Of a stretch of DNA of 64,000 bases, positions 1-64,000 are shown piece by piece; within the stretch, counting starts at the first letter, position 1; each line of letters begins with the position of its first letter. Source of the stretch: Calditrichaceae bacterium. GTDB taxonomy: Bacteria; Calditrichota; Calditrichia; Calditrichales; JBFXGD01. Position numbers and translations under genes: made by a program. Below the pieces are notes generated by a model. That model made no database searches, was not told the origin of the DNA, and was given only the letters and a program-made list of their open reading frames with translations. Location: NCBI GenBank assembly GCA_050173015.1, contig JBFXLE010000023.1, forward strand, positions 1 to 64,000, read 5' to 3'.

Positions 1-50
1 ATCTTTAATTTCTGTTCCGGGGTGATGCGTCTAACTGATTTTCTTGCCAT
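1..50 (-). CDS. 5' end of a gene truncated by the window edge (MARKSVRRITPEQKLK...)
   Basis: Minus-strand ATG at 50 preceded by an AGGAG Shine-Dalgarno; frame is open to the window edge. Confidence 0.6.
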   Translation of the reverse strand, partial: MARKSVRRITPEQKLK

Positions 51-304
51 GATATTACTCCTTATAACAAGGTTTAAATCATAGCACTAAATCTTTTTAA
101 AATTCCAATTTTGACTGAACCAATACAATTGCACTAATACGGAGTGACTGAACAATATTTTAGATAATATTAAATCAAGTATTATTGATATAAGGGACGA
201 ACTTTTATATTTGAGCCCTAGCCTATCGCGTAAATATAGGCACAAGATTCAGATACAATGTATAGACAATATGATAAAGAACTTGATTTGAACTGCTTGG
301 TTAT

Positions 305-2905
305 CTATCGAATCTTCGTAGCATCATCAACAAGAACTGAATTGTGCAACGAATCAAACAGGTGTTGTTTGAATTTGTTTTCATCTTCGTTATTATAAAA
401 TGGAACACCAATCAATCTATATTTTTTAGACTTGGAAAAGTCTAATAATTTACCGGCAAACCTTTTAGAAATTTCCTTTAGAAAATCCTGTTTCCACTTA
501 TCATGTTCTTTTAAGTGTTTCCCCTTAGGTTCGACAAAAAGTTGATAGGTTAAAAGTTGACCGGCTTTTTCTTTAAGAAATAGAACAAAGTCAGGTTCAA
601 ATGCACGACCATCAGAAAAGTTGTATATCTTAAAATGATTCTCATTTCGTATTAGATAAATTCCGTCATAGTTTTTCCTCAGAGAATCCATCTGGCGATC
701 TAACATTCGGACAAAAGCTTTCTCTTCACTTGTCCCATAATTTGCATTAAAAACATACCAATCTTTATCACCAACAAATTGCTCATCACCGTTCGCGCGT
801 TCATTATTTGAATGGAGTTTTAAAATTTTATTTTCAAAAATCTTGCTAAGATTATATGGCTTGAATTCAGAAGTACCTTTATATTCAGTTATGTTCTGCC
901 TTATTTCTATTTCAATTTGAGATAACAACCCTGAAACAGCCCCTAATAAATGCAAATTAGATAATTTGTATAGCTCCTCACCCTCACCCTGAAATGTTAT
1001 AGAAAGGCTGTTTAAATAATCATCTGATTTAATAAACTCGTCCATGCCTTTTAGTCGCGGAAAATACTCTTTTAGATTTGAAAATTTATAAAATGTATTC
1101 CTGCTGATGGAATTTTTGATGATATGATTTGGGATGTCGCTCATCTTAACATCTTTACGTCCTGATTCTATAACGGTTGATAATTTTGATTCAGCATTAA
1201 AGAGTGTTTCTGAAATCCCGTGACCTGTCGCTATGGAATAACTAAAATTACGCTGCATTACGCCAAAATCTGCAAATGAATTAACCTGTTCATAGCGATT
1301 TTTAACACGCTCATTTATATAAATGAGACCTTTTTCATAAAACGAATCCTGCCTGAAGTTATCTTTTAGCTCTAAAGGGAACACAACCTCATCATCATCC
1401 AATAAGCCTTCATTAATTAAAGCCGTGCGTAATTCTGAAATATAGCGCGAATCATTTATGCTGTGATAATGAAGTTCTTCCAAAATACGCAATTCATGTT
1501 TCAGATTATCATCGTACTTGCGCATGAATTTGTCATTTTTTCCATCAGCTATAAAAGGGAAATAGCGTGCGCCACGACCTATTAGCTGGGCCTCGGAGAT
1601 GGTTGTCTGGCCCGGCTTGCCTCCTTTTGAATCACGGGTTTCATAACAACGCACGATATCGAATAAATTCAGAACATCCCAACCTTCATTTAGCTTTTGC
1701 ACAGCAAAGATCGCGCGGATTGGATTGTCTTTGTCTTCTAAAGAATTTATGAGTATTTGTTGCGTTTCTTTTTCCTTTTCCTCATTTACAGACAGACAGC
1801 GACTCTCATTAAACTCTGTTTTGATACGGACAACCAATTGATTAAGACTGATATTATTCTCTTTAAAATAAACAAACGCCCGCTTGACTAAAAAAATATC
1901 AGTTTTGCTGCGAAGGCTGCGCAGGGACTCGGTAGTCAATTCTGAAATCAATTTGTGAAAGTTAGCTTTGTTGACTTTAGATTGTTCTATGGTACGCTGT
2001 GCTTTAAATAAAATAACCGGCTTCAGATTTATACGGTGCCGGGCAGCCACTTCCTGTTTATACTGGTTTAACACAAGAGCCTGAATAATCCGGTCGTTTT
2101 CATCAAGGTCGGCCTGTACAATGAACACATCTTTAGAATAGCGATCATTACGAAATTCTTTTAGATCATATCGATAAATTACTTTGTTTAGATACTTATC
2201 GACAATATGGCGATGCGTATAATCAAGAGTCGCAGTAAACTCAAGTAACAAATTATCTTCGCTCTGATGAAAAATTCGTTCAACCGTATCTTCCCAACTA
2301 TTGAAGAGTTGTTTCTCGGATTTTGTTTTAGTACTCATATGATGCGCTTCATCAGCAATGAGAACAATATTCTTATCTTTAAAATCCTCATAAGTCAGTG
2401 CATTCTCTTTTTCGATGGTTAAATCGAAATGAAGCTTTTGGATTGTCGTAAAGGCTATGCTAATTTCATCGGGATGCGTTGCTTCAAAATTATCAACCTG
2501 GCTAATGTTTACAATTTTAGAATGAATATTGATTTGTGAGTTGAATAGATATTTAGCAGATATCGGGTTTTGGAAATTGTCTTTGGTTTTCTCAATTATA
2601 TTTGTGGAATTCACAAAGAACAGAAAATTCCGATACCCCTGTTCATATAAGTAAAGAATTAATCCCGCCATAATTAGAGTTTTGCCGCTGCCGGTTGCCA
2701 TATTAAACAGAAAATGTAGCGGCCAGTCTTTTCCCGGAAAATCATTATGAAAGCAATGGAAAAAACGAGCAAAGGCTTCTTCCTGATAAGGGCGCAATTC
2801 AAACTTTGGATTAAGATTGTCTTTAAGAGATACCGGTATTTCTTTTTTAAGGAATCCCATGTTGGAAACAGCATCCAGTTCTTCATATAAAATCTTATCA
2901 GCCAT
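305..2905 (-). CDS. res: Type III restriction enzyme Res subunit (SF2 helicase + PD-(D/E)xK nuclease)
   Basis: Walker A MATGSGKT, DEAH, LNEGWDV, QLIGRGAR, C-terminal FEPDF...VEPKG; overlaps the mod stop. Confidence 0.92.
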   Translation of the reverse strand: MADKILYEELDAVSNMGFLKKEIPVSLKDNLNPKFELRPYQEEAFARFFHCFHNDFPGKDWPLHFLFNMATGSGKTLIMAGLILYLYEQGYRNFLFFVNSTNIIEKTKDNFQNPISAKYLFNSQINIHSKIVNISQVDNFEATHPDEISIAFTTIQKLHFDLTIEKENALTYEDFKDKNIVLIADEAHHMSTKTKSEKQLFNSWEDTVERIFHQSEDNLLLEFTATLDYTHRHIVDKYLNKVIYRYDLKEFRNDRYSKDVFIVQADLDENDRIIQALVLNQYKQEVAARHRINLKPVILFKAQRTIEQSKVNKANFHKLISELTTESLRSLRSKTDIFLVKRAFVYFKENNISLNQLVVRIKTEFNESRCLSVNEEKEKETQQILINSLEDKDNPIRAIFAVQKLNEGWDVLNLFDIVRCYETRDSKGGKPGQTTISEAQLIGRGARYFPFIADGKNDKFMRKYDDNLKHELRILEELHYHSINDSRYISELRTALINEGLLDDDEVVFPLELKDNFRQDSFYEKGLIYINERVKNRYEQVNSFADFGVMQRNFSYSIATGHGISETLFNAESKLSTVIESGRKDVKMSDIPNHIIKNSISRNTFYKFSNLKEYFPRLKGMDEFIKSDDYLNSLSITFQGEGEELYKLSNLHLLGAVSGLLSQIEIEIRQNITEYKGTSEFKPYNLSKIFENKILKLHSNNERANGDEQFVGDKDWYVFNANYGTSEEKAFVRMLDRQMDSLRKNYDGIYLIRNENHFKIYNFSDGRAFEPDFVLFLKEKAGQLLTYQLFVEPKGKHLKEHDKWKQDFLKEISKRFAGKLLDFSKSKKYRLIGVPFYNNEDENKFKQHLFDSLHNSVLVDDATKIR

Positions 2906-4874
2906 TATAAGAATCCTTATAAAATTGGCGGTTTAGTTCTTTGTCTTCGTCAGACACATTGAATTGTTCATCGTCAATCTCTGAGAGATTAACATAAAGC
3001 TGGTTTTTATCTAGGAGCTCCATCAATAATTTTTTTTGTTTTTCAAACCCATTTTCGTTTTCACCGATTAAAGTAAAATCTTCTATCGCATCTTGTGGGA
3101 TTGCAGGGTTTACATACCAGTTAAGAAAAGAGTTTTGGGATATATTTTTCCAGATTTTAATTAGATCCTCTGAAGTTTTTGACGATTGAATATTGTCTAT
3201 AAATGCTTCGTTATACTTCATTAACTCACAATAGAGAAAACCATCTTCAAATTTTTGTTTAAATAGAGCGCTTTTATTTTCAGTATTTTTATGTTCTATT
3301 AAATTACATATTCTATTCACACATATTTCTACATGTTCGTCTAATTGTTCTACTAAAATATATTTTCTATCACCACCATCTTCTTGATTTAATTCAAGAG
3401 TAGCATGAGCAGTAGTTCCACTTCCAGCAAAGAAATCAACTATTATATCATCATTTTTTGTTGTAAGTTTGATAATATCAAGAACTGTATAAATTGATTT
3501 AGGATAGCTAAATTCAGTTTCTCCAATTATTTTTTTCAACAAATTTGTACCATGAAATTCTGATTGATATTTTTTATCAATCCAAACATTTTTTATTACT
3601 TGTTGCTCATAATATTTATGCAAGATTTGTATTTTGTTATTTTCTTTTACAGCCTTGAAGTAATCTCCTACATTTAAATAATTGAAAGAATCTTTAATAT
3701 TTTTCCAAGAAAATTCACCACTATCTGTGATAGGGAAAATTTCATAATAGTTTGCTTTGTACTCAGTCGTTATGTCCTTTAAATCTTTACTTACATATAT
3801 TGGATACCAATTTTTTGGTCTTTTTTTGCGGGACCAAACAGTTCTCGCACGTAAAAAATTTTCATATCTATATCTGCCATTTTCATCTTTCAAATTAAAT
3901 GATTCAATAACTTTGTCATCGAGAGCAACCTTGTTAAATTCTGTGGCTTCTCTATTTTTTGCATATAGAAGCATATATTCACTATTCTCCGAAAGAAACT
4001 TTGCTTGATTCCGTCCCTTTGGATTATGTAATACCGTAATAATTCCAATTCTGTTGTCAATCCCAAAAATCTCATCAGCTATTGCGCCCAGATAGAACAA
4101 TTCAGCATGATCAATCGCAATTACTATGAATCCATCTTGTGTTAATAACTCTTTTCCTGTCTCTAATCTATTCTTCATAAAAGTAAGCCATGAAGAGTGA
4201 TTAAATGTGTTATTATATGAAAAAATATTTGCATCACCGCCGGTGTTATACGGTGGATCTATATAAATTAGTTTCACCTTCTCTCGGAATTGTTTTTTTA
4301 GTGTGTGCAAAGCAATAAGATTATTTCCTTTTATAATAATATTCTCGAGAAGTGTCCCTTCTTCATTTCTTAACAGACCATCAGCTTTTTGCACACCTTC
4401 TACTGTATATCTTTTCCAGCCAGTAAGCACCTTGGGATCAAGAAGCCGGTCAATTTCATCCCGAGCTAAAAGTTGATTAAAAAATATTTCTTTGCGCTTT
4501 TCTTCTTCTTTTGTTTGTCCGCCTTCCAACACACAATCTTTATAAGGCCAAACGAGGGATACTTCTCCACGTTCTTTTAAAAATTTGCCATCGATATTTA
4601 ATCCAATTTTATTTTTAAAACGAGTATAGGAATTAGTAAGGAAATTTTTCTCCGATATGTACTCAATGAATTTGTTGATATTGAAGATCCAATGTTTCTC
4701 TATTTCATCAAAAAATGTTTCTTTGATTTTAGTATCGGATAAAAGAAGTTTTACTAAATCGTGATCAATTTTCCAAGCGTGGTCAATAACCGCGGCTTTA
4801 ATGAGCTCACCTTCATCACCCACAAATCGAGTGTCCGTTTTTAGAATTGATATTAGTTTTTCATTGAATTGCAT
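2898..4874 (-). CDS. mod: Type III RM Mod subunit, beta-class adenine DNA methyltransferase
   Basis: IYIDPPY (motif IV) precedes DFFAGSGTT (motif I); ATG at 4874 (MQFNEK) preferred to the ORF-track start 4904. Confidence 0.92.
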   Translation of the reverse strand: MQFNEKLISILKTDTRFVGDEGELIKAAVIDHAWKIDHDLVKLLLSDTKIKETFFDEIEKHWIFNINKFIEYISEKNFLTNSYTRFKNKIGLNIDGKFLKERGEVSLVWPYKDCVLEGGQTKEEEKRKEIFFNQLLARDEIDRLLDPKVLTGWKRYTVEGVQKADGLLRNEEGTLLENIIIKGNNLIALHTLKKQFREKVKLIYIDPPYNTGGDANIFSYNNTFNHSSWLTFMKNRLETGKELLTQDGFIVIAIDHAELFYLGAIADEIFGIDNRIGIITVLHNPKGRNQAKFLSENSEYMLLYAKNREATEFNKVALDDKVIESFNLKDENGRYRYENFLRARTVWSRKKRPKNWYPIYVSKDLKDITTEYKANYYEIFPITDSGEFSWKNIKDSFNYLNVGDYFKAVKENNKIQILHKYYEQQVIKNVWIDKKYQSEFHGTNLLKKIIGETEFSYPKSIYTVLDIIKLTTKNDDIIVDFFAGSGTTAHATLELNQEDGGDRKYILVEQLDEHVEICVNRICNLIEHKNTENKSALFKQKFEDGFLYCELMKYNEAFIDNIQSSKTSEDLIKIWKNISQNSFLNWYVNPAIPQDAIEDFTLIGENENGFEKQKKLLMELLDKNQLYVNLSEIDDEQFNVSDEDKELNRQFYKDSYNG

Positions 4875-5052
4875 AATTTTCAGGTTCCTTATTTGAATTA
4901 ACAAGAAGTAATATAGAGAATTAAAAGGAAAATAACCTGATAAAAACTGTATAAAGTCTCACCATTTTTAACTAATTGCTTCATTTACCCATTGACGATA
5001 ATCACCAATCCTGTTCTCTATGTTGATTGTGTGATGATCTTGTTCGTTATTC

Positions 5053-6003
5053 TTATTCCTGTAATTTCCTTATAAACAGACTCCAATAATATTCGGCTGC
5101 CCCTTGCTTTGAATAGACATCCTGATGCCGGGCATCCTGCATTTGCAGGCCCAGCGGTTTAAGTTGCAGTGTGTATCCATTATCCACAACACTAATTGAC
5201 TCATTGTAACTGTTTCTTTGTACATTCCCGGAATATGAGTAGGCAATTTCTGACGAGCTATTAGTACTCTGCGCATAATAAACTGAGCATTCTGCAACTC
5301 TTTCACCATTGTCATAGATAAAGGCAGAGAAACTGGTTTCACTCAGACGTTTAAAGCGTGTTTTAATTTGTGGGTTTCGTTCTGTGAGTTCTTGTAGGGA
5401 TCCTTCGAAATAGCGTGCCATATACTCATAACTATCTTCTAAGAACTCATCCTTTTCATGGTCATCAAATTTTCTTTTAATTCTTAGATTACTCGAACGC
5501 TCTAAATCGGGCGTATCATTTTGTAAAGTCGTACCTTTTTGATCACTATTTACTTTAGAGGCGGATCCCAATTTATTAACCGCATCCCGCACATCTTTGG
5601 CTATAATTGCAAATGCTTCCTGTAGGTTTCCAAACATTGAAACCGGTTTTCCATCTAGGGGTGTCGCCCGTAGGAAGCCGAAAGGAGACGAATGCCAATC
5701 ACATGGATGCAAAATCACAGGGATGACTACTGCTTCTTTCTTATTATGTTTTTCAAGAGCAATTTTCATTTCCTTTTCGTAACAGTAATCCGATGCAAGA
5801 AAATGGGCGCTGACCAGAAGAAGGATAACTTGCGCTGCCTCAATCTCTGCATTAATCGTTTTGTCTAAATCCCTTCCAGCAGTGACACGTCGGTCATGCC
5901 ATGAAGTGATAATTCCCTGACGTTTTAAGAGTGCCAGGTGTATTTCTAATTCATTCCTCAGTTCTTCGTCTTTATGCGAATACGAAAAAAATAGCTTGGC
6001 CAT
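5053..6003 (-). CDS. TIR-domain protein (TIR_2-like N-terminus + unknown C-terminal domain)
   Basis: LFFSYSHKD...WHDRR...LLVSAHFLASDYCYEKEM...VIPVIL is a bacterial TIR signature; AAGGA RBS. Confidence 0.88.
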   Translation of the reverse strand: MAKLFFSYSHKDEELRNELEIHLALLKRQGIITSWHDRRVTAGRDLDKTINAEIEAAQVILLLVSAHFLASDYCYEKEMKIALEKHNKKEAVVIPVILHPCDWHSSPFGFLRATPLDGKPVSMFGNLQEAFAIIAKDVRDAVNKLGSASKVNSDQKGTTLQNDTPDLERSSNLRIKRKFDDHEKDEFLEDSYEYMARYFEGSLQELTERNPQIKTRFKRLSETSFSAFIYDNGERVAECSVYYAQSTNSSSEIAYSYSGNVQRNSYNESISVVDNGYTLQLKPLGLQMQDARHQDVYSKQGAAEYYWSLFIRKLQE

Positions 6004-6022
6004 AATATTTGATCCTTTAATT

Positions 6023-6331
6023 CTACAACATTTTTTTTAGTTGTTTAAGGAAAGCGATTAAGTTTCCTCCGGTAAAGTCTGGTTTATTTAATCCCCGTTG
6101 ATTCCATAGTTCCAAAATAATTTTCTCATCTGACCGCAGTGGTCTTCTACCGCCTCCGGTGTTGCCGCATGTTGGTGTCGATAATATAAAGTTTAAGTCG
6201 CCATCATTCACAATTACCGTTACACATACCGCAATTCCATCTTCCCGGCGCCGGTTAATTTGTTGACTGATCCAGCTTTCGTTTGCTTTATCATAATCCC
6301 TCTCAATACCTCCAATCTTAACTTTGATCAT
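6023..6331 (-). CDS. Hypothetical protein, 102 aa
   Basis: ATG with AAGGGG RBS; tightly packed between the HEPN-like and TIR genes. Confidence 0.75.
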   Translation of the reverse strand: MIKVKIGGIERDYDKANESWISQQINRRREDGIAVCVTVIVNDGDLNFILSTPTCGNTGGGRRPLRSDEKIILELWNQRGLNKPDFTGGNLIAFLKQLKKML

Positions 6332-6378
6332 ATCTGAACCCCTTATTCAATGTTGTACATATTTACTAAACAAAACTA

Positions 6379-7122
6379 TTAATATGTTTCGTCCAACTGA
6401 TTAACAAGGTTTTCAACATACATTTTCATACTAGTTGCCAATCGGGCTATCTCTTTGGAATCGAATTGGATTTTAGAAGATTCTCTAATCTTTGGTTTTA
6501 AGTTGCGTGGTACCGCACTGGCAATTTGTCTTAGCATTTTTTTATCTGGATTTGATCCAGAATGTACGATGACATGACGACAAGCTTGTCCCATAATGAT
6601 GTCATTGTTGATTTCATCCCGCACAATGTCAATATTTAAAAAATCCTTGAAACTTCTATTAATACTTTGCATATCCTGGAAGCTTATATTTTTTTTAGAA
6701 ATTATAATTTCCCCAATATGATCCCGTAGATTGAAATTAAATTCCGACATCTCCATCGGTGAAAGTTTAAACTCTTCAGAAAATGCTTTTTGATTTTTTA
6801 GAACATCGATATTTGAAGTAACATAGTATTTAAACAATTCAGTAATCGTTGACCCAAAATGAGACACGAGTAAAACAACACATTGGTTAAATATTTCCTG
6901 GTACTGTGTACGCATGGAATCATGAACTCTAATATTATTAAGGTCCTTTAGTGTTCTGGTAGCAAGTAAACTCTCATTCGTAAAATTTCTCTTTAACTTA
7001 TTTTGTAAATCTTCAATGGCTTTAATTGAATAATCCAGAACTACACGATCAAAATTTGCCAGACGATCTACGGCATCAATATTTTCCCGGAAAATTTTAA
7101 GCTGTTTTTGACCTTCACTCAT
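6379..7122 (-). CDS. Putative HEPN-superfamily RNase
   Basis: Helical-looking 247-aa protein with RX4H motif RHVIVH (about 6562-6579) in its C-terminal third. Confidence 0.6.
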   Translation of the reverse strand: MSEGQKQLKIFRENIDAVDRLANFDRVVLDYSIKAIEDLQNKLKRNFTNESLLATRTLKDLNNIRVHDSMRTQYQEIFNQCVVLLVSHFGSTITELFKYYVTSNIDVLKNQKAFSEEFKLSPMEMSEFNFNLRDHIGEIIISKKNISFQDMQSINRSFKDFLNIDIVRDEINNDIIMGQACRHVIVHSGSNPDKKMLRQIASAVPRNLKPKIRESSKIQFDSKEIARLATSMKMYVENLVNQLDETY

Positions 7123-7404
7123 AAATAAATCTTATATTTAGATTGGACATCACTTTCAAATGACATATCGGTATTCATTCTCCCCGTTAAAATGCTCTAT
7201 ATTTTCGTGAATATTAATCTAGTTAAATAGTGTCATACATCAATCAAAAATACTACTATGAAAATACCCGTATAATATTTTTTATAAAACGCGATAATCT
7301 TTTTTTATTTGAAGAAAATAAATTTAATAAGGAAAATAGCTACGGTTAAATATAATCAAATTATTTATGTAATCAAGGAATTTAAAGATGTTCTTTGTTA
7401 CGTT

Positions 7405-7452
7405 GGGAATGTATGCCGGGTGACGTTGATTGGGATCAGCGCCACCATTCCC
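7405..7452. repeat. GC-rich imperfect hairpin, possibly a degenerate REP-type element
   Basis: GGGAATG...CATTCCC outer stem enclosing GTGACGTTGAT-TGGG-ATCAGCGCCAC. Confidence 0.45.
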
Positions 7453-7502
7453 GCTCTTCAATTTTTACTTCTTACTTTCTGGTATTGATTTAATACAACA
7501 TA

Positions 7503-8904
7503 CAGGAAGCCCCGTAGGGGCGATAAATTGGTTCATTTATCCAGCCAGGGTAATTACGGTGCAAGCGTCCGGCATAATGTTTCGCTCCGATGGAGCTTAA
7601 TTAATATTAGTAAGTTGTTTTTCTACAAAGATATTGCTCCTACGGAGCTCATTTTGTTTCAATTTTTAGATTGTAGATTTGGCTCACCTGTGACCAAATA
7701 TAGATTATTTCATGATGTTTTCTTCATGGTGTAAATTAATAATCGGTTTTTCATTTTTGCTGCTTTAATTCCGGCGGTCAAAGCTCCGCAGGAGCGACAT
7801 ATTTGTAGGTATAGATTTATTTCAAAATGCAGGAAGCCCTGTAGGGGCGATAAATTGGTTCCTTTATCCAGCCAGGGTAATTACGGTGTAAGCGTCTGGC
7901 ATAATGTTTCGCTCCAATGGAGCTGAATTGATACTAGTAAATTATTTTTCTACAAAGATATTGCTCCTACGGAGCTCATTTTGTTTCAATTTTTAGATTG
8001 TAGATTTGGCTCACCTGTGACCAAATATAGATTATTTCATGATGTTTTCTTCATGGTGTAAATTAATAATCGGTTTTTCATTTTTGCTGCTTTAATTCCG
8101 GCGGTCAAAGCTCCGCAGGAGCGACATATTTGTAGGTATAGATTTATTTCAAAATGCAGGAAGCCCTGTAGGGGCGATAAATTGGTTCCTTTATCCAGCC
8201 AGGGTAATTACGGTGTAAGCGTCTGGCATAATGTTTCGCTCCAATGGAGCTGAATTGATACTAGTAAATTATTTTTCTACAAAGATATTGCTCCTACGGA
8301 GCTCATTTTGTTTCAATTTTTAGATTGTAGATTTGGCTCACCTGTGACCAAATATAGATTATTTCATGATGTTTTCTTCATGGTGTAAATTAATAATCGG
8401 TTTTTCATTTTTGCTGCTTTAATTCCGGCGGTCAAAGCTCCGCAGGAGCGACATATTTGTAGGTATAGATTTATTTCAAAATGCAGGAAGCCCTGTAGGG
8501 GCGATAAATTGGTTCCTTTATCCAGCCAGGGTAATTACGGTGTAAGCGTCTGGCATAATGTTTCGCTCCAATGGAGCTGAATTGATACTAGTAAATTATT
8601 TTTCTACAAAGATATTGCTCCTACGGAGCTCATTTTGTTTCAATTTTTAGATTGTAGATTTGGCTCACCTGTGACCAAATATAGATTATTTCATGATGTT
8701 TTCTTCATGGTGTAAATTAATAATCGGTTTTTCATTTTTGCTGCTTTAATCCCGGTGGTCAAAGCTCCGCAGGAGCGATAAATTGGTTTATTAATCCATC
8801 CCGGGTTATTACAGTTTAAATGTCTGGCATAAGGTTACGCTCCGATGGAGCTTAATTAATATTAGTAAGTTGTTTTTCTACAAAGATATTGCTCCTACGG
8901 AGCT
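7503..8904. repeat. Tandem array of about 4.3 x 327-bp units made of REP-like palindromes (BIME/REPIN-like)
   Basis: CAGGAAGCCC recurs at 7503, 7830, 8157 and 8484 (period 327); four GCTCC/GCCCY-nnn-GGAGC/GGGGC palindromes per unit. Confidence 0.95.
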
Positions 8905-8934
8905 TGCTAAACAATGCTAAATATTTTTCCGCTC

Positions 8935-8963
8935 TTTACTTCTTACTTCCTACTTCTCACTTC
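8935..8963. repeat. Heptamer short tandem repeat (TACTTCY) overlapping the dipeptidase stop
   Basis: tttacttcttacttcctacttctcacttc; the same motif occurs at 7464-7477 and around 63441-63678. Confidence 0.7.
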
Positions 8964-10109
8964 CCCCAGGACTCTCTCAAAATTCCCGCCCAGAATCTTG
9001 CGGATGGAATCTTCGCTGTACCCCCTGCGCAGCAGCTCCTTGGTGATGGCCGGCATTTTGGAAACATTTTCCAACCCGGCCGGGGGAATCGATATGCCGT
9101 CAAAATCGGAACCGAGACCCACATGATCATCACCGACAAGCCGTACCACATAGTCGATATGATCCGCGATGACACGAACACCGGGATAAAGGGAGTCGAT
9201 TCGGCTGTGAATAAAAGCCGCGCGGTCAAACGGCTCATCCGATCCGGCCGTTTTGAGGGAATCTTCAATAGCGTCCGCGTCTTTTCTGGACTGCCGGTAT
9301 ATTCCGTCAAATCCTTCCACCAGAAATCCGGGATAAAAATTGATAAACATGACCCCGCCGTTTATCGCCAGCGCGCGGATCTGATCATCCTTCAGATTCC
9401 GGTAATGGGGGCAAATGGCGTAAACCGATGAATGGGATGCGATCACCGGTTTTGTAGAAGCAGCCAAAACATCATAAAATGTCCGTTCACCCGAATGGGA
9501 AAGATCGATAATCATACCCAATTCATTCATTCGCCGGATAACTTCTCTGCCAAATGCCGTCAGTCCGTGATGTCCCTTCCAGGCGGGATTGGCTTCATCC
9601 CGCGCTGAGCTGGCCCAAGCGGTACTGTTATTCCAGGTAAGTCCGAGATATCGCGCGCCGCGTTGATATAATTCATCCAGTTTGTTCAGGTCATTTTCGA
9701 TGGCTGTCCCACCCTCGACGCCGATAAACGCCGCGATTTTCTTTTCATCAACAGTCTCCTGCAATTGAAGCGGTGAATCGCTAAACAGGATTTTATCATC
9801 ATTACGCCGGAAAATCTGATGAAGGGTGTCGATCATGGCCATAGTGGTATCAAACATTTGTTCGCCCGGCACATGACGCGGATCGGGCCAGACGGCAAAA
9901 AACACCGCGTCCACTCCCCCCTTCCGCAGCCTGTCAAGATCAACCTGACCTTTTAATGAATAATGCTCAATATCTTCCCCCTTCAGATGGCGGAGCAGGA
10001 CATCGGTATGCATGTCGGCTACCAGGGCCCGGTCATGTATTTTTTGATAATTTTGCTGCGCGAAAAGATTGATCGTGAGCAGAGTAAGTAGCAATAGGGT
10101 GATTCGCAA
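8943..10109 (-). CDS. Membrane dipeptidase (peptidase M19) with signal peptide
   Basis: DMHTD, GVEGG, DLSH, ASHS, HVGLGSDFDG, ILGGNF motifs. Confidence 0.92.
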   Translation of the reverse strand: MRITLLLLTLLTINLFAQQNYQKIHDRALVADMHTDVLLRHLKGEDIEHYSLKGQVDLDRLRKGGVDAVFFAVWPDPRHVPGEQMFDTTMAMIDTLHQIFRRNDDKILFSDSPLQLQETVDEKKIAAFIGVEGGTAIENDLNKLDELYQRGARYLGLTWNNSTAWASSARDEANPAWKGHHGLTAFGREVIRRMNELGMIIDLSHSGERTFYDVLAASTKPVIASHSSVYAICPHYRNLKDDQIRALAINGGVMFINFYPGFLVEGFDGIYRQSRKDADAIEDSLKTAGSDEPFDRAAFIHSRIDSLYPGVRVIADHIDYVVRLVGDDHVGLGSDFDGISIPPAGLENVSKMPAITKELLRRGYSEDSIRKILGGNFERVLGEVRSRK

Positions 10110-10161
10110 AGCTCGGTTCCTTTTTCTGATTGAGAAGCTGTATTCAAAATTTAATAATTGG

Positions 10162-11889
10162 TCATTCTGTCATTTCAAGCGATGCTTCAAGCTGTTGTTT
10201 CTCGTATAGATCGGCATATAATCCGTTGATCTCCAGCAGTTCGTCGTGCGTGCCCTGTTCAATAATTCGGCCGTTATCCAGAACAATTATATGATCGGCG
10301 TTCATGATCGAAGATATGCGGTGAGATACCCACAGGCAGGTTTTATCCCGCATCACGGTTCTGAGATTGTTCAGAATCGCTTCTTCCGTCACGGTGTCCA
10401 CCGCGGAAAGGGCATCATCCAGCAGCAGGATGCGGGGATGCTTCAGGATGGCGCGCGCCAGGCTGATCCGCTGTTTCTGGCCGCCCGAGATATTAATTCC
10501 CCGTTCACCGAGAATGGTATCGTATCCGTTGGGGAATTCAATGATGCTGTCGTGAATCTGAGCCATGCGCGCCGCCCATTCGATCTCTTCCTGTGTGGCG
10601 TCTTTCACACCGAAGGCGATGTTGTTTCGAATGGTATCCGAAAACAGAAACGTATCCTGTGGAATATATCCGGTGAATTCTCTCAATATGGCCACAGGGA
10701 CGCGATGAATATCATTACCGTCAATAAAAACCGAATCTTCCGGCGGATTATAGGCTCTGGTTAGCAGATGGATCAGGGTTGATTTGCCCGAACCGGTGCG
10801 GCCGACCACGGCGATAATCTGACCTTCCCCGATTTCCAGATTAATATCGGATAATACCTGTTCGTCAGTCCCGGGATAATGAAAGGTGAGATTCTTAAGT
10901 TCTATCCGACCCTGTATGGTTTCCACCGGCAGTACATCCGGACCGTCAACGATATCCGGTTCCGCCTGTGTGATATGGTTTAACCGTTTCAGCGCGGCCG
11001 TTCCCTGCATAAAGATACCGGCCACCCATCCCAAAGCGATCGAAGGCCAGACGAGCATACCGAGATACAGCGTGAACGCCACAAATTCTCCGAGGGTGAT
11101 CACATCCTTGATAATCAGTTGTCCGCCAAAAAACAGGATGACCGCCGTGCTTAAGCCGACAATTAACATCATGGATGGATGAAATCCGGCGTACGCGCGC
11201 GCGTAATTCATATTTTTTTTGATATATTCTTTGTTCAGACTGTTAAAATTAAATATTTCCCGTTCTTCCAGCACATACGATTTTACGATCCGCATACCCG
11301 CAAGATTTTCCTGCGCCTTGGTGCTGATGACACCGAAATGATTTTGAACCGCCAGATATCTTCTATGAATCTGCTGACCAAACCGGTTTACCATAATGGC
11401 CATCACCGGGACGGGCAGCAAGGCAATCAATGTGAGCATCGAATTGATTTTGAGCATCATTATAATGACAAAGACAAATGTGGTGAACGTGTTGACGGAA
11501 TACATGATACCCGGCCCCAGGACGGAGCGGATTGAATTCAGATCGTTGGTCAGCCGGGACATGATATCCCCCGTGCCTGTACGCTGAAACCAGGTACTCG
11601 AAAGAGTCTGAAGTTTGGCAAAAAGATCATTCCGCAAATCGTTTTCGATAAAACGGGACACCACAATCACGGTACGGCGCATCAGAAAGCGGAATATTCC
11701 GTTGACAAATGTGACCAGAATTACCAGTCCCGCGTATGTCAGCAGCTTTGACATGACAATATCTTCTTTAAAATAATCAATTGCCATACGAATAATCTGT
11801 GGGTTAATAATGGCCATAAAATTTCCGGAAACAATAAACAGAAATCCGAAAAGCAACCGCCTTTTGTATCTCATCAAATACGGCCACAC
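10162..11889 (-). CDS. ABC exporter, fused permease/ATP-binding (MsbA/MdlA-like)
   Basis: N-terminal TM domain; GRTGSGKS, ISGGQKQR, LLLDD. Confidence 0.93.
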   Translation of the reverse strand: MWPYLMRYKRRLLFGFLFIVSGNFMAIINPQIIRMAIDYFKEDIVMSKLLTYAGLVILVTFVNGIFRFLMRRTVIVVSRFIENDLRNDLFAKLQTLSSTWFQRTGTGDIMSRLTNDLNSIRSVLGPGIMYSVNTFTTFVFVIIMMLKINSMLTLIALLPVPVMAIMVNRFGQQIHRRYLAVQNHFGVISTKAQENLAGMRIVKSYVLEEREIFNFNSLNKEYIKKNMNYARAYAGFHPSMMLIVGLSTAVILFFGGQLIIKDVITLGEFVAFTLYLGMLVWPSIALGWVAGIFMQGTAALKRLNHITQAEPDIVDGPDVLPVETIQGRIELKNLTFHYPGTDEQVLSDINLEIGEGQIIAVVGRTGSGKSTLIHLLTRAYNPPEDSVFIDGNDIHRVPVAILREFTGYIPQDTFLFSDTIRNNIAFGVKDATQEEIEWAARMAQIHDSIIEFPNGYDTILGERGINISGGQKQRISLARAILKHPRILLLDDALSAVDTVTEEAILNNLRTVMRDKTCLWVSHRISSIMNADHIIVLDNGRIIEQGTHDELLEINGLYADLYEKQQLEASLEMTE

Positions 11890-12064
11890 TTGTCTGATTA
11901 AATCTTTGATATCACAACTCCGTATTAATCATCTGATTTTTAAATACGCTAAGTTAATCAGGATGAACCTGACAGTCAAACACGACATTAAGTCATTACA
12001 AAGATGTTCGGCGGTAAATTATTCCTGAAAACCGCACCCTATTTTTCACGCATAAACGACCCTG

Positions 12065-13525
12065 TTACATTTTACGGGCCTGCAGCCGTTCCCGTGAAAT
12101 GGCCGCCACGGTACCTGCCAGGATAATCAGGCCGATAAGATTGGGGATTGCCATCAGAGCGTTCCCGATATTACCGAGATTCCATACGATGTTCAGGTAA
12201 TTAAAGCTTTCTCCTGCGATGGGTGTTAAGATGGCTCCAAAAAACAGGAAGGCAATAAATGTATAGCGATAGGGCATGATTACTTTATCCCCCCCGAGAT
12301 ATTCGATACACTTTTCACCATAGTAGGACCATCCGAGCAGTGTGGTATATCCGAACAGGAATGAAGCCACCGCGATGATCGTCCCGCCAAGTCCAAACGG
12401 TATCACCGTATTGAATGCTTTCTGCGTGACAAGAATGCTGGTGATGTTATTTGCCGCGTCCATCCCCTGCCAGGCCTGTGTCTGCATATAAGCTCCCGTG
12501 AGAACGATGGTCAGGGTCGTCATCGAGTTCACCAGAATGGTATCGATAAACACACCGGTCATGGCGATGAGACCGTTTTTTGCAGGTTCTTCTGAAGCCG
12601 ATGCCCCCTGCGCGATTGCCGCCGAACCTAAACCGGCTTCATTGGAAAGCAGTCCCCTGCTGACACCGTTCTGAATCGCCAGTCCCACGGTGGCTCCCAC
12701 CATAGGCTGCAATCCGAACGCTGATTTGAATATCACAGAGAACGCTTCGGGAACGTGGGAAATGTTTGAGATGATCACAAAAAGAGCCGCGGTTATATAA
12801 AATACGATCATCGCGGGGACGAGCTTTTCCGAGACACGCCCGATTTTCTTTATACCGCCGATAATGACCATGCCTACCAAAATCGCGATCAGCAAACCGA
12901 GCACATAATAGTAAATGGCGGGCGCCTGTTCGCCCGCAATGCCGCCGTGGAATATATTGTTAAAACTATTCGCCAGTGATATCACCATTGAATTGGACTG
13001 AGCCATATTTCCGGTACCGATCAGACAGGCTATTGCTCCGCATACGGCAAAGGCTCCGCCGAGGATCCTGCCCAGTTTTTTATTTTTTAAACCATTTTTA
13101 ACATAGTACATGGGGCCGCCGGCCATGGTTCCGTTTGGCGCGACTTCTCTGTAATGCACACCCAGGAAACCTTCGGCGTATTTTGTCGCCATGCCAAAAA
13201 CTCCGGCTATCCACATAAACACCGGAGCGCCCGGGCCGCCGATGGCGATAGCCGTTGCCACACCTGCGATATTTCCGTTACCCACCGTTGCCGCCAGCGC
13301 GGTCATTAGCGCTGCAAACGGAGAAATATCACCCCTGCCCTCTTCCGAGCGCGATTCTTTTGAAAAAACGAGCTTTAATGAATTCCAGAATTGAGTAAAC
13401 TGCAATCCGCGTGTACGAATGGTCAGGTAGATGCCGGTTCCGAGCAGCAGTGTAATCATCGCCGGGCCCCACATGATCAGATCCAGTTCAGTTGTCCATA
13501 AAAGAAATTTATCAAAAAAGCTCAT
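12065..13525 (-). CDS. Sodium:alanine/glycine symporter (AGCS family)
   Basis: AATVGNGNIAGVA, GGPMYY, SNEAGLGSA motifs. Confidence 0.92.
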   Translation of the reverse strand: MSFFDKFLLWTTELDLIMWGPAMITLLLGTGIYLTIRTRGLQFTQFWNSLKLVFSKESRSEEGRGDISPFAALMTALAATVGNGNIAGVATAIAIGGPGAPVFMWIAGVFGMATKYAEGFLGVHYREVAPNGTMAGGPMYYVKNGLKNKKLGRILGGAFAVCGAIACLIGTGNMAQSNSMVISLANSFNNIFHGGIAGEQAPAIYYYVLGLLIAILVGMVIIGGIKKIGRVSEKLVPAMIVFYITAALFVIISNISHVPEAFSVIFKSAFGLQPMVGATVGLAIQNGVSRGLLSNEAGLGSAAIAQGASASEEPAKNGLIAMTGVFIDTILVNSMTTLTIVLTGAYMQTQAWQGMDAANNITSILVTQKAFNTVIPFGLGGTIIAVASFLFGYTTLLGWSYYGEKCIEYLGGDKVIMPYRYTFIAFLFFGAILTPIAGESFNYLNIVWNLGNIGNALMAIPNLIGLIILAGTVAAISRERLQARKM

Positions 13526-13614
13526 ATAGCCCTTTCTTCTTTAGAGAAATTCTCCAACAGCAGATTCTTGCAAAATCTTTTCACCTTAAGATCGTTTTTT
13601 GCATCGGTATTCAC

Positions 13615-14961
13615 TCAGTTAAAGATGCCAAACAGATTCAACAAAATGACAAAGATGACAACCGGTATAAAATAACGGATCATGAAAATCCAGATTTTTC
13701 TTGTTTTGGCGAAAGACGATCCGCCCAATTCAATTTCATCCGCGGCTTTGTCAGCGCCCCAGACCCAGCCGACAAATATGGAGAGGAAGAAAGCCCCAAA
13801 GGCCAGGGAAAAATCACCAAAAACAAAACTCATCTGGCTTAGAAAATCAGGAGATGTCAATCTGGCGGGCAGCCATCCGAAATTTGAGAAAAATTCATTC
13901 GCTCCTTGTGAAAGAGCGGATGGCAGACCGATCATAAAAGTAAACGCGGCAACGGCCCAGACTATTTTTTTCCGGCTTACTTTTTTTTCATCAACCATAA
14001 AGGCGACCGGTACTTCGAGCAGTGATATGGTGGATGTCAGCGCGGCGACGGAGAGTAATAAAAAGAAAAAAGCGCCGACAATCAATCCGCCGGGCATTTG
14101 GACAAACAGCTTAGGAAAAATAACAAATACCAGTGACGGACCCGCCGCAGGACTTTCACCCATCGAAAACAAGGCGGGAAAAATTACAAGACCGGCCATA
14201 ATAGCAATCGTTGTATCAAAAATCCCGATATAGAATCCGGAAGAAACAATATTTTCTTTTTTGGATAAATAACTTCCATAGGTAATCATCAACCCCATTC
14301 CCAGACTCAGTGAGAAAAATGCCTGACCCAGCGCGGCAAGCATGATTTTTCCCGTGATTTTTGAGAAATCAGGATTCAGATAAAATTCCAGCCCTTTAAT
14401 CGAGCCTTCGAGGGTGTTCGCGTAAATGATTAAACCGATGATCAGAACAAAGAAAATCGGCATTAGTATTTTTGACCACTTTTCAATCCCGCCTGAGACG
14501 CCCCCGTAAACAATGATTGAAGTGATTCCCAGGAACAAAGCAAACAAAAGACTGACCGCCCAGGGATCTGATATAAACTGGCTGAAGTCTCCCACATTTC
14601 CCGACATCATTTTATATATATAGGCTATCGTCCATCCGGCAATCACACCATAAAAAGATAAGATACCGACACCGGTAAACACACCAAGAAATCCCACCCA
14701 TTTCCAGGGAGAATTCGGTTTAATTGCTTTGATTGCGCCGACCGGATTTCGCTGAACCGAGCGTCCGAGCGCCAGTTCGGCAAACATATAGGGCAAACCG
14801 ATTACAAAAACAAAAAGGATATATATCAAAACAAACGCGGCCCCGCCGTTTTCACCAACGATATAGGGAAATCGCCAGATATTGCCTAATCCGATCGCCG
14901 ATCCCGCCGCTGCTAATATAAATCCAATTTTAGAACTCCACTGTCCTCTTTCGACATCCAT
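13615..14961 (-). CDS. Sodium-dependent transporter, NSS/SNF family
   Basis: GSAIGLGNIWRFPY and GQAFFSLSLG motifs. Confidence 0.93.
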   Translation of the reverse strand: MDVERGQWSSKIGFILAAAGSAIGLGNIWRFPYIVGENGGAAFVLIYILFVFVIGLPYMFAELALGRSVQRNPVGAIKAIKPNSPWKWVGFLGVFTGVGILSFYGVIAGWTIAYIYKMMSGNVGDFSQFISDPWAVSLLFALFLGITSIIVYGGVSGGIEKWSKILMPIFFVLIIGLIIYANTLEGSIKGLEFYLNPDFSKITGKIMLAALGQAFFSLSLGMGLMITYGSYLSKKENIVSSGFYIGIFDTTIAIMAGLVIFPALFSMGESPAAGPSLVFVIFPKLFVQMPGGLIVGAFFFLLLSVAALTSTISLLEVPVAFMVDEKKVSRKKIVWAVAAFTFMIGLPSALSQGANEFFSNFGWLPARLTSPDFLSQMSFVFGDFSLAFGAFFLSIFVGWVWGADKAADEIELGGSSFAKTRKIWIFMIRYFIPVVIFVILLNLFGIFN

Positions 14962-15014
14962 GGGTAACTCCCTTAATTTCGTCTTTTTCTAAATCTGTTT
15001 ATTTCTGATTCATC

Positions 15015-15413
15015 TCAGGTTGGTTTATATTCATAGAGCAGGCCTTTTTCTTTAAAGATTTTGATTACCTGCTTAGAATCTTCGACGGTAAAACCAATTC
15101 GCCACCACCCCTTCAGCAGTGTTAAAATAAAAATCTTATCTCTCTCCGGTCTTTCAAGATCCCGCGGATACCATGTTTTTAAATCACCGGTTCCAAAGAT
15201 TCTCCATTTTCCGCTTGAAAACGAAGGTTCTTTCACAACAATGGATTTTATTTCTGAAAACGGGACATGTTTAGCGCCGGCGGGGAAATAATACTGTTTA
15301 AATATGATCTCATTAAAGCGGATTTCTACTAAATGATCAGAATATACTACTTCCGGCATTTGCGTTCCGTTCAAATTAATGGTCAAATCTTGATAGAATG
15401 GTAATAAAGGCAT
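15015..15413 (-). CDS. Hypothetical protein (start may be 15359)
   Basis: 132-aa ORF co-oriented with the transporters; no motif recognised. Confidence 0.6.
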   Translation of the reverse strand: MPLLPFYQDLTINLNGTQMPEVVYSDHLVEIRFNEIIFKQYYFPAGAKHVPFSEIKSIVVKEPSFSSGKWRIFGTGDLKTWYPRDLERPERDKIFILTLLKGWWRIGFTVEDSKQVIKIFKEKGLLYEYKPT

Positions 15414-15670
15414 TCAATATAAGTAATTTTGTGAATGAGATGAAAATAAAAATTTAATTCACTAAACCTGAGCCACGAAATCTGATCAATCTTTAATTGT
15501 TATAAAAGCAGTCGCCAAAGCATGGATTTATCGATCGAAACAACACTCGCGAGGAACGTTTATTCATCCCGGCTCATCGTCATGTTAACTGAAAATAAAT
15601 TCATGGCTTGACAATAATCCCGACTATGCTGATCTTTAGACCCATACGATAATTCAAACCGGAGATTGTT

Positions 15671-16306
15671 ATGAAAAAAATCATCATACTTCTTGTGTCA
15701 TTTCTGCTGATCTTTGCCTGCAAAGAAGATAAGACCAGAACCGGCTTTTCTACCGCCCGGATTGATTCATTAAAAAATGAATTCCAGGCTTATGTCGGGG
15801 AAAAGGATAATGATTTTCTGACACAGGAATGGTCTCCGCTTACCCCTGCTGATAAAGTGATCTTTGAAGGCCTTCATTATTATCCCTACAACTATGAATT
15901 ACGGTTTGAAGGTCCCATTCATACCTATGCTGTTCCGGACAGCGCGCAGATTATGGGGACACGACAAGGCGATGTGCGCAAGGCTCTGAAATACGGATAT
16001 TTTGAATTTAAAAAGGACGGTATCGAAAACCGTCTGGAAATATATAAAATACTGGCATCAAAACCTGGACAATCCGATCATCTGTTTCTTGGTTTCTGGG
16101 ACGAAACATCCGATGATGAAACATATGGCGGCGGCCGATATGTGGATATGAAGGAAACCGGTGAGAACCTATATCTCGTCGATTTTAACTACGCCTACAG
16201 CCCCTACTGCGCTTACAGTGACCGGTACAGCTGCGCGATTCCTCCCCTTGAGAACCGGTTAACGATTCCGATCAACGCCGGTGAGAAGATTTTTAAAGAG
16301 CACTAA
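15671..16306 (+). CDS. DUF1684-family lipoprotein
   Basis: Lipobox IFAC; ETYGGGRY, DFNYAYSPYCAYS..CAIPP. Confidence 0.88.
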   Translation: MKKIIILLVSFLLIFACKEDKTRTGFSTARIDSLKNEFQAYVGEKDNDFLTQEWSPLTPADKVIFEGLHYYPYNYELRFEGPIHTYAVPDSAQIMGTRQGDVRKALKYGYFEFKKDGIENRLEIYKILASKPGQSDHLFLGFWDETSDDETYGGGRYVDMKETGENLYLVDFNYAYSPYCAYSDRYSCAIPPLENRLTIPINAGEKIFKEH

Positions 16307-16326
16307 TGATGTCTGCACTCTGACCT

Positions 16327-16343
16327 GCCCGCCTTTGGCGGGC
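16327..16343 (+). terminator. Hairpin after the DUF1684 gene
   Basis: GCCCGCC-TTT-GGCGGGC with a weak U tract. Confidence 0.4.
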
Positions 16344-16572
16344 TTGTCTGATTAAATGATGCCCATAAATAAGAATCCGGAAACGGCGCAATCCTGTTAA
16401 TCCGCTTAATCATAGCTCGTGCTCCTTTTAATCAGGATAATCGGAAATATTCGCGACCGGAAAAAAATTCTAATTTTTCTTTATCTTCCCTCTAATCAAA
16501 ATTGCATTACACGTATTATGAACGTAATTTTGCGCGTGAGAACATCACGATTAATAAGGGTATTTCCGATCA

Positions 16573-17535
16573 ATGAAAAATTATCTCAATATTGCCATTG
16601 ATGCCGTTAAAGCCGCGTCAAAAGTCTGTAGTCAGATTCAGTTTAATCTTGTTACCGAAGATACTTTGATTAAGAAGGACAGAAGTCCGGTGACGGTGGC
16701 CGACTTTGCGTCACAGGCGGTCATTTGCAGTCTTTTAAATGAGCATTTTCCGGAAATTCCGGTTGTAGGCGAAGAAAACGCGGGTGATTTGAGAAACGGC
16801 GCAAATCCGGCCCTTCTTGAAAAAATCGCCGCATATCTTCCCGGCTGGCAGGAAGATGATATAGTCGACGCCATCGATATAGGCAGTGGAAGTCCGGGCG
16901 AATTATTCTGGACATTAGACCCGATTGACGGGACGAAAGGATTTTTAAGAGGGGAACAGTATGCGGTGGCGCTGGCGCTGATCAAGGATGGCGAAATTGT
17001 TCTCGGCGTTCTCGGCTGCCCGAATCTTGCTCCAAATGATGACATCCCCGGCGGATCAATTGTTTACGGATTTAAAGACGGTGGCGCTTTTATCAGGCCT
17101 CTGAAAGGAGGAGAGATCCGTAAGATTCATGTTTCCAAAAATGCGCAGGGAGATGAAATCAGATTTTTAGAAAGCGTTGAGGCCGCTCACGCGAATCATG
17201 GGCTGCAGGGCCGGATTCTGACCGCATTTGGCAAGCAGGCAAAATCAGTCAGAATTGACAGTCAGGTAAAGTACGCGGTGCTGGCTCAGGGAAAAGCGGA
17301 TGTATATTTAAGACTGCCAAACTCCAAACAGCCCGACTACCGGGAAAAAATATGGGATCATGCCGCAGGCGCGGTTATTGTTACCGAAGCCGGCGGAAAA
17401 ATCAGCGATATGAACGGCAAACCACTTAATTTTAATCACGGCAGGAAGATGCTTGAGAATCAAGGTATCATCGTTACCAATGATTTCCTGCATACCCCCG
17501 TTATCAGTATAATCAAAAAATCACAGACGGAATAA
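16573..17535 (+). CDS. 3'(2'),5'-bisphosphate nucleotidase, HAL2-like
   Basis: SPVTVADF, VVGEE, LDPIDGTKGFLRGEQYAVALAL, DSQVKY, EKIWDHAAG. Confidence 0.88.
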   Translation: MKNYLNIAIDAVKAASKVCSQIQFNLVTEDTLIKKDRSPVTVADFASQAVICSLLNEHFPEIPVVGEENAGDLRNGANPALLEKIAAYLPGWQEDDIVDAIDIGSGSPGELFWTLDPIDGTKGFLRGEQYAVALALIKDGEIVLGVLGCPNLAPNDDIPGGSIVYGFKDGGAFIRPLKGGEIRKIHVSKNAQGDEIRFLESVEAAHANHGLQGRILTAFGKQAKSVRIDSQVKYAVLAQGKADVYLRLPNSKQPDYREKIWDHAAGAVIVTEAGGKISDMNGKPLNFNHGRKMLENQGIIVTNDFLHTPVISIIKKSQTE

Positions 17536-17536
17536 A

Positions 17537-18346
17537 ATGATCAATACAGCAAAAAAAGCCGCGATTGAAGCAGGAAAAATTCTAACACAGCATTTTGGAA
17601 ATCTTGAAAAAAATCAAATCCGTGAAAAAACGAAAAATGACTTTTTGAGTTTTGTTGACGAAAACTCAGAAAAAGCAATCCTGTCCGTTATTCAGGACGC
17701 ATGGCCGGATCATAACATTCTGGCCGAGGAGGGTGGAGAAATTAATCAGGATAGCCCTTATAAATGGATTATCGATCCGCTTGACGGCACCCGGAATTAC
17801 ATTTGCGGGATTCCTGTTTTCTCGGTCTCAATCGGTCTTCAGTTCGATGGAGAAATGATCCTGGGGATTGTTTATGATCCGATCCGTGAAGAAATGTTCT
17901 GGGCAGAAAAAGACAAAGGCGCTTTTCTGAATGACCGGAGAATCCGGGTCACCGACAATGAGAATCTTTCGGATTCCATTATTGCCACGGGATTTCCTTT
18001 TAAATCCAAACAGTTTTTACCCGATTACTTAAAATCTTTTGAAAAAATATTTAATGACTGTAACGGTATTCGAAGGCTTGGTTCGGCGGCGATTGATCTT
18101 GCATATGTCGCTGCGGGACGATTTGACGGTTACTGGGAACTTGGTTTAAGCCCATGGGATATGGCTGCGGGAGTGATTCTGATAAAAGAAGCCGGCGGTA
18201 TGATGACTGATTTCTGGAATCAGCCTTATTATCTGAACAATACCTACGTTGTGGCTTCCAACGGGAAAATACATTCGCAAATCGCGGAGCGCGTTCAGAA
18301 AAATTTCCCGTTTTTTAAACCTGTTTATTCAGCACAAGGAGTATAA
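17537..18346 (+). CDS. suhB: Inositol monophosphatase
   Basis: LAEE, IIDPLDGT, RRLGSAAIDL, PWDMAAG. Confidence 0.85.
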   Translation: MINTAKKAAIEAGKILTQHFGNLEKNQIREKTKNDFLSFVDENSEKAILSVIQDAWPDHNILAEEGGEINQDSPYKWIIDPLDGTRNYICGIPVFSVSIGLQFDGEMILGIVYDPIREEMFWAEKDKGAFLNDRRIRVTDNENLSDSIIATGFPFKSKQFLPDYLKSFEKIFNDCNGIRRLGSAAIDLAYVAAGRFDGYWELGLSPWDMAAGVILIKEAGGMMTDFWNQPYYLNNTYVVASNGKIHSQIAERVQKNFPFFKPVYSAQGV

Positions 18347-18347
18347 A

Positions 18348-19394
18348 TTGAGCACATCAAGTATCTCAAAAAAGAAGGGAGCGCGCGGCGCATTGAGTGT
18401 GATGGCTTGTGATTCGGGTCGTCAGCTTGCTCAGCGGATTATTGATTCGCTAAATATAATTATGCGTAAACAGGGCGATAATATGCCGCTCCGTCTGATA
18501 AACACCGAAGAAGTGACCTTTCCAAACGGAGAAATTAAAACGGTCATCAAGGAAAATATACGCGGGGACGATCATTACATTGTACAGTGTTTTGACGATC
18601 CTCTTTCAAATAAATCTATCAACGATAATTTAATGTCCCTGTTAACGGCTGTTCACGCAGCTTTTCAGTCGGATGCAGATTCAATTACGGTTGTGATCCC
18701 CCAATATCCCTATTCGAGACAGGAACGCAAAAAAACCCGTGAGGGTATCACCGCAAAACAAATTGCGAGTTTTATGGAAGTTTCCGGAGCAAACAGGGTG
18801 ATAACTCTCGATGTTCATTCCGAAGCCATCATGGGATTTTTCAGTAAAGCAAAACTGGAAGATCTGCATGCATCGCACACAATCATTCAGCACATTTTGG
18901 AAAATTATAACACAGATGATATTGTGATCACATCCGCCGATGTAGGCGGCGCGGAAAAAGCCCGGTTTTACTCAAAAAAACTGCATGGCGGGCTGGCCAT
19001 TGTTGATAAATCCAGAGATTATTCAAAGCCAAGCAGTATCGAAAGTATGCGACTCGTGGGAAACGTCACCGATAAAAATGTCCTTATTCCGGATGACATG
19101 ATCAGCACCGGCGGAACGATTATAAACGCTGCCAAATTATTAAAAGAAAATGGCGCGAAAGATATATATGTGGCCTGCAGTCTGCCCTTTTTTAATGGTA
19201 AAGCGACTCAGTTATTATCCGATGCGTATGAGAAGGGATTGATCAGCAGGGTAATCGGTACCGATGCTGTTTTTCATGGAGAAGAATTCACAAAAAGCAA
19301 TCTTTGGTATGATGAAGTATCTATCGCGCCATTGTTTGCAAATGTGATTTACCATATCAACACCAAGCGCTCTGTATCCGAATTGTTAAGATAA
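18348..19394 (+). CDS. prs: Ribose-phosphate pyrophosphokinase
   Basis: FPNGE, PYSRQER, LDVH, DDMISTGGT; TTG start at 18348 with AGGAG RBS. Confidence 0.88.
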   Translation: MSTSSISKKKGARGALSVMACDSGRQLAQRIIDSLNIIMRKQGDNMPLRLINTEEVTFPNGEIKTVIKENIRGDDHYIVQCFDDPLSNKSINDNLMSLLTAVHAAFQSDADSITVVIPQYPYSRQERKKTREGITAKQIASFMEVSGANRVITLDVHSEAIMGFFSKAKLEDLHASHTIIQHILENYNTDDIVITSADVGGAEKARFYSKKLHGGLAIVDKSRDYSKPSSIESMRLVGNVTDKNVLIPDDMISTGGTIINAAKLLKENGAKDIYVACSLPFFNGKATQLLSDAYEKGLISRVIGTDAVFHGEEFTKSNLWYDEVSIAPLFANVIYHINTKRSVSELLR

Positions 19395-19445
19395 AATCTC
19401 CAAAATGACCGGAATGATCATTTCAGTCATTTTGTTATAAGAAGT

Positions 19446-19940
19446 ATGAAAAAATATAAAGATTCGGAAAAAGCTGAAATCGCGCGTGAGTTTTTTGAAA
19501 AAGGGTACATTTTGCAGATGAGCGGTCATCTTGACCGGGCCTCTCAATTTTATAAGCGGTCCATAGAATTTTTACCCACAGCCAAAGCTCATACATTCCT
19601 TGGATGGATTTACAGCATGAAAGGTCTGTACGACCGCGCGATTGATGAATGTAAAACGGCCATTAAACTGGATCCCTCATTCGGTAATCCCTATAATGAT
19701 ATCGGGGCTTATCTGATCCAGCAAAAAAGATATGATGAAGCGGTCCACTGGCTAGAGAAAGCTCTGCACGCCCCCGATTATGAAAATTACTGTTTTCCAA
19801 ATTTGAATCTGGGACGTATTTATGAACAAAAAGGTGATTGGAACAAAGCTATTCAATATTATCAGAAAGCCATTGCGGAAAACCCTAAATATGAACCGGC
19901 TCAAATGGCGCTGGATAAACTGACAGGAAAATATAATTAA
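19446..19940 (+). CDS. TPR-repeat protein
   Basis: Repeated TPR patterns (AHTFLG, PYNDIG, LNLG..Y). Confidence 0.85.
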   Translation: MKKYKDSEKAEIAREFFEKGYILQMSGHLDRASQFYKRSIEFLPTAKAHTFLGWIYSMKGLYDRAIDECKTAIKLDPSFGNPYNDIGAYLIQQKRYDEAVHWLEKALHAPDYENYCFPNLNLGRIYEQKGDWNKAIQYYQKAIAENPKYEPAQMALDKLTGKYN

Positions 19941-19943
19941 TAA

Positions 19944-20369
19944 ATGAAACCGCTTATAAAGGTTGTGGCCGCTCTTATTTTTAATGAATCGGGACAAATT
20001 CTGATCACACAGCGCCAAAAAGATAGTCATCTCGGAGGATTCTGGGAATTTCCCGGAGGACGGGTCGAAAAAGATGAAACTTCTGAGCAAGCTTTGACAA
20101 GAGAGATCAAAGAAGAGATTGATTTGGATATACGTGTGGATGAACTATTCTGGAGCAGCACGTTTGAGTATGATATAAAAATTGTGAAGATACTCTTTTT
20201 CAACAGTACCCTGATTGACCCATTTCAGCAAATTATCCCAATTGAAGTTGATGATTATAAATGGATCTCTTTATCCGAATTGGACAATTTTCAATTTCCG
20301 GAAGCAGATCAGGCCTTGATCCGACAATTGAAATCCGGATTGCTGCAAAATCAACAGAAACGATTATAA
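19944..20369 (+). CDS. mutT: NUDIX hydrolase, MutT-like
   Basis: WEFPGGRVEKDETSEQALTREIKEE Nudix box. Confidence 0.8.
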   Translation: MKPLIKVVAALIFNESGQILITQRQKDSHLGGFWEFPGGRVEKDETSEQALTREIKEEIDLDIRVDELFWSSTFEYDIKIVKILFFNSTLIDPFQQIIPIEVDDYKWISLSELDNFQFPEADQALIRQLKSGLLQNQQKRL

Positions 20370-20456
20370 AAATAGTTTGACCAAAAAATGAAGAAATGAC
20401 GCCGCTTTTCTCAATATCGTTTTCCCTCTTCCGCTGATTTCCAATCTGCCTGTTTC

Positions 20457-21209
20457 TCAGACAGGATTTGGGATATCGACAAATTCCACATCGACACCAA
20501 ATTTTTTATTCAGATGTTCACCAAGAGCGATGATGCCGAATCTCTCTGTCGCGTGATGTCCGGCGGCGACAAAATGAATCCCTTCCTCCTTGACATAATG
20601 TAAAATATGCTCACTGACTTCCCCGGTTATATACAGATCCAATCCCTGCAACACCGCCTGTTTAACTTCTTTTTGCGCTCCGCCGCTGATAATTCCGACC
20701 GACCTGATTACATCCGGACCAAACGGAAAAATGACGGCGTCCGGATTGATTTGTGATTTTATGCTATCAAATACATCCATTGCTTCTGATCCGCTGATTT
20801 CCCCTTTATAACCGATAAAAGTCCCGTTGTAGTCACCAAAAGGTTCCAGGGTTTTCAAATCCAGGATCTTCGCGAGCCGGATATTATTCCCCACTTCCGC
20901 GTGGGCATCAAGCGGCAGATGATACGCAAAAAGATTTATATCATTATTCAGTAACATCTTTACTCTTTTTTTATATCCACCCCTGTAAACCGGTCGCTCA
21001 AAATTCCAGATGATTCCATGATGAACCAGAATAGCATCCGCTTTTTTTTCAATAGCTTTTTCGAATAATTCGACACAGGCGCTCACACCGGTCACGATTT
21101 TTTTTACTTCCCGGCGTCCTTCAACCTGACAACCGTTTGGACCGTAATCTTTGAACTTATCTATTTGTAAATATTCATTCAAATATTCTGTCAATTCATC
21201 CCGACGCAT
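20457..21209 (-). CDS. Nif3-like dinuclear metal centre protein (YbgI family)
   Basis: DYGPNG, VHHG, YHLPLDAH, GHHATE. Confidence 0.92.
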   Translation of the reverse strand: MRRDELTEYLNEYLQIDKFKDYGPNGCQVEGRREVKKIVTGVSACVELFEKAIEKKADAILVHHGIIWNFERPVYRGGYKKRVKMLLNNDINLFAYHLPLDAHAEVGNNIRLAKILDLKTLEPFGDYNGTFIGYKGEISGSEAMDVFDSIKSQINPDAVIFPFGPDVIRSVGIISGGAQKEVKQAVLQGLDLYITGEVSEHILHYVKEEGIHFVAAGHHATERFGIIALGEHLNKKFGVDVEFVDIPNPV

Positions 21210-21246
21210 CCTTTTCTCCCATTAATTTTCCAACGACAGATCACGT

Positions 21247-22272
21247 TTATTTTTTATTTCGATATTCCAGTACCGCCGCTTCGACATCATTGAGCAGTTT
21301 TTCATCATATAATTTACCCACAAGATCCCGTCTTGCTTTTTTGCCGATATCTTCAAAGTTTGACAAAATTGCCGGATCCCCGATTTTTTCCATTTTAATG
21401 CCGTATTTTAACATTTCATCGATAGATTTTTGATTATCCCCGCGGCTCAGACGGACCAACTCCGTAAAATATTTCATTCCTGCTTCACGGACAATCTTCT
21501 GCTGTTCAGGACTCAGTTTTTCGAATATTTTTTTTGAAATGAGAACCGCGCCGTTCGAATTTGCCAGGGGAACATCGAGTACGTATTTAACTTTTGTAAA
21601 CCATTGAAATCCTACGCAGGCCAACGGCGAAATATAGACGCCGTCGATCAGACCGGTCTGCAATGAAGTCATCACGTCGGTAACGGAAAGCGGGATTGCA
21701 TTTACATCAAATGCTTTAAATGTCGCCTCTGCCAACGGATCACCTTCCCACATCCACATCTTCACGCCTTTCAAATCACCGGTGCCATAAACCGGTTTGT
21801 TTGTATAGATATAAACAAAACCAACCTCCGCCCATCCAAGAAGAATGTATCCTTTTTCCTCAAATCCTTTGGCAAACCGGTTAAAAAATTTCTCAGACAC
21901 ATAATCAACTTCTTCATGATTGCGAAACAAAAACGGAGAATCAAGAATACGTACTTCCGGTAAAATTTCACCCAGTCCCACACCGGTAAAACCTGCGCTG
22001 TGAAGCTGATTGATTCTCATTTTCCGGAGTACATCCTTATCGTCACCCTGCACGCCGCCGGGATATATTTTAAATTTTACCTGACCGTTGGTTAATTTTT
22101 CAATCTCGCCGCTAAACTCTTTCATGATATTCATCCAGGTCGAGCCGTCTGGCGCCAGCGTCGCGAATTTTATGGTTGTACTCTGACCGTAAACGGAGGC
22201 AAACGCAAAAAGCAGGGATATCATAATTATCATTTTTTTCATAATCAATTCGATCCTTTTTTTTAATCTCAA
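21247..22272 (-). CDS. TRAP transporter substrate-binding protein DctP/TatP
   Basis: IKFATLAPDGSTW, YPGGVQGD, SLQTGLIDG. Confidence 0.88.
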   Translation of the reverse strand: MRLKKRIELIMKKMIIMISLLFAFASVYGQSTTIKFATLAPDGSTWMNIMKEFSGEIEKLTNGQVKFKIYPGGVQGDDKDVLRKMRINQLHSAGFTGVGLGEILPEVRILDSPFLFRNHEEVDYVSEKFFNRFAKGFEEKGYILLGWAEVGFVYIYTNKPVYGTGDLKGVKMWMWEGDPLAEATFKAFDVNAIPLSVTDVMTSLQTGLIDGVYISPLACVGFQWFTKVKYVLDVPLANSNGAVLISKKIFEKLSPEQQKIVREAGMKYFTELVRLSRGDNQKSIDEMLKYGIKMEKIGDPAILSNFEDIGKKARRDLVGKLYDEKLLNDVEAAVLEYRNKK

Positions 22273-22282
22273 CTACTCACGG

Positions 22283-23164
22283 CTAAAAAATTTGCTGCCG
22301 CCGTGAGTCAAGATTTTCGATTTTCTTTTTCGCGATCTGTGTTAAGAGCTGCATACCCGGATAAATATCAACCGACGCCGAAGTGATTTTGTTCATATAG
22401 GTATCAAAAAGTTCTTCATCCAGTATTTTAGCCGCGTAATATTTTGCCAGATAAAAATAACTCAGCATAAACCGGTCATTTGTAATATCCAGATTTTTTT
22501 GGAAATAGTATCTCGCCTTCTCAGGATCTCCGCCCATCATTTTTGGTTTCATACCATAAACCGATCCTAAGAAGAGATATACGGCGCCGTTAAAATAATC
22601 AGGCTGAAGCTGTTCCACCCGTTCCATGATTATTTGAACATTCGGAAGTTTCAGGAGCGCCGCAGGATCATCAAGAGAAAGATTTATATAGCCTGCCCAC
22701 CCGAAACCATACCAGAATAATGCCGGTGCCATGTCGGCTTTATAAGATTGAAGAAGATTTTCCAGGTCTTCGGGCCCCCTTTTTTCGGCTGACCGGAATT
22801 TTTTGTCCTGCATTAAAATCCGCAGTGCATAATCCCTGCTCCGCTGATAAAATAGTCTTGCTCTTTCAGGCGCATCATCTTCCGCGAATCCCAGCGCGTA
22901 ACCGGCATATCCTTCCGCCGTAAGAAGCAGCAACTCCCTGTTATCAGGATCGCTTTTTAACAAACCCTCCAGTAATTTTAAGTTAGAGGCCAGAGCCTGT
23001 TCAGCCAATTGAAGATCTGTTTCTTCATACAACGCGTTTGCGCTGTTTTTTAAGACCGGAATCATTTGGTTTACCACAAGACGATTCATACTGCACGAAC
23101 TGAGAATCAGCACAGCGACCACCGTCTGAACAAAAAGTTTAAATTTTTTCACATAGGATCTCAT
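22283..23164 (-). CDS. TRAP-associated TPR lipoprotein TatT
   Basis: Lipobox LSSC; LEGLLKSDP and MGGDPEKAR motifs; adjacent to DctP. Confidence 0.8.
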   Translation of the reverse strand: MRSYVKKFKLFVQTVVAVLILSSCSMNRLVVNQMIPVLKNSANALYEETDLQLAEQALASNLKLLEGLLKSDPDNRELLLLTAEGYAGYALGFAEDDAPERARLFYQRSRDYALRILMQDKKFRSAEKRGPEDLENLLQSYKADMAPALFWYGFGWAGYINLSLDDPAALLKLPNVQIIMERVEQLQPDYFNGAVYLFLGSVYGMKPKMMGGDPEKARYYFQKNLDITNDRFMLSYFYLAKYYAAKILDEELFDTYMNKITSASVDIYPGMQLLTQIAKKKIENLDSRRQQIF

Positions 23165-23194
23165 AAATCATCCCTGTCTTTTTCCGGTAAACAG

Positions 23195-23220
23195 AAAAAC
23201 CTGCCTTCGGGCAGGTTTTT
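23195..23220 (-). terminator. Intrinsic (potentially bidirectional) terminator
   Basis: AAAAACCTGCC-TTCG-GGCAGGTTTTT perfect hairpin. Confidence 0.7.
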
Positions 23221-23258
23221 TGGTCAATATTTTAATCATTTTCCCGGATGCGCCGCCG

Positions 23259-24023
23259 TTATTTCTTCGATCTGATTTCCTTTTCATATTTTTCAAGGAA
23301 CGGTCTGAACAAATCAAGCGGTACGGGGAATATCGTCGTTGAATTTTTCTCAGCGGAAATTTCAACCAGTGTCTGCAGAAAACGCAGCTGAAGCGCCGAT
23401 GGATGTTCATCAATCACTTTTGCCGCCTGAGTCAACTGATGAGACGCCTGGTATTCACCTTCGGCAGCTATTACTTTTGCTCGGCGTTCTCGTTCCGCTT
23501 CCGCCTGTTTCGCCATTGCTCTTTTCATCTCTTCGGGAAGATCGATATGTTTAATTTCAACAAGGGATACTTTTATCCCCCAGGGATCTGAATGGGTATC
23601 AATAATTTCCTGTAATCTCAGGTTAATTTTATCCCGTTCCATTAACAGATCATCCAATTCCACCTGACCAACGATGCTTCGTAATGTTGTCTGAGACAGC
23701 TGAGAAGTGGCGAAAAGATAATTTTCAACTTCCACAATACTTTTTTCCGGATTAACCACGCGAAAATAAAGAACGGCATTTACCTGAACGGACACGTTGT
23801 CTTTTGTGATCACGTCCTGTGGAGGAACATCCATTACCACGGTTCTCAGACTTACTTTTACCATTTTATCGATGAATGGGATTAATAAAATAAGCCCCGG
23901 ACCTTTTCCCCCGACAAGGCGTCCCAAACGAAAAATGACAGCGCGCTCATATTCTTTTAATATCCTGATGGCGCTGGCAAGAATAAGAAACAAAAATATG
24001 ATGATACTGGCGGCAAATGGCAT
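23259..24023 (-). CDS. SPFH/stomatin-like (slipin) protein
   Basis: [32 protein letters not shown]. Confidence 0.93.
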
Positions 24024-24032
24024 AATCCCTCC

Positions 24033-25322
24033 CTATAAGACTTTGACTTTTATTTTCAAATCCTTGCCATCGTACTCGATGACTTCTATTTTAGATCCTT
24101 TTTTGATTTTAGTATCACTGACAGCTTTCCAGAATTCACCATGAATCTGAACCGTGCCTTCAGGGTTGAGTTCTGTAAAAGCAAGCCCCTTCTCTCCAAT
24201 CATTCCCTGTGAACCCGTCGTCGGCTTTTTTCGATGAGTCCTTATGGCCAAAGTTATCGCGAAGAAGAAAAACAACACGCTTATCACAGCAACCCCGACA
24301 ATCACTTCCCAGGATACTCTCAGAAATGGTAAGGGTGAATCAAACAACATTACCGATCCCATTACCAGTGAAACCACCCCGCCGATACTCAGCAGGCCAT
24401 AACTCGGAATTTTGATTTCTAAAAGAAACAGAACAATGGAAAAAAAGATTAACAATAATCCCGCGTAATTTACAGGCAACGTTTGAAGCGCGTAAAATCC
24501 CAGAATGAGACAGATTCCCCCAACCACACCCGGCAATATGCTTCCCGGATTATAAAGTTCAAATAATATCCCGTAGAATCCCAGCATCATCAAAAGATAG
24601 GCGATGTTCGGATCGGTAATAGTGTCAAGCAATCGTTGCCGCCAGCTCATTTCATAGGTTATCACGCGGGCATTCCGTGTATTCAGAATTACTGTAGACC
24701 CGTTATCCAGGTCTATCGCTTTTCCATCAACAACGGATAACAGAGAATCCACATCGGGAACGATAAATTCAATCACATTTAGTTTAAGCGCTTCCGTTTC
24801 TGTGATATTTTCGCTTTCACGAATTGCTCTTTCCGCCCAATCCGCGTTTCTCTTCCTCTTCTCGGCAACAGCCCGGATCTTGGCGACCGCGTCATTGGTC
24901 ACTTTCTCGATCATTGTATCCGCTGAATCAGGCTGTGCCCCGCCTCCTCCCACCACCGGGTGAGCCGATCCTATATTGGTTGAAGGCGCCATTGCCGCTA
25001 TGTGAGCCGCGTAAGTAATGAACACCCCGGCAGATCCCGCCCTCGAACCGGAAGGAGAAACATATACGGCTACAGGGACTTCGGATGCCTGAATGGATTT
25101 CACAATTTCATGCATCGCCTTCATCAAACCGCCTGGCGTATCCATTTCAATCACCAGAAGTTCTGCGTTATCCGCTTCCGCGCGGTCGATAGATTTGGCA
25201 ATATATTCTGTGGCAACCGGATTAATTACCCCATTGATAATAATCCGATTTACGATCTGAGAATAAATCGGTGAATGGAACAGAATTCCTAAAAGTATGG
25301 AAAAAATAATTTTTTTCATCAT
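24033..25322 (-). CDS. NfeD-family membrane-bound serine protease
   Basis: DTPGG, SAG, IGSAHP, TM helices, C-terminal OB fold; typical nfeD-SPFH pair. Confidence 0.9.
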   Translation of the reverse strand: MMKKIIFSILLGILFHSPIYSQIVNRIIINGVINPVATEYIAKSIDRAEADNAELLVIEMDTPGGLMKAMHEIVKSIQASEVPVAVYVSPSGSRAGSAGVFITYAAHIAAMAPSTNIGSAHPVVGGGGAQPDSADTMIEKVTNDAVAKIRAVAEKRKRNADWAERAIRESENITETEALKLNVIEFIVPDVDSLLSVVDGKAIDLDNGSTVILNTRNARVITYEMSWRQRLLDTITDPNIAYLLMMLGFYGILFELYNPGSILPGVVGGICLILGFYALQTLPVNYAGLLLIFFSIVLFLLEIKIPSYGLLSIGGVVSLVMGSVMLFDSPLPFLRVSWEVIVGVAVISVLFFFFAITLAIRTHRKKPTTGSQGMIGEKGLAFTELNPEGTVQIHGEFWKAVSDTKIKKGSKIEVIEYDGKDLKIKVKVL

Positions 25323-25540
25323 CCGGACTTCAAAAGTTGCACCTAACTAAAAGAAAAATAGATTAGATGGATTTTAAAGTCAAGCCTTTTAAATTATTAC
25401 AACAACCGTACTATTTCCTAAGCTGACCGACGGTGAAAAAGGAATGATGATTGAATGAGTTTTGTCTAATCAACTTTTGAAACCATAAAGTTTATAAATG
25501 TGAAGAACTTATATTGCCATTCAATTAAATAAAATTGATA

Positions 25541-25747
25541 TCAAAGTGGAATTTTCAGATATATTTTAACCGTGTTTCGATACTTAACAACTTCAATTTT
25601 GTCTTCTCGGGCTAGCCAGCCAATTGCCGCATTCAGCAGGAATGCATCGGCAGAGAGAGCGTTTTTTAGCTGAGAAATGGTCATTTCTCCGTCCCTTCGC
25701 AGAGTCTGCCATACTTTTCCCGACATCTCCCCGATTTTATATTTCAT
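25541..25747 (-). CDS. Small winged-helix protein (DUF2582-like)
   Basis: IGEMSGKVW...AIGWLAREDKI. Confidence 0.8.
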   Translation of the reverse strand: MKYKIGEMSGKVWQTLRRDGEMTISQLKNALSADAFLLNAAIGWLAREDKIEVVKYRNTVKIYLKIPL

Positions 25748-25966
25748 TGATTTTCCCTTTCCGGTATAAGATAAATTTTTGCGATATAAGGTAAGTTTAC
25801 CCAGGAATTAAATCAAGTTTTATTAAGCTAAAGCAAGGTTAAATTGTGCTGATTGTGAATTATTATTATATCTTATTTCGCTTGACTTGGGTAAGGGGTC
25901 TATGTAACTTTTTTCACCAACTCTATGTAAATTAAGGGAAAATTCTACTGATAAGGAGAGCGTGTC

Positions 25967-27568
25967 ATGTATAAGATTCTTGTATCCGACTCCCTTCCGG
26001 CCGATATTCTGGCAAAATATGATAATCAGGAAGGTATTACCGTTGAAAATAAATCCGGGATCTCCATGGAAGATCTCAAAAAAATTATTTCCGGGTATGA
26101 CGGGCTTGTTGTACGCAGCCGAACCAAGGTAACGGCAGACATCCTGGAACACGCCTCCAGACTGAAGGTGATCGGGCGCGCCGGAGCAGGTGTTGACAAT
26201 ATTGATTCCAAAGAAGCCACCAAACGCGGAATTATTGTAATGAACACTCCCGGTGGCAACACCATCGCGGCAACGGAACATTCAATAGCGATGATGTTAT
26301 CGGCCTTGCGCAATATTCCAAAAGCCAACGCTTCCATCCTGGAGGAAAAATGGGACCGCAAATCATTTATAGGACATGAATTGTTTGAGAAAACCATTGG
26401 GATTATCGGACTTGGAAAAATTGGACGTGAGGTCGCGAAACGCCTGTCCGCGTTTGGTGCAAATCTGATCGGATACGACCCGATTCTGACAACGGACATA
26501 GCAGATCGCCTGGGCGTCAAACTGGTTGATCTCGATCAGCTCCTTGAAAAATCCGATATTATATCGGTACATGCCCCAAAAATGCCTGAAACCGTTGATA
26601 TGATCAATGCCAAAAATTTAAAACTCTGCAAAGACGGAGTTGTGATTGTGAACTGCGCCCGTGGTGGGATTGTCAATGAAAAAGATTTGATTGCCGCTTT
26701 GGATTCCGGTAAAGTGGGATGTGCCGCGATTGATGTTTTCAGCAGTGAACCTCCAACGGACTTCACTCTGGCTAAACACCCAAAGTGTCTGGCTACACCG
26801 CATCTCGGCGCCTCCACCGAAGAGGCTCAGGTTAAAGTCGCTGATCAGATTCTACAGCAAATGATCGAATACTTTAACAAGAATGTTGCCAAAAACGCTG
26901 TCAATTACGTCTCGGTTGATGAAGAACTGCAACCGGTCATCGCTCCATTTTATGAACTGGCCACACGCCTTGGCACCTTATTCAATCAGATTAAAGCCGG
27001 CCGTTTGAAGGAAGTTGCCGTCCGCTATTACGGAACAGTACTCAATGTTCCTGTCGAACCCATTACTGCGCATCTTCTGGTAGGCGCCTTGAAGTCTCAG
27101 AAAGACGGTAAAGATGTTGAAATCATTAACGCCGTCAATTCTCTTGCCATAGCCCGTGATAAAGGGATTAGTATCGAAATTGCGAAGAAAGATCTTGCGC
27201 TGACCAGCCATACCAATGTCATCGCTTGCGATTTTGTTACGGAATCAGAGACTATTCATGTGGCGGGGACTTATTTCGCTCAGAATATTTTCCATTTGAT
27301 CGAATATTGCCAGTTTAATATTGATGCCGATCTGAATGGCCAGATGATTATTATCGGCAATGATGACATTCCCGGAATTATAGGAAAAGCCGGAACGATC
27401 CTCGCCGAAAATAACATTAATATCGGCCACCTGTCATCCAGCAGAAAAAATGATAAAAAATTAGCCCTGAATATTTTTAATGTGGAGGGCAATCTTCAGC
27501 CGGAATTAAAATCAAAATTAGAGCAGATCCCCGGTGTAAAACGCGTATTAATCATCAAACTCAATTAA
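25967..27568 (+). CDS. serA: D-3-phosphoglycerate dehydrogenase
   Basis: RAGAGVDNID, GLGKIG, NCARGG, PHLGAST, C-terminal ACT domain. Confidence 0.93.
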   Translation: MYKILVSDSLPADILAKYDNQEGITVENKSGISMEDLKKIISGYDGLVVRSRTKVTADILEHASRLKVIGRAGAGVDNIDSKEATKRGIIVMNTPGGNTIAATEHSIAMMLSALRNIPKANASILEEKWDRKSFIGHELFEKTIGIIGLGKIGREVAKRLSAFGANLIGYDPILTTDIADRLGVKLVDLDQLLEKSDIISVHAPKMPETVDMINAKNLKLCKDGVVIVNCARGGIVNEKDLIAALDSGKVGCAAIDVFSSEPPTDFTLAKHPKCLATPHLGASTEEAQVKVADQILQQMIEYFNKNVAKNAVNYVSVDEELQPVIAPFYELATRLGTLFNQIKAGRLKEVAVRYYGTVLNVPVEPITAHLLVGALKSQKDGKDVEIINAVNSLAIARDKGISIEIAKKDLALTSHTNVIACDFVTESETIHVAGTYFAQNIFHLIEYCQFNIDADLNGQMIIIGNDDIPGIIGKAGTILAENNINIGHLSSSRKNDKKLALNIFNVEGNLQPELKSKLEQIPGVKRVLIIKLN

Positions 27569-27587
27569 ATTGAAAAGTTCAGGACTG

Positions 27588-27615
27588 AAAAGGCGGGATT
27601 TATTTCCCGCCTTTA
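27588..27615 (+). terminator. Intrinsic terminator between convergent genes
   Basis: AAAGGCGGGA-TTTATT-TCCCGCCTTT. Confidence 0.65.
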
Positions 27616-27645
27616 TTGTTTTTGGACTTTTTATGAAGATTCAAA

Positions 27646-28155
27646 TCAATGATAGAGATTTTTATTTTCAGAATCGGATAATCCCTCGCCGGAAAAATAT
27701 CCGGTTTTCATGCCTAAATCGATTCTGCGCCCGACAGCCCCTCGCCAGGTCGATTCAACAATGGTTCCTGATGCGTTTTCAATCCGTTTCTGCATTACAT
27801 CTCTCACAAAATCAATCATAAAAATAGATATCACATCATTGTTTTTGAATTCGACCGCGATTTTTTCCTGTGACGGGTTTTTCAGTCGTGTTTGGATGAT
27901 TATTTCCGCGATTAAACTATTTTCAGCTTTTTCCGGGCTTATGGATGATCGAATCACCAGAAATCCCGGAGGGGCCTGCAATTTTACCGCTGAATTATAA
28001 TCTGACTTTCCTCCTCCGACTGTATTTATAAAAAGGATGACTCCCACTATTAACAATAAAACCACTCCACCCGCATATATGAATCGCATCATCTTCCTTC
28101 CGGTTTGTCCAAAACATAAGAACGAGATTGGATGAATGTTTATTCTCTCATTCAC
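27646..28155 (-). CDS. Hypothetical membrane-anchored protein (true start probably near 28090)
   Basis: Single hydrophobic segment followed by a soluble region. Confidence 0.55.
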   Translation of the reverse strand: MNERINIHPISFLCFGQTGRKMMRFIYAGGVVLLLIVGVILFINTVGGGKSDYNSAVKLQAPPGFLVIRSSISPEKAENSLIAEIIIQTRLKNPSQEKIAVEFKNNDVISIFMIDFVRDVMQKRIENASGTIVESTWRGAVGRRIDLGMKTGYFSGEGLSDSENKNLYH

Positions 28156-28256
28156 CTCTTATCATTTCCTTTTGGAATTATTCTATAATTTTTCCAAATT
28201 TGTTTGTAAATTAAAATTAAAGCATGTCCTATATATTTAAACAGGCAGTCAGATAA

Positions 28257-29192
28257 TTGAAGATCAGAAACATTCGCGATAAAGGCACACTCGGTATTGT
28301 TGCTCCGGCGTTTCCTCCTGATAACATTAAACTGGAATCCGGAATCGGTTATCTCGAAAATCTGGGCTATAAGGTAAAAAGAGGAAAAACGCTCGAAGCC
28401 CGGCACGGTTATTTTGCCGGAAATGACGAGCTCCGCGCCCGGGATTTGAATGATATGTATGGCGATCCCGAGGTTGACGCCATAATTTGCGCCCGCGGAG
28501 GCTGGGGAAGTTTACGAATCCTTGATCTTCTGAACTATGCATTGATCAGAGAGAATCCAAAACTTTTGATCGGATATTCGGATATAACCACGCTGCAGCT
28601 CGCGATCTGGAAAAATTGCCGGGTTCCCTCTTTGTCCGGCCCAATGGCAGCCGTTGAAATGGGTAAAGGAATTCATCCATTTACGGAAAAATATTTTCTG
28701 GATCAGATCAGTGGCAATAAGTCGGTAATAAACATCGATCTGTCCGGTATGAACGCGGAGGTACATGGTCAGGGAGAAGTAAACGGAATTTTGCTTGGCG
28801 GTTGTCTTTCGCTTATCACTTCGCTCTTAGGCACAAAGTATGAGCCGGATTTTAATAAAGTGATACTTTTTCTTGAAGATATCGGTGAACAACCATATAG
28901 AATTGACCGGCATTTAGCCCAGCTCAAACAAGCCGGAGTTTTTGAAAAAATCAGCGGACTTATATTAGGCGATTTTATAGATTGCGAACCTGAAAAAGAT
29001 GATCGGCACTCATTCACCGTCCAAGAAATATTGTCCCAATATTTTAGCAATAAAGCATTTCCGGTAATTTCCGGATTTCCCTATGGACACGGCGAGAAAA
29101 AAATTTCCATGCCCGTTGGAATTTCCGTTACAATCGACACAACATCCCGGTATTTAAAAATCGGAAATTTATTCACCAGGGAATTTGTATAA
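28257..29192 (+). CDS. ldcA: LD-carboxypeptidase (peptidase S66)
   Basis: RGGWG, GYSDIT, LEDIGE, GHG (Ser-Glu-His triad). Confidence 0.88.
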   Translation: MKIRNIRDKGTLGIVAPAFPPDNIKLESGIGYLENLGYKVKRGKTLEARHGYFAGNDELRARDLNDMYGDPEVDAIICARGGWGSLRILDLLNYALIRENPKLLIGYSDITTLQLAIWKNCRVPSLSGPMAAVEMGKGIHPFTEKYFLDQISGNKSVINIDLSGMNAEVHGQGEVNGILLGGCLSLITSLLGTKYEPDFNKVILFLEDIGEQPYRIDRHLAQLKQAGVFEKISGLILGDFIDCEPEKDDRHSFTVQEILSQYFSNKAFPVISGFPYGHGEKKISMPVGISVTIDTTSRYLKIGNLFTREFV

Positions 29193-29317
29193 TATCTTTA
29201 CAATATTCCGATTTTCGACAAAATATTTGCCCTAAATTACTTATCAGACCTTGATTTACGCATTGACAATTTTTTAATATTTTGTTATATTTTATATTTA
29301 CTGATTAAGTTAAATTT

Positions 29318-29944
29318 ATGAAAAAAATTGCAGTTTTTGCGTCCGGACGAGGCAGTAACTTCCTCAAGATTTGCGAAGGGGTAAAATCAAGATTTATTCC
29401 CGCTAAGATCTCCTTGCTTGTCGCCGGTGATTCTGAGATTGGCGCGATAGATATTGCGAAAAAATTTGATATTCCTTTTGAAGTAATCTCCAGAGCCGAG
29501 TACAAAAACCGCGATGAATTTAACAAGAAACTGTTGAATTCACTTATAATATATGATATTGATTTTATTGCCCTTGCAGGCTGGCTTAGTTTAATCAGCC
29601 CGCAAATATTAGCTAAGTTTTCCAACCGGATTGTGAACATACACCCTGCGCTGCTCCCCTTTTTCGGAGGAAAAGGAATGTATGGCCGGCATGTGCACGA
29701 AGCCGTTTGGAAAAGCGGGATGCGAATTTCCGGAGCCTCTGTGCATTTTGTAAATGAAAATTATGACGAGGGCAAAATTATTCTCCAGGAATCGGTGCCG
29801 CTGGGATGGAATGACACTCCGGAACAGATCGCCCAAAAAGTATTAAAAATTGAACACCGGATATACCCAAAGGCATTAAAATTGCTGGTTGAAGGCAAAA
29901 TCAACATAATTAACGGAAAAGTTCGCGTGAACGACGGAGTTTAG
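29318..29944 (+). CDS. purN: Phosphoribosylglycinamide formyltransferase
   Basis: SGRGSN, NIHPALLP, VHFV..YDEG. Confidence 0.95.
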   Translation: MKKIAVFASGRGSNFLKICEGVKSRFIPAKISLLVAGDSEIGAIDIAKKFDIPFEVISRAEYKNRDEFNKKLLNSLIIYDIDFIALAGWLSLISPQILAKFSNRIVNIHPALLPFFGGKGMYGRHVHEAVWKSGMRISGASVHFVNENYDEGKIILQESVPLGWNDTPEQIAQKVLKIEHRIYPKALKLLVEGKINIINGKVRVNDGV

Positions 29945-29945
29945 A

Positions 29946-31496
29946 GTGGCCCAAAAAAGAGCGATATTGAGTGTATACGACAAAACCGGCATACGCGAAT
30001 TGGCTGAATTCCTGATCAGAAAAGGTTATGAAATCATTTCTTCCGGAGGCACGCATAAAATATTGAGTGAAGCGGGTATTTCGGTCACCCAGGTAAGTGA
30101 TGTGACCGGATTCCCTGAAATTCTGGATGGAAGAGTCAAAACCATACATCCCGCAATACTCGCCGGGATCCTGGCCAAACAAGAGCCGCGGCATCAGGAA
30201 CAACTGAGCAAGCTCAAACTCTCATCAATCGATGTCATTGCGGTTAATCTCTATCCGTTTGAAAAAACAATCGCCGCTCCTGAGGTCACGCTTGAGGAAG
30301 CCATTGAACAGATCGACATAGGCGGACCCACATTAATCCGCGCGGCAGCAAAGAATCATGAATATGTTACTGTTTTGACAAAACCTGAACAATATCATCA
30401 TTTTATGACCGAGTATTCTGACGAAGACGGCCACATTTCCGCAAATTTTCGCCGGAAATGCGCGATTGATGTCTTCAGAACCATGGCGAGATATAATCAG
30501 GTCATTGCCGATTTTCTCTCTGCGCGGGAAGATAAAACAGATAAGGAGATGCCGGAGCTCTTCGGATTGAACGGTTCTCTTTTTCAGACACTGCGATATG
30601 GTGAGAATCCTCATCAGAATGCCGGCTTTTACTCTCTGCCGAATCAGAATCCCCTCGCGGCCATGAAACAATTACATGGCAAAGAGTTAAGCTACAACAA
30701 TATACTTGATCTCCAGGCGGCCTTAAGCATAGTAAGTGAATTTAAAGAACCTGCGTGTGTGATCATTAAACATAACAATCCCTGCGGCGTAGCGGTATCC
30801 GACTCACTTTTTGATGCCCATACCCGCGCCCGATCCACCGATGAATCTTCTGCTTTCGGGGGTATCATTTCTTTCAACGGTGAGGTAAATGGGGAACTCG
30901 CTGAATCCCTCGCGTCTTATTTCGTGGAATGCGTTATCGCTCCCGGATTTACCAGAGATGCGCTCGAACGTCTGGAAAAAAAGAAAAATTTACGGTTACT
31001 CACGTTTAATCCATCGATCTTCGAGTCACCCACATGGGAAATTAAACCGGTTACCGGCGGATTTTTAGTACAAACTACGGACACCCTTAGCGAGAATATT
31101 CGTGATGCGAAGGTTGTAACGAAGAGAATTCCTTCTGAAAAAGAATGGCAGGCGATGGAATTTGCCTGGAAACTTATTAAGCATATAAAATCGAATGCAA
31201 TTTTATTCGCCGGCAATAATCAAACACTTGGGATTGGCGCGGGACAGATGTCTCGTGTCGATTCGACTGAAATAGCCATTATCAAATCACAAAAAGCAAA
31301 TTTATCTCTTACCGGATCGGCGGTTGCGTCCGATGCTTTCTTCCCTTTCAGAGACAGCATTGAAGCGCTCGTTAAGGCGGGTGCCACCGCTGTCATACAA
31401 CCCGGTGGTTCAATACGCGATGAAGAGGTGATTCAGGCGGCCAATGATGCCGGAATTACAATGGTTTTTACAGGTAACAGACATTTCAAACACTAA
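29946..31496 (+). CDS. purH: Bifunctional AICAR transformylase/IMP cyclohydrolase
   Basis: [43 protein letters not shown]. Confidence 0.97.
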
Positions 31497-31519
31497 TCAT
31501 TCTCAATGGGAGTAATCAA

Positions 31520-32554
31520 ATGGCGCTATCATTTTTAAATGTTTTCACTTCCGATATCGGGATAGATTTAGGTACCGCAAATACCTTAATCTATGTCAAA
31601 GGCAAAGGCATTGTTGTGAATGAACCTTCGATCATCGCATTGGAGGAAAATTCAGATAAAGTTGTGGCAGTCGGTAGTGAGGCGAGACAAATGTTAGGCC
31701 GAACCCACCATGATATCGCGACAATCAGGCCTTTGAAAGATGGCGTTATTGCAGATTTCGAAGCAAACGAGATCATGATTAGAGAACTGATAAAAAAAGC
31801 CAATGTCAACCGGATGATGATCGGAAAGATTGTCGTTTGCGTTCCATCGGGTATCACAGAGGTAGAGAAACGGGCTGTGCGTGATTCTGCCGAACGCGCA
31901 GGCGCGAGGGAGGTCCACCTGGTGGCGGAGGCCATGGCGGCAGCGATTGGTGTCGGTCTCGATATCGGTGAACCGGTCGGGAATATGATCGTCGATATCG
32001 GAGGCGGAACATCAGAAATAGCCGTGATTTCACTCAACGGAATCGTTCATCATACATCTATCCGCATCGGCGGAGATGAAATGAATCAATCCATTATTCA
32101 ATATTTTAAGAAAAATTATAATCTGCTGATCGGTGAAAAAACCGCCGAAGAAATCAAGTGCAGCATTGGCTCCGCTTCCGCTCTTGAAGAAGAAGTTAAC
32201 ACAGAAGTAAAGGGCCGGGATCTTGTTGACGGTATACCAAAAACCATTGAAATAAGTTCAGTCCAGATTCGGGAGGCCTTAAACGAATCAATAATGACTA
32301 TTGTGGAAGCCATTAAACTATCTCTTGAAAGAACACCTCCGGAACTGGCATCAGATATTCTTGACCGGGGCATTATCCTTACCGGCGGCGGGGCGCTATT
32401 GCGAAATCTGGATGTCCGGATCAGAGAGGAAACGTCAATGGCGATTCATGTTGCAGAGGATCCTCTGACTTGTGTCGCGCGCGGATGCGGAAAGATCCTT
32501 GACAATCCGGAAAAATATGAAAAAGTTCTCTTAAAGCAACGCAGACCGTTGTAA
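31520..32554 (+). CDS. mreB: Rod shape-determining protein MreB
   Basis: IDLGTANT, DIGGGT, LTGGGA. Confidence 0.97.
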   Translation: MALSFLNVFTSDIGIDLGTANTLIYVKGKGIVVNEPSIIALEENSDKVVAVGSEARQMLGRTHHDIATIRPLKDGVIADFEANEIMIRELIKKANVNRMMIGKIVVCVPSGITEVEKRAVRDSAERAGAREVHLVAEAMAAAIGVGLDIGEPVGNMIVDIGGGTSEIAVISLNGIVHHTSIRIGGDEMNQSIIQYFKKNYNLLIGEKTAEEIKCSIGSASALEEEVNTEVKGRDLVDGIPKTIEISSVQIREALNESIMTIVEAIKLSLERTPPELASDILDRGIILTGGGALLRNLDVRIREETSMAIHVAEDPLTCVARGCGKILDNPEKYEKVLLKQRRPL

Positions 32555-32627
32555 GTGCAATCAGGCAGATTTATTATATAAACTGATTTGAATCATTTTT
32601 ACTATTAATTAAGAAACTAATGCCATT

Positions 32628-33431
32628 GTGAATATTACCCGATTCATTGCCAGATTTTATGAGTTTTTATTACTTTCAGTATACATAATCCTGTCGTTTC
32701 TGCTGATGCTTTCGAGTGAGAGCAAAATTGTTGAAGGTCTCCGTCTGACAGGGTTAGTTACTATTGGATCCGTTCAAAGTGTAATCAGCTCCACAGGATC
32801 ATATTTTGAACTGGATGAAAAAAACCGGGAACTTCGGAAAGAAAACACCCAGCTTTCTTATGAAATATTTCAACTTCAGGATGCTCTTCTGGAAAATTTA
32901 AGATTGAAAGAACTGCTGCAGTTTAAATACGAAGTAGATTATGATCTTATCCCCGCCAAAGTGATCGGTTTCAGCCCTCAGGATTTTGTGAGCGGTTTAT
33001 TGCTCTCAACTGAAGATTACATAAAGATCAAAGAAGACGCGGCTGTTATGACCTCTGACGGTCTCGTGGGAAAAATTGTAAGCCGCGCCGGTAAAAACGC
33101 GATCTGCCAGATTCTGATGGACCCTAACAGTCGCGTCAGCGCGAGAATTCAGCGAAGCCGTGATTTAGGGATTATTCTATGGGATGGCGGTAATTTATTG
33201 AAACTGGATCATATCCCAAACACCATCACGGTATACGAAGGAGACGTATTAACAACATCCGGTTACAGCAAACTCTTTCCTCCAAATATCAAAATCGGTG
33301 TTGTGATTAAAATAGAAAAAAGTGAAGAAAAATTATTCCAGTCTATCACTGTAAAACCAGCGGTGAACTTTAACCAGCTCGAAGAAGTATTCATATTACA
33401 GGCAAAAGATACCGATGAATCAGGAACTTAA
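32628..33431 (+). CDS. mreC: Rod shape-determining protein MreC
   Basis: TM + coiled coil (ENLRLKELL), GLVGK, TSG...FP; synteny. Confidence 0.9.
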   Translation: MNITRFIARFYEFLLLSVYIILSFLLMLSSESKIVEGLRLTGLVTIGSVQSVISSTGSYFELDEKNRELRKENTQLSYEIFQLQDALLENLRLKELLQFKYEVDYDLIPAKVIGFSPQDFVSGLLLSTEDYIKIKEDAAVMTSDGLVGKIVSRAGKNAICQILMDPNSRVSARIQRSRDLGIILWDGGNLLKLDHIPNTITVYEGDVLTTSGYSKLFPPNIKIGVVIKIEKSEEKLFQSITVKPAVNFNQLEEVFILQAKDTDESGT

Positions 33432-33900
33432 ATATTATATTTTCATTTTTATTGCGTTCGGCCTCAGCAGCGTGATACTGCAAAGTGTCTTCGTGCCATT
33501 TATCGAAATAAACGTATGGAGACCCGATCTTGTTCTTGTTATCGTTCTTTTAACCGGTAAAAGATTTGGCGCGGTTGGCGGGAGTACCGGCGGCTTTCTC
33601 CTGGGGATTCTCCAGGATGCACTTACCTCTATGCCGATCGGAATTTCGGCCCTGCCGAAAGCTGTCGCCGGATATGCTTCCGGTAAACTAAAATCAGTCC
33701 GCCTGGAGGGGGCTGTGTATTATTTAATGTATGTAATTTTAATTTTTTTGCATGAAGTGATTTTTTACCTGTTTATTCAATTTAAGATTGATATTTCTTT
33801 TTATGATTTAATCTACAGCCGTGTCTTCCCAAATACGATTTATACAACACTCATGCTCATATTTGTAAATCTTTTTGCTCAGAAATATTTCACAGAATGA
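33415..33900 (+). CDS. mreD: Rod shape-determining protein MreD
   Basis: Hydrophobic; PDL and GILQD motifs; synteny. Confidence 0.88.
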   Translation: MNQELKYYIFIFIAFGLSSVILQSVFVPFIEINVWRPDLVLVIVLLTGKRFGAVGGSTGGFLLGILQDALTSMPIGISALPKAVAGYASGKLKSVRLEGAVYYLMYVILIFLHEVIFYLFIQFKIDISFYDLIYSRVFPNTIYTTLMLIFVNLFAQKYFTE

Positions 33901-35780
33901 ACATGAATAATCTTGATAAATACAAGCTTCAGGAAAGAGCTTTTCTTTTCGCGGGCATTATTTTTCTTCTGTTTATAATATTGATTTACGGATTTATCCG
34001 GCTTCAGTTTATCCGTAAGGATATATATGTTCAGAAATCTATCGAAAACAGTGTCCGGAGAATTCAGAGCTATCCCGTTCGGGGACTGATCCGTGACAGA
34101 GATGGTGAGATTCTCGTTGACAACCGCCCATCATTTTCCGCTGCAGTGATCCCAAAAGTGGTAAGTAAAGAAAGTCTTTCCTTCTTATCAAAAGAGCTCA
34201 ATATAGATGAGAGCAGTATAAAAGAAAAAATGTATAAAAATTATGGTTTCAGAGCGGTTATTATTGATCGTGATATTGAGTATAACCAGGTAATAGAACT
34301 TGAAGAAAACCGGCTTAAGCTACCCGGCGTCATCACAATAGTAGAGCCGAAACGCTATTATGTTGACGGAGTCATGTCCCCGCATCTGTTTGGTTCCCTT
34401 GGCGAAGTAACAACTTCTGAACAAAATAAAAACAATGTATATGATTCAGGAGATCTGATAGGCAAAACAGGAATTGAGAAGCTGTATGATCTGGATTTGC
34501 GCGGAATTAAGGGAGCTCATTTTCTGCGTGTTGATGCTTCCGGCCGCGAAAAAGGCAGTTTTGATACGGAGAGAGATATCCCTTCCGTACACGGCAGTGA
34601 TATTTATTTATTCATGGATTATGCAATGCAGCAGTTTGCTGAATCCCTGATGGTTGATTACCGGGGATCTCTCGTAGCTATTGATGTCCGGAACGGCGGT
34701 ATTCTAGCGCTGGTCAGCAAACCCGATTTTGATCCTCGTCTTTTAACCGGTAAAATCGATCCACAGGTTTGGAGAGAACTACAGACAGATGAAAGCCATC
34801 CTTTATACAGCCGCGCGATTCAGAGCGTATATCCACCCGGATCTACCTATAAAATTGTGGCGGCGATTGCCGCTTTGCAGGATGGGATTATCACTCCTTC
34901 CTGGAAAGCAACCTGCCCCGGTTATTTCCAGATCGGCAGAAAGACTATCAAATGCTGGAATGCCAAAGGACACGGAACTATTGATCTTAATGACGCGATT
35001 AAAGGCTCTTGCAACGTATATTTTTATCAGCTTGGATTAAAAATTGGGCTTGACACCTGGTCAAAGTACAGTAAAATGTTTGGATTCGGTAGTCTTACAG
35101 GGATTGATCTCCCGAATGAGAGTAACGGACTGGTGCCGACCACCGAATTTTTTAACCGTCGATATGGATTAAACGGATGGACAAGGGGAAATTTGGCTAA
35201 TCTTGCGATCGGACAGGGTGAACTCTTAGTAACTCCGCTGCAGCTGACTCAATTCGCAATGATTCTCGCCAACAAGGGTGTTTATCACTCTCCGCATCTC
35301 GTTGACCATATTTACAACTATTCAACAAAATCTACTGTGCAATTTCCTTCCGACGCCAAATATGTCACCGGAGTATCCGACGAAGTGTACGATATCATCC
35401 GGGAAGGTATGCGTCAGGTAGTTGACGGGGGCACAGGATGGCTTGGCAAAGTACCTGGAATCGAAATGGCCGGGAAAACGGGCACCGCTCAAAATCCTCA
35501 TGGGGATTCCCACGCCTGGTTTATGGCCTTCGCCCCGTATGAACGTCCGGAAGTGGCCATTTCAGTAATTATAGAAAATGGTGGTGGTGGTGGCGCGGTC
35601 GCAGCCCCTATCGCCCGGCAATTTCTCGAAAAGTATTTTTACAACCGGCTGATTCCAAGATACATTCCTAAAAAAGCGACTGACGGCTTATTGCCCAATT
35701 CAGATTTAGCTCCTTTTAATATCGACCTGATCCAGCCAATGCAAATTCTATCACCCGAGGGAGCTCCCATTAATGAATAA
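33897..35780 (+). CDS. mrdA: Penicillin-binding protein 2
   Basis: RGLIRDR, PGSTYK (SxxK), SCN, KTGTAQ. Confidence 0.93.
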   Translation: MNMNNLDKYKLQERAFLFAGIIFLLFIILIYGFIRLQFIRKDIYVQKSIENSVRRIQSYPVRGLIRDRDGEILVDNRPSFSAAVIPKVVSKESLSFLSKELNIDESSIKEKMYKNYGFRAVIIDRDIEYNQVIELEENRLKLPGVITIVEPKRYYVDGVMSPHLFGSLGEVTTSEQNKNNVYDSGDLIGKTGIEKLYDLDLRGIKGAHFLRVDASGREKGSFDTERDIPSVHGSDIYLFMDYAMQQFAESLMVDYRGSLVAIDVRNGGILALVSKPDFDPRLLTGKIDPQVWRELQTDESHPLYSRAIQSVYPPGSTYKIVAAIAALQDGIITPSWKATCPGYFQIGRKTIKCWNAKGHGTIDLNDAIKGSCNVYFYQLGLKIGLDTWSKYSKMFGFGSLTGIDLPNESNGLVPTTEFFNRRYGLNGWTRGNLANLAIGQGELLVTPLQLTQFAMILANKGVYHSPHLVDHIYNYSTKSTVQFPSDAKYVTGVSDEVYDIIREGMRQVVDGGTGWLGKVPGIEMAGKTGTAQNPHGDSHAWFMAFAPYERPEVAISVIIENGGGGGAVAAPIARQFLEKYFYNRLIPRYIPKKATDGLLPNSDLAPFNIDLIQPMQILSPEGAPINE

Positions 35781-36993
35781 GTCATTTTTTTCTAAATTGG
35801 ATTTCGCGCTATTGACCATTGTCCTTATTCTTCTCACCATTGGTCTGATTGCAGTATATAGCGCGACTTATTCTCCTGATATTGAAAATAACAGTTATTT
35901 TGAAAAACAATTCACTTTTGCCATTTTGGGCATAATCCTTCTGCTAGTCACGTCTTTTATTCCTTTTCGGGTTGTTCAAAAAATATCTTACCCACTTTAT
36001 ATTTTCAGTATTATACTTCTTATATTTGTTATGTTTTTTGGTGTACGCGGTTTTGGCGCCGAACGTTGGCTTTCTATCGGCCCGATTAAGCTTCAACCGT
36101 CTGAATTTGCAAAACTTGCGACTGTCCTTGCTGTAGCCCGATATCTTTCCACACGAGAGGCAAATGTTAACAGTTTCAAATATCTCGCCGGCACTTCCGC
36201 GCTTATATTACTGCCCTTCGTGCTTATCGTTCAGCAACCGGATCTCGGAACATCGCTGGTTTTTTTGGTAATTCTGATTCCACTATTGTATTGGGCGGGC
36301 CTGAGCTGGTTCGCTTTATTCGTAATCCTTTTTCCGATAGCCACCATTGTGCTTTCTTTTAATTTCTATACCTTCCTTATCTGGATGGTTATAATTCTGT
36401 TTATTCTGCTATGGTCCAAAAGGAGTATTTACATAAGTGTCGCCGTATTTTTGATTCATATAAGTGTCGGCATGATAACGCCCGCGCTCTGGGGGCAATT
36501 AAAGCCTTACCAGCAGCAAAGAATTTTAACATTTGCCAATCCCGAGGCTGATCCCAAAGGCGCCGGATATCAGATTATTCAAAGCCAGGTTGCCATTGGC
36601 TCCGGGGGAATTTGGGGGAAGGGATTTCTTGAGGGTTCACAGACTCATCTGAAATTTTTACCCGCGCAGCATACCGATTTTATTTTTTCTGTGATAGGAG
36701 AGGAATGGGGATTTACAGGAATTGTCTTTGTATTGGCCGTATTTCTCATATTGCTCCTTTACTTGCTACATCTGGGAACCATCGTTCGATCGAAATTTTC
36801 CAGTATCGTTATTATCGGAGTGATGACGATCCTCTTTTTTCATATTTTTATCAATATAGGTATGACGGTGGGGTTAGCCCCGGTTACCGGCCTGCCTTTA
36901 CCGTTTATCAGCTACGGAGGATCATTCCTTATTTCCACTCTTTTGATGGTTGGAGTTGCTATGAACCTATCCGTCAACCGATATAATGAATGA
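35773..36993 (+). CDS. rodA: Rod shape-determining protein RodA (SEDS)
   Basis: QPSEFAK, QPDLGT, HTDFIF, PFISYGGS. Confidence 0.94.
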   Translation: MNKSFFSKLDFALLTIVLILLTIGLIAVYSATYSPDIENNSYFEKQFTFAILGIILLLVTSFIPFRVVQKISYPLYIFSIILLIFVMFFGVRGFGAERWLSIGPIKLQPSEFAKLATVLAVARYLSTREANVNSFKYLAGTSALILLPFVLIVQQPDLGTSLVFLVILIPLLYWAGLSWFALFVILFPIATIVLSFNFYTFLIWMVIILFILLWSKRSIYISVAVFLIHISVGMITPALWGQLKPYQQQRILTFANPEADPKGAGYQIIQSQVAIGSGGIWGKGFLEGSQTHLKFLPAQHTDFIFSVIGEEWGFTGIVFVLAVFLILLLYLLHLGTIVRSKFSSIVIIGVMTILFFHIFINIGMTVGLAPVTGLPLPFISYGGSFLISTLLMVGVAMNLSVNRYNE

Positions 36994-37087
36994 TGATTTA
37001 ACTTGTTTAAAGTTAATAAATTAATTGACTTAATTATTTTGCATTCATAAATTCTTTTCATCTTTCTTTTATCCAGCAGGAGGAACC

Positions 37088-37936
37088 ATGCGGAACAGAT
37101 TACCATTTTTTATCATCATTCTTGTCTTTTCTTTTTTCCTAATCCAGGGATGTTCAGGATCTCGAAAAGGCGGCAATGGTAATGGAGCGACAGGCGCTGA
37201 GAATCAGAATAAAGAACTGGATGATATTGAAGCCTTGTTGGGAATCACCCCTGAGGAAAGCGACAGGCCTTCAGCCCAAAAACCGGAATCTGGCGATGAA
37301 AAGTTAAAGCTTCTCGAAACGAATGAGATGCTTTCCGCGTCAGAAGCCAGCAGTATGAATGCCGCGCCGGCAGTCTCCCCCGCTGAAAAAAGACAGATGG
37401 AACAAAAAATAAGTCAGTTAGAGGCTCAACTCAGAGAAAAAGATCTGATTATTGCTGATTTAAGAGCAAAAAACAGCCTGAAAGATGATGAGTTGCTTAA
37501 AAAATCATCCGCTTATGGTTCCAGCGGCAGTTATAGCGGGGTAATAAGCGATATCTCACCTGAAGAATACCAGAGTCGGTATGATGAAGGTAGATCCGCA
37601 TTTGAATCAAGAAACTATGAACTGGCCGTTCAACTATTTGAATCCCTGCTCTCAAGCAGCGCGACACATTCACTTTCCGATAATGCTCAGTTTTGGATTG
37701 GGGAATCTCATTATGCGTTAAGGAGATATGATCAGGCGATAATTGACTTCGAAAAAGTATTCACGTTTGCAAATTCAAACAAGAAGGATGACGCTCAGTT
37801 TAAACTCGGGGTATGCTATCTGAGAAAAGGTGATAATACCAAAGCCAGGGAAGAGTTTCAACGAGTAATTTCTGATTATCCAAAAAGCGAATATGTTAAC
37901 AAAGTAAATAAAATTCTTTTGCAAATTAAAGATTGA
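37088..37936 (+). CDS. CpoB/YbgF-like TPR lipoprotein
   Basis: Lipobox IQGC, coiled coil, DNAQFWIGE and DAQFKLG TPRs. Confidence 0.78.
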   Translation: MRNRLPFFIIILVFSFFLIQGCSGSRKGGNGNGATGAENQNKELDDIEALLGITPEESDRPSAQKPESGDEKLKLLETNEMLSASEASSMNAAPAVSPAEKRQMEQKISQLEAQLREKDLIIADLRAKNSLKDDELLKKSSAYGSSGSYSGVISDISPEEYQSRYDEGRSAFESRNYELAVQLFESLLSSSATHSLSDNAQFWIGESHYALRRYDQAIIDFEKVFTFANSNKKDDAQFKLGVCYLRKGDNTKAREEFQRVISDYPKSEYVNKVNKILLQIKD

Positions 37937-38153
37937 TGATAGACTCAATTGATTCCGTGGAATATGATTTCTCATAAAGATCAATAATCCGCGCTAATCT
38001 ACGGTAACCATATGGAGTGAGTTTTTGCGTGGTTCCATCGTTTACAGGGAATAACAATCCCTGATGAATGAACTTTATAACAAGGTTCACATTTACGGCA
38101 AGATCTTTTGCGGCTTCATTTATGGGAATCAGGTGATTTTGAAATAAATTCAT
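37926..38153 (-). CDS. Small MerR-type HTH protein
   Basis: INEAAKDLAV...FIHQGLL.P pattern; GAGG RBS upstream. Confidence 0.6.
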   Translation of the reverse strand: MNLFQNHLIPINEAAKDLAVNVNLVIKFIHQGLLFPVNDGTTQKLTPYGYRRLARIIDLYEKSYSTESIESIINL

Positions 38154-38180
38154 AGTTACCTCATGATTAAACAGTTTTCC

Positions 38181-38254
38181 GGGGCAGTGGCTCAGTTGGT
38201 TAGAGCGCTACGTTCACATCGTAGAGGTCAGGGGTTCAAATCCCTTCTGCCCCA
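38181..38254 (+). tRNA. tRNA-Val (anticodon CAC)
   Basis: Acceptor GGGGCAG/CTGCCCC, D arm GCTC/GAGC, anticodon stem CTACG/CGTAG with loop TTCACAT, T loop TTCAAAT; CCA not encoded. Confidence 0.95.
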
Positions 38255-38485
38255 CTTTTCTTCAATATACTCTTCACATTCAAAAAACAATTGATCTAAA
38301 GCAATTTTATCAATTATTTTTTGAAACGTATTTCATCCAAATTAATATTTCTTAATATCAAAAATAATTATGGAATTTTAAACGGATCAGGTCATTAGAA
38401 TATAGGCGTTCTGCTTTATCATAAATGTAGGGAAAATAAAAAGGAGGGAGACTAAACGGGAGATAAAGTCCCCCCCCATGGTCAA

Positions 38486-39673
38486 TCAATCCATTTGTTT
38501 TCGAAGAAAGGTCGGAATATCTAAATCATCCGGACCTTCCGGCAAATCCTTTTCCGGCATTGTAAAGATATTTATCTGTCCCTTTTTAGCCTGAGTTTTA
38601 TCAATTCGTTTATTCTCACGCAAATATGTGGGTTTATCCAGGTTAGTAAAGTCGGTCGGCTCATATTCTTTCTTCTTAAATTCTTTTGGGCGTTGAAGAT
38701 CTCCGGCCTGCTGAGCTTCCTTATTAAAACCTGTTGCTATGACGGTTACCCGAACTTCATCGGAAAGCTCTTCATCAATAACCATACCCCAAATTACATT
38801 GGCATTCTCTCCCGATGATTGCTGAATAAGATTGGCCGCCTCGCCGACTTCATGCATGGTTAGTGTTGCGCCGCCGGTTATATTTATAAGTATTCCCCGC
38901 GCGCCTCCTATTTGCGCGCCATCCAGCAACGGGCTTGTTATGGCCTGTTCGGCTGCTGAAATAGAACGGTTTTCTCCAACACCAACGCCGGTCCCCATTA
39001 ACGCATCTCCCATCCCTGCCATAATGGTCCGGACATCCGCAAAGTCCAGGTTTATATAACCGTGAACATTGATGAGATCGGAAATGCTTCGCGTCGCTTC
39101 AAGAAGTATAGAATCGACTACTTTGAAAGCAGAAATTACCGGTGTATTTTTCTCAATGATCGAAAATATCCGGTCGTTTGGAATCATGATCATTGTGTCG
39201 ACCCGGTCACGCATAACATCGGCTCCGCGGATAGCGTTCCTGCTTCTTACCGGCCCTTCAAAATTAAATGGCATGGTAGCAATGGCAACTGTCAACGCGC
39301 CAATGTCTTTGGCAATTTCCGCCACGATCGGAGCTGCTCCCGTTCCCGTGCCTCCACCCATTCCGCATGTTACAAAGACCATATCCGCGCCGTTGAGGGT
39401 ATTTATCACCATCTCTTTGTCTTCTTCAATTGCCCTGAGACCAATTTCGGGATTCGCTCCCGCGCCTAATCCTTTAGTAAGATTTTTTCCGATCTGGATT
39501 CGCGTTTTTGCTTTGCTTTTTTCCAGATCCTGGGCATCCGTATTGATCGCTATAAATTCAACACCTGACAAGCCGGCATCAATCATGCCGTTAATCGCGT
39601 TCCCGCCGGCTCCTCCGACTCCAATGACTTTTATTCTGGCCGACTGCTCGGCTGAAGCATCAAACTGTATCAT
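38486..39673 (-). CDS. ftsZ: Cell division protein FtsZ
   Basis: GVGGAGGNA, GGGTGTG, NLDFAD, C-terminal DIPTFLRK; start MIQFD. Confidence 0.97.
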   Translation of the reverse strand: MIQFDASAEQSARIKVIGVGGAGGNAINGMIDAGLSGVEFIAINTDAQDLEKSKAKTRIQIGKNLTKGLGAGANPEIGLRAIEEDKEMVINTLNGADMVFVTCGMGGGTGTGAAPIVAEIAKDIGALTVAIATMPFNFEGPVRSRNAIRGADVMRDRVDTMIMIPNDRIFSIIEKNTPVISAFKVVDSILLEATRSISDLINVHGYINLDFADVRTIMAGMGDALMGTGVGVGENRSISAAEQAITSPLLDGAQIGGARGILINITGGATLTMHEVGEAANLIQQSSGENANVIWGMVIDEELSDEVRVTVIATGFNKEAQQAGDLQRPKEFKKKEYEPTDFTNLDKPTYLRENKRIDKTQAKKGQINIFTMPEKDLPEGPDDLDIPTFLRKQMD

Positions 39674-39713
39674 GGTTTTCTCCCGTTTTATGATACCTAT
39701 ATTGATTTCAAAA

Positions 39714-40943
39714 TTATTTAAACAGATTATCAAACATGTTTCTTAGTCGATCAATAATCCAGCTATATCCGGGCTGACTTTCTAACTGAACATCTTCTCC
39801 ATGTAGCAAACCGTAGTAGATTAATCCCACTCCTGTCGCGTAAATGGGGCTTTTGACCGTCTCCACAAGCCCTCCTTTTACTATTGGGGTGCCTATTTTT
39901 ACCGGCATTCCCATTACCTGCTCCGCCAACTCTACGGTACCTTCCAGCATCGACGCTCCGCCGGTCAAAACAATTCCGGCGCCCATGGAATCGATCATAC
40001 CTGATTTTTCTATCTCCCGGAGCGCGAGCTGGAACATTTCTTCCATCCGCGGCTGAATGATTGCTGAAAGGACGCTTCTGGAAATTTCTCTGGGCGCCCT
40101 TCCGCCAACTCCCGGAACCTGAATTAACTCATCCTGATCGAGCATCGTTTGTATGGCAATCCCATATTTTTTCTTTATTTCTTCGGCCTGCTCCATCGGA
40201 GTTCTCAATCCCTGTGAGAGATCGCTTGTGACATGCTGCCCCCCTAAACCAATGACTGATGTGAAGCGGATGCTACCGTCAAAAAACATCGCGATATCCG
40301 TTGTACCCCCCCCGATATCCATGATACAAACGCCCAGATCCTTCTCGTCGGAATCCAGCACGGCCAGACTTGACGCATAAGGCTCGAGAACGATATCGGC
40401 AACTTCATATCCTGCTTCATGGATACAATTAACGATGTTTTGAGCAGAAGCCGCTGCTGCCGTTACTATGTGCACCTCTGATTCCAGACGCACACCGGCC
40501 ATTCCTATGGGGCTTTTTATGCCATCCTGATCATCAACTATAAATTCCTGTGGCAGAACATGTAGAATCTCGCGGTCCATCGGTAAAGCGATGGCTTTTG
40601 CCGCATTGATGACACGATCTACATCTTCCTGCACAATCACTTTATCTTTTCCGCTTACCGCGATAACGCCTTTACTGTTGATTGATCTGATATGATCTCC
40701 GGCAATACCCGCATAAACTTTGATTATTTCGTGACCGGCCATCAGTTCAGCCTGTTGAGCCGCTTTATGGATAGATTCAACCGTTTTTTTAATATTTATA
40801 ACAACACCGCGTCTCAATCCCTGCGATGGAAACTGCCCAACTCCAATAATATTTAAATTATCATATTGGTCTTTTCTTCCCACAACCGCCGCAATTTTCG
40901 TTGTTCCAATATCTAATCCTACAATAATTTCATCAGTGCTCAT
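39714..40943 (-). CDS. ftsA: Cell division protein FtsA
   Basis: GLDIGTTK, DIGGGTTD, LTGG. Confidence 0.96.
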   Translation of the reverse strand: MSTDEIIVGLDIGTTKIAAVVGRKDQYDNLNIIGVGQFPSQGLRRGVVINIKKTVESIHKAAQQAELMAGHEIIKVYAGIAGDHIRSINSKGVIAVSGKDKVIVQEDVDRVINAAKAIALPMDREILHVLPQEFIVDDQDGIKSPIGMAGVRLESEVHIVTAAAASAQNIVNCIHEAGYEVADIVLEPYASSLAVLDSDEKDLGVCIMDIGGGTTDIAMFFDGSIRFTSVIGLGGQHVTSDLSQGLRTPMEQAEEIKKKYGIAIQTMLDQDELIQVPGVGGRAPREISRSVLSAIIQPRMEEMFQLALREIEKSGMIDSMGAGIVLTGGASMLEGTVELAEQVMGMPVKIGTPIVKGGLVETVKSPIYATGVGLIYYGLLHGEDVQLESQPGYSWIIDRLRNMFDNLFK

Positions 40944-41004
40944 AATTCTTTCCTCACAGCGAAAGCATTTCAAATTGTTATAAACAAAAGTTTATCAAAA
41001 TAAA

Positions 41005-41781
41005 TTAACTTTTTTTCTCTTTTACAATTAACTGATCTTTAAATCTAATATCTATATAGGCAAGATTATTCAGTTGATTCCAATCAAGATAATTTTCAAG
41101 ATATTGAGCGAAATAGTACAGATTATCCTGATAATTATCATAATTCATATAAACCTCCGCTCCACCTCTTATCAGCAGTAACTTAAGATGCCTGGAGTTG
41201 CCCAGATTTACTTCTGAAATCAAATCTTCTATGGGAGATACCATCATTCTTAGATAGGAGAGCATCTCGACACCTTTTAATGTTTTTTTCGAAATCGTTC
41301 TTGAACCCAACGATCCCAGTGGCTCATTCACTCCGCTGATAAATGGAAGATTCCACCGATGGTTGTTTTCCGGAATCGGCATCAGAATTCCTTCATCATC
41401 AACCAGATTCAAACCCTTTCCGTGGATGAAAGCGATTGGTTCACGCTCAACAATTACAATTCTTAACGTTGAAGGAAGACTTCTGACAGCGCTTGCCCCC
41501 TTTACATAATAAGATTTCTTTAATTTATTAACGATATCAACAGGTCTAATTTTAAGCAGCTGCTCCTGTCCCTGCTTTAGACCGCATAATTTCAGAACAT
41601 CCTGTTCCGAAAGAATATTATTTCCCTTTATATCTATATCCTCAAGCTTAAATGTCGCGAGTGATTTCTGCAGATGATTATCAATCTTCCGATAACCATA
41701 GGCGGCCAGGGACATCAGGACAATTATCAGGATGTAAATTACTGATGATTTAACCGGTATTTTTTTTCTTTTTCGATTCAT
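41005..41781 (-). CDS. ftsQ: Cell division protein FtsQ/DivIB
   Basis: TM + POTRA-like region, IDIRF end; synteny. Confidence 0.85.
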   Translation of the reverse strand: MNRKRKKIPVKSSVIYILIIVLMSLAAYGYRKIDNHLQKSLATFKLEDIDIKGNNILSEQDVLKLCGLKQGQEQLLKIRPVDIVNKLKKSYYVKGASAVRSLPSTLRIVIVEREPIAFIHGKGLNLVDDEGILMPIPENNHRWNLPFISGVNEPLGSLGSRTISKKTLKGVEMLSYLRMMVSPIEDLISEVNLGNSRHLKLLLIRGGAEVYMNYDNYQDNLYYFAQYLENYLDWNQLNNLAYIDIRFKDQLIVKEKKS

Positions 41782-43158
41782 CTAAACGCTCATCTCATTT
41801 ATTGCTTTTTCACCATAAACCCAAATATCACCCGCACCCATGGTGATCACCATATCACCCGTTTTTATGATACTCTTCAAAAATGCCGGAACATCCGCTT
41901 TATTCCGTATATAATGAACATCATTATGACCGGTCTTTAAAAGTTCATCGCTGATCATTCCGGCATCAATTCCGGAAATAGGTTCCTCCCTCGCCGGATA
42001 AATACCGGTTATGACAACCACATCAGCGTCCTTGAGTGAATCCGCGAATTCAGCATAAAAATCGCGTGTTCTTGAATACAGATGGGGTTGAAATACCGCT
42101 ACTATTCTTCGCCGCCAGCCGTTTCGAGCCCCGCTGATCGTTGCTTTTATCTCAGATGGATGATGAGCATAATCATCCACAAACATAATATCATTGACCA
42201 CTTTCTTGATTTCGAACCGCCGATCCACTCCCGCGAATTTTTCAAGCGCCTTTTGCAATTTTGGGAAAGGAATTTCCATTTCCAGCGCCATTGCAATAAC
42301 CGCGAGAGAATTTTTCACATTATGCTCACCGGGCAGATAAATTTTTACCGGACCCAATGTTTTATCATCATAAATCACATCGAATACCGCGCTGTCTTCA
42401 TTATATTGAATGTTTACGGCCCTGACATTCGCATCCTTATCTATTCCGTAAGTAATCACGGTGGCTGTCATTTCAGGGATCAGTTTTTTCAATCTTATAT
42501 CATCATCGCACGCAATGACTGAGCCATCAAAAGGGACCTGATTTGCAAAACGCAAAAATGTCTTCTCAAGATCATTGATATCGCTGTATATATCCAAATG
42601 ATCCGCTTCAAGATTTGTAATGATCGCGATTCTAGGATACAAAGCCAGAAACGACCGGTCATACTCATCAGCCTCCGTGACCATATACTTTCCCTGCCCT
42701 AGCCTTGCATTCGTATGCAGATTTTTTAATCTGCCGCCTACGACCACTGTGGGATCTAAACCCGCTTCGATCAACACATGTCCGGCCATGGAAGTTGTCG
42801 TTGTTTTTCCATGCGTACCCGCGACGGCAATTCCAAATTTCATTGACATTAACTGGCCAAGCATCTCGGCGCGGCGAATTAAGGGGATGCCTCTGCGCTT
42901 AGCCTCTGAGATTTCCGGGTTATCCTTTTTTACCGCGGATGTATATACCACTAAATCAACTTCCTTTAAATTTTCCGCGGAATGGCCGTTATAAATTACC
43001 GCTCCTTTCTGCTCAAGGTAGTCCGTCAGCGCGGAAAGCTGCTGATCTGATCCGCTGACACGGTGTCCCAGCTCAAGCAGTATTTCGGCGATACCGCTCA
43101 TTCCGATCCCGCCAATTCCTACAAAATGTATTCGTTTTTTTCTGTTATGAATACTCAC
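41782..43158 (-). CDS. murC: UDP-N-acetylmuramate--L-alanine ligase
   Basis: GIGGIGMSG, GTHGKTTT, DDYAHHP. Confidence 0.96.
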   Translation of the reverse strand: MSIHNRKKRIHFVGIGGIGMSGIAEILLELGHRVSGSDQQLSALTDYLEQKGAVIYNGHSAENLKEVDLVVYTSAVKKDNPEISEAKRRGIPLIRRAEMLGQLMSMKFGIAVAGTHGKTTTTSMAGHVLIEAGLDPTVVVGGRLKNLHTNARLGQGKYMVTEADEYDRSFLALYPRIAIITNLEADHLDIYSDINDLEKTFLRFANQVPFDGSVIACDDDIRLKKLIPEMTATVITYGIDKDANVRAVNIQYNEDSAVFDVIYDDKTLGPVKIYLPGEHNVKNSLAVIAMALEMEIPFPKLQKALEKFAGVDRRFEIKKVVNDIMFVDDYAHHPSEIKATISGARNGWRRRIVAVFQPHLYSRTRDFYAEFADSLKDADVVVITGIYPAREEPISGIDAGMISDELLKTGHNDVHYIRNKADVPAFLKSIIKTGDMVITMGAGDIWVYGEKAINEMSV

Positions 43159-43173
43159 TGAAAATCCTATTTA

Positions 43174-44304
43174 TTAATTTTCAAACGGCCATTTGTTTTT
43201 TTGTTTCAGCATCAATTCGATACGCTTTAATATTATATCAATCGTGTCGGGCTGATGCAGACTCCTCATATTCATCGCAAACGTTTTTATTCTGTTTTGA
43301 TCCACGAATATTGTATTTACCATCGTACAAATTTTTTCCGTCATATCTTTATTATCAACCACGACCATCCCGGCGTTTTTCTCTTCAATCATCTTTGCGT
43401 TTTTATACTGATGGTCTGCCGCGGCAAAGGGATAAGGTACAAGCAGAGCGGGGAGACCGGCTGCCATCAGCTCTGACAACGTCATCGCGCCAGCCCTGCA
43501 AATTGCAAAATCAGCCAGCGCATAGGCATTGTACATATCATCAATGAACGGCTTGATTACCACCTTACCCGAATTAATTTTTTTTAGCAGCAGATCATAT
43601 TTGTCAAATTCATTTTTCCCTGTTTGCCATAGTATTTGAAATCCATCAGGAATTTTTTCATTTTTGATCATCTGCAACACCGCGTTATTTATACTTGAAG
43701 CGCCCTGGCTTCCACCGAAAACAAGAATCGTTTTTAAATTCGGCTTCAAACCATAATCAGCCGCAATTTCACTTCGTCCGGATACCGGTTTTTTTAGATT
43801 TATGGGATTACCGGTTACATGAATATTTTTCGCGTTTTTCAAGAACTTTTTTGCTTCTGCATAGGCAAGAAAGACCAAATCCGCCTTGGGTGCCAGTAAC
43901 CTGGTGGTTACCCCGGGGTAACTGTTTTGTTCCTGAATTACAGTAGGAATATCCAGTGATATTGCCGCTTTTAATACCGGCCCCATTACATATCCTCCGG
44001 TCCCGATCACGATATCCGGCTCCAAACTTTTTAACTGCTGTTTACAAATCCTCAGACTATTCCATAATTTGAACGGAAACATCAGATTTTTAAGAGTCAG
44101 CCTTCTTTGAAAACCAACAACGGGTATGATTTTCAGTTCATATCCTGCCGATGGTACCTTTGTATATTCAAGACCGCGTTCCGTTCCAAAAAATTTAATG
44201 CTCGCATCCCACTTTTCATTAATCGCGCTTGCCAAATTTAAAGCGGGAAAAACATGTCCTCCTGTGCCTCCGCCCGCGAAAACTACTTTTATTTTTTTAT
44301 CCAT
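43174..44304 (-). CDS. murG: Lipid II GlcNAc transferase MurG
   Basis: GGGTGGH, GGSQGA, RAGA, DHQ. Confidence 0.95.
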   Translation of the reverse strand: MDKKIKVVFAGGGTGGHVFPALNLASAINEKWDASIKFFGTERGLEYTKVPSAGYELKIIPVVGFQRRLTLKNLMFPFKLWNSLRICKQQLKSLEPDIVIGTGGYVMGPVLKAAISLDIPTVIQEQNSYPGVTTRLLAPKADLVFLAYAEAKKFLKNAKNIHVTGNPINLKKPVSGRSEIAADYGLKPNLKTILVFGGSQGASSINNAVLQMIKNEKIPDGFQILWQTGKNEFDKYDLLLKKINSGKVVIKPFIDDMYNAYALADFAICRAGAMTLSELMAAGLPALLVPYPFAAADHQYKNAKMIEEKNAGMVVVDNKDMTEKICTMVNTIFVDQNRIKTFAMNMRSLHQPDTIDIILKRIELMLKQKNKWPFEN

Positions 44305-44308
44305 AATA

Positions 44309-45475
44309 TTATGTACTAATAACCGTTTGGTAAAAATCTTTACGTTTATCGCTGAAATCAGACCAGTTTTTTTGCCCTGCGCCGCCATTCGCATGCCTTG
44401 AAATATTTAATAATATGCCCACATTTACACCCATAAACGCAAGATGCGTTCCTCCATAACTGATAAACGGCATCGGCAATCCCGTCGCCGGAAAGAGATG
44501 AGTCACTACAGCCGCATTTACAAAGGCGTATAAAACAATATTCAGCGTGAGCCCAACCGCTAAAAACTTTCCAAAATCATCAGGTACTTTAATCGCGATA
44601 CGAATTCCTCTATACAAGATCACCAGAAAAATAATTAAAACCACAGATGTTCCAATAAATCCGAACTCTTCCCCGATAATGGAGAATATGAAATCCGTAT
44701 GCGAATCTGGAAGAAAAAAGAACTTCTGCTTACTTGCGCCTATACCATTTCCAAAGAATCCGCCCCGTCCAATCCCAATTAATGACTGTCGCACCTGATA
44801 GTCTGCGCCCAGGGGATTTGTGATCCCTTTAAGCCAGTTGACCACACGCAGCATCTGATATGAATGTGTGCTCAGCATATAGATCACAGCGGGTATAGCA
44901 GCCATCGCCATTGCCAGAAGATGACGTATTTTTGCCTGACTCAACAGCAGCATCAACCCGACAATCATCAAAATCATCAAAGCGGTACTTAAATTAGGTT
45001 CAAGGAGAATGAGTATTATAACCATCCCCAGAATAGTAAGCGGAGGAAGGAGTCCGTTTGAAAAATTTTTCAGTTTTTCTCCTTTTTCAGAAATCACATA
45101 TGCAAAGAATCCTATAACGGCCAGTTTAGCGAATTCCGATGGCTGAAAAGTAATTATTCCCAAATCGTACCAACGTCTTGCGCCGTTTATCTCCTTACCA
45201 AACAGGAAAAGGCCCATAAGAAGTATAATTGATATGAAAATCACGGTCACCGGAAAATAGTGATTCTTATATCTTCTATAGTCTATTTTTGAAAACACCA
45301 GTATCAGTACAATGGAAATCAGTCCCCAGGTTAATTGCCGCTTGAAAAAATAGGTAAGGGATCCATAATTGGTATTCGCTACCATTGAACTGGCACTGAA
45401 AACCATTACCATTCCTATCATCAGCAGGAAAGTCACGCTGACTGCTATCCACAGATCTAATTTACCCGCGCGCAA
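44309..45475 (-). CDS. ftsW: Cell division SEDS protein FtsW
   Basis: QPSEFAK, HTDFIF, PFISYGG; inside dcw. Confidence 0.93.
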   Translation of the reverse strand: MRAGKLDLWIAVSVTFLLMIGMVMVFSASSMVANTNYGSLTYFFKRQLTWGLISIVLILVFSKIDYRRYKNHYFPVTVIFISIILLMGLFLFGKEINGARRWYDLGIITFQPSEFAKLAVIGFFAYVISEKGEKLKNFSNGLLPPLTILGMVIILILLEPNLSTALMILMIVGLMLLLSQAKIRHLLAMAMAAIPAVIYMLSTHSYQMLRVVNWLKGITNPLGADYQVRQSLIGIGRGGFFGNGIGASKQKFFFLPDSHTDFIFSIIGEEFGFIGTSVVLIIFLVILYRGIRIAIKVPDDFGKFLAVGLTLNIVLYAFVNAAVVTHLFPATGLPMPFISYGGTHLAFMGVNVGILLNISRHANGGAGQKNWSDFSDKRKDFYQTVIST

Positions 45476-46822
45476 TTAATCACCCTTCAATTTATTTACA
45501 ATTGTTTTAAACTGTCTTCCCCTGTCCTCAAAATCCCTGAACATGTCGAAACTGGCGCAAGCCGGTGACAACAGAATGACATCACCCGGTAATGAAATAT
45601 TTCGAGCCAGGTTTACCGCATCATCCAGACTCCCGGCAAAATGTATTGGCTTTATATTTTGCCAGGCTATTGCCATTTTCTCTGATGCCTGGCCTATTAG
45701 TACAAGGTCTCTTACATTTTTATCTATAAAATCATTTAACTTTGTGAAATCACTGCCTTTATCTTTTCCTCCGGCAATCAGAATAATGGGTTCCCTGAAA
45801 CTTTGGAGCGCGTATGAAAGCGACTCCACTGTTGTTGCTTTAGAATCGTTAACATATTTCACGCCATTTATTTCGCCCACAAACTCCAAACGATGCTCAA
45901 CACCCCGAAATTCTGTCAATACTTTGCGGATATCATCGGCTGCAATATGCGCTTCGCCCGCCGCCAGCGCCGCGGCCATGGCGTTCATAATATTGTGTTT
46001 ACCCCTGATTCCTATTTTTTGGGCTTCTATCAAGGCCTGTCCCGATATATAAATGGAATTATCCGCAAAACATGCCCCATCTTTATGACGATGATTGATA
46101 TCAAATCCTGATTTCCTGCAATTTAATTTATTCGCCCATTCCGATAATTTTATATCATCCAGATTATAAATAAATACATCATTTTCTGTCAGATTTTTTG
46201 TGATTCGCCATTTTGCTTTTAAATAGTCGTCATAACTGTCATATCTGTCCAGATGATTCGGCGCAAAATTTAAGATGACCGCTACATCAGGATGAAAAGT
46301 ATCAATCGTTTCCAACTGGAAACTTGAGACTTCTACCACCGCCCAGTTTTTCTCATCACAATCTTCCACAAATGCCGAGAAGGGCTGTCCTATATTTCCC
46401 GCGATGACGGCATCCGGATACTTTTGTTTCAGCATTTCGCCGATCAGCGTTGTGGTGGTTGTTTTGCCGTTTGATCCTGTTACCGCGATGATACCGCATC
46501 TGCAAAACCAGGAAGCGATTTCAATTTCCGAATAAACCGGAATACCTGCTTTTACGAACCGCTGAACCACATTCGATTTGTATGGAATCCCTGGACTAAG
46601 GACAACAAAATCCACGTCAAAAGCTCTGTCGCTGTGAACACCAAACTCGTATTCAATTTTATTTTTTTCCAGTTCGGCAATTTCATTTTGTTTTTGACCT
46701 GTTGGCGCTGAATCACTTACAAAAACATCCGCATGATGTTTTTGGAGTAATTTAGCGGCCGCGATCCCGCTTCTTGCCGCTCCCAGTACCGTAACTTTTT
46801 TATTTTCGACGTTCTTTCTCAT
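45476..46822 (-). CDS. murD: UDP-MurNAc-L-Ala--D-glutamate ligase
   Basis: GSNGKTTT, EVSSFQL, NDSKAT, SPACASFD. Confidence 0.96.
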   Translation of the reverse strand: MRKNVENKKVTVLGAARSGIAAAKLLQKHHADVFVSDSAPTGQKQNEIAELEKNKIEYEFGVHSDRAFDVDFVVLSPGIPYKSNVVQRFVKAGIPVYSEIEIASWFCRCGIIAVTGSNGKTTTTTLIGEMLKQKYPDAVIAGNIGQPFSAFVEDCDEKNWAVVEVSSFQLETIDTFHPDVAVILNFAPNHLDRYDSYDDYLKAKWRITKNLTENDVFIYNLDDIKLSEWANKLNCRKSGFDINHRHKDGACFADNSIYISGQALIEAQKIGIRGKHNIMNAMAAALAAGEAHIAADDIRKVLTEFRGVEHRLEFVGEINGVKYVNDSKATTVESLSYALQSFREPIILIAGGKDKGSDFTKLNDFIDKNVRDLVLIGQASEKMAIAWQNIKPIHFAGSLDDAVNLARNISLPGDVILLSPACASFDMFRDFEDRGRQFKTIVNKLKGD

Positions 46823-46837
46823 ATCATTTTTTCCGGA

Positions 46838-47941
46838 CTACTGCGTTTTAAAGGTGCTCAGACTTAATAGCGCGAGCAGGATCCCGATGATCCAGAATCT
46901 TACGACCACCTTCGCTTCATGCCAGCCCTTTAATTCAAAATGATGATGAAGCGGCGCCATCCTAAATACGCGCCGGCCTTCTCCGTATTTCTTTTTCGTG
47001 TATTTGAAATAGGTTGTTTGTATGATAACTGATAACACTTCCACAATAAAAATTCCGGCGATCAGCAGCAGAAGTAATTCTTTTTTAAGCAGGATGGCAG
47101 CCGTCCCGAGGGCGCTTCCAAGAGCCAAAGAACCTGTATCCCCCATAAATATTTCCGCGGGATAGGCATTATACCAGAGAAAACCGATTGCCGCACCAAA
47201 AATGGCAAGGCAGATGATGACAAGCTCCTCGGTGCCGGGTAAATAGATAATATTCAGATAATTACTAAAATTAACATTGCTTGTTACATAGGCGATACCC
47301 GCCAGCGCAATAAAAACGATCGCGGACAACCCGGCCGCGAGTCCGTCAAGTCCGTCTGTTAAATTTACCGCGTTTGATGACCCTGCTATCACAAATACGA
47401 TGACAAAGATATAGAATACGCCAAAATCAATTTCCAGATTTTTAAAAAACGGGACAGTGGTATTGGAATGTATTCCGTTAAAATACGGATGAAAATAAAT
47501 AACCAGAGCGATTAATAATCCCAGACTGATTTGTCCAATCAGTTTATATCTTCCGATCAGGCCTTTTTTCAGCTTTAAAATCGATTTCAGGAAATCATCA
47601 ATAAAACCGATCAGCCCCATTGTTAATGTCGCGAAAAACATTAACAGAAGATAAATATTTGAAAGATCCGCCCAAAGCAGTGTGGATACGATAACAGCAA
47701 GCAATATAATGAGTCCGCCCATGGTTGGCGTGCCTTTTTTTGCTTTGTGCGAAGCCGGTCCATCCGTACGGATTTCTTCTCCAATTTGGTGACGCTGCAA
47801 TGCTTTTATAATTCTCGGACCAATCCAGAGCGCTATTAAAAGAGCAGTAATTGCCGACAGCGTCGCTCTGACCGTAATATAACGGAACACATTGAATCCG
47901 AAGAACAAATCTTTAAACTGATATAAGAATTGTGCTAGCAT
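46838..47941 (-). CDS. mraY: Phospho-MurNAc-pentapeptide transferase
   Basis: TPTMGG, NLTDGLDG, FMGDTG, PLHHHFE. Confidence 0.97.
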   Translation of the reverse strand: MLAQFLYQFKDLFFGFNVFRYITVRATLSAITALLIALWIGPRIIKALQRHQIGEEIRTDGPASHKAKKGTPTMGGLIILLAVIVSTLLWADLSNIYLLLMFFATLTMGLIGFIDDFLKSILKLKKGLIGRYKLIGQISLGLLIALVIYFHPYFNGIHSNTTVPFFKNLEIDFGVFYIFVIVFVIAGSSNAVNLTDGLDGLAAGLSAIVFIALAGIAYVTSNVNFSNYLNIIYLPGTEELVIICLAIFGAAIGFLWYNAYPAEIFMGDTGSLALGSALGTAAILLKKELLLLLIAGIFIVEVLSVIIQTTYFKYTKKKYGEGRRVFRMAPLHHHFELKGWHEAKVVVRFWIIGILLALLSLSTFKTQ

Positions 47942-47970
47942 ATACTTTTCTTAACTTGTAAAAATTATTA

Positions 47971-49341
47971 TTATAAATTCCCGATTATTTTTTCCATTTG
48001 CATACCGCGGGAACCCTTTATCAAGATGATATCCCCGCTGTTTATTGCTCTTGCGAGAGAAGTCGCAAGTTCTGTGTGATCATCAAAAAATCTTATTTCT
48101 GTACTCCCGGGCTTATTGATTTCCGGAATTACGCTTTTCATCATATCACCCATCAGAAAGATTGCGGACGGTTCTTTGGAAACCGCATAATTCAAAATCC
48201 CAAGATGCATCTCAAAACTCGTCTCCCCAAGCTCAAACATATCTCCCAGGGCGAGAAATACTTTATTTTTCTTTTTCATGCTAAAAACGGTATCGATCGC
48301 GATTTCCATTGAAGCCGGGTTTGCGTTATAGGCGTCATTTACGATTGTAACACCGCGCCAGTCAATGATCTGCATACGCTTTTCAACAGGGGCATAGGTC
48401 TCAAGCCCGTTTTTTATTTCACGTTCGGAAAATCCAAGATTAAGAGCGATGGCGCTTGCGGCAAGCGCGTTTTTAGTATTATGTATGCCTGCTGCGCTCA
48501 GATGAATATCGGTCTTGTCATTTAAACGAAAAACACCGCATCCATTGGAATCCAGTTTTATAAACTGACCAGAAGTGACCGCTTTCTCGGAAAACGAATA
48601 TGTAATGACATTCACACCTTTTTTCTCATAATTTTTTAGGAATGGGTCATCCAGATTCAAATAAATAGTACTGTTATCTTCAAGACTATCGAAAAGAGAA
48701 AGTTTCTCCCTGGCTACTCCTTTTCTATCCTTAAAGAATTCCAGATGTGTATCACCGATATTCGTAATTATCGCATGATTCGGCCTTGTAATTGCTGCCA
48801 GCGGAGCGATCTCACCATGATGATTTGTTCCTATTTCAATGACCGCCGCCTGATGGATTTCATTCAACCGCAACAGAGTCAGAGGGCATCCGATATGATT
48901 GTTCAAATTTCCGCTCGTTTTGTGTACGGTAAATTTATTCTTTAAAATATGCGAAATCATTTCCTTGGTGGTCGTTTTTCCGTTAGATCCTGTAACGGCA
49001 ATTACAGGAATATCGTATTTGTTCCTGTGCATGGCGGCCAATTGATGGAGCGCTTTTAGTGTATCCGGAACCACTAAAAGCGGAAGGGCAAGATTCTTTA
49101 CCGCATCATATGAATGCCTGGCCACAACCGAAAAAAGGGCCGATTTTTGATTGACTTCCATCAGATAATCATGGCCGTCAAACCGGTCGCCTTCGATTGC
49201 CCAGAAGACTTCATCCGGCTCAATCGTCCGTGAATCTATGCTGATTCCTTTGATCATCTTTCCGCTCAAAATACCGTAATCGATATTATGAAACGTGACA
49301 TCGCTTAATTTCTCAAAATCATGCAGCGTTAGATTAAGCAT
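47971..49341 (-). CDS. murF: UDP-MurNAc-tripeptide--D-Ala-D-Ala ligase
   Basis: GSNGKTTTKE, DAYNANP, GDMFELG, KGSRG. Confidence 0.95.
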   Translation of the reverse strand: MLNLTLHDFEKLSDVTFHNIDYGILSGKMIKGISIDSRTIEPDEVFWAIEGDRFDGHDYLMEVNQKSALFSVVARHSYDAVKNLALPLLVVPDTLKALHQLAAMHRNKYDIPVIAVTGSNGKTTTKEMISHILKNKFTVHKTSGNLNNHIGCPLTLLRLNEIHQAAVIEIGTNHHGEIAPLAAITRPNHAIITNIGDTHLEFFKDRKGVAREKLSLFDSLEDNSTIYLNLDDPFLKNYEKKGVNVITYSFSEKAVTSGQFIKLDSNGCGVFRLNDKTDIHLSAAGIHNTKNALAASAIALNLGFSEREIKNGLETYAPVEKRMQIIDWRGVTIVNDAYNANPASMEIAIDTVFSMKKKNKVFLALGDMFELGETSFEMHLGILNYAVSKEPSAIFLMGDMMKSVIPEINKPGSTEIRFFDDHTELATSLARAINSGDIILIKGSRGMQMEKIIGNL

Positions 49342-50791
49342 GCTTTGACGCTTCCTTTATAATTGATGCCTCATCAAAATCATATTTCACACCGTTAATT
49401 TCCTGATACATTTCATGTCCCTTGCCGGCGATTAATATCACATCGCCATCCCGCGCCATCTTCACAGCCTTTTCGATTGCTTCGCGCCGGTCCGAAATAA
49501 CTTCTCTTTTTTCCGGATGGGACATCCCTTCAAGTATTTCGTTTATAATCTGGTCAGGATCTTCTGTTCTTGGATTGTCACTTGTTACAATAATCCAATC
49601 CGCAAGGTTCTCGCTTATTTTCCCCATTATCGGACGTTTTCCGCGATCACGATCACCGCCCGCGCCAAACACAACAATCAATCTGTTGGGGGTGATTTTA
49701 CGCAATGCCAGGATCGCTTTTTCCAATGCATCCGGAGAATGAGCGTAATCAATAACGGCGACGGCACCCTCACCGACTCCGTAGGACTCAAACCTGCCGG
49801 GAACCCGCGAAATTTTCTCTATTCCCGCAGAAATATCTTTAAGTTCAAAATCCAGGGCAATTCCCACGGTCACCGCCGCAAGAATGTTCTGCATATTAAA
49901 TTCACCAAGCAGTTTTGAGTGAATTTCAAGACTTCCTGCGGGCGTTTCAACCTGCATATGAATTCCTGAAATATCAATTTTCCATTCTTTTATGAATACA
50001 TCCGCCCCGGATGAAACCGAGAAAGTAAGCATGGGCCGGTTTAATTTCCGGGCAAGCAGAGATCCGTGCTTATCATCAATATTTATCACAGCGGTACCAT
50101 CATCCCTGAGAAGCGAAAATATTTTGACTTTCGCGTTAAAATATTCATCTTCACTTTTATAAAAATCCATGTGATCACGGCTCAAATTGGTAAACACAGC
50201 GACCTTGAACGGCAAACTATCCACCCTGTTAAGTGAAAGAGCGTGCGAAGAAACCTCAAGAACACATGATTGCTGCATATTCTCATACATATCAAAGATC
50301 AGCTTACACAGATCAAGCGCTTCAGGAGTGGTATTCCAGGCGTTGTTCTGATGATCACCATAGTAATAGGCTATCGTGCCAATCAATCCTGAGGGTATCC
50401 CCGCCTGTTCCAGAATCGAGCGAACCAGAAATGATGTTGTTGTCTTACCATTCGTACCCGTTATTCCAATCAGATTCATCATTTCGATCTCCGGACGATA
50501 ATAATTATAGGCCAAATAAGCCATGGCACTACGGCTGTCCGCAACTCTGATCTGGGGTATTTGAATATGATCAGCCACATTTTCAACGACAGCTGCCGCG
50601 GCTCCCGCTTTTTCGACCGCGCTTATATATCGATGTCCATCTGATTTGAATCCACGCACCGCGACAAACAGATCACCAGCCTTCACTTTTCTTGAGTCAT
50701 AGTGAATCTCATTAATTCGTAAATTTTTAATATTGTCAGGAATCTCAGCTTCAATTCCTTCCAACAAATCAGTTATCTTCTTTGTTCGCAT
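49334..50791 (-). CDS. murE: UDP-MurNAc-dipeptide--meso-DAP ligase
   Basis: GTNGKTT, DYAH, DNPR (DAP-type), GKGHE. Confidence 0.95.
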   Translation of the reverse strand: MRTKKITDLLEGIEAEIPDNIKNLRINEIHYDSRKVKAGDLFVAVRGFKSDGHRYISAVEKAGAAAAVVENVADHIQIPQIRVADSRSAMAYLAYNYYRPEIEMMNLIGITGTNGKTTTSFLVRSILEQAGIPSGLIGTIAYYYGDHQNNAWNTTPEALDLCKLIFDMYENMQQSCVLEVSSHALSLNRVDSLPFKVAVFTNLSRDHMDFYKSEDEYFNAKVKIFSLLRDDGTAVINIDDKHGSLLARKLNRPMLTFSVSSGADVFIKEWKIDISGIHMQVETPAGSLEIHSKLLGEFNMQNILAAVTVGIALDFELKDISAGIEKISRVPGRFESYGVGEGAVAVIDYAHSPDALEKAILALRKITPNRLIVVFGAGGDRDRGKRPIMGKISENLADWIIVTSDNPRTEDPDQIINEILEGMSHPEKREVISDRREAIEKAVKMARDGDVILIAGKGHEMYQEINGVKYDFDEASIIKEASKHA

Positions 50792-50794
50792 AAT

Positions 50795-52867
50795 CTATTC
50801 ACAATATAAAACCATCTGCATTCTGTTTTTTAGAGTTGTTCCGGGTTCCACTGATTGTTTTTTAACGATGCCGCTGCCCTGGACCCGAAGCGTTAATTTT
50901 GAAAAATCCACCCTTGCCATTGCTTCCCTCAGTGAAAGGTTCTTCAAATTAGGTACCTTGTCCATGTGGACCTTCGATGGCCCTAACTCAAGAACCAGCT
51001 CGTCATCATCCAGAGACACTTTTTTCACCACCGACCCTTCACCTGTGACTCTATAGGAATGATCCCTGGCATCAAGAAATGAAAATGCCGTGGATGCCCA
51101 AAACCCTTCAATCGGCGGGATTTTCTCATTTTTCTTGACCATTTTTATATCATAATCACCGGATTCTATTTCATCCATGGACGGAGCGCTGTTCAGATTG
51201 ATAATTCTATGTATAATTTCTCTGAATACGGGCGCCGCGGACTGCCCCCCGTAATAGTTGATTTCAGGTTCATCGATGAAAATCGCGCAAACATATTTGG
51301 GCTCATCATACGGAGCAAATCCAACAAATGAAGACATGTACTTTCTTTCAAAATACGTTCCGGTTTTTGGATTAATCTTCTGCGCTGTACCTGTTTTTCC
51401 GCCGACTTCTACTTCAGCCAGATGCGCTTCCTTTCCGGTACCTTCTTTTACCACACCCCGCATAAAAGATTTAAGAATTTCACTGACTTCCGGAGAAACT
51501 ACCTGTCTTACAACTTCGCGCTTATTTACAATTAACTGCTTTCCTTCCGAGGTCTCCATATGGCTCACAATATAAGGCCGCATCAGATACCCGCCGTTAA
51601 CAACGGAAGAATACGCGACAGCAACCTGGATCGCGGTACCGCCTATTTCCTGACCGATTGAGATGGATGCACGGGATAAACCCGACCACTTTTCCGGACT
51701 TTTAAGCAGACCGCTCGCTTCCCCCATAAGATCTGGATTTGTTTTTGAGCCAAAACCAAAGTTTTTTAAATATCTGAACAATGTATTAGACGGCAAATCC
51801 TCACTTAATTTTACCATGCCGATATTCGATGAATATTCTATCACTTTTCTGAAATCCAGCCATCCGTGTTTTTTTGTATCCCTGATTCGGTGATTATATA
51901 TTTTATAACTACCGTTTTCGCAAAAGATTAAATCACTCTCTTTATGAATACGTTCCTGGAGCAAGGCGGCGGCAGTAACAATCTTCATAGTCGAACCCGG
52001 TTCGAACACATCGGTCAGCACCTTGTTCCGTTTCAGATCTGAGTCGTAAAGTTTGTGATTGTTTGGATCAAATGAAGGATAATTGGCCATTGCCAGTATC
52101 TCACCCGTATTCGGTTCCATTATTACAGCCATGCCTGATACGGCTCTCGCGTGTTCAACCCCTTTTTTCAATTCCTGTTCTACAACTGTCTGTATATCTT
52201 TATCGATGGTCAGCACAAGATTATTACCCTGCACCGGACGTTCGAGCGGGTAATCCGCGTTATAAAACACACGGCGCGGACCGTCATACTGCAAAACCGC
52301 TTCGCCCTCTTTCCCTTTTAATTCATTCTCATACTGCAATTCCAGCCCGCTCAGCCCATGATCATCAGGATCAGTAAATCCGATAAGCTGCGCTGCATAT
52401 GATTTATAGGGATAATAACGGCGAAAATTTTCCGTCTTTACCAACCCCTGATCTTTCAGTTTCAATAAATCGCCCACTTTGCTGCCGTTCACTCTTCTCG
52501 CCAGATACACAAAATGAGTATTGCTTTTTAGCTTCTGCATATAATAACGCTCAGATCCGGAAAAGGCCTCCGCACATTCACGGGCAATACGGGCCTTATT
52601 CTGAACCATTTTGGGGTCCGCGGCAATGTCGTAATAAATAACATTGGTTACTATTTTGCTGCCTTTTCTATCGTAAATAGTCCCCCTTTGAGCCGGCAAT
52701 TTGATTTTTTTCTCATACTGGTTTTTTGCCGCCTCAATGAACATCTCCTTTTGAACGATTTGCAACCGGAACAGATTCGCCTCAAGTCCCAACCAGAATA
52801 GTGTCAGGAGAATCACCAGAAGCTTCAATCGCTTACCGCGAAATTTTGAATCCGCCTGATTCGTCAC
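50795..52867 (-). CDS. ftsI: Penicillin-binding protein 3/FtsI with PASTA-like C-terminus
   Basis: EPGSTMK, SSN, KTGTAQ. Confidence 0.92.
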   Translation of the reverse strand: MTNQADSKFRGKRLKLLVILLTLFWLGLEANLFRLQIVQKEMFIEAAKNQYEKKIKLPAQRGTIYDRKGSKIVTNVIYYDIAADPKMVQNKARIARECAEAFSGSERYYMQKLKSNTHFVYLARRVNGSKVGDLLKLKDQGLVKTENFRRYYPYKSYAAQLIGFTDPDDHGLSGLELQYENELKGKEGEAVLQYDGPRRVFYNADYPLERPVQGNNLVLTIDKDIQTVVEQELKKGVEHARAVSGMAVIMEPNTGEILAMANYPSFDPNNHKLYDSDLKRNKVLTDVFEPGSTMKIVTAAALLQERIHKESDLIFCENGSYKIYNHRIRDTKKHGWLDFRKVIEYSSNIGMVKLSEDLPSNTLFRYLKNFGFGSKTNPDLMGEASGLLKSPEKWSGLSRASISIGQEIGGTAIQVAVAYSSVVNGGYLMRPYIVSHMETSEGKQLIVNKREVVRQVVSPEVSEILKSFMRGVVKEGTGKEAHLAEVEVGGKTGTAQKINPKTGTYFERKYMSSFVGFAPYDEPKYVCAIFIDEPEINYYGGQSAAPVFREIIHRIINLNSAPSMDEIESGDYDIKMVKKNEKIPPIEGFWASTAFSFLDARDHSYRVTGEGSVVKKVSLDDDELVLELGPSKVHMDKVPNLKNLSLREAMARVDFSKLTLRVQGSGIVKKQSVEPGTTLKNRMQMVLYCE

Positions 52868-53247
52868 TAATGTACTCCGGCTAATTTATACTCTTCCTGC
52901 TTCTCTGATCGCCGCGCGAATTTTCTCTTTAATGACTCCAGTTTATCAGGATCTTTCAGCTCCAGAACCAGCACATCATCGGTATTACTTACGAGATTAT
53001 ACTTCTCCGACGCTATTTTCCCAATTCTGTCGATATTGCCCAGACGATCCACTTCTGCCTGAAGATGCTCCGTTTCGCTGAGCAGATTTTTTCTTTCGTC
53101 TTCAAGTTTCCGCAAATCCTGCATTAGCAGATCAACCTTAAATGTCTGGTATAATCCCAGGGAAACAACCAAAACCATGAAAAACAACAGAAATAAGCTG
53201 AGGATAGAACTCCCCAGCTTACCTGTAGATTTATTTCTTTTAGTCAT
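52867..53247 (-). CDS. ftsL: Cell division protein FtsL
   Basis: TM + coiled coil between rsmH and ftsI; start MTKRNK. Confidence 0.75.
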   Translation of the reverse strand: MTKRNKSTGKLGSSILSLFLLFFMVLVVSLGLYQTFKVDLLMQDLRKLEDERKNLLSETEHLQAEVDRLGNIDRIGKIASEKYNLVSNTDDVLVLELKDPDKLESLKRKFARRSEKQEEYKLAGVH

Positions 53248-54170
53248 AATTTTTCTCCAATCCTGAGCTTTGCGCTTCTTGCCCTTGGATTTTCTCCCGC
53301 CTCTTTGTCGCCCGGTACAATTAATGCCGGTTTTACTCGTTTCATTTGCGGCTCTTTTCCGCACACACAATATGGAATTTCCGGCGGACAGATGCATGGA
53401 TTTTCCTGTTCCCGTAAAAAGTTCTTTACAATCCGGTCTTCGAGAGAATGATAGGAAATAACCGCAATTCTGCCGCCCTTATTTAAATATTGTAAAGATT
53501 TGTTCAGCGCGTTCTCCAACACAGACAGTTCCTGGTTGACTTCAATCCGCAGCGCCTGAAAAATCCTTGCATGACTTTTAACCTTCATTTTACCCGGTAC
53601 ACATCGATTAATAATATTTATCAACGCGTCGGTATTATTGATCGGCTTTACCTGCCTTTCGCCTACTATCAATCGGGCAATCCTTCTCGAAAATCGCTCC
53701 TCACCGTATTTAAAAAAAATGCGTGACAAATCTTCTTCGCTGTAAGTCGCCAAAATTGTTTCCGCAGTCACAGAATTTTTTATATCCATGCGCATATCCA
53801 GCTTCAGCCCCTTTCGAAATGAAAAGCCCCGCTGATCTTCATCTATCTGATATGAGGAAACTCCCAGATCAAGGAGTATGGCATCAACTTTATCAACACC
53901 GGCGCTATTCAACGCGGAATCAAATTCATCAAATCTGCCATTGTAATAAACAACATTGCTGAATTTTGCCAGTCTTTTCCCCGCAAAATTGATCGCATCC
54001 TGATCCTGATCCACACCAATATAAACCGCGTCATCATTTGTCCGGCTGAGAATCAATTCGGCATGACCGCCTCCGCCCAGAGTTCCGTCGTAATAGATGC
54101 CGCTCTTCTTATGTATCAGCGCTTCACAAATCTCATGCCCCAGCACCGGGACATGATAGATTTCCGACAT
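53244..54170 (-). CDS. rsmH: 16S rRNA m4C1402 methyltransferase
   Basis: HVPVL, DGTLGGGGH, DLGVSS, NPRARSAKLR. Confidence 0.96.
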   Translation of the reverse strand: MSEIYHVPVLGHEICEALIHKKSGIYYDGTLGGGGHAELILSRTNDDAVYIGVDQDQDAINFAGKRLAKFSNVVYYNGRFDEFDSALNSAGVDKVDAILLDLGVSSYQIDEDQRGFSFRKGLKLDMRMDIKNSVTAETILATYSEEDLSRIFFKYGEERFSRRIARLIVGERQVKPINNTDALINIINRCVPGKMKVKSHARIFQALRIEVNQELSVLENALNKSLQYLNKGGRIAVISYHSLEDRIVKNFLREQENPCICPPEIPYCVCGKEPQMKRVKPALIVPGDKEAGENPRARSAKLRIGEKL

Positions 54171-54174
54171 CTGA

Positions 54175-54648
54175 TCACCCTTCATCAAAGAACATATCTT
54201 TAAAACTCATTTTTTCTGCCAGATCGCTTAGGTTCAGATCCTGTTTCTGTAAATATTCATCATAAACCTTCGGATTCCAGATTTCCAGCTTGGTTAATGA
54301 TCCGATAATAAGCAGTTCACCGTCGAGTTTTCCCATTTTTAATATTCTGTCGGACATCATTACCCTTCCCTGGCCGTCCATATTTGCGTAATATGCAACA
54401 CCGACAAACAAACGGATAAAATCGCGCGTATTTTTATCAAGGGGATTAAGTGTGCGTAATTTTTTGGTAAGACGCTGCCATTCATTCAATGGATAAGCGT
54501 ATAAATTGATGCCTTCGAAGCCGCTTGTAAAGACAAGTGTATTGTCCGCTTCAGGCAAAATAATCTTGCGAATACCGGAGGGGATGTTAACGCGATTTTT
54601 GTTGTCCAGAGAACATATATATTCTCCGGCGAAATCCATAATTGCCAT
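54175..54648 (-). CDS. mraZ: Transcriptional regulator MraZ
   Basis: Two DxxxR repeats (LDNKNR, MDGQGR); first gene of dcw. Confidence 0.93.
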   Translation of the reverse strand: MAIMDFAGEYICSLDNKNRVNIPSGIRKIILPEADNTLVFTSGFEGINLYAYPLNEWQRLTKKLRTLNPLDKNTRDFIRLFVGVAYYANMDGQGRVMMSDRILKMGKLDGELLIIGSLTKLEIWNPKVYDEYLQKQDLNLSDLAEKMSFKDMFFDEG

Positions 54649-54667
54649 AACGACATTTCCAGGGATT

Positions 54668-54707
54668 CTTCACCATTTTTAAGGTTTTTAAGGAATATTT
54701 CACCACA
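54668..54707 (-). promoter_or_regulatory. Possible MraZ boxes
   Basis: TGGTGAA (minus strand) occurs twice 30 bp apart just upstream of mraZ, in 10-bp phase. Confidence 0.35.
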
Positions 54708-55086
54708 ATGATAATAGTTTTTATCGCCAAATGCAAGAAGGATTTTAAATATTTTCCTTTTTTAATTGCTTTTTTTTACAAATACTTACAGGGTTTAAAT
54801 ACCCCCGTATGTAAAATTATGTAAAAAAACACTTAATTATGAGATACGAGCCCGGCATTTATCATCATAGAGAAACCATAAATTATTGATAATTTGAGCA
54901 TTATAGAACCAAACCATTACATTCAACCTTTTGTAAAATGAATATAAAAAGATTGTTTTTTTTTGTATTTACTATGCATATATTATGAGCGATCCTCGTA
55001 TATTAACTTGAATTAATCTTGTTTGCGAGCGGTACTTACGGGGTGAATTCTCGCATCGACAGAAATATTGAGAAAGGAATTAAATC

Positions 55087-56376
55087 ATGTCACAAGGGAA
55101 ATCTTTCAACGCGTTTGAAATGGCGCAAGCCCAGTTTGACAAAGTCGCTGATATGCTTGATCTGGATAACGCAACGAGAGAGCTTTTAAGAAATCCGCTT
55201 AGAGAATATCATTTCGGTATTCCTGTTCGCATGGACGACGGCACTGTAAAAGTATTTCGCGGTTTCAGAGTTCAGCATAATGACGCCAGAGGTCCGGCAA
55301 AAGGCGGTATCCGGTTTCATCCTCACGAAACAATCGATACAGTTCGCGCTCTTTCTACCTGGATGACCTGGAAAACAGCCGTAGTTGATCTGCCTCTCGG
55401 CGGCGGCAAGGGCGGCGTAATTTGTGATCCTCACAATCTGAGCGCCAGGGAGCAGGAACTGATTTGCCGCGGATGGATTAGACAAATTTCGAAAAATGTC
55501 GGCCCGCTGTCGGATGTCCCGGCACCGGATGTCATGACGAACGCACAGCACATGCTGTGGATGCTTGATGAATATGAAACCATTCTCGGCGGAAAATATC
55601 CCGGTTTTATTACCGGCAAACCGGTCGGTATGGGCGGATCTCTGGGAAGAACTGAAGCAACAGGATTCGGAGTCATTTATACACTTCGCGAAGCGTTAAA
55701 AGATATGGGAATTAAGCCTTCAGATACAACCGCCAGTATTCAGGGATTCGGCAATGTCGCCCAGTACGCCCTAAAATTGTATCAGGAACTCGGTGGAAAA
55801 GTCATCAGTGTTTCCTGCTGGGATCAAAAAGATCAGGTTTCCTATACTTACCGCAAAATGAGCGGAGTCAGTCTTGATGAGCTGTTAAGCATTACCGACA
55901 GATTTGGCGGGATCGACAAAAAGAAAGCGGCAGACAAAGGGTATGAAGTGCTTGACGGAGCGGCATGGATCGAACAGGATGTGGATATTCTGATCCCCGC
56001 AGCCATTGAAAATCAACTCACAGGCGAAACAATCAAAAAGATAAGCAAAAAGGTTAAAATTGTCGTTGAAGGCGCGAATGGCCCCACGACACCCGAAGCT
56101 GACGCGTTTCTCCAGGAACGCGGCGTTTTTGTAATACCCGATTTTCTGGCCAATGCCGGCGGTGTAACCTGCAGTTATTTTGAACAGGTTCAGAGCAATA
56201 TGAATTATTTCTGGACAAAAGAAGAAGTTCTTGAAAAACTTGATCAGAAGATGACCTCGGCTTTCCGCGCGGTGAGCGACCTGGCAAAAAGTAAGAACAT
56301 TTATATGCGCGACGCGGCTTATGTGATCGCGATCGGCCGTGTGGCACAGGCTTGCAAAGATCGCGGCTGGGTATAA
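55087..56376 (+). CDS. gdhA: Glu/Leu/Phe/Val dehydrogenase (glutamate dehydrogenase)
   Basis: GPAKGGIRF, GGGKGG, DVPAPD, GFGNV, EGANGP, NAGGV. Confidence 0.88.
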   Translation: MSQGKSFNAFEMAQAQFDKVADMLDLDNATRELLRNPLREYHFGIPVRMDDGTVKVFRGFRVQHNDARGPAKGGIRFHPHETIDTVRALSTWMTWKTAVVDLPLGGGKGGVICDPHNLSAREQELICRGWIRQISKNVGPLSDVPAPDVMTNAQHMLWMLDEYETILGGKYPGFITGKPVGMGGSLGRTEATGFGVIYTLREALKDMGIKPSDTTASIQGFGNVAQYALKLYQELGGKVISVSCWDQKDQVSYTYRKMSGVSLDELLSITDRFGGIDKKKAADKGYEVLDGAAWIEQDVDILIPAAIENQLTGETIKKISKKVKIVVEGANGPTTPEADAFLQERGVFVIPDFLANAGGVTCSYFEQVQSNMNYFWTKEEVLEKLDQKMTSAFRAVSDLAKSKNIYMRDAAYVIAIGRVAQACKDRGWV

Positions 56377-56421
56377 TTCTTATCCGGTTGGTATAAAATT
56401 CAGTATATTTTTCATAATCTT

Positions 56422-56453
56422 AAATCCGGTGGTGTTTTACTGCCGGATTTTTT
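56422..56453 (+). terminator. Intrinsic terminator after gdh
   Basis: AAATCCGGTGGT...ACTGCCGGATTT followed by a T run. Confidence 0.6.
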
Positions 56454-56505
56454 GTATTTTTAGAGCGTATAATTAGAAGTACTATTTTTACGGGTAAATC
56501 AGAAC

Positions 56506-59500
56506 ATGCCAAAAAAAACAAAATCATTCGACAAACTAATAGACAGTCTTGAAGAAAGGGTAAAAGAACTCAACTGCATGTTTGAGGTTGAGGAGCTTTT
56601 GAACAGAAATGATTTATCCATTGAGGAAACTTTTGAGAAATTAGTGAATGTCATCCCTTCAGGCTGGCAATACCCCGAAATTTGTAAGATAAAAATCGTT
56701 TACAATGACCTGCAGGTTACTTCTACGGATTTCAGGGAATCACCCTGGAATCTGAACGCTGATATCAATATGCAGGATCGGGTTGTCGGATGGATCCGGG
56801 TTTATTATATAGAAGAAAAACCACAGGTGGATGTCGGTCCGTTCGCGTTTGAGGAAAAAAGGCTTTTAGACTCGATCGCGAAAAGACTCGGCCACCATAT
56901 CATGTATCAAAAACTGAAGCGGGTCTTCAATAAATGGGAGACAGCCAAACAGGATATCTCCGACAGGAAGCCCGGAGAATGGGGTATCGTTCTCGATCTT
57001 CTGCGCCGTACCGATCCCGATTTATTTATACGTATATCAAGAAAAATGCTAAATCATCTTGTCTGGAAAGGAATCCGGGAGGCTGAGGATTTATTACAGC
57101 AATTCAATCCTTATGTCCGTAATGAGCAGATGGAAAAAGTGAGTGATACTAATATGCCTCTCCAGAAAAAGGGCTTTGACAATCCTGTTTCGGTCAATCA
57201 CAAGATCTTTGAAGTCGCGGCTTTGTACCTTGACAATCACGAAATACTGTCACGAATTCAGAAATGGATACAGCAGGATAAAACAAGCTTTCTTGTCAGA
57301 GCTGTATCAAACAACGATACTTCATTAACCGAAATAAGCGAAGCTTTAAGACGATACTATCATATCGCCCCCGAAGGGATGGAATTAGCTCCTTCGGCAA
57401 GAATCGGAGTAAGAGCATCACTGATCAGACGCTTTTTTAGCGAACAGCTTGAGTTTATTACTATCGCGAAAAATTTTGTAATGATCAGAGATTTTCACTC
57501 CATGATTCAGCGTATGGTCTTCCCTACCGGAAGTCACGGGAAACTTGGCGGCAAAAGCGCGGGTGTGTTTCTGGCTTACCGCATTCTCAAAAGCCTGGAA
57601 TCTGAGCACGAAATTTTAAAAAACATAAAAATACCAAAAACCTGGTACATCACTTCGGACGCGCTGATTCATTTTATGCATTATAATAATCTCGAAGAAA
57701 TTCTCGAGCAGAAATATAAAGATCTTGAAGAAGTCAGAAAAGAATATCCGCATGTCGTGCAGCTGTTCAAGAACTCATACTTTCCGCCCGAGATTGTTCA
57801 GGGTCTTTCGATGGCGCTTGATGATTTCGGAAACAAACCCATCGTTGTCCGAAGCTCAAGCCTTCTCGAAGACCGGCTTGGATCCGCGTTTTCAGGGAAA
57901 TATAAGAGCTTGTTCATCGCCAATCAGGGAAGCAAGGAAGAACGTCTCGACGCGCTTATGGACGCGATCGCGGAGGTTTACGCGTCAACTATCGGACCGG
58001 ATCCCATTGAATACAGGGCTGAAAGAGGATTACTTGATTTTCATGAAGAAATGGGAATCATGATTCAGGAAGTGGTCGGACAGCAGGTTGGTCATTATTT
58101 CTTCCCTTCATACGCTGGAGTCGCCTTCAGCAACAACGAATTCCGCTGGTCTCCACGCATAAAACGTGAGGACGGTTTAATCAGATTAGTGCCGGGCCTG
58201 GGAACCCGCGCGGTGGACAGACTAAGTGACGATTACCCCGTTCTGATTGCCCCCGGTCAAGCCGGTTTGCGGGCAAATGTCAGTATTGATGAAACGATTC
58301 GCTATTCCCCGCAAAAAGCGGATGTTTTAAATTTGAAATCAAACAGATTTGAATCGGTTGATCTCAAAGATATTTTCAGGGAATTTGGTAATGAGTACCC
58401 CGCGATCGAAAAGGTCGTTTCGATTTTTGAACACAATCATCTTAAAAAACCACAGGTATTCAGAACCGATTTCACAAAGGAATATCTGATCGTGTCTTTT
58501 GAAGGCCTGATAAGTGATACTCAATTTGTCAAAGAAATTCACACCATACTTAAATCACTTCAGGGAACTCTGGCGACACCTGTCGATATTGAATTCGCTT
58601 CTGACGGAAAAGATTTTTATCTGCTTCAATGCCGTCCGCAAAGTTATTCGAACTACAATGCCCCGTCCGCCATACCAAAAAATATTTCGCATGAACGGAT
58701 TCTCTTTTCCGCTAACCGTTATGTTTCGAACGGAACCGTCCCTGATATCAAATATATTGTGTATGTGATTCCTGAGAGATATAATGAACTCAAGGATCTT
58801 GAAGAATTGAACGCCGTTGGCAGAGCCGTAAGTCAGCTGAACAAAGTACTACCGCGAAGACAGTTTATATTGATGGGACCGGGACGCTGGGGCAGCCGCG
58901 GTGATATAAAATTAGGTGTTAATGTTACTTATTCCGATATAAACAACACCGCCGTGTTAATCGAAATAGCCCGAAAGCAGGGAAATTACGATCCTGATCT
59001 TTCATTCGGAACCCACTTCTTCCAGGATTTGGTAGAAGCGTCCATTCGCTATCTCCCGCTTTATCCGGATGACAAAAAGGTTATTTTTAATGACGAATTT
59101 TTATCAACATCACCCAATGCACTTTACGAAATCCTGCCGGCATATTCATTCCTGGGTGAGACTATCCGGGTTATTGATGTCCCTCAGGTGGCAAACGGTA
59201 TGGTACTCAGGATTCTCATGAACGCCGATTTGGACAAGGCAATCGGTATGCTGTCACCACAGATCACAACTCCGTTATCCCAGGAAGACATCTCTGAATA
59301 TGTCCAATCCGGCATCGATGATCACTGGCGCTGGCGGATGCATATGGCGGAAAAAATCGCGGGACAACTGGATTCCGAACGATTTGGCGTAAGCGGACTG
59401 TATCTTTTAGGAAGCGCCGGGAATACCACGGCGCAGGCCGGCAGTGACATTGACCTGCTTGTTCATTTCAAGGGAAACAAAGCCCAGAAAAGGGATTTTC

Positions 59501-59697
59501 TTAATTGGCTTGAAGGGTGGAGTCTCTGTCTTGACGAACTCAACTTTTTGAGAACCGGCTTCAAAGCAGGAGGCTTGCTTGATATTCACTTCGTAAGTGG
59601 CGCGGAACTGCGAAACACGAAAATCCTTAAAGAGAAATTCAATATCGATGTTGATGGAATGAAGGAACTGATTCTCTCGACAAACCAACAGGATTAA
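56506..59697 (+). CDS. PEP/pyruvate-binding (PPDK_N ATP-grasp) protein with N-terminal sensor-like region and C-terminal nucleotidyltransferase
   Basis: LGGKSAG, VRSSSLLED, FSGKYKS, GLGTRAV, DIEFA, LLQCRP; C-terminal GS-X10-DID. Confidence 0.82.
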   Translation: MPKKTKSFDKLIDSLEERVKELNCMFEVEELLNRNDLSIEETFEKLVNVIPSGWQYPEICKIKIVYNDLQVTSTDFRESPWNLNADINMQDRVVGWIRVYYIEEKPQVDVGPFAFEEKRLLDSIAKRLGHHIMYQKLKRVFNKWETAKQDISDRKPGEWGIVLDLLRRTDPDLFIRISRKMLNHLVWKGIREAEDLLQQFNPYVRNEQMEKVSDTNMPLQKKGFDNPVSVNHKIFEVAALYLDNHEILSRIQKWIQQDKTSFLVRAVSNNDTSLTEISEALRRYYHIAPEGMELAPSARIGVRASLIRRFFSEQLEFITIAKNFVMIRDFHSMIQRMVFPTGSHGKLGGKSAGVFLAYRILKSLESEHEILKNIKIPKTWYITSDALIHFMHYNNLEEILEQKYKDLEEVRKEYPHVVQLFKNSYFPPEIVQGLSMALDDFGNKPIVVRSSSLLEDRLGSAFSGKYKSLFIANQGSKEERLDALMDAIAEVYASTIGPDPIEYRAERGLLDFHEEMGIMIQEVVGQQVGHYFFPSYAGVAFSNNEFRWSPRIKREDGLIRLVPGLGTRAVDRLSDDYPVLIAPGQAGLRANVSIDETIRYSPQKADVLNLKSNRFESVDLKDIFREFGNEYPAIEKVVSIFEHNHLKKPQVFRTDFTKEYLIVSFEGLISDTQFVKEIHTILKSLQGTLATPVDIEFASDGKDFYLLQCRPQSYSNYNAPSAIPKNISHERILFSANRYVSNGTVPDIKYIVYVIPERYNELKDLEELNAVGRAVSQLNKVLPRRQFILMGPGRWGSRGDIKLGVNVTYSDINNTAVLIEIARKQGNYDPDLSFGTHFFQDLVEASIRYLPLYPDDKKVIFNDEFLSTSPNALYEILPAYSFLGETIRVIDVPQVANGMVLRILMNADLDKAIGMLSPQITTPLSQEDISEYVQSGIDDHWRWRMHMAEKIAGQLDSERFGVSGLYLLGSAGNTTAQAGSDIDLLVHFKGNKAQKRDFLNWLEGWSLCLDELNFLRTGFKAGGLLDIHFVSGAELRNTKILKEKFNIDVDGMKELILSTNQQD

Positions 59698-59862
59698 TTA
59701 TTTTAAACCGATTTAACAAAGGACCGGGAAAAATATCGATAACAAATCAAAATATAAATCAGGAAGATCATAATTCATTCTGCGCGGTCTTCCTTCTTTT
59801 CCAGACAATATATTTCATAGGGTAATTCACAAATACAGATTACCTTATCCCAGGAAACAAAC

Positions 59863-62553
59863 ATGTCCGGATTTGGCTCCAAAATCTTTGGCAGCATGAA
59901 AATTGTTTCGAAATTCAGGTGGGTAGCCGCCGGTTTTTCCCTGCCTGTTATTATTTTACTATACCTCCTCATTTCGGAAAAAAATATCGCGATCGATTTT
60001 GCCAGGCAGGAACTCAAGGGAATTCAATATTTAAACTCGCTCTCCCGGTTCTCTCAAAATGTAACAAGTTATCAGAGTGTTTTAAAAATTGAACCTGAGG
60101 ACAGCCCGCAAAAAATCAATTCTATCGCCACCAGGATCAGCAATGATTTTACGACTTTGCGGCTTCTGGAATCAGATCCGGCATCTTCCCTTTATCTTGG
60201 CGCTCTCACTGACAGCCTTTCAAACTCATGGAACAACTTTTACGGCAGCCTTCCTGATACCGATCAGAAAAGCAGGTCCGTCAGAAACAAAAAATTACTC
60301 CGGCATTGGAAAAACGCCATTTCAACAACAGGAAATAAATCGAATCTTATTCTGGATCCTGACCTTGACAGCTTTTATCTCATTCATGTCGTCGTAAAAC
60401 TGATTCCCGAACAAATCATCCGCATACAGGATATACTTTTTTTTCGGATCAGTAAAAACACATCTACCGGGGATCCTTCATTTGGACAGGCTGAAATGCT
60501 TGTTTTCAGCGGATTAATCAATGCCAATATTAATGAAATGCGTGACGCGCTGGAAATTTCATACCTGCATAATCCGGACGGCAACGTAGAAGATTCCTTA
60601 AAATCAGTCTTTGAAACCGACTATCAGGCTGTTAGCTCTCTGCTCGCTGATGTCAGACAATCCGTAAAATCTGCGGTTTCCTTTGAAATCACTGATATTG
60701 AGAAATCATCTCTCTTCGCCATAGAGTCGGCCTATTCATTATGGGCCGCGGGATTGTCCCAACTGGAAATTCTTCTTCACAAAAGAATCCAAACTCTGAA
60801 CAGACGAAAAAATATCGCGCTTGGCGGGATTGCATCTATCCTGCTTTTGACCGGAATGCTCTTCTTTTTTGTATCAAAAAATATTGTGCTTTCCGTCGAA
60901 TCCCTTGATCAGGCAGCAATAAAGATTATCAAAGGTGATTTAGATGTATCCGTTGAGATACCGGCGGGCGATGAACTTGGCAATTTCGGCGAAAATTTCA
61001 ACCGTATGATCCGCGCGCTTTCGGGTTTGTTATCTAAAACCCATAATGATCTGTCACGTACCCAAAAAATGCTGGCATCTGTCATTGAGGATCATCGGGA
61101 AACGGAATCCGCCCTTATAAAATCCGAACTTTTATTTGATAATTTATGGGATATCTCCGAGGACGGAATGCGTCTGACTGATAATCATGGCAAAATACTC
61201 GCGGTTAATGATGCCATGTGCCGGATCGCGGGTCTCGAAAAAAAATATCTCGAAAACAACGTTTTTACGGTAATGTATCATGAAGATGAGAGAATAAATG
61301 ATCTGGCTGACTACCGGGACGCGATTGAAGAGAATTCGCTAAGCCCGCATTTTGAAGCTTTACGAACGCTATGGGACGGGAGAAAAATCTGGTTTGAATT
61401 TTCTAATTCTTTGTTACACCTTCCCGATTCAACCGTACTTGTATTGAGCATCATAAAAGATATCTCGGAACGGAAGAAATCCGAATTTGAACTGACGGAA
61501 AGCGAGAAAAAATTCCGGATGATCTTCAACAACGCCAATGATGCCGTTTTTGTCAGTCAGCTTACACCGGATGACCAGCCCGGCGAGTTCATAGAAGTGA
61601 ATGATATCGCCTGCCGCCGTTTGGGCTATTCAAAAGAGGAATTAATCAATCTTCCTCAGCAAACTATTTTCCCCCCGTCGCAAATAAATGAATTTGATCG
61701 GATTGTGAACAGGCTAAAAAAAGAGAGACATGTTATTTTTGAATCACTGCACCTGACAAAAGACCGGCGCCAAATCTCCGTCGAGATTTCATCCCATTTG
61801 TTCGAATTCAACGGCACTCCTACCGTTCTTTCTATTGCCCGGGATATCACTGAACGCAAACGCGCCGAGGAGAATCTTAAAAAAAGCGGCGAACAATTAA
61901 GAAATCTCGCGTCTCACCTGCAGACAATCCGCGAAGAGGAGCGCATCATGATCGCCCGGGAAATTCATGATGAACTAGGGCAGGTACTGACCGTTCTGAA
62001 AATTCAGCTTTCCCTTCTTTTGAATAAGCTGGATGGTGATAAATTTGAATTTAAGGATAAATTTGATTCAATCTCGAACCTGATTGATCAGGCGGTTGAA
62101 TCTGTCCAGCGGATTTCAACAAAACTCAGACCGGGAATTTTGGATGAGCTGGGTCTGATCCCTGCGATTGAATGGCAGGCCCAGGAATTTCAGGAAAAAA
62201 CAGGGATTATCTGTAAATGTTCTCTCCCCCCGGAAAATATATTGATTGATAAGACCAAATCCACGGCCATTTTCAGGATTTTTCAGGAGGCCCTTACAAA
62301 TGTCGCGCGTCACGCCAATGCCAAAAAAATATCTGTCATTTTTAAACAAGAGAACGGGCATCTTCAACTGGATATTACCGATAATGGTGATGGAATCTCC
62401 CAAAGTCAAATCAACGACGCGCGCTCCCTGGGGCTTCTTGGTATGAAAGAAAGGGCGGTTTTGCTCGGGGGCACCGTTCAGATTAACGGCGTTTCGGGGA
62501 AAGGGACAAATGTAAAAGTGATCATGCCTATTATGGATGGTCTAAAAACTTAA
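59863..62553 (+). CDS. Membrane sensor histidine kinase (extracytoplasmic domain, HAMP, 2 PAS, HisKA_3, HATPase)
   Basis: Two TMs, DELG..FNRM, DI(S/T)ERK x2, IAREIHDELGQ, EALTN, DNGDG, GLLGMKER. Confidence 0.92.
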   Translation: MSGFGSKIFGSMKIVSKFRWVAAGFSLPVIILLYLLISEKNIAIDFARQELKGIQYLNSLSRFSQNVTSYQSVLKIEPEDSPQKINSIATRISNDFTTLRLLESDPASSLYLGALTDSLSNSWNNFYGSLPDTDQKSRSVRNKKLLRHWKNAISTTGNKSNLILDPDLDSFYLIHVVVKLIPEQIIRIQDILFFRISKNTSTGDPSFGQAEMLVFSGLINANINEMRDALEISYLHNPDGNVEDSLKSVFETDYQAVSSLLADVRQSVKSAVSFEITDIEKSSLFAIESAYSLWAAGLSQLEILLHKRIQTLNRRKNIALGGIASILLLTGMLFFFVSKNIVLSVESLDQAAIKIIKGDLDVSVEIPAGDELGNFGENFNRMIRALSGLLSKTHNDLSRTQKMLASVIEDHRETESALIKSELLFDNLWDISEDGMRLTDNHGKILAVNDAMCRIAGLEKKYLENNVFTVMYHEDERINDLADYRDAIEENSLSPHFEALRTLWDGRKIWFEFSNSLLHLPDSTVLVLSIIKDISERKKSEFELTESEKKFRMIFNNANDAVFVSQLTPDDQPGEFIEVNDIACRRLGYSKEELINLPQQTIFPPSQINEFDRIVNRLKKERHVIFESLHLTKDRRQISVEISSHLFEFNGTPTVLSIARDITERKRAEENLKKSGEQLRNLASHLQTIREEERIMIAREIHDELGQVLTVLKIQLSLLLNKLDGDKFEFKDKFDSISNLIDQAVESVQRISTKLRPGILDELGLIPAIEWQAQEFQEKTGIICKCSLPPENILIDKTKSTAIFRIFQEALTNVARHANAKKISVIFKQENGHLQLDITDNGDGISQSQINDARSLGLLGMKERAVLLGGTVQINGVSGKGTNVKVIMPIMDGLKT

Positions 62554-62588
62554 TTGCTCTGTTTAACAATAAATCAAAGGCCGGATAG

Positions 62589-63224
62589 ATGATCGATATT
62601 CTCATTGCCGATGATCACGCGATTGTGCGTGAGGGACTAAAGCAAATCGTAGCCGAGGAAAAGAATATGCGGGTCGCCGGAGAAGCGTCCGATTCTATTG
62701 AATTATTTGATCTGCTCCGTAAACGGAAATGGAGCGTAATTATTCTCGATATAAATATGCCCGGCGAAAACGGACTCGAATCACTAAAAAAAATCAAAAT
62801 CGAGTTTCCTGATCTTCCGGTATTAATTGTCAGTATTTATGGAGAAGATCAGTACGGATTGAGAGCAATCAAGGCAGGCGCCGCGGGATATCTGAAAAAA
62901 GTGAGCGCCCCTGAAGAATTTGTCAACGCCATCAATAAAATAGTCAACGGAGGAAAATATATCAGCCCGGCTCTGGCTGAAAAATTAGCATACAATTTTG
63001 AAGCCAGCCATACTTCCAAACCGCATGAAGCGCTCTCCGATCGCGAATATCAGATCATGTGTCAGATTGCCGGGGGCAAATCGGCCGATGACATTGCCAA
63101 CGAATTATGTATTAGTATTCATACCGTTTACTCCTACCGAAACCGTATTTTTGAAAAAATGGACATGAAATCAAATGTGGAGCTGACCCAGTATGTGGTT
63201 CAGAACAAACTGATTGAAATGTAG
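62589..63224 (+). CDS. NarL/LuxR-family response regulator
   Basis: IADDH, LDINMP, LSDREY...HTH. Confidence 0.94.
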   Translation: MIDILIADDHAIVREGLKQIVAEEKNMRVAGEASDSIELFDLLRKRKWSVIILDINMPGENGLESLKKIKIEFPDLPVLIVSIYGEDQYGLRAIKAGAAGYLKKVSAPEEFVNAINKIVNGGKYISPALAEKLAYNFEASHTSKPHEALSDREYQIMCQIAGGKSADDIANELCISIHTVYSYRNRIFEKMDMKSNVELTQYVVQNKLIEM

Positions 63225-63474
63225 TCGCAAATCACCTCAAAATGCTGCTCTCATCATCAGGAATGGGATTAAGGGAAATTTTGCGCACTGCCGGTTCATT
63301 CCCTGAGTAACAAGGAACTCATCAAATATTTCTGAACGATGCATTCCTCATAGAATATTTTACTTTTCCAAACAAAACGGGGATATTGAACATAACTTTC
63401 GTCCAATCGCATTTTTCTCTTTTATCTTTTTTCTTAACCTTCCCACTTCTTACTTCCCACTTTTTTTCTTCTCC

Positions 63475-63578
63475 CTACTTTTTGAATGGCCAAAAAGTAG
63501 CAAAAAGCCCTGGCGAATTTTAACTCGTGTATCATTTATCTATTTTTAAATCTATTGCACTCGAACAGAAAATTCGCC
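63475..63578. repeat. MITE/REP-like palindromic element flanked by heptamer repeats
   Basis: CTACTTTTTG-AATGGC-CAAAAAGTAG hairpin and GGCGAATTTT (63512)/AAAATTCGCC (63569) inverted repeat. Confidence 0.6.
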
Positions 63579-63680
63579 CCGAAGAATTCCGCAACACAAT
63601 AGTTGAATCTGAAACTCTTTTCTCTTTTTTCTTTTATCTTTTATCTTTTTTCCTACTTCTTACTTCCAACTTCCTACTCA

Positions 63681-63938
63681 TCAATCCAGCTTTTTATCAT
63701 GCGCCAGCGCCGAGCCCGTTAATCCGATTGCCCACTTACCGTTAAAAACCACACCGAACCTGGCGTCCAGAAATCCTGAATTATCTGACATGATGGAGGT
63801 GGACATCCCCGATATTCCTGCATAGGCGCCGATCTGATTCTGATCCAGTGTCCAGATATAGTTGTTTTTTGTATCCTGACCGAAAATTGCTGTCGCAAAA
63901 CAAAGCAAACCGCTGATGATAAAAATTCTAGTCTTCAT
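63681..63938 (-). CDS. Short secreted protein, possibly a truncated beta-strand-rich outer-membrane gene
   Basis: AGGAG RBS, signal peptide, alternating beta-like residues; ends where the heptamer repeats begin. Confidence 0.55.
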   Translation of the reverse strand: MKTRIFIISGLLCFATAIFGQDTKNNYIWTLDQNQIGAYAGISGMSTSIMSDNSGFLDARFGVVFNGKWAIGLTGSALAHDKKLD

Positions 63939-64000
63939 GATGAAACTCCTTTAAAAATTTGATTAAACAGTTAATTTGGAAACGAATGGTTTATCTTCTT

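Follow-up and report, generated by a model that had tools for sequence, protein, structure and literature searches.

Among the described defence systems, those closest to the locus presented here are the following. ApeA and Tha are single-gene HEPN defence proteins, and PrrC and RloC are anticodon nucleases linked to restriction-modification, with an ATPase/ABC-type (NTPase) domain. Further ones are NAD+-depleting TIR proteins, such as Cat1 (CRISPR-associated TIR 1), SAVED-TIR and SPARTA TIR-APAZ, and Thoeris, with its TIR protein ThsB. In a recent preprint, 29 putative Thoeris types are defined by variable genes adjacent to the TIR gene; these genes are regarded as putative signal-activated effectors, and DUF2188 is named as a putative, untested one (Yirmiya et al. 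2025, bioRxiv 10.64898/2025.12.03.692087).

The locus lies in a 64-kb stretch of DNA that was analysed at its full length (the window), and holds genes for a HEPN-like protein of 247 aa, a protein of 102 aa and a TIR-Y4lF protein of 316 aa, next to a type III restriction-modification (R-M) system. The TIR-Y4lF protein resembles Thoeris ThsB (PDLC00420) in an end-to-end HMM match, an N-terminal TIR and a conserved Glu at the catalytic position, but the window contains neither ThsA (SIR2-SLOG) nor any other PADLOC-matched effector (PADLOC v2.0.0, which is older than Thoeris types IV-XI), and the adjacent 102-aa protein belongs to no described family. The NAD+-depleting TIRs of Cat1, SAVED-TIR and SPARTA are near to it by sequence or Foldseek; unlike them, it has no CARF, SAVED or APAZ domain and no Argonaute or cyclase partner, and it carries TIRY4lF (PF27176). 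The TIR + DUF2188 configuration, as predicted in the preprint, is similar in placing a small soluble protein directly upstream of TIR-Y4lF, with a gap of 21 bp on N. oceani plasmid A and 19 bp in the window, and differs in that the 102-aa family is not DUF2188; that configuration is itself predicted only. We read positions 1-9000 of the window as a low-GC defence island in which three independent layers are stacked on one strand, and give this reading a probability of roughly 55%.

Layout of the low-GC island

The three genes are co-oriented on the minus strand and separated by gaps of 47 bp (6332-6378) and 19 bp (6004-6022). The features of the island, in order of position, are as follows.

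305..2905, minus strand: res, type III R-M restriction subunit (PADLOC REase_III, E 1.6e-148, residues 18-862; Pfam ResIII)
2898..4874, minus strand: mod, type III R-M methyltransferase (PADLOC MTase_III, E 8.2e-137; Pfam N6_N4_Mtase and TypeIII_RM_meth)
6003..5053, minus strand: 316-aa TIR-Y4lF gene, with N-terminal TIR and C-terminal TIRY4lF
6003..5563, minus strand: TIR domain, residues ~1-147, with the Glu78 codon at 5770-5772
Residues 148-176 of the TIR-Y4lF protein: disordered linker
Residues ~169-316 of the TIR-Y4lF protein: C-terminal TIRY4lF domain (Pfam PF27176)
6331..6023, minus strand: 102-aa partner gene, of a family without annotation
7122..6379, minus strand: 247-aa HEPN-like gene, product all-alpha, with the Rx4H codons at 6579..6562

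The ATG of mod (4874), which has AAGGAA on its 5' side, is separated from the TIR stop (5053) by 178 bp, and the first in-frame TTG of mod (4904) by 148 bp. Counted from this TTG, Mod has 668 aa; Res has 866 aa, and the two genes overlap by 8 bp. Judged by its domains, the type III pair is complete, with Mod (N6/N4 methyltransferase and type III N-terminal domain) adjoining Res (ResIII helicase-nuclease). It is a neighbouring system, separate from both the HEPN-like gene and the 102-aa/TIR pair. The GC content is 0.28-0.40 in the nine 1-kb intervals of positions 1-9000, compared with 0.37-0.51 in the remaining 55. The preliminary description of the locus, made from the sequence, had reported three co-oriented genes with gaps of 47 and 19 bp, 178 bp upstream of mod-res in an AT-rich block, and the coordinates and GC values agree with it. 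The clear ribosome-binding sites that it gave to the 102-aa and TIR genes are likewise found, as the purine-rich, RBS-like words AAGGGG and AAAGGA, respectively; no such word was seen 5' of the 247-aa gene.

Homologue searches returned 99 matches for the 247-aa protein, 75 for the 102-aa protein and 6016 for the 316-aa protein (TIR proteins in general included), and all three open reading frames are therefore real genes rather than chance ones. A promoter and terminator scan of positions 4700-7500 gave counts not above those of shuffled sequences and no site between the three genes; with gaps as short as 47 and 19 bp, co-transcription at this locus is thus possible. No matches were obtained in the island with a tRNA scan or with Rfam at gathering thresholds.

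The HEPN-like gene stands alone

The RX4H motif pointed out in the preliminary description corresponds to R182-H-V-I-V-H187 of the 247-aa protein, with both R182 and H187 invariant in 40 of 40 aligned family members. A second invariant motif, SFQDMxS, is found at residues 147-153, and the AF2 model (pLDDT 94.1) consists of helices only. The Pfam HEPN_RiboL-PSP model matches the protein below its cutoff (E 1.1e-3; 19.4 bits, cutoff 28.4). Ten of the 40 family members match this model, with a best E of 9.4e-4. None of the 99 homologues has a Pfam domain or a name, and the protein itself has no PADLOC match, no sequence match in the PDB and no match among plasmids. With its model as the query, the top Foldseek matches in the PDB are Csm6 chains (E 0.19, TM 0.18), with nothing at E<=0.001, while two uncharacterised phage proteins are matched in BFVD (E 4.5e-5, TM 0.49 and E 1.3e-2, TM 0.47), from which no name is gained. 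By sequence and model the protein can be called HEPN-like, its membership of the HEPN superfamily not being firmly established. It resembles ApeA, Tha and HEPN_RiboL-PSP in being all-alpha and stand-alone, with an invariant Rx4H and a location partly in defence islands (ApeA and Tha are likened to it by name only); it differs from the named HEPN families in that neither its sequence nor its structure matches one of them significantly. By analogy with other HEPN proteins, Arg182 and His187 may form an RNase site, and the protein would most likely be a single-gene abortive-infection RNase.

The genomic surroundings of the family were surveyed in 52 loci from diverse phyla, each with a relative 31-55% identical to the 247-aa protein (relatives at 64-70% are known as proteins only). 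A relative of the 102-aa or TIR-Y4lF protein within 10 kb was found at none of the 52 loci, by tblastn or HMM, and of 10 loci examined for the TIR or 102-aa families, none carries the HEPN family. When all open reading frames within 5 kb of the 52 loci were clustered, no family occurred in more than five. PADLOC families are matched by 12 of 95 flanking proteins, spread over 11 loci, and include type IIG R-M, NERD-UvrD, patatin, PDC-S35 TIR, WYL and capP-like proteins; many other neighbours are housekeeping genes (aldehyde dehydrogenase, a DNA gyrase/topoisomerase IV subunit A family protein, AcrB). The 247-aa gene stands alone, independent of the 102-aa/TIR pair.

These data bear directly on the idea that HEPN, 102-aa and TIR genes form one three-gene system, which might also guard the type III R-M system. 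Such a system would account for the shared strand, the short gaps without a terminator-like site and the common low-GC island with mod-res. It is largely refuted by the missing co-occurrence (0/52 and 0/10), to which are added the chance-level overlap of contig sizes between the HEPN family and either of the others (1 and 2, see below) and the lack of a type III R-M system beside TIR-Y4lF in all nine plasmid loci examined, and we regard it as very improbable. The multi-gene module of the preliminary description holds for the 102-aa/TIR pair, whose families share 19 contig sizes (controls, 1 and 2), and fails for the HEPN-like gene. For the latter, homologues that never co-occur, named there as what would speak against the module, are what was found: 0/52 within 10 kb, and no conserved neighbour.

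A narrower proposal would make the HEPN-like gene alone an R-M-linked back-up nuclease of the PrrC/RloC kind, silenced by the neighbouring restriction enzyme and freed when a phage disables that enzyme. Four of the 52 relatives (L018, L027, L033 and L049) follow a co-oriented type IIG R-M gene at a distance of 2-34 bp, and the HEPN-like gene of the window shares its island with a type III R-M system, so that a putative RNase gene near R-M genes, as with PrrC and RloC, is seen in a minority (4/52 and the window). At the other 48 loci, however, no R-M gene is the immediate neighbour, and housekeeping genes are frequent in that place; linkage to R-M genes is exceptional. The 247-aa protein is also much smaller than PrrC and RloC and has no ATPase/ABC-type domain of their kind, and in the window the TIR pair sits between it and mod-res. 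We consider a back-up role unlikely. The R-M guard suggested in the preliminary description accordingly has thin support for this gene, from the four relatives directly behind a type IIG R-M gene against the 48 loci where R-M does not adjoin.

Linkage of the 102-aa and TIR-Y4lF genes

Linkage between the other two families was assessed from identical longest-contig sizes, comparing 74 clusters of 102-aa homologues with 119 listed TIR clusters. Identical sizes were found 19 times, compared with once for 102-aa against HEPN and twice for TIR against HEPN, controls in which short contig sizes (956, 1583, 1950) coincide by chance. Two of the 19 shared contigs also have matching organism names, Desulfobacteraceae (20153 bp) and Ca. 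Anammoxibacter (17421 bp). Adjacency was seen directly in the window and is elsewhere read from the matching sizes. The 102-aa and TIR-Y4lF genes are a conserved two-gene pair, linked across genomes.

The N-terminal TIR noted in the preliminary description is matched by Pfam TIR_2 (residues 5-107, E 1.6e-14) and TIR (E 5e-9), and by ThsB_TIR below cutoff (E 0.0031). E78 (...SDYCYEKEM...), which we take to be the catalytic Glu from its position in the motif, is the same in all of 44 sequences with identities as low as 38%, and the nearby E76 varies. The PADLOC model PDLC00420 'ThsB1|ThsB' is matched at E 3.7e-115, residues 1-315 aligning to positions 1-316 of 319; plasmid TIR-Y4lF homologues outscore the window protein on this model, and the second PADLOC match is SAVED-TIR. 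PF27176.1, named TIRY4lF in the Atlas, is a precomputed assignment for the window protein as well as for each of the 120 homologues listed, and an Atlas feature search with residues 168-316 returned clusters that are 97-98% PF27176 TIRY4lF (score 0.93). The structure model of the whole protein is moderate (pLDDT 71.9). Foldseek matches its TIR domain to TIR structures from plants, bacteria and animals with a probability of 1.00, SPARTA TIR-APAZ, Cat1 and BtpA are also among the Foldseek matches, and the closest sequence relative in the PDB is Cat1 (E 6.2e-10, residues 1-98). A search with the TIR-Y4lF protein gave no match among phages, and one for literature on 'y4lF' gave one unrelated paper only.

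The 102-aa protein has no match in Pfam, PADLOC, NCBIfam, PHROGs or PDB sequences. Its family has 75 close homologues and extends to 758 clusters at 50% identity (E<=1e-3), with members of about 100 aa in all 150 clusters listed. Conserved in it are WINQQINRRR, STPTC, a Gly-rich loop and FTGGNLIAFLKQL, with invariant Trp and conserved Arg residues; no transmembrane segment or enzyme motif was recognised by any library searched. Its Atlas model has a pTM of 0.77, and the Atlas structure search gave no fold match above TM 0.5. The sole phage homologue, from a Vibrio inovirus (38% identity), is encoded 144 bp upstream of a PLD-like protein and not of a TIR. This PLD neighbour is a single case. 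By tblastn, neither the 102-aa protein nor the phage homologue has a match among plasmids, and the family profile has none among the open reading frames of nine plasmid TIR loci.

TIR-Y4lF relatives were matched in 50 plasmid records, from which these nine loci were examined. Their small neighbours differ. At one (L053) a DUF2188 gene lies upstream, and on N. oceani plasmid A the DUF2188 gene (PADLOC PDC-S16) is 21 bp upstream of the TIR-Y4lF homologue; the NGR234 and Bradyrhizobium loci have in common a downstream protein of about 155 aa (39% identity, E 3e-35); and three of the nine (L054, L055 and L060) have no obvious partner. Defence genes beside the plasmid homologues include DISARM-like genes, AbiEii, retron type VI, PDC-S11 and PDC-S16, and type III R-M adjoins TIR-Y4lF at none of the nine. 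DUF2188 and a 161-aa neighbour from NGR234 were both considered as possible relatives of the 102-aa family and rejected (hhalign probabilities of 0.04%, with no Pfam match, and 0.29%, respectively).

Possible roles of the pair

The pair most probably constitutes a TIR NADase module, with the small protein as its dedicated partner. The TIR domain is taken to be a self-sufficient enzyme because E78 is invariant, because TIR-Y4lF is found without a partner at plasmid loci and because its nearest relatives outside its own family are NAD+-depleting effector TIRs. Through Glu78 it would use up NAD+ once infection is sensed, and the Y4lF C-terminal domain may sense infection or bring about oligomerisation. 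As a clade-specific partner, the 102-aa protein would check or adapt the TIR enzyme in the manner of an antitoxin or regulator; we favour a regulator over an effector because it has no recognised transmembrane segment or enzyme motif and because its phage homologue adjoins a PLD-like gene and not a TIR gene.

The main rival to the NADase module is a Thoeris-like signalling pair, in which TIR-Y4lF acts as ThsB, sensing phage through its C-terminal domain and making an ADP-ribose-derived signal, and the small, soluble 102-aa protein serves as its cognate effector or as the receptor of the signal. The full-length match to PDLC00420 points in this direction, as does the treatment of TIR-adjacent genes, DUF2188 included, as putative effectors in the preprint (bioRxiv 10.64898/2025.12.03.692087). 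The DUF2188 gene of the N. oceani plasmid occupies the position that the 102-aa gene has in the window, the partner family varies across TIR-Y4lF clades as Thoeris effectors do, and the Gly-rich loop with the Trp and Arg residues could bind a nucleotide. On the other hand, no library recognises a membrane segment or catalytic domain in the 102-aa protein, TIR-Y4lF is partnerless at three of nine plasmid loci, the phage homologue adjoins a PLD-like gene rather than a signal producer, and ThsB_TIR stays below the Pfam cutoff. No known Thoeris effector (ThsA SIR2-SLOG, Macro-TM, caspase-like, DUF2270, DUF6650 etc.) is matched by PADLOC v2.0.0, which is older than types IV-XI, or by Pfam in the 102-aa or 247-aa protein, and none was found among 44 further open reading frames of the window, where the only matches were weak ones to mad2, mad3, mad8 and PDC-S09. 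We consider the Thoeris-like pair possible, though clearly at less than even odds. The preliminary description, which had seen no ThsA, cyclase, NLR or Argonaute partner (none is visible within the 64 kb), could match the locus to no named system. This stands for the 102-aa protein, which matches no library, and needs amending for the TIR protein, a full-length member of the PADLOC ThsB family with PF27176.

The pair might instead be a toxin-antitoxin addiction module that stabilises islands or plasmids and has no dedicated anti-phage role. A small gene 19 bp upstream of a potentially toxic NADase would fit, as would the 50 plasmid records and partnering that looks combinatorial in both directions. 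The surroundings are nevertheless rich in defence genes (DISARM-like genes, AbiEii, retron type VI, PDC-S11 and PDC-S16 near the plasmid homologues, type III R-M in the window), and many toxin-antitoxin modules also defend, so that the proposal overlaps with the NADase module; on its own terms it seems improbable to us. A bolder extension, which we put forward as doubtful, makes the 102-aa protein the first of a new class of immune TIR partners that are soluble and very small. Its Gly-rich loop and Trp/Arg residues would bind an ADP-ribose derivative made by the TIR enzyme, and the protein would act either as a Thoeris effector of minimal size or as a buffer encoded by the host. On this view the pair would represent a TIR signalling system that is widespread but has no name, with 758 clusters (50% identity) in many phyla.

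In the literature searched, no experiments on any of the three families were found. The locus illustrates that tight spacing and shared orientation within a defence island do not amount to an operon-level system. With the HEPN-like family (99 close homologues, 52 genomic loci), the cargo of defence islands would gain a compact candidate RNase encoded by a single gene. Should the 102-aa/TIR-Y4lF pair protect against phages, a role would be gained for a large family (758 clusters at 50% identity) that has no Pfam, PADLOC, NCBIfam or PHROG entry, and the pair would bear on a question from recent Thoeris work, namely how TIR modules act with a tiny neighbour gene that has no obvious killing domain.

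Gene layout and the edge of the island

The five genes of the low-GC island are all read from the minus strand, in the order 247 aa, 102 aa, 316 aa, mod and res.

Genes of the island and the first core-looking gene after it (ORF listing).
7122..6379, minus strand: HEPN-like gene, 247 aa
6331..6023, minus strand: 102-aa gene
6003..5053, minus strand: TIR gene, 316 aa (TIR-Y4lF)
4904 (TTG start), minus strand: mod, 668 aa as counted from the TTG; alternative ATG at 4874
2905..305, minus strand: res
8943-10109: dipeptidase-like ORF, first core-looking gene after the island

The layout given in the preliminary description, with co-oriented genes separated by gaps of 47, 19 and 178 bp in an AT-rich block upstream of a type III mod-res pair, is borne out by the ORF coordinates, by the GC content (0.28-0.40 over positions 1-9000 vs 0.37-0.51 elsewhere in the window) and by the Pfam and PADLOC profiles, in which Mod and Res gave strong and complete type III restriction-modification (R-M) matches. 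The gap of 178 bp is that to the mod ATG, preceded by an AAGGAA word at a distance of 10 nt, while it is 148 bp if the TTG is used. No tRNA genes, and no Rfam families at gathering score, were found in the island. Between the island and the dipeptidase-like ORF lie four tandem copies of a 327-bp unit (98% identity, 7481-8778), with related copies from ~7430 to ~8920, and this array may delimit the island. A long hairpin is present in every unit (194 nt, -56.3 kcal/mol, z -4.7 vs shuffles); Rfam gave only a far-sub-threshold miRNA-precursor-like match (22.8 bits vs 100); blastn of the unit against plasmids returned nothing.

The HEPN-like gene and its neighbourhoods

The 247-aa protein has 99 homologues, none of which is named or carries a Pfam domain. 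All 40 aligned family members keep R182 and H187 (R-HVIV-H) together with an SFQDMxS motif, and the AlphaFold2 model is confident and all-helical (pLDDT 94.1). The Rx4H motif originally noted for this protein is borne out. Similarity to named HEPN families is weak: Pfam HEPN_RiboL-PSP scores below cutoff (E 1.1e-3, with E<=0.01 in just 10 of the 40 members), and Foldseek against the PDB gave nothing at E<=0.001, the top rows being Csm6 chains at E 0.19. PADLOC and PDB sequence searches returned no match, NCBIfam and PHROG searches yielded nothing meaningful, with sub-cutoff matches only, and a BFVD search with the model retrieved two uncharacterised phage proteins. The label "HEPN-like" is used because the Rx4H motif and helical fold are present while the evidence for any named HEPN family is weak.

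Scanning the family alignment against one genome per species gave 52 loci from many phyla (31-55% identity). Relatives of the 102-aa and TIR proteins were found at none of the 52, whether by tblastn or with family profiles, and when all ORFs within 5 kb were clustered, no neighbour family exceeded 5 loci. The 95 ORFs directly flanking the relatives are a mixture of housekeeping genes (aldehyde dehydrogenase, DNA gyrase/topoisomerase IV subunit A family protein, AcrB, sulfatase), mobile-element genes (integrase, resolvase) and others; 12 of them, across 11 loci, match PADLOC families, one through a generic TPR match only. The relatives nearest to the 247-aa protein (64-70% identity) are available as protein sequences alone, and their longest-contig values agree with those of the 102-aa and TIR families no more than by chance. 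Since both partners are missing from all 52 loci, no neighbour is conserved and the flanks are mixed, the HEPN-like gene is cargo in its own right that partially favours defence islands, and the earlier proposal of a single HEPN, 102-aa and TIR system does not hold. The companion idea of an R-M guard survives for this gene as a minority possibility: at four loci (L018, L027, L033, L049) the HEPN-like relative follows the end of a type IIG R-M gene by 2-34 bp in the same orientation, so a link to R-M exists, but as a minority pattern seen at 4 of 52. The gene would rather encode a single-gene RNase, dependent on Rx4H and active in abortive infection.

At one further locus (L004, 4651-9498), the relative is flanked on one side by a PDC-M65B protein (E 2e-108) and on the other by a NERD+UvrD helicase (PADLOC C3a187, E 7e-188), with 10-bp and overlapping junctions, which may represent a local multi-gene set.

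TIR-Y4lF and the 102-aa protein

The N-terminal TIR domain was correctly recognised from the outset (Pfam, residues 5-107). The cassette as a whole was said to match no named system; its TIR protein is aligned end to end by PADLOC PDLC00420 'ThsB1|ThsB' (E 3.7e-115), and the TIR component is a member of a catalogued family. The reported lack of a ThsA partner was confirmed within the window, where neither ThsA nor PADLOC Thoeris effector models matched the five island proteins or 44 further ORFs. Across 44 sequences, some with as little as 38% identity, Glu78 never changes, whereas Glu76 does. Residues 168-316 retrieved Pfam PF27176, named TIRY4lF by the Atlas and precomputed on all 120 TIR homologues listed (65-75% identical); the domain seems to take its name from the pNGR234a protein (plasmid match H10). 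Confidence in the AF2 model is moderate (pLDDT 71.9); it shows a TIR fold, a disordered linker (148-176) and a C-terminal helix/six-strand sheet/helix domain. Foldseek with it returned TIR structures exclusively, and the nearest sequence relative in the PDB is the NADase effector Cat1. The Atlas also holds clusters of ~142-155 aa proteins made up of the TIRY4lF domain alone, one of them 43% PF27176 and with few taxon-labelled members, mostly tailed phages, which hints that this domain can work alone or serve phages.

The 102-aa protein has no match in Pfam, PADLOC, NCBIfam, PHROGs or the PDB, and no structure matched to its Atlas model (pTM 0.77) exceeds TM 0.5. Its family comprises 75 close clusters and 758 representatives at 50% identity (E<=1e-3), of which the 150 listed are all ~100 aa, discounting likely mis-called starts. 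W20, C55, W76, a Gly-rich loop and a C-terminal FTGGNLIAFLKQL motif are conserved. Both this family and the HEPN-like one are undescribed in the libraries searched, and literature searches found no name for either.

Linkage was measured by comparing the "longest contig" values listed per cluster between families, with the HEPN-like family as control. The 74 102-aa clusters and 119 TIR clusters have 19 values in common, nine of which are contigs of 6.7-39 kb, while the controls gave 1 (vs 102-aa) and 2 (vs TIR); these are short contigs without exception, and two of the three cannot physically be right. Two common contigs bear the identical organism name in both lists. Another is 1435 bp long; as both genes need 1263 bp, it can hold them only if they are adjacent. 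From the excess over the controls and the agreement of organism names we infer that the two genes form a conserved pair, from metadata outside the window and from adjacency seen directly within it.

Partners elsewhere and mode of action

Relatives of TIR-Y4lF (31-49% identity) were found on 50 plasmid records, and 28 are full length. None of the nine loci inspected has a 102-aa relative.

Surroundings of TIR-Y4lF at the inspected plasmid loci.
N. oceani plasmid: DUF2188 gene (PADLOC PDC-S16) 21 bp upstream
Two Roseobacteraceae plasmids (L056 2789-4966, L057 2789-4966): type VI retron (HTH_VI E 6e-30, RT_VI E 1.7e-84) ending 19 bp upstream, same strand
pNGR234a and a Bradyrhizobium plasmid (L058 4983-5468, L059 2135-2599): ~155-aa gene 2-10 bp downstream
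Caballeronia plasmid: PDC-S11 gene nearby
Desulfosarcina (behind DISARM-like genes), P. aeruginosa, Comamonas: no obvious partner

Type VI retrons are described with an HTH partner only, and the Roseobacteraceae arrangement suggests that TIR-Y4lF may be an added effector of the retron, or a neighbour to it. The NGR234 and Bradyrhizobium ~155-aa proteins are 39% identical (E 3e-35), match nothing in Pfam or PADLOC, and are a second, different candidate partner family. The sole phage-collection match of the 102-aa protein is a 99-aa protein (38% identity) of Vibrio inovirus vB_Vipa4291 (L062 5001-6155), encoded in the accessory region of this filamentous phage; 144 bp downstream of it lies a PLD-like protein (236 aa) with a C-terminal match to PADLOC PDC-S69. 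Given the varied plasmid neighbours of TIR-Y4lF and this homologue beside a PLD-like protein, partnering is combinatorial on both sides.

In the main rival explanation the pair would be a Thoeris-type system, with the TIR protein producing a signal and the 102-aa protein receiving it. This is favoured by the PADLOC ThsB label and by a December 2025 preprint (bioRxiv 10.64898/2025.12.03.692087), where 29 putative types of Thoeris are distinguished by the gene that varies beside the TIR and DUF2188 figures among the putative effectors still to be tested; the 102-aa/TIR pair may already be among these types. We prefer to regard TIR-Y4lF as a self-contained sensor-plus-NADase, with the 102-aa protein as a putative clade-specific regulator or antitoxin-like partner, because TIR-Y4lF also occurs without a partner, effector TIRs are the closest sequence relatives of its TIR, and the small protein looks regulator- or antitoxin-like. 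The data themselves show a TIR that keeps the conserved Glu, a C-terminal domain that is conserved as well, and a small partner inherited with them. The supposed cassette resolves into two independent modules next to a type III R-M system, a TIR-based two-gene defence and a stand-alone HEPN-like gene, both with predicted defence roles.
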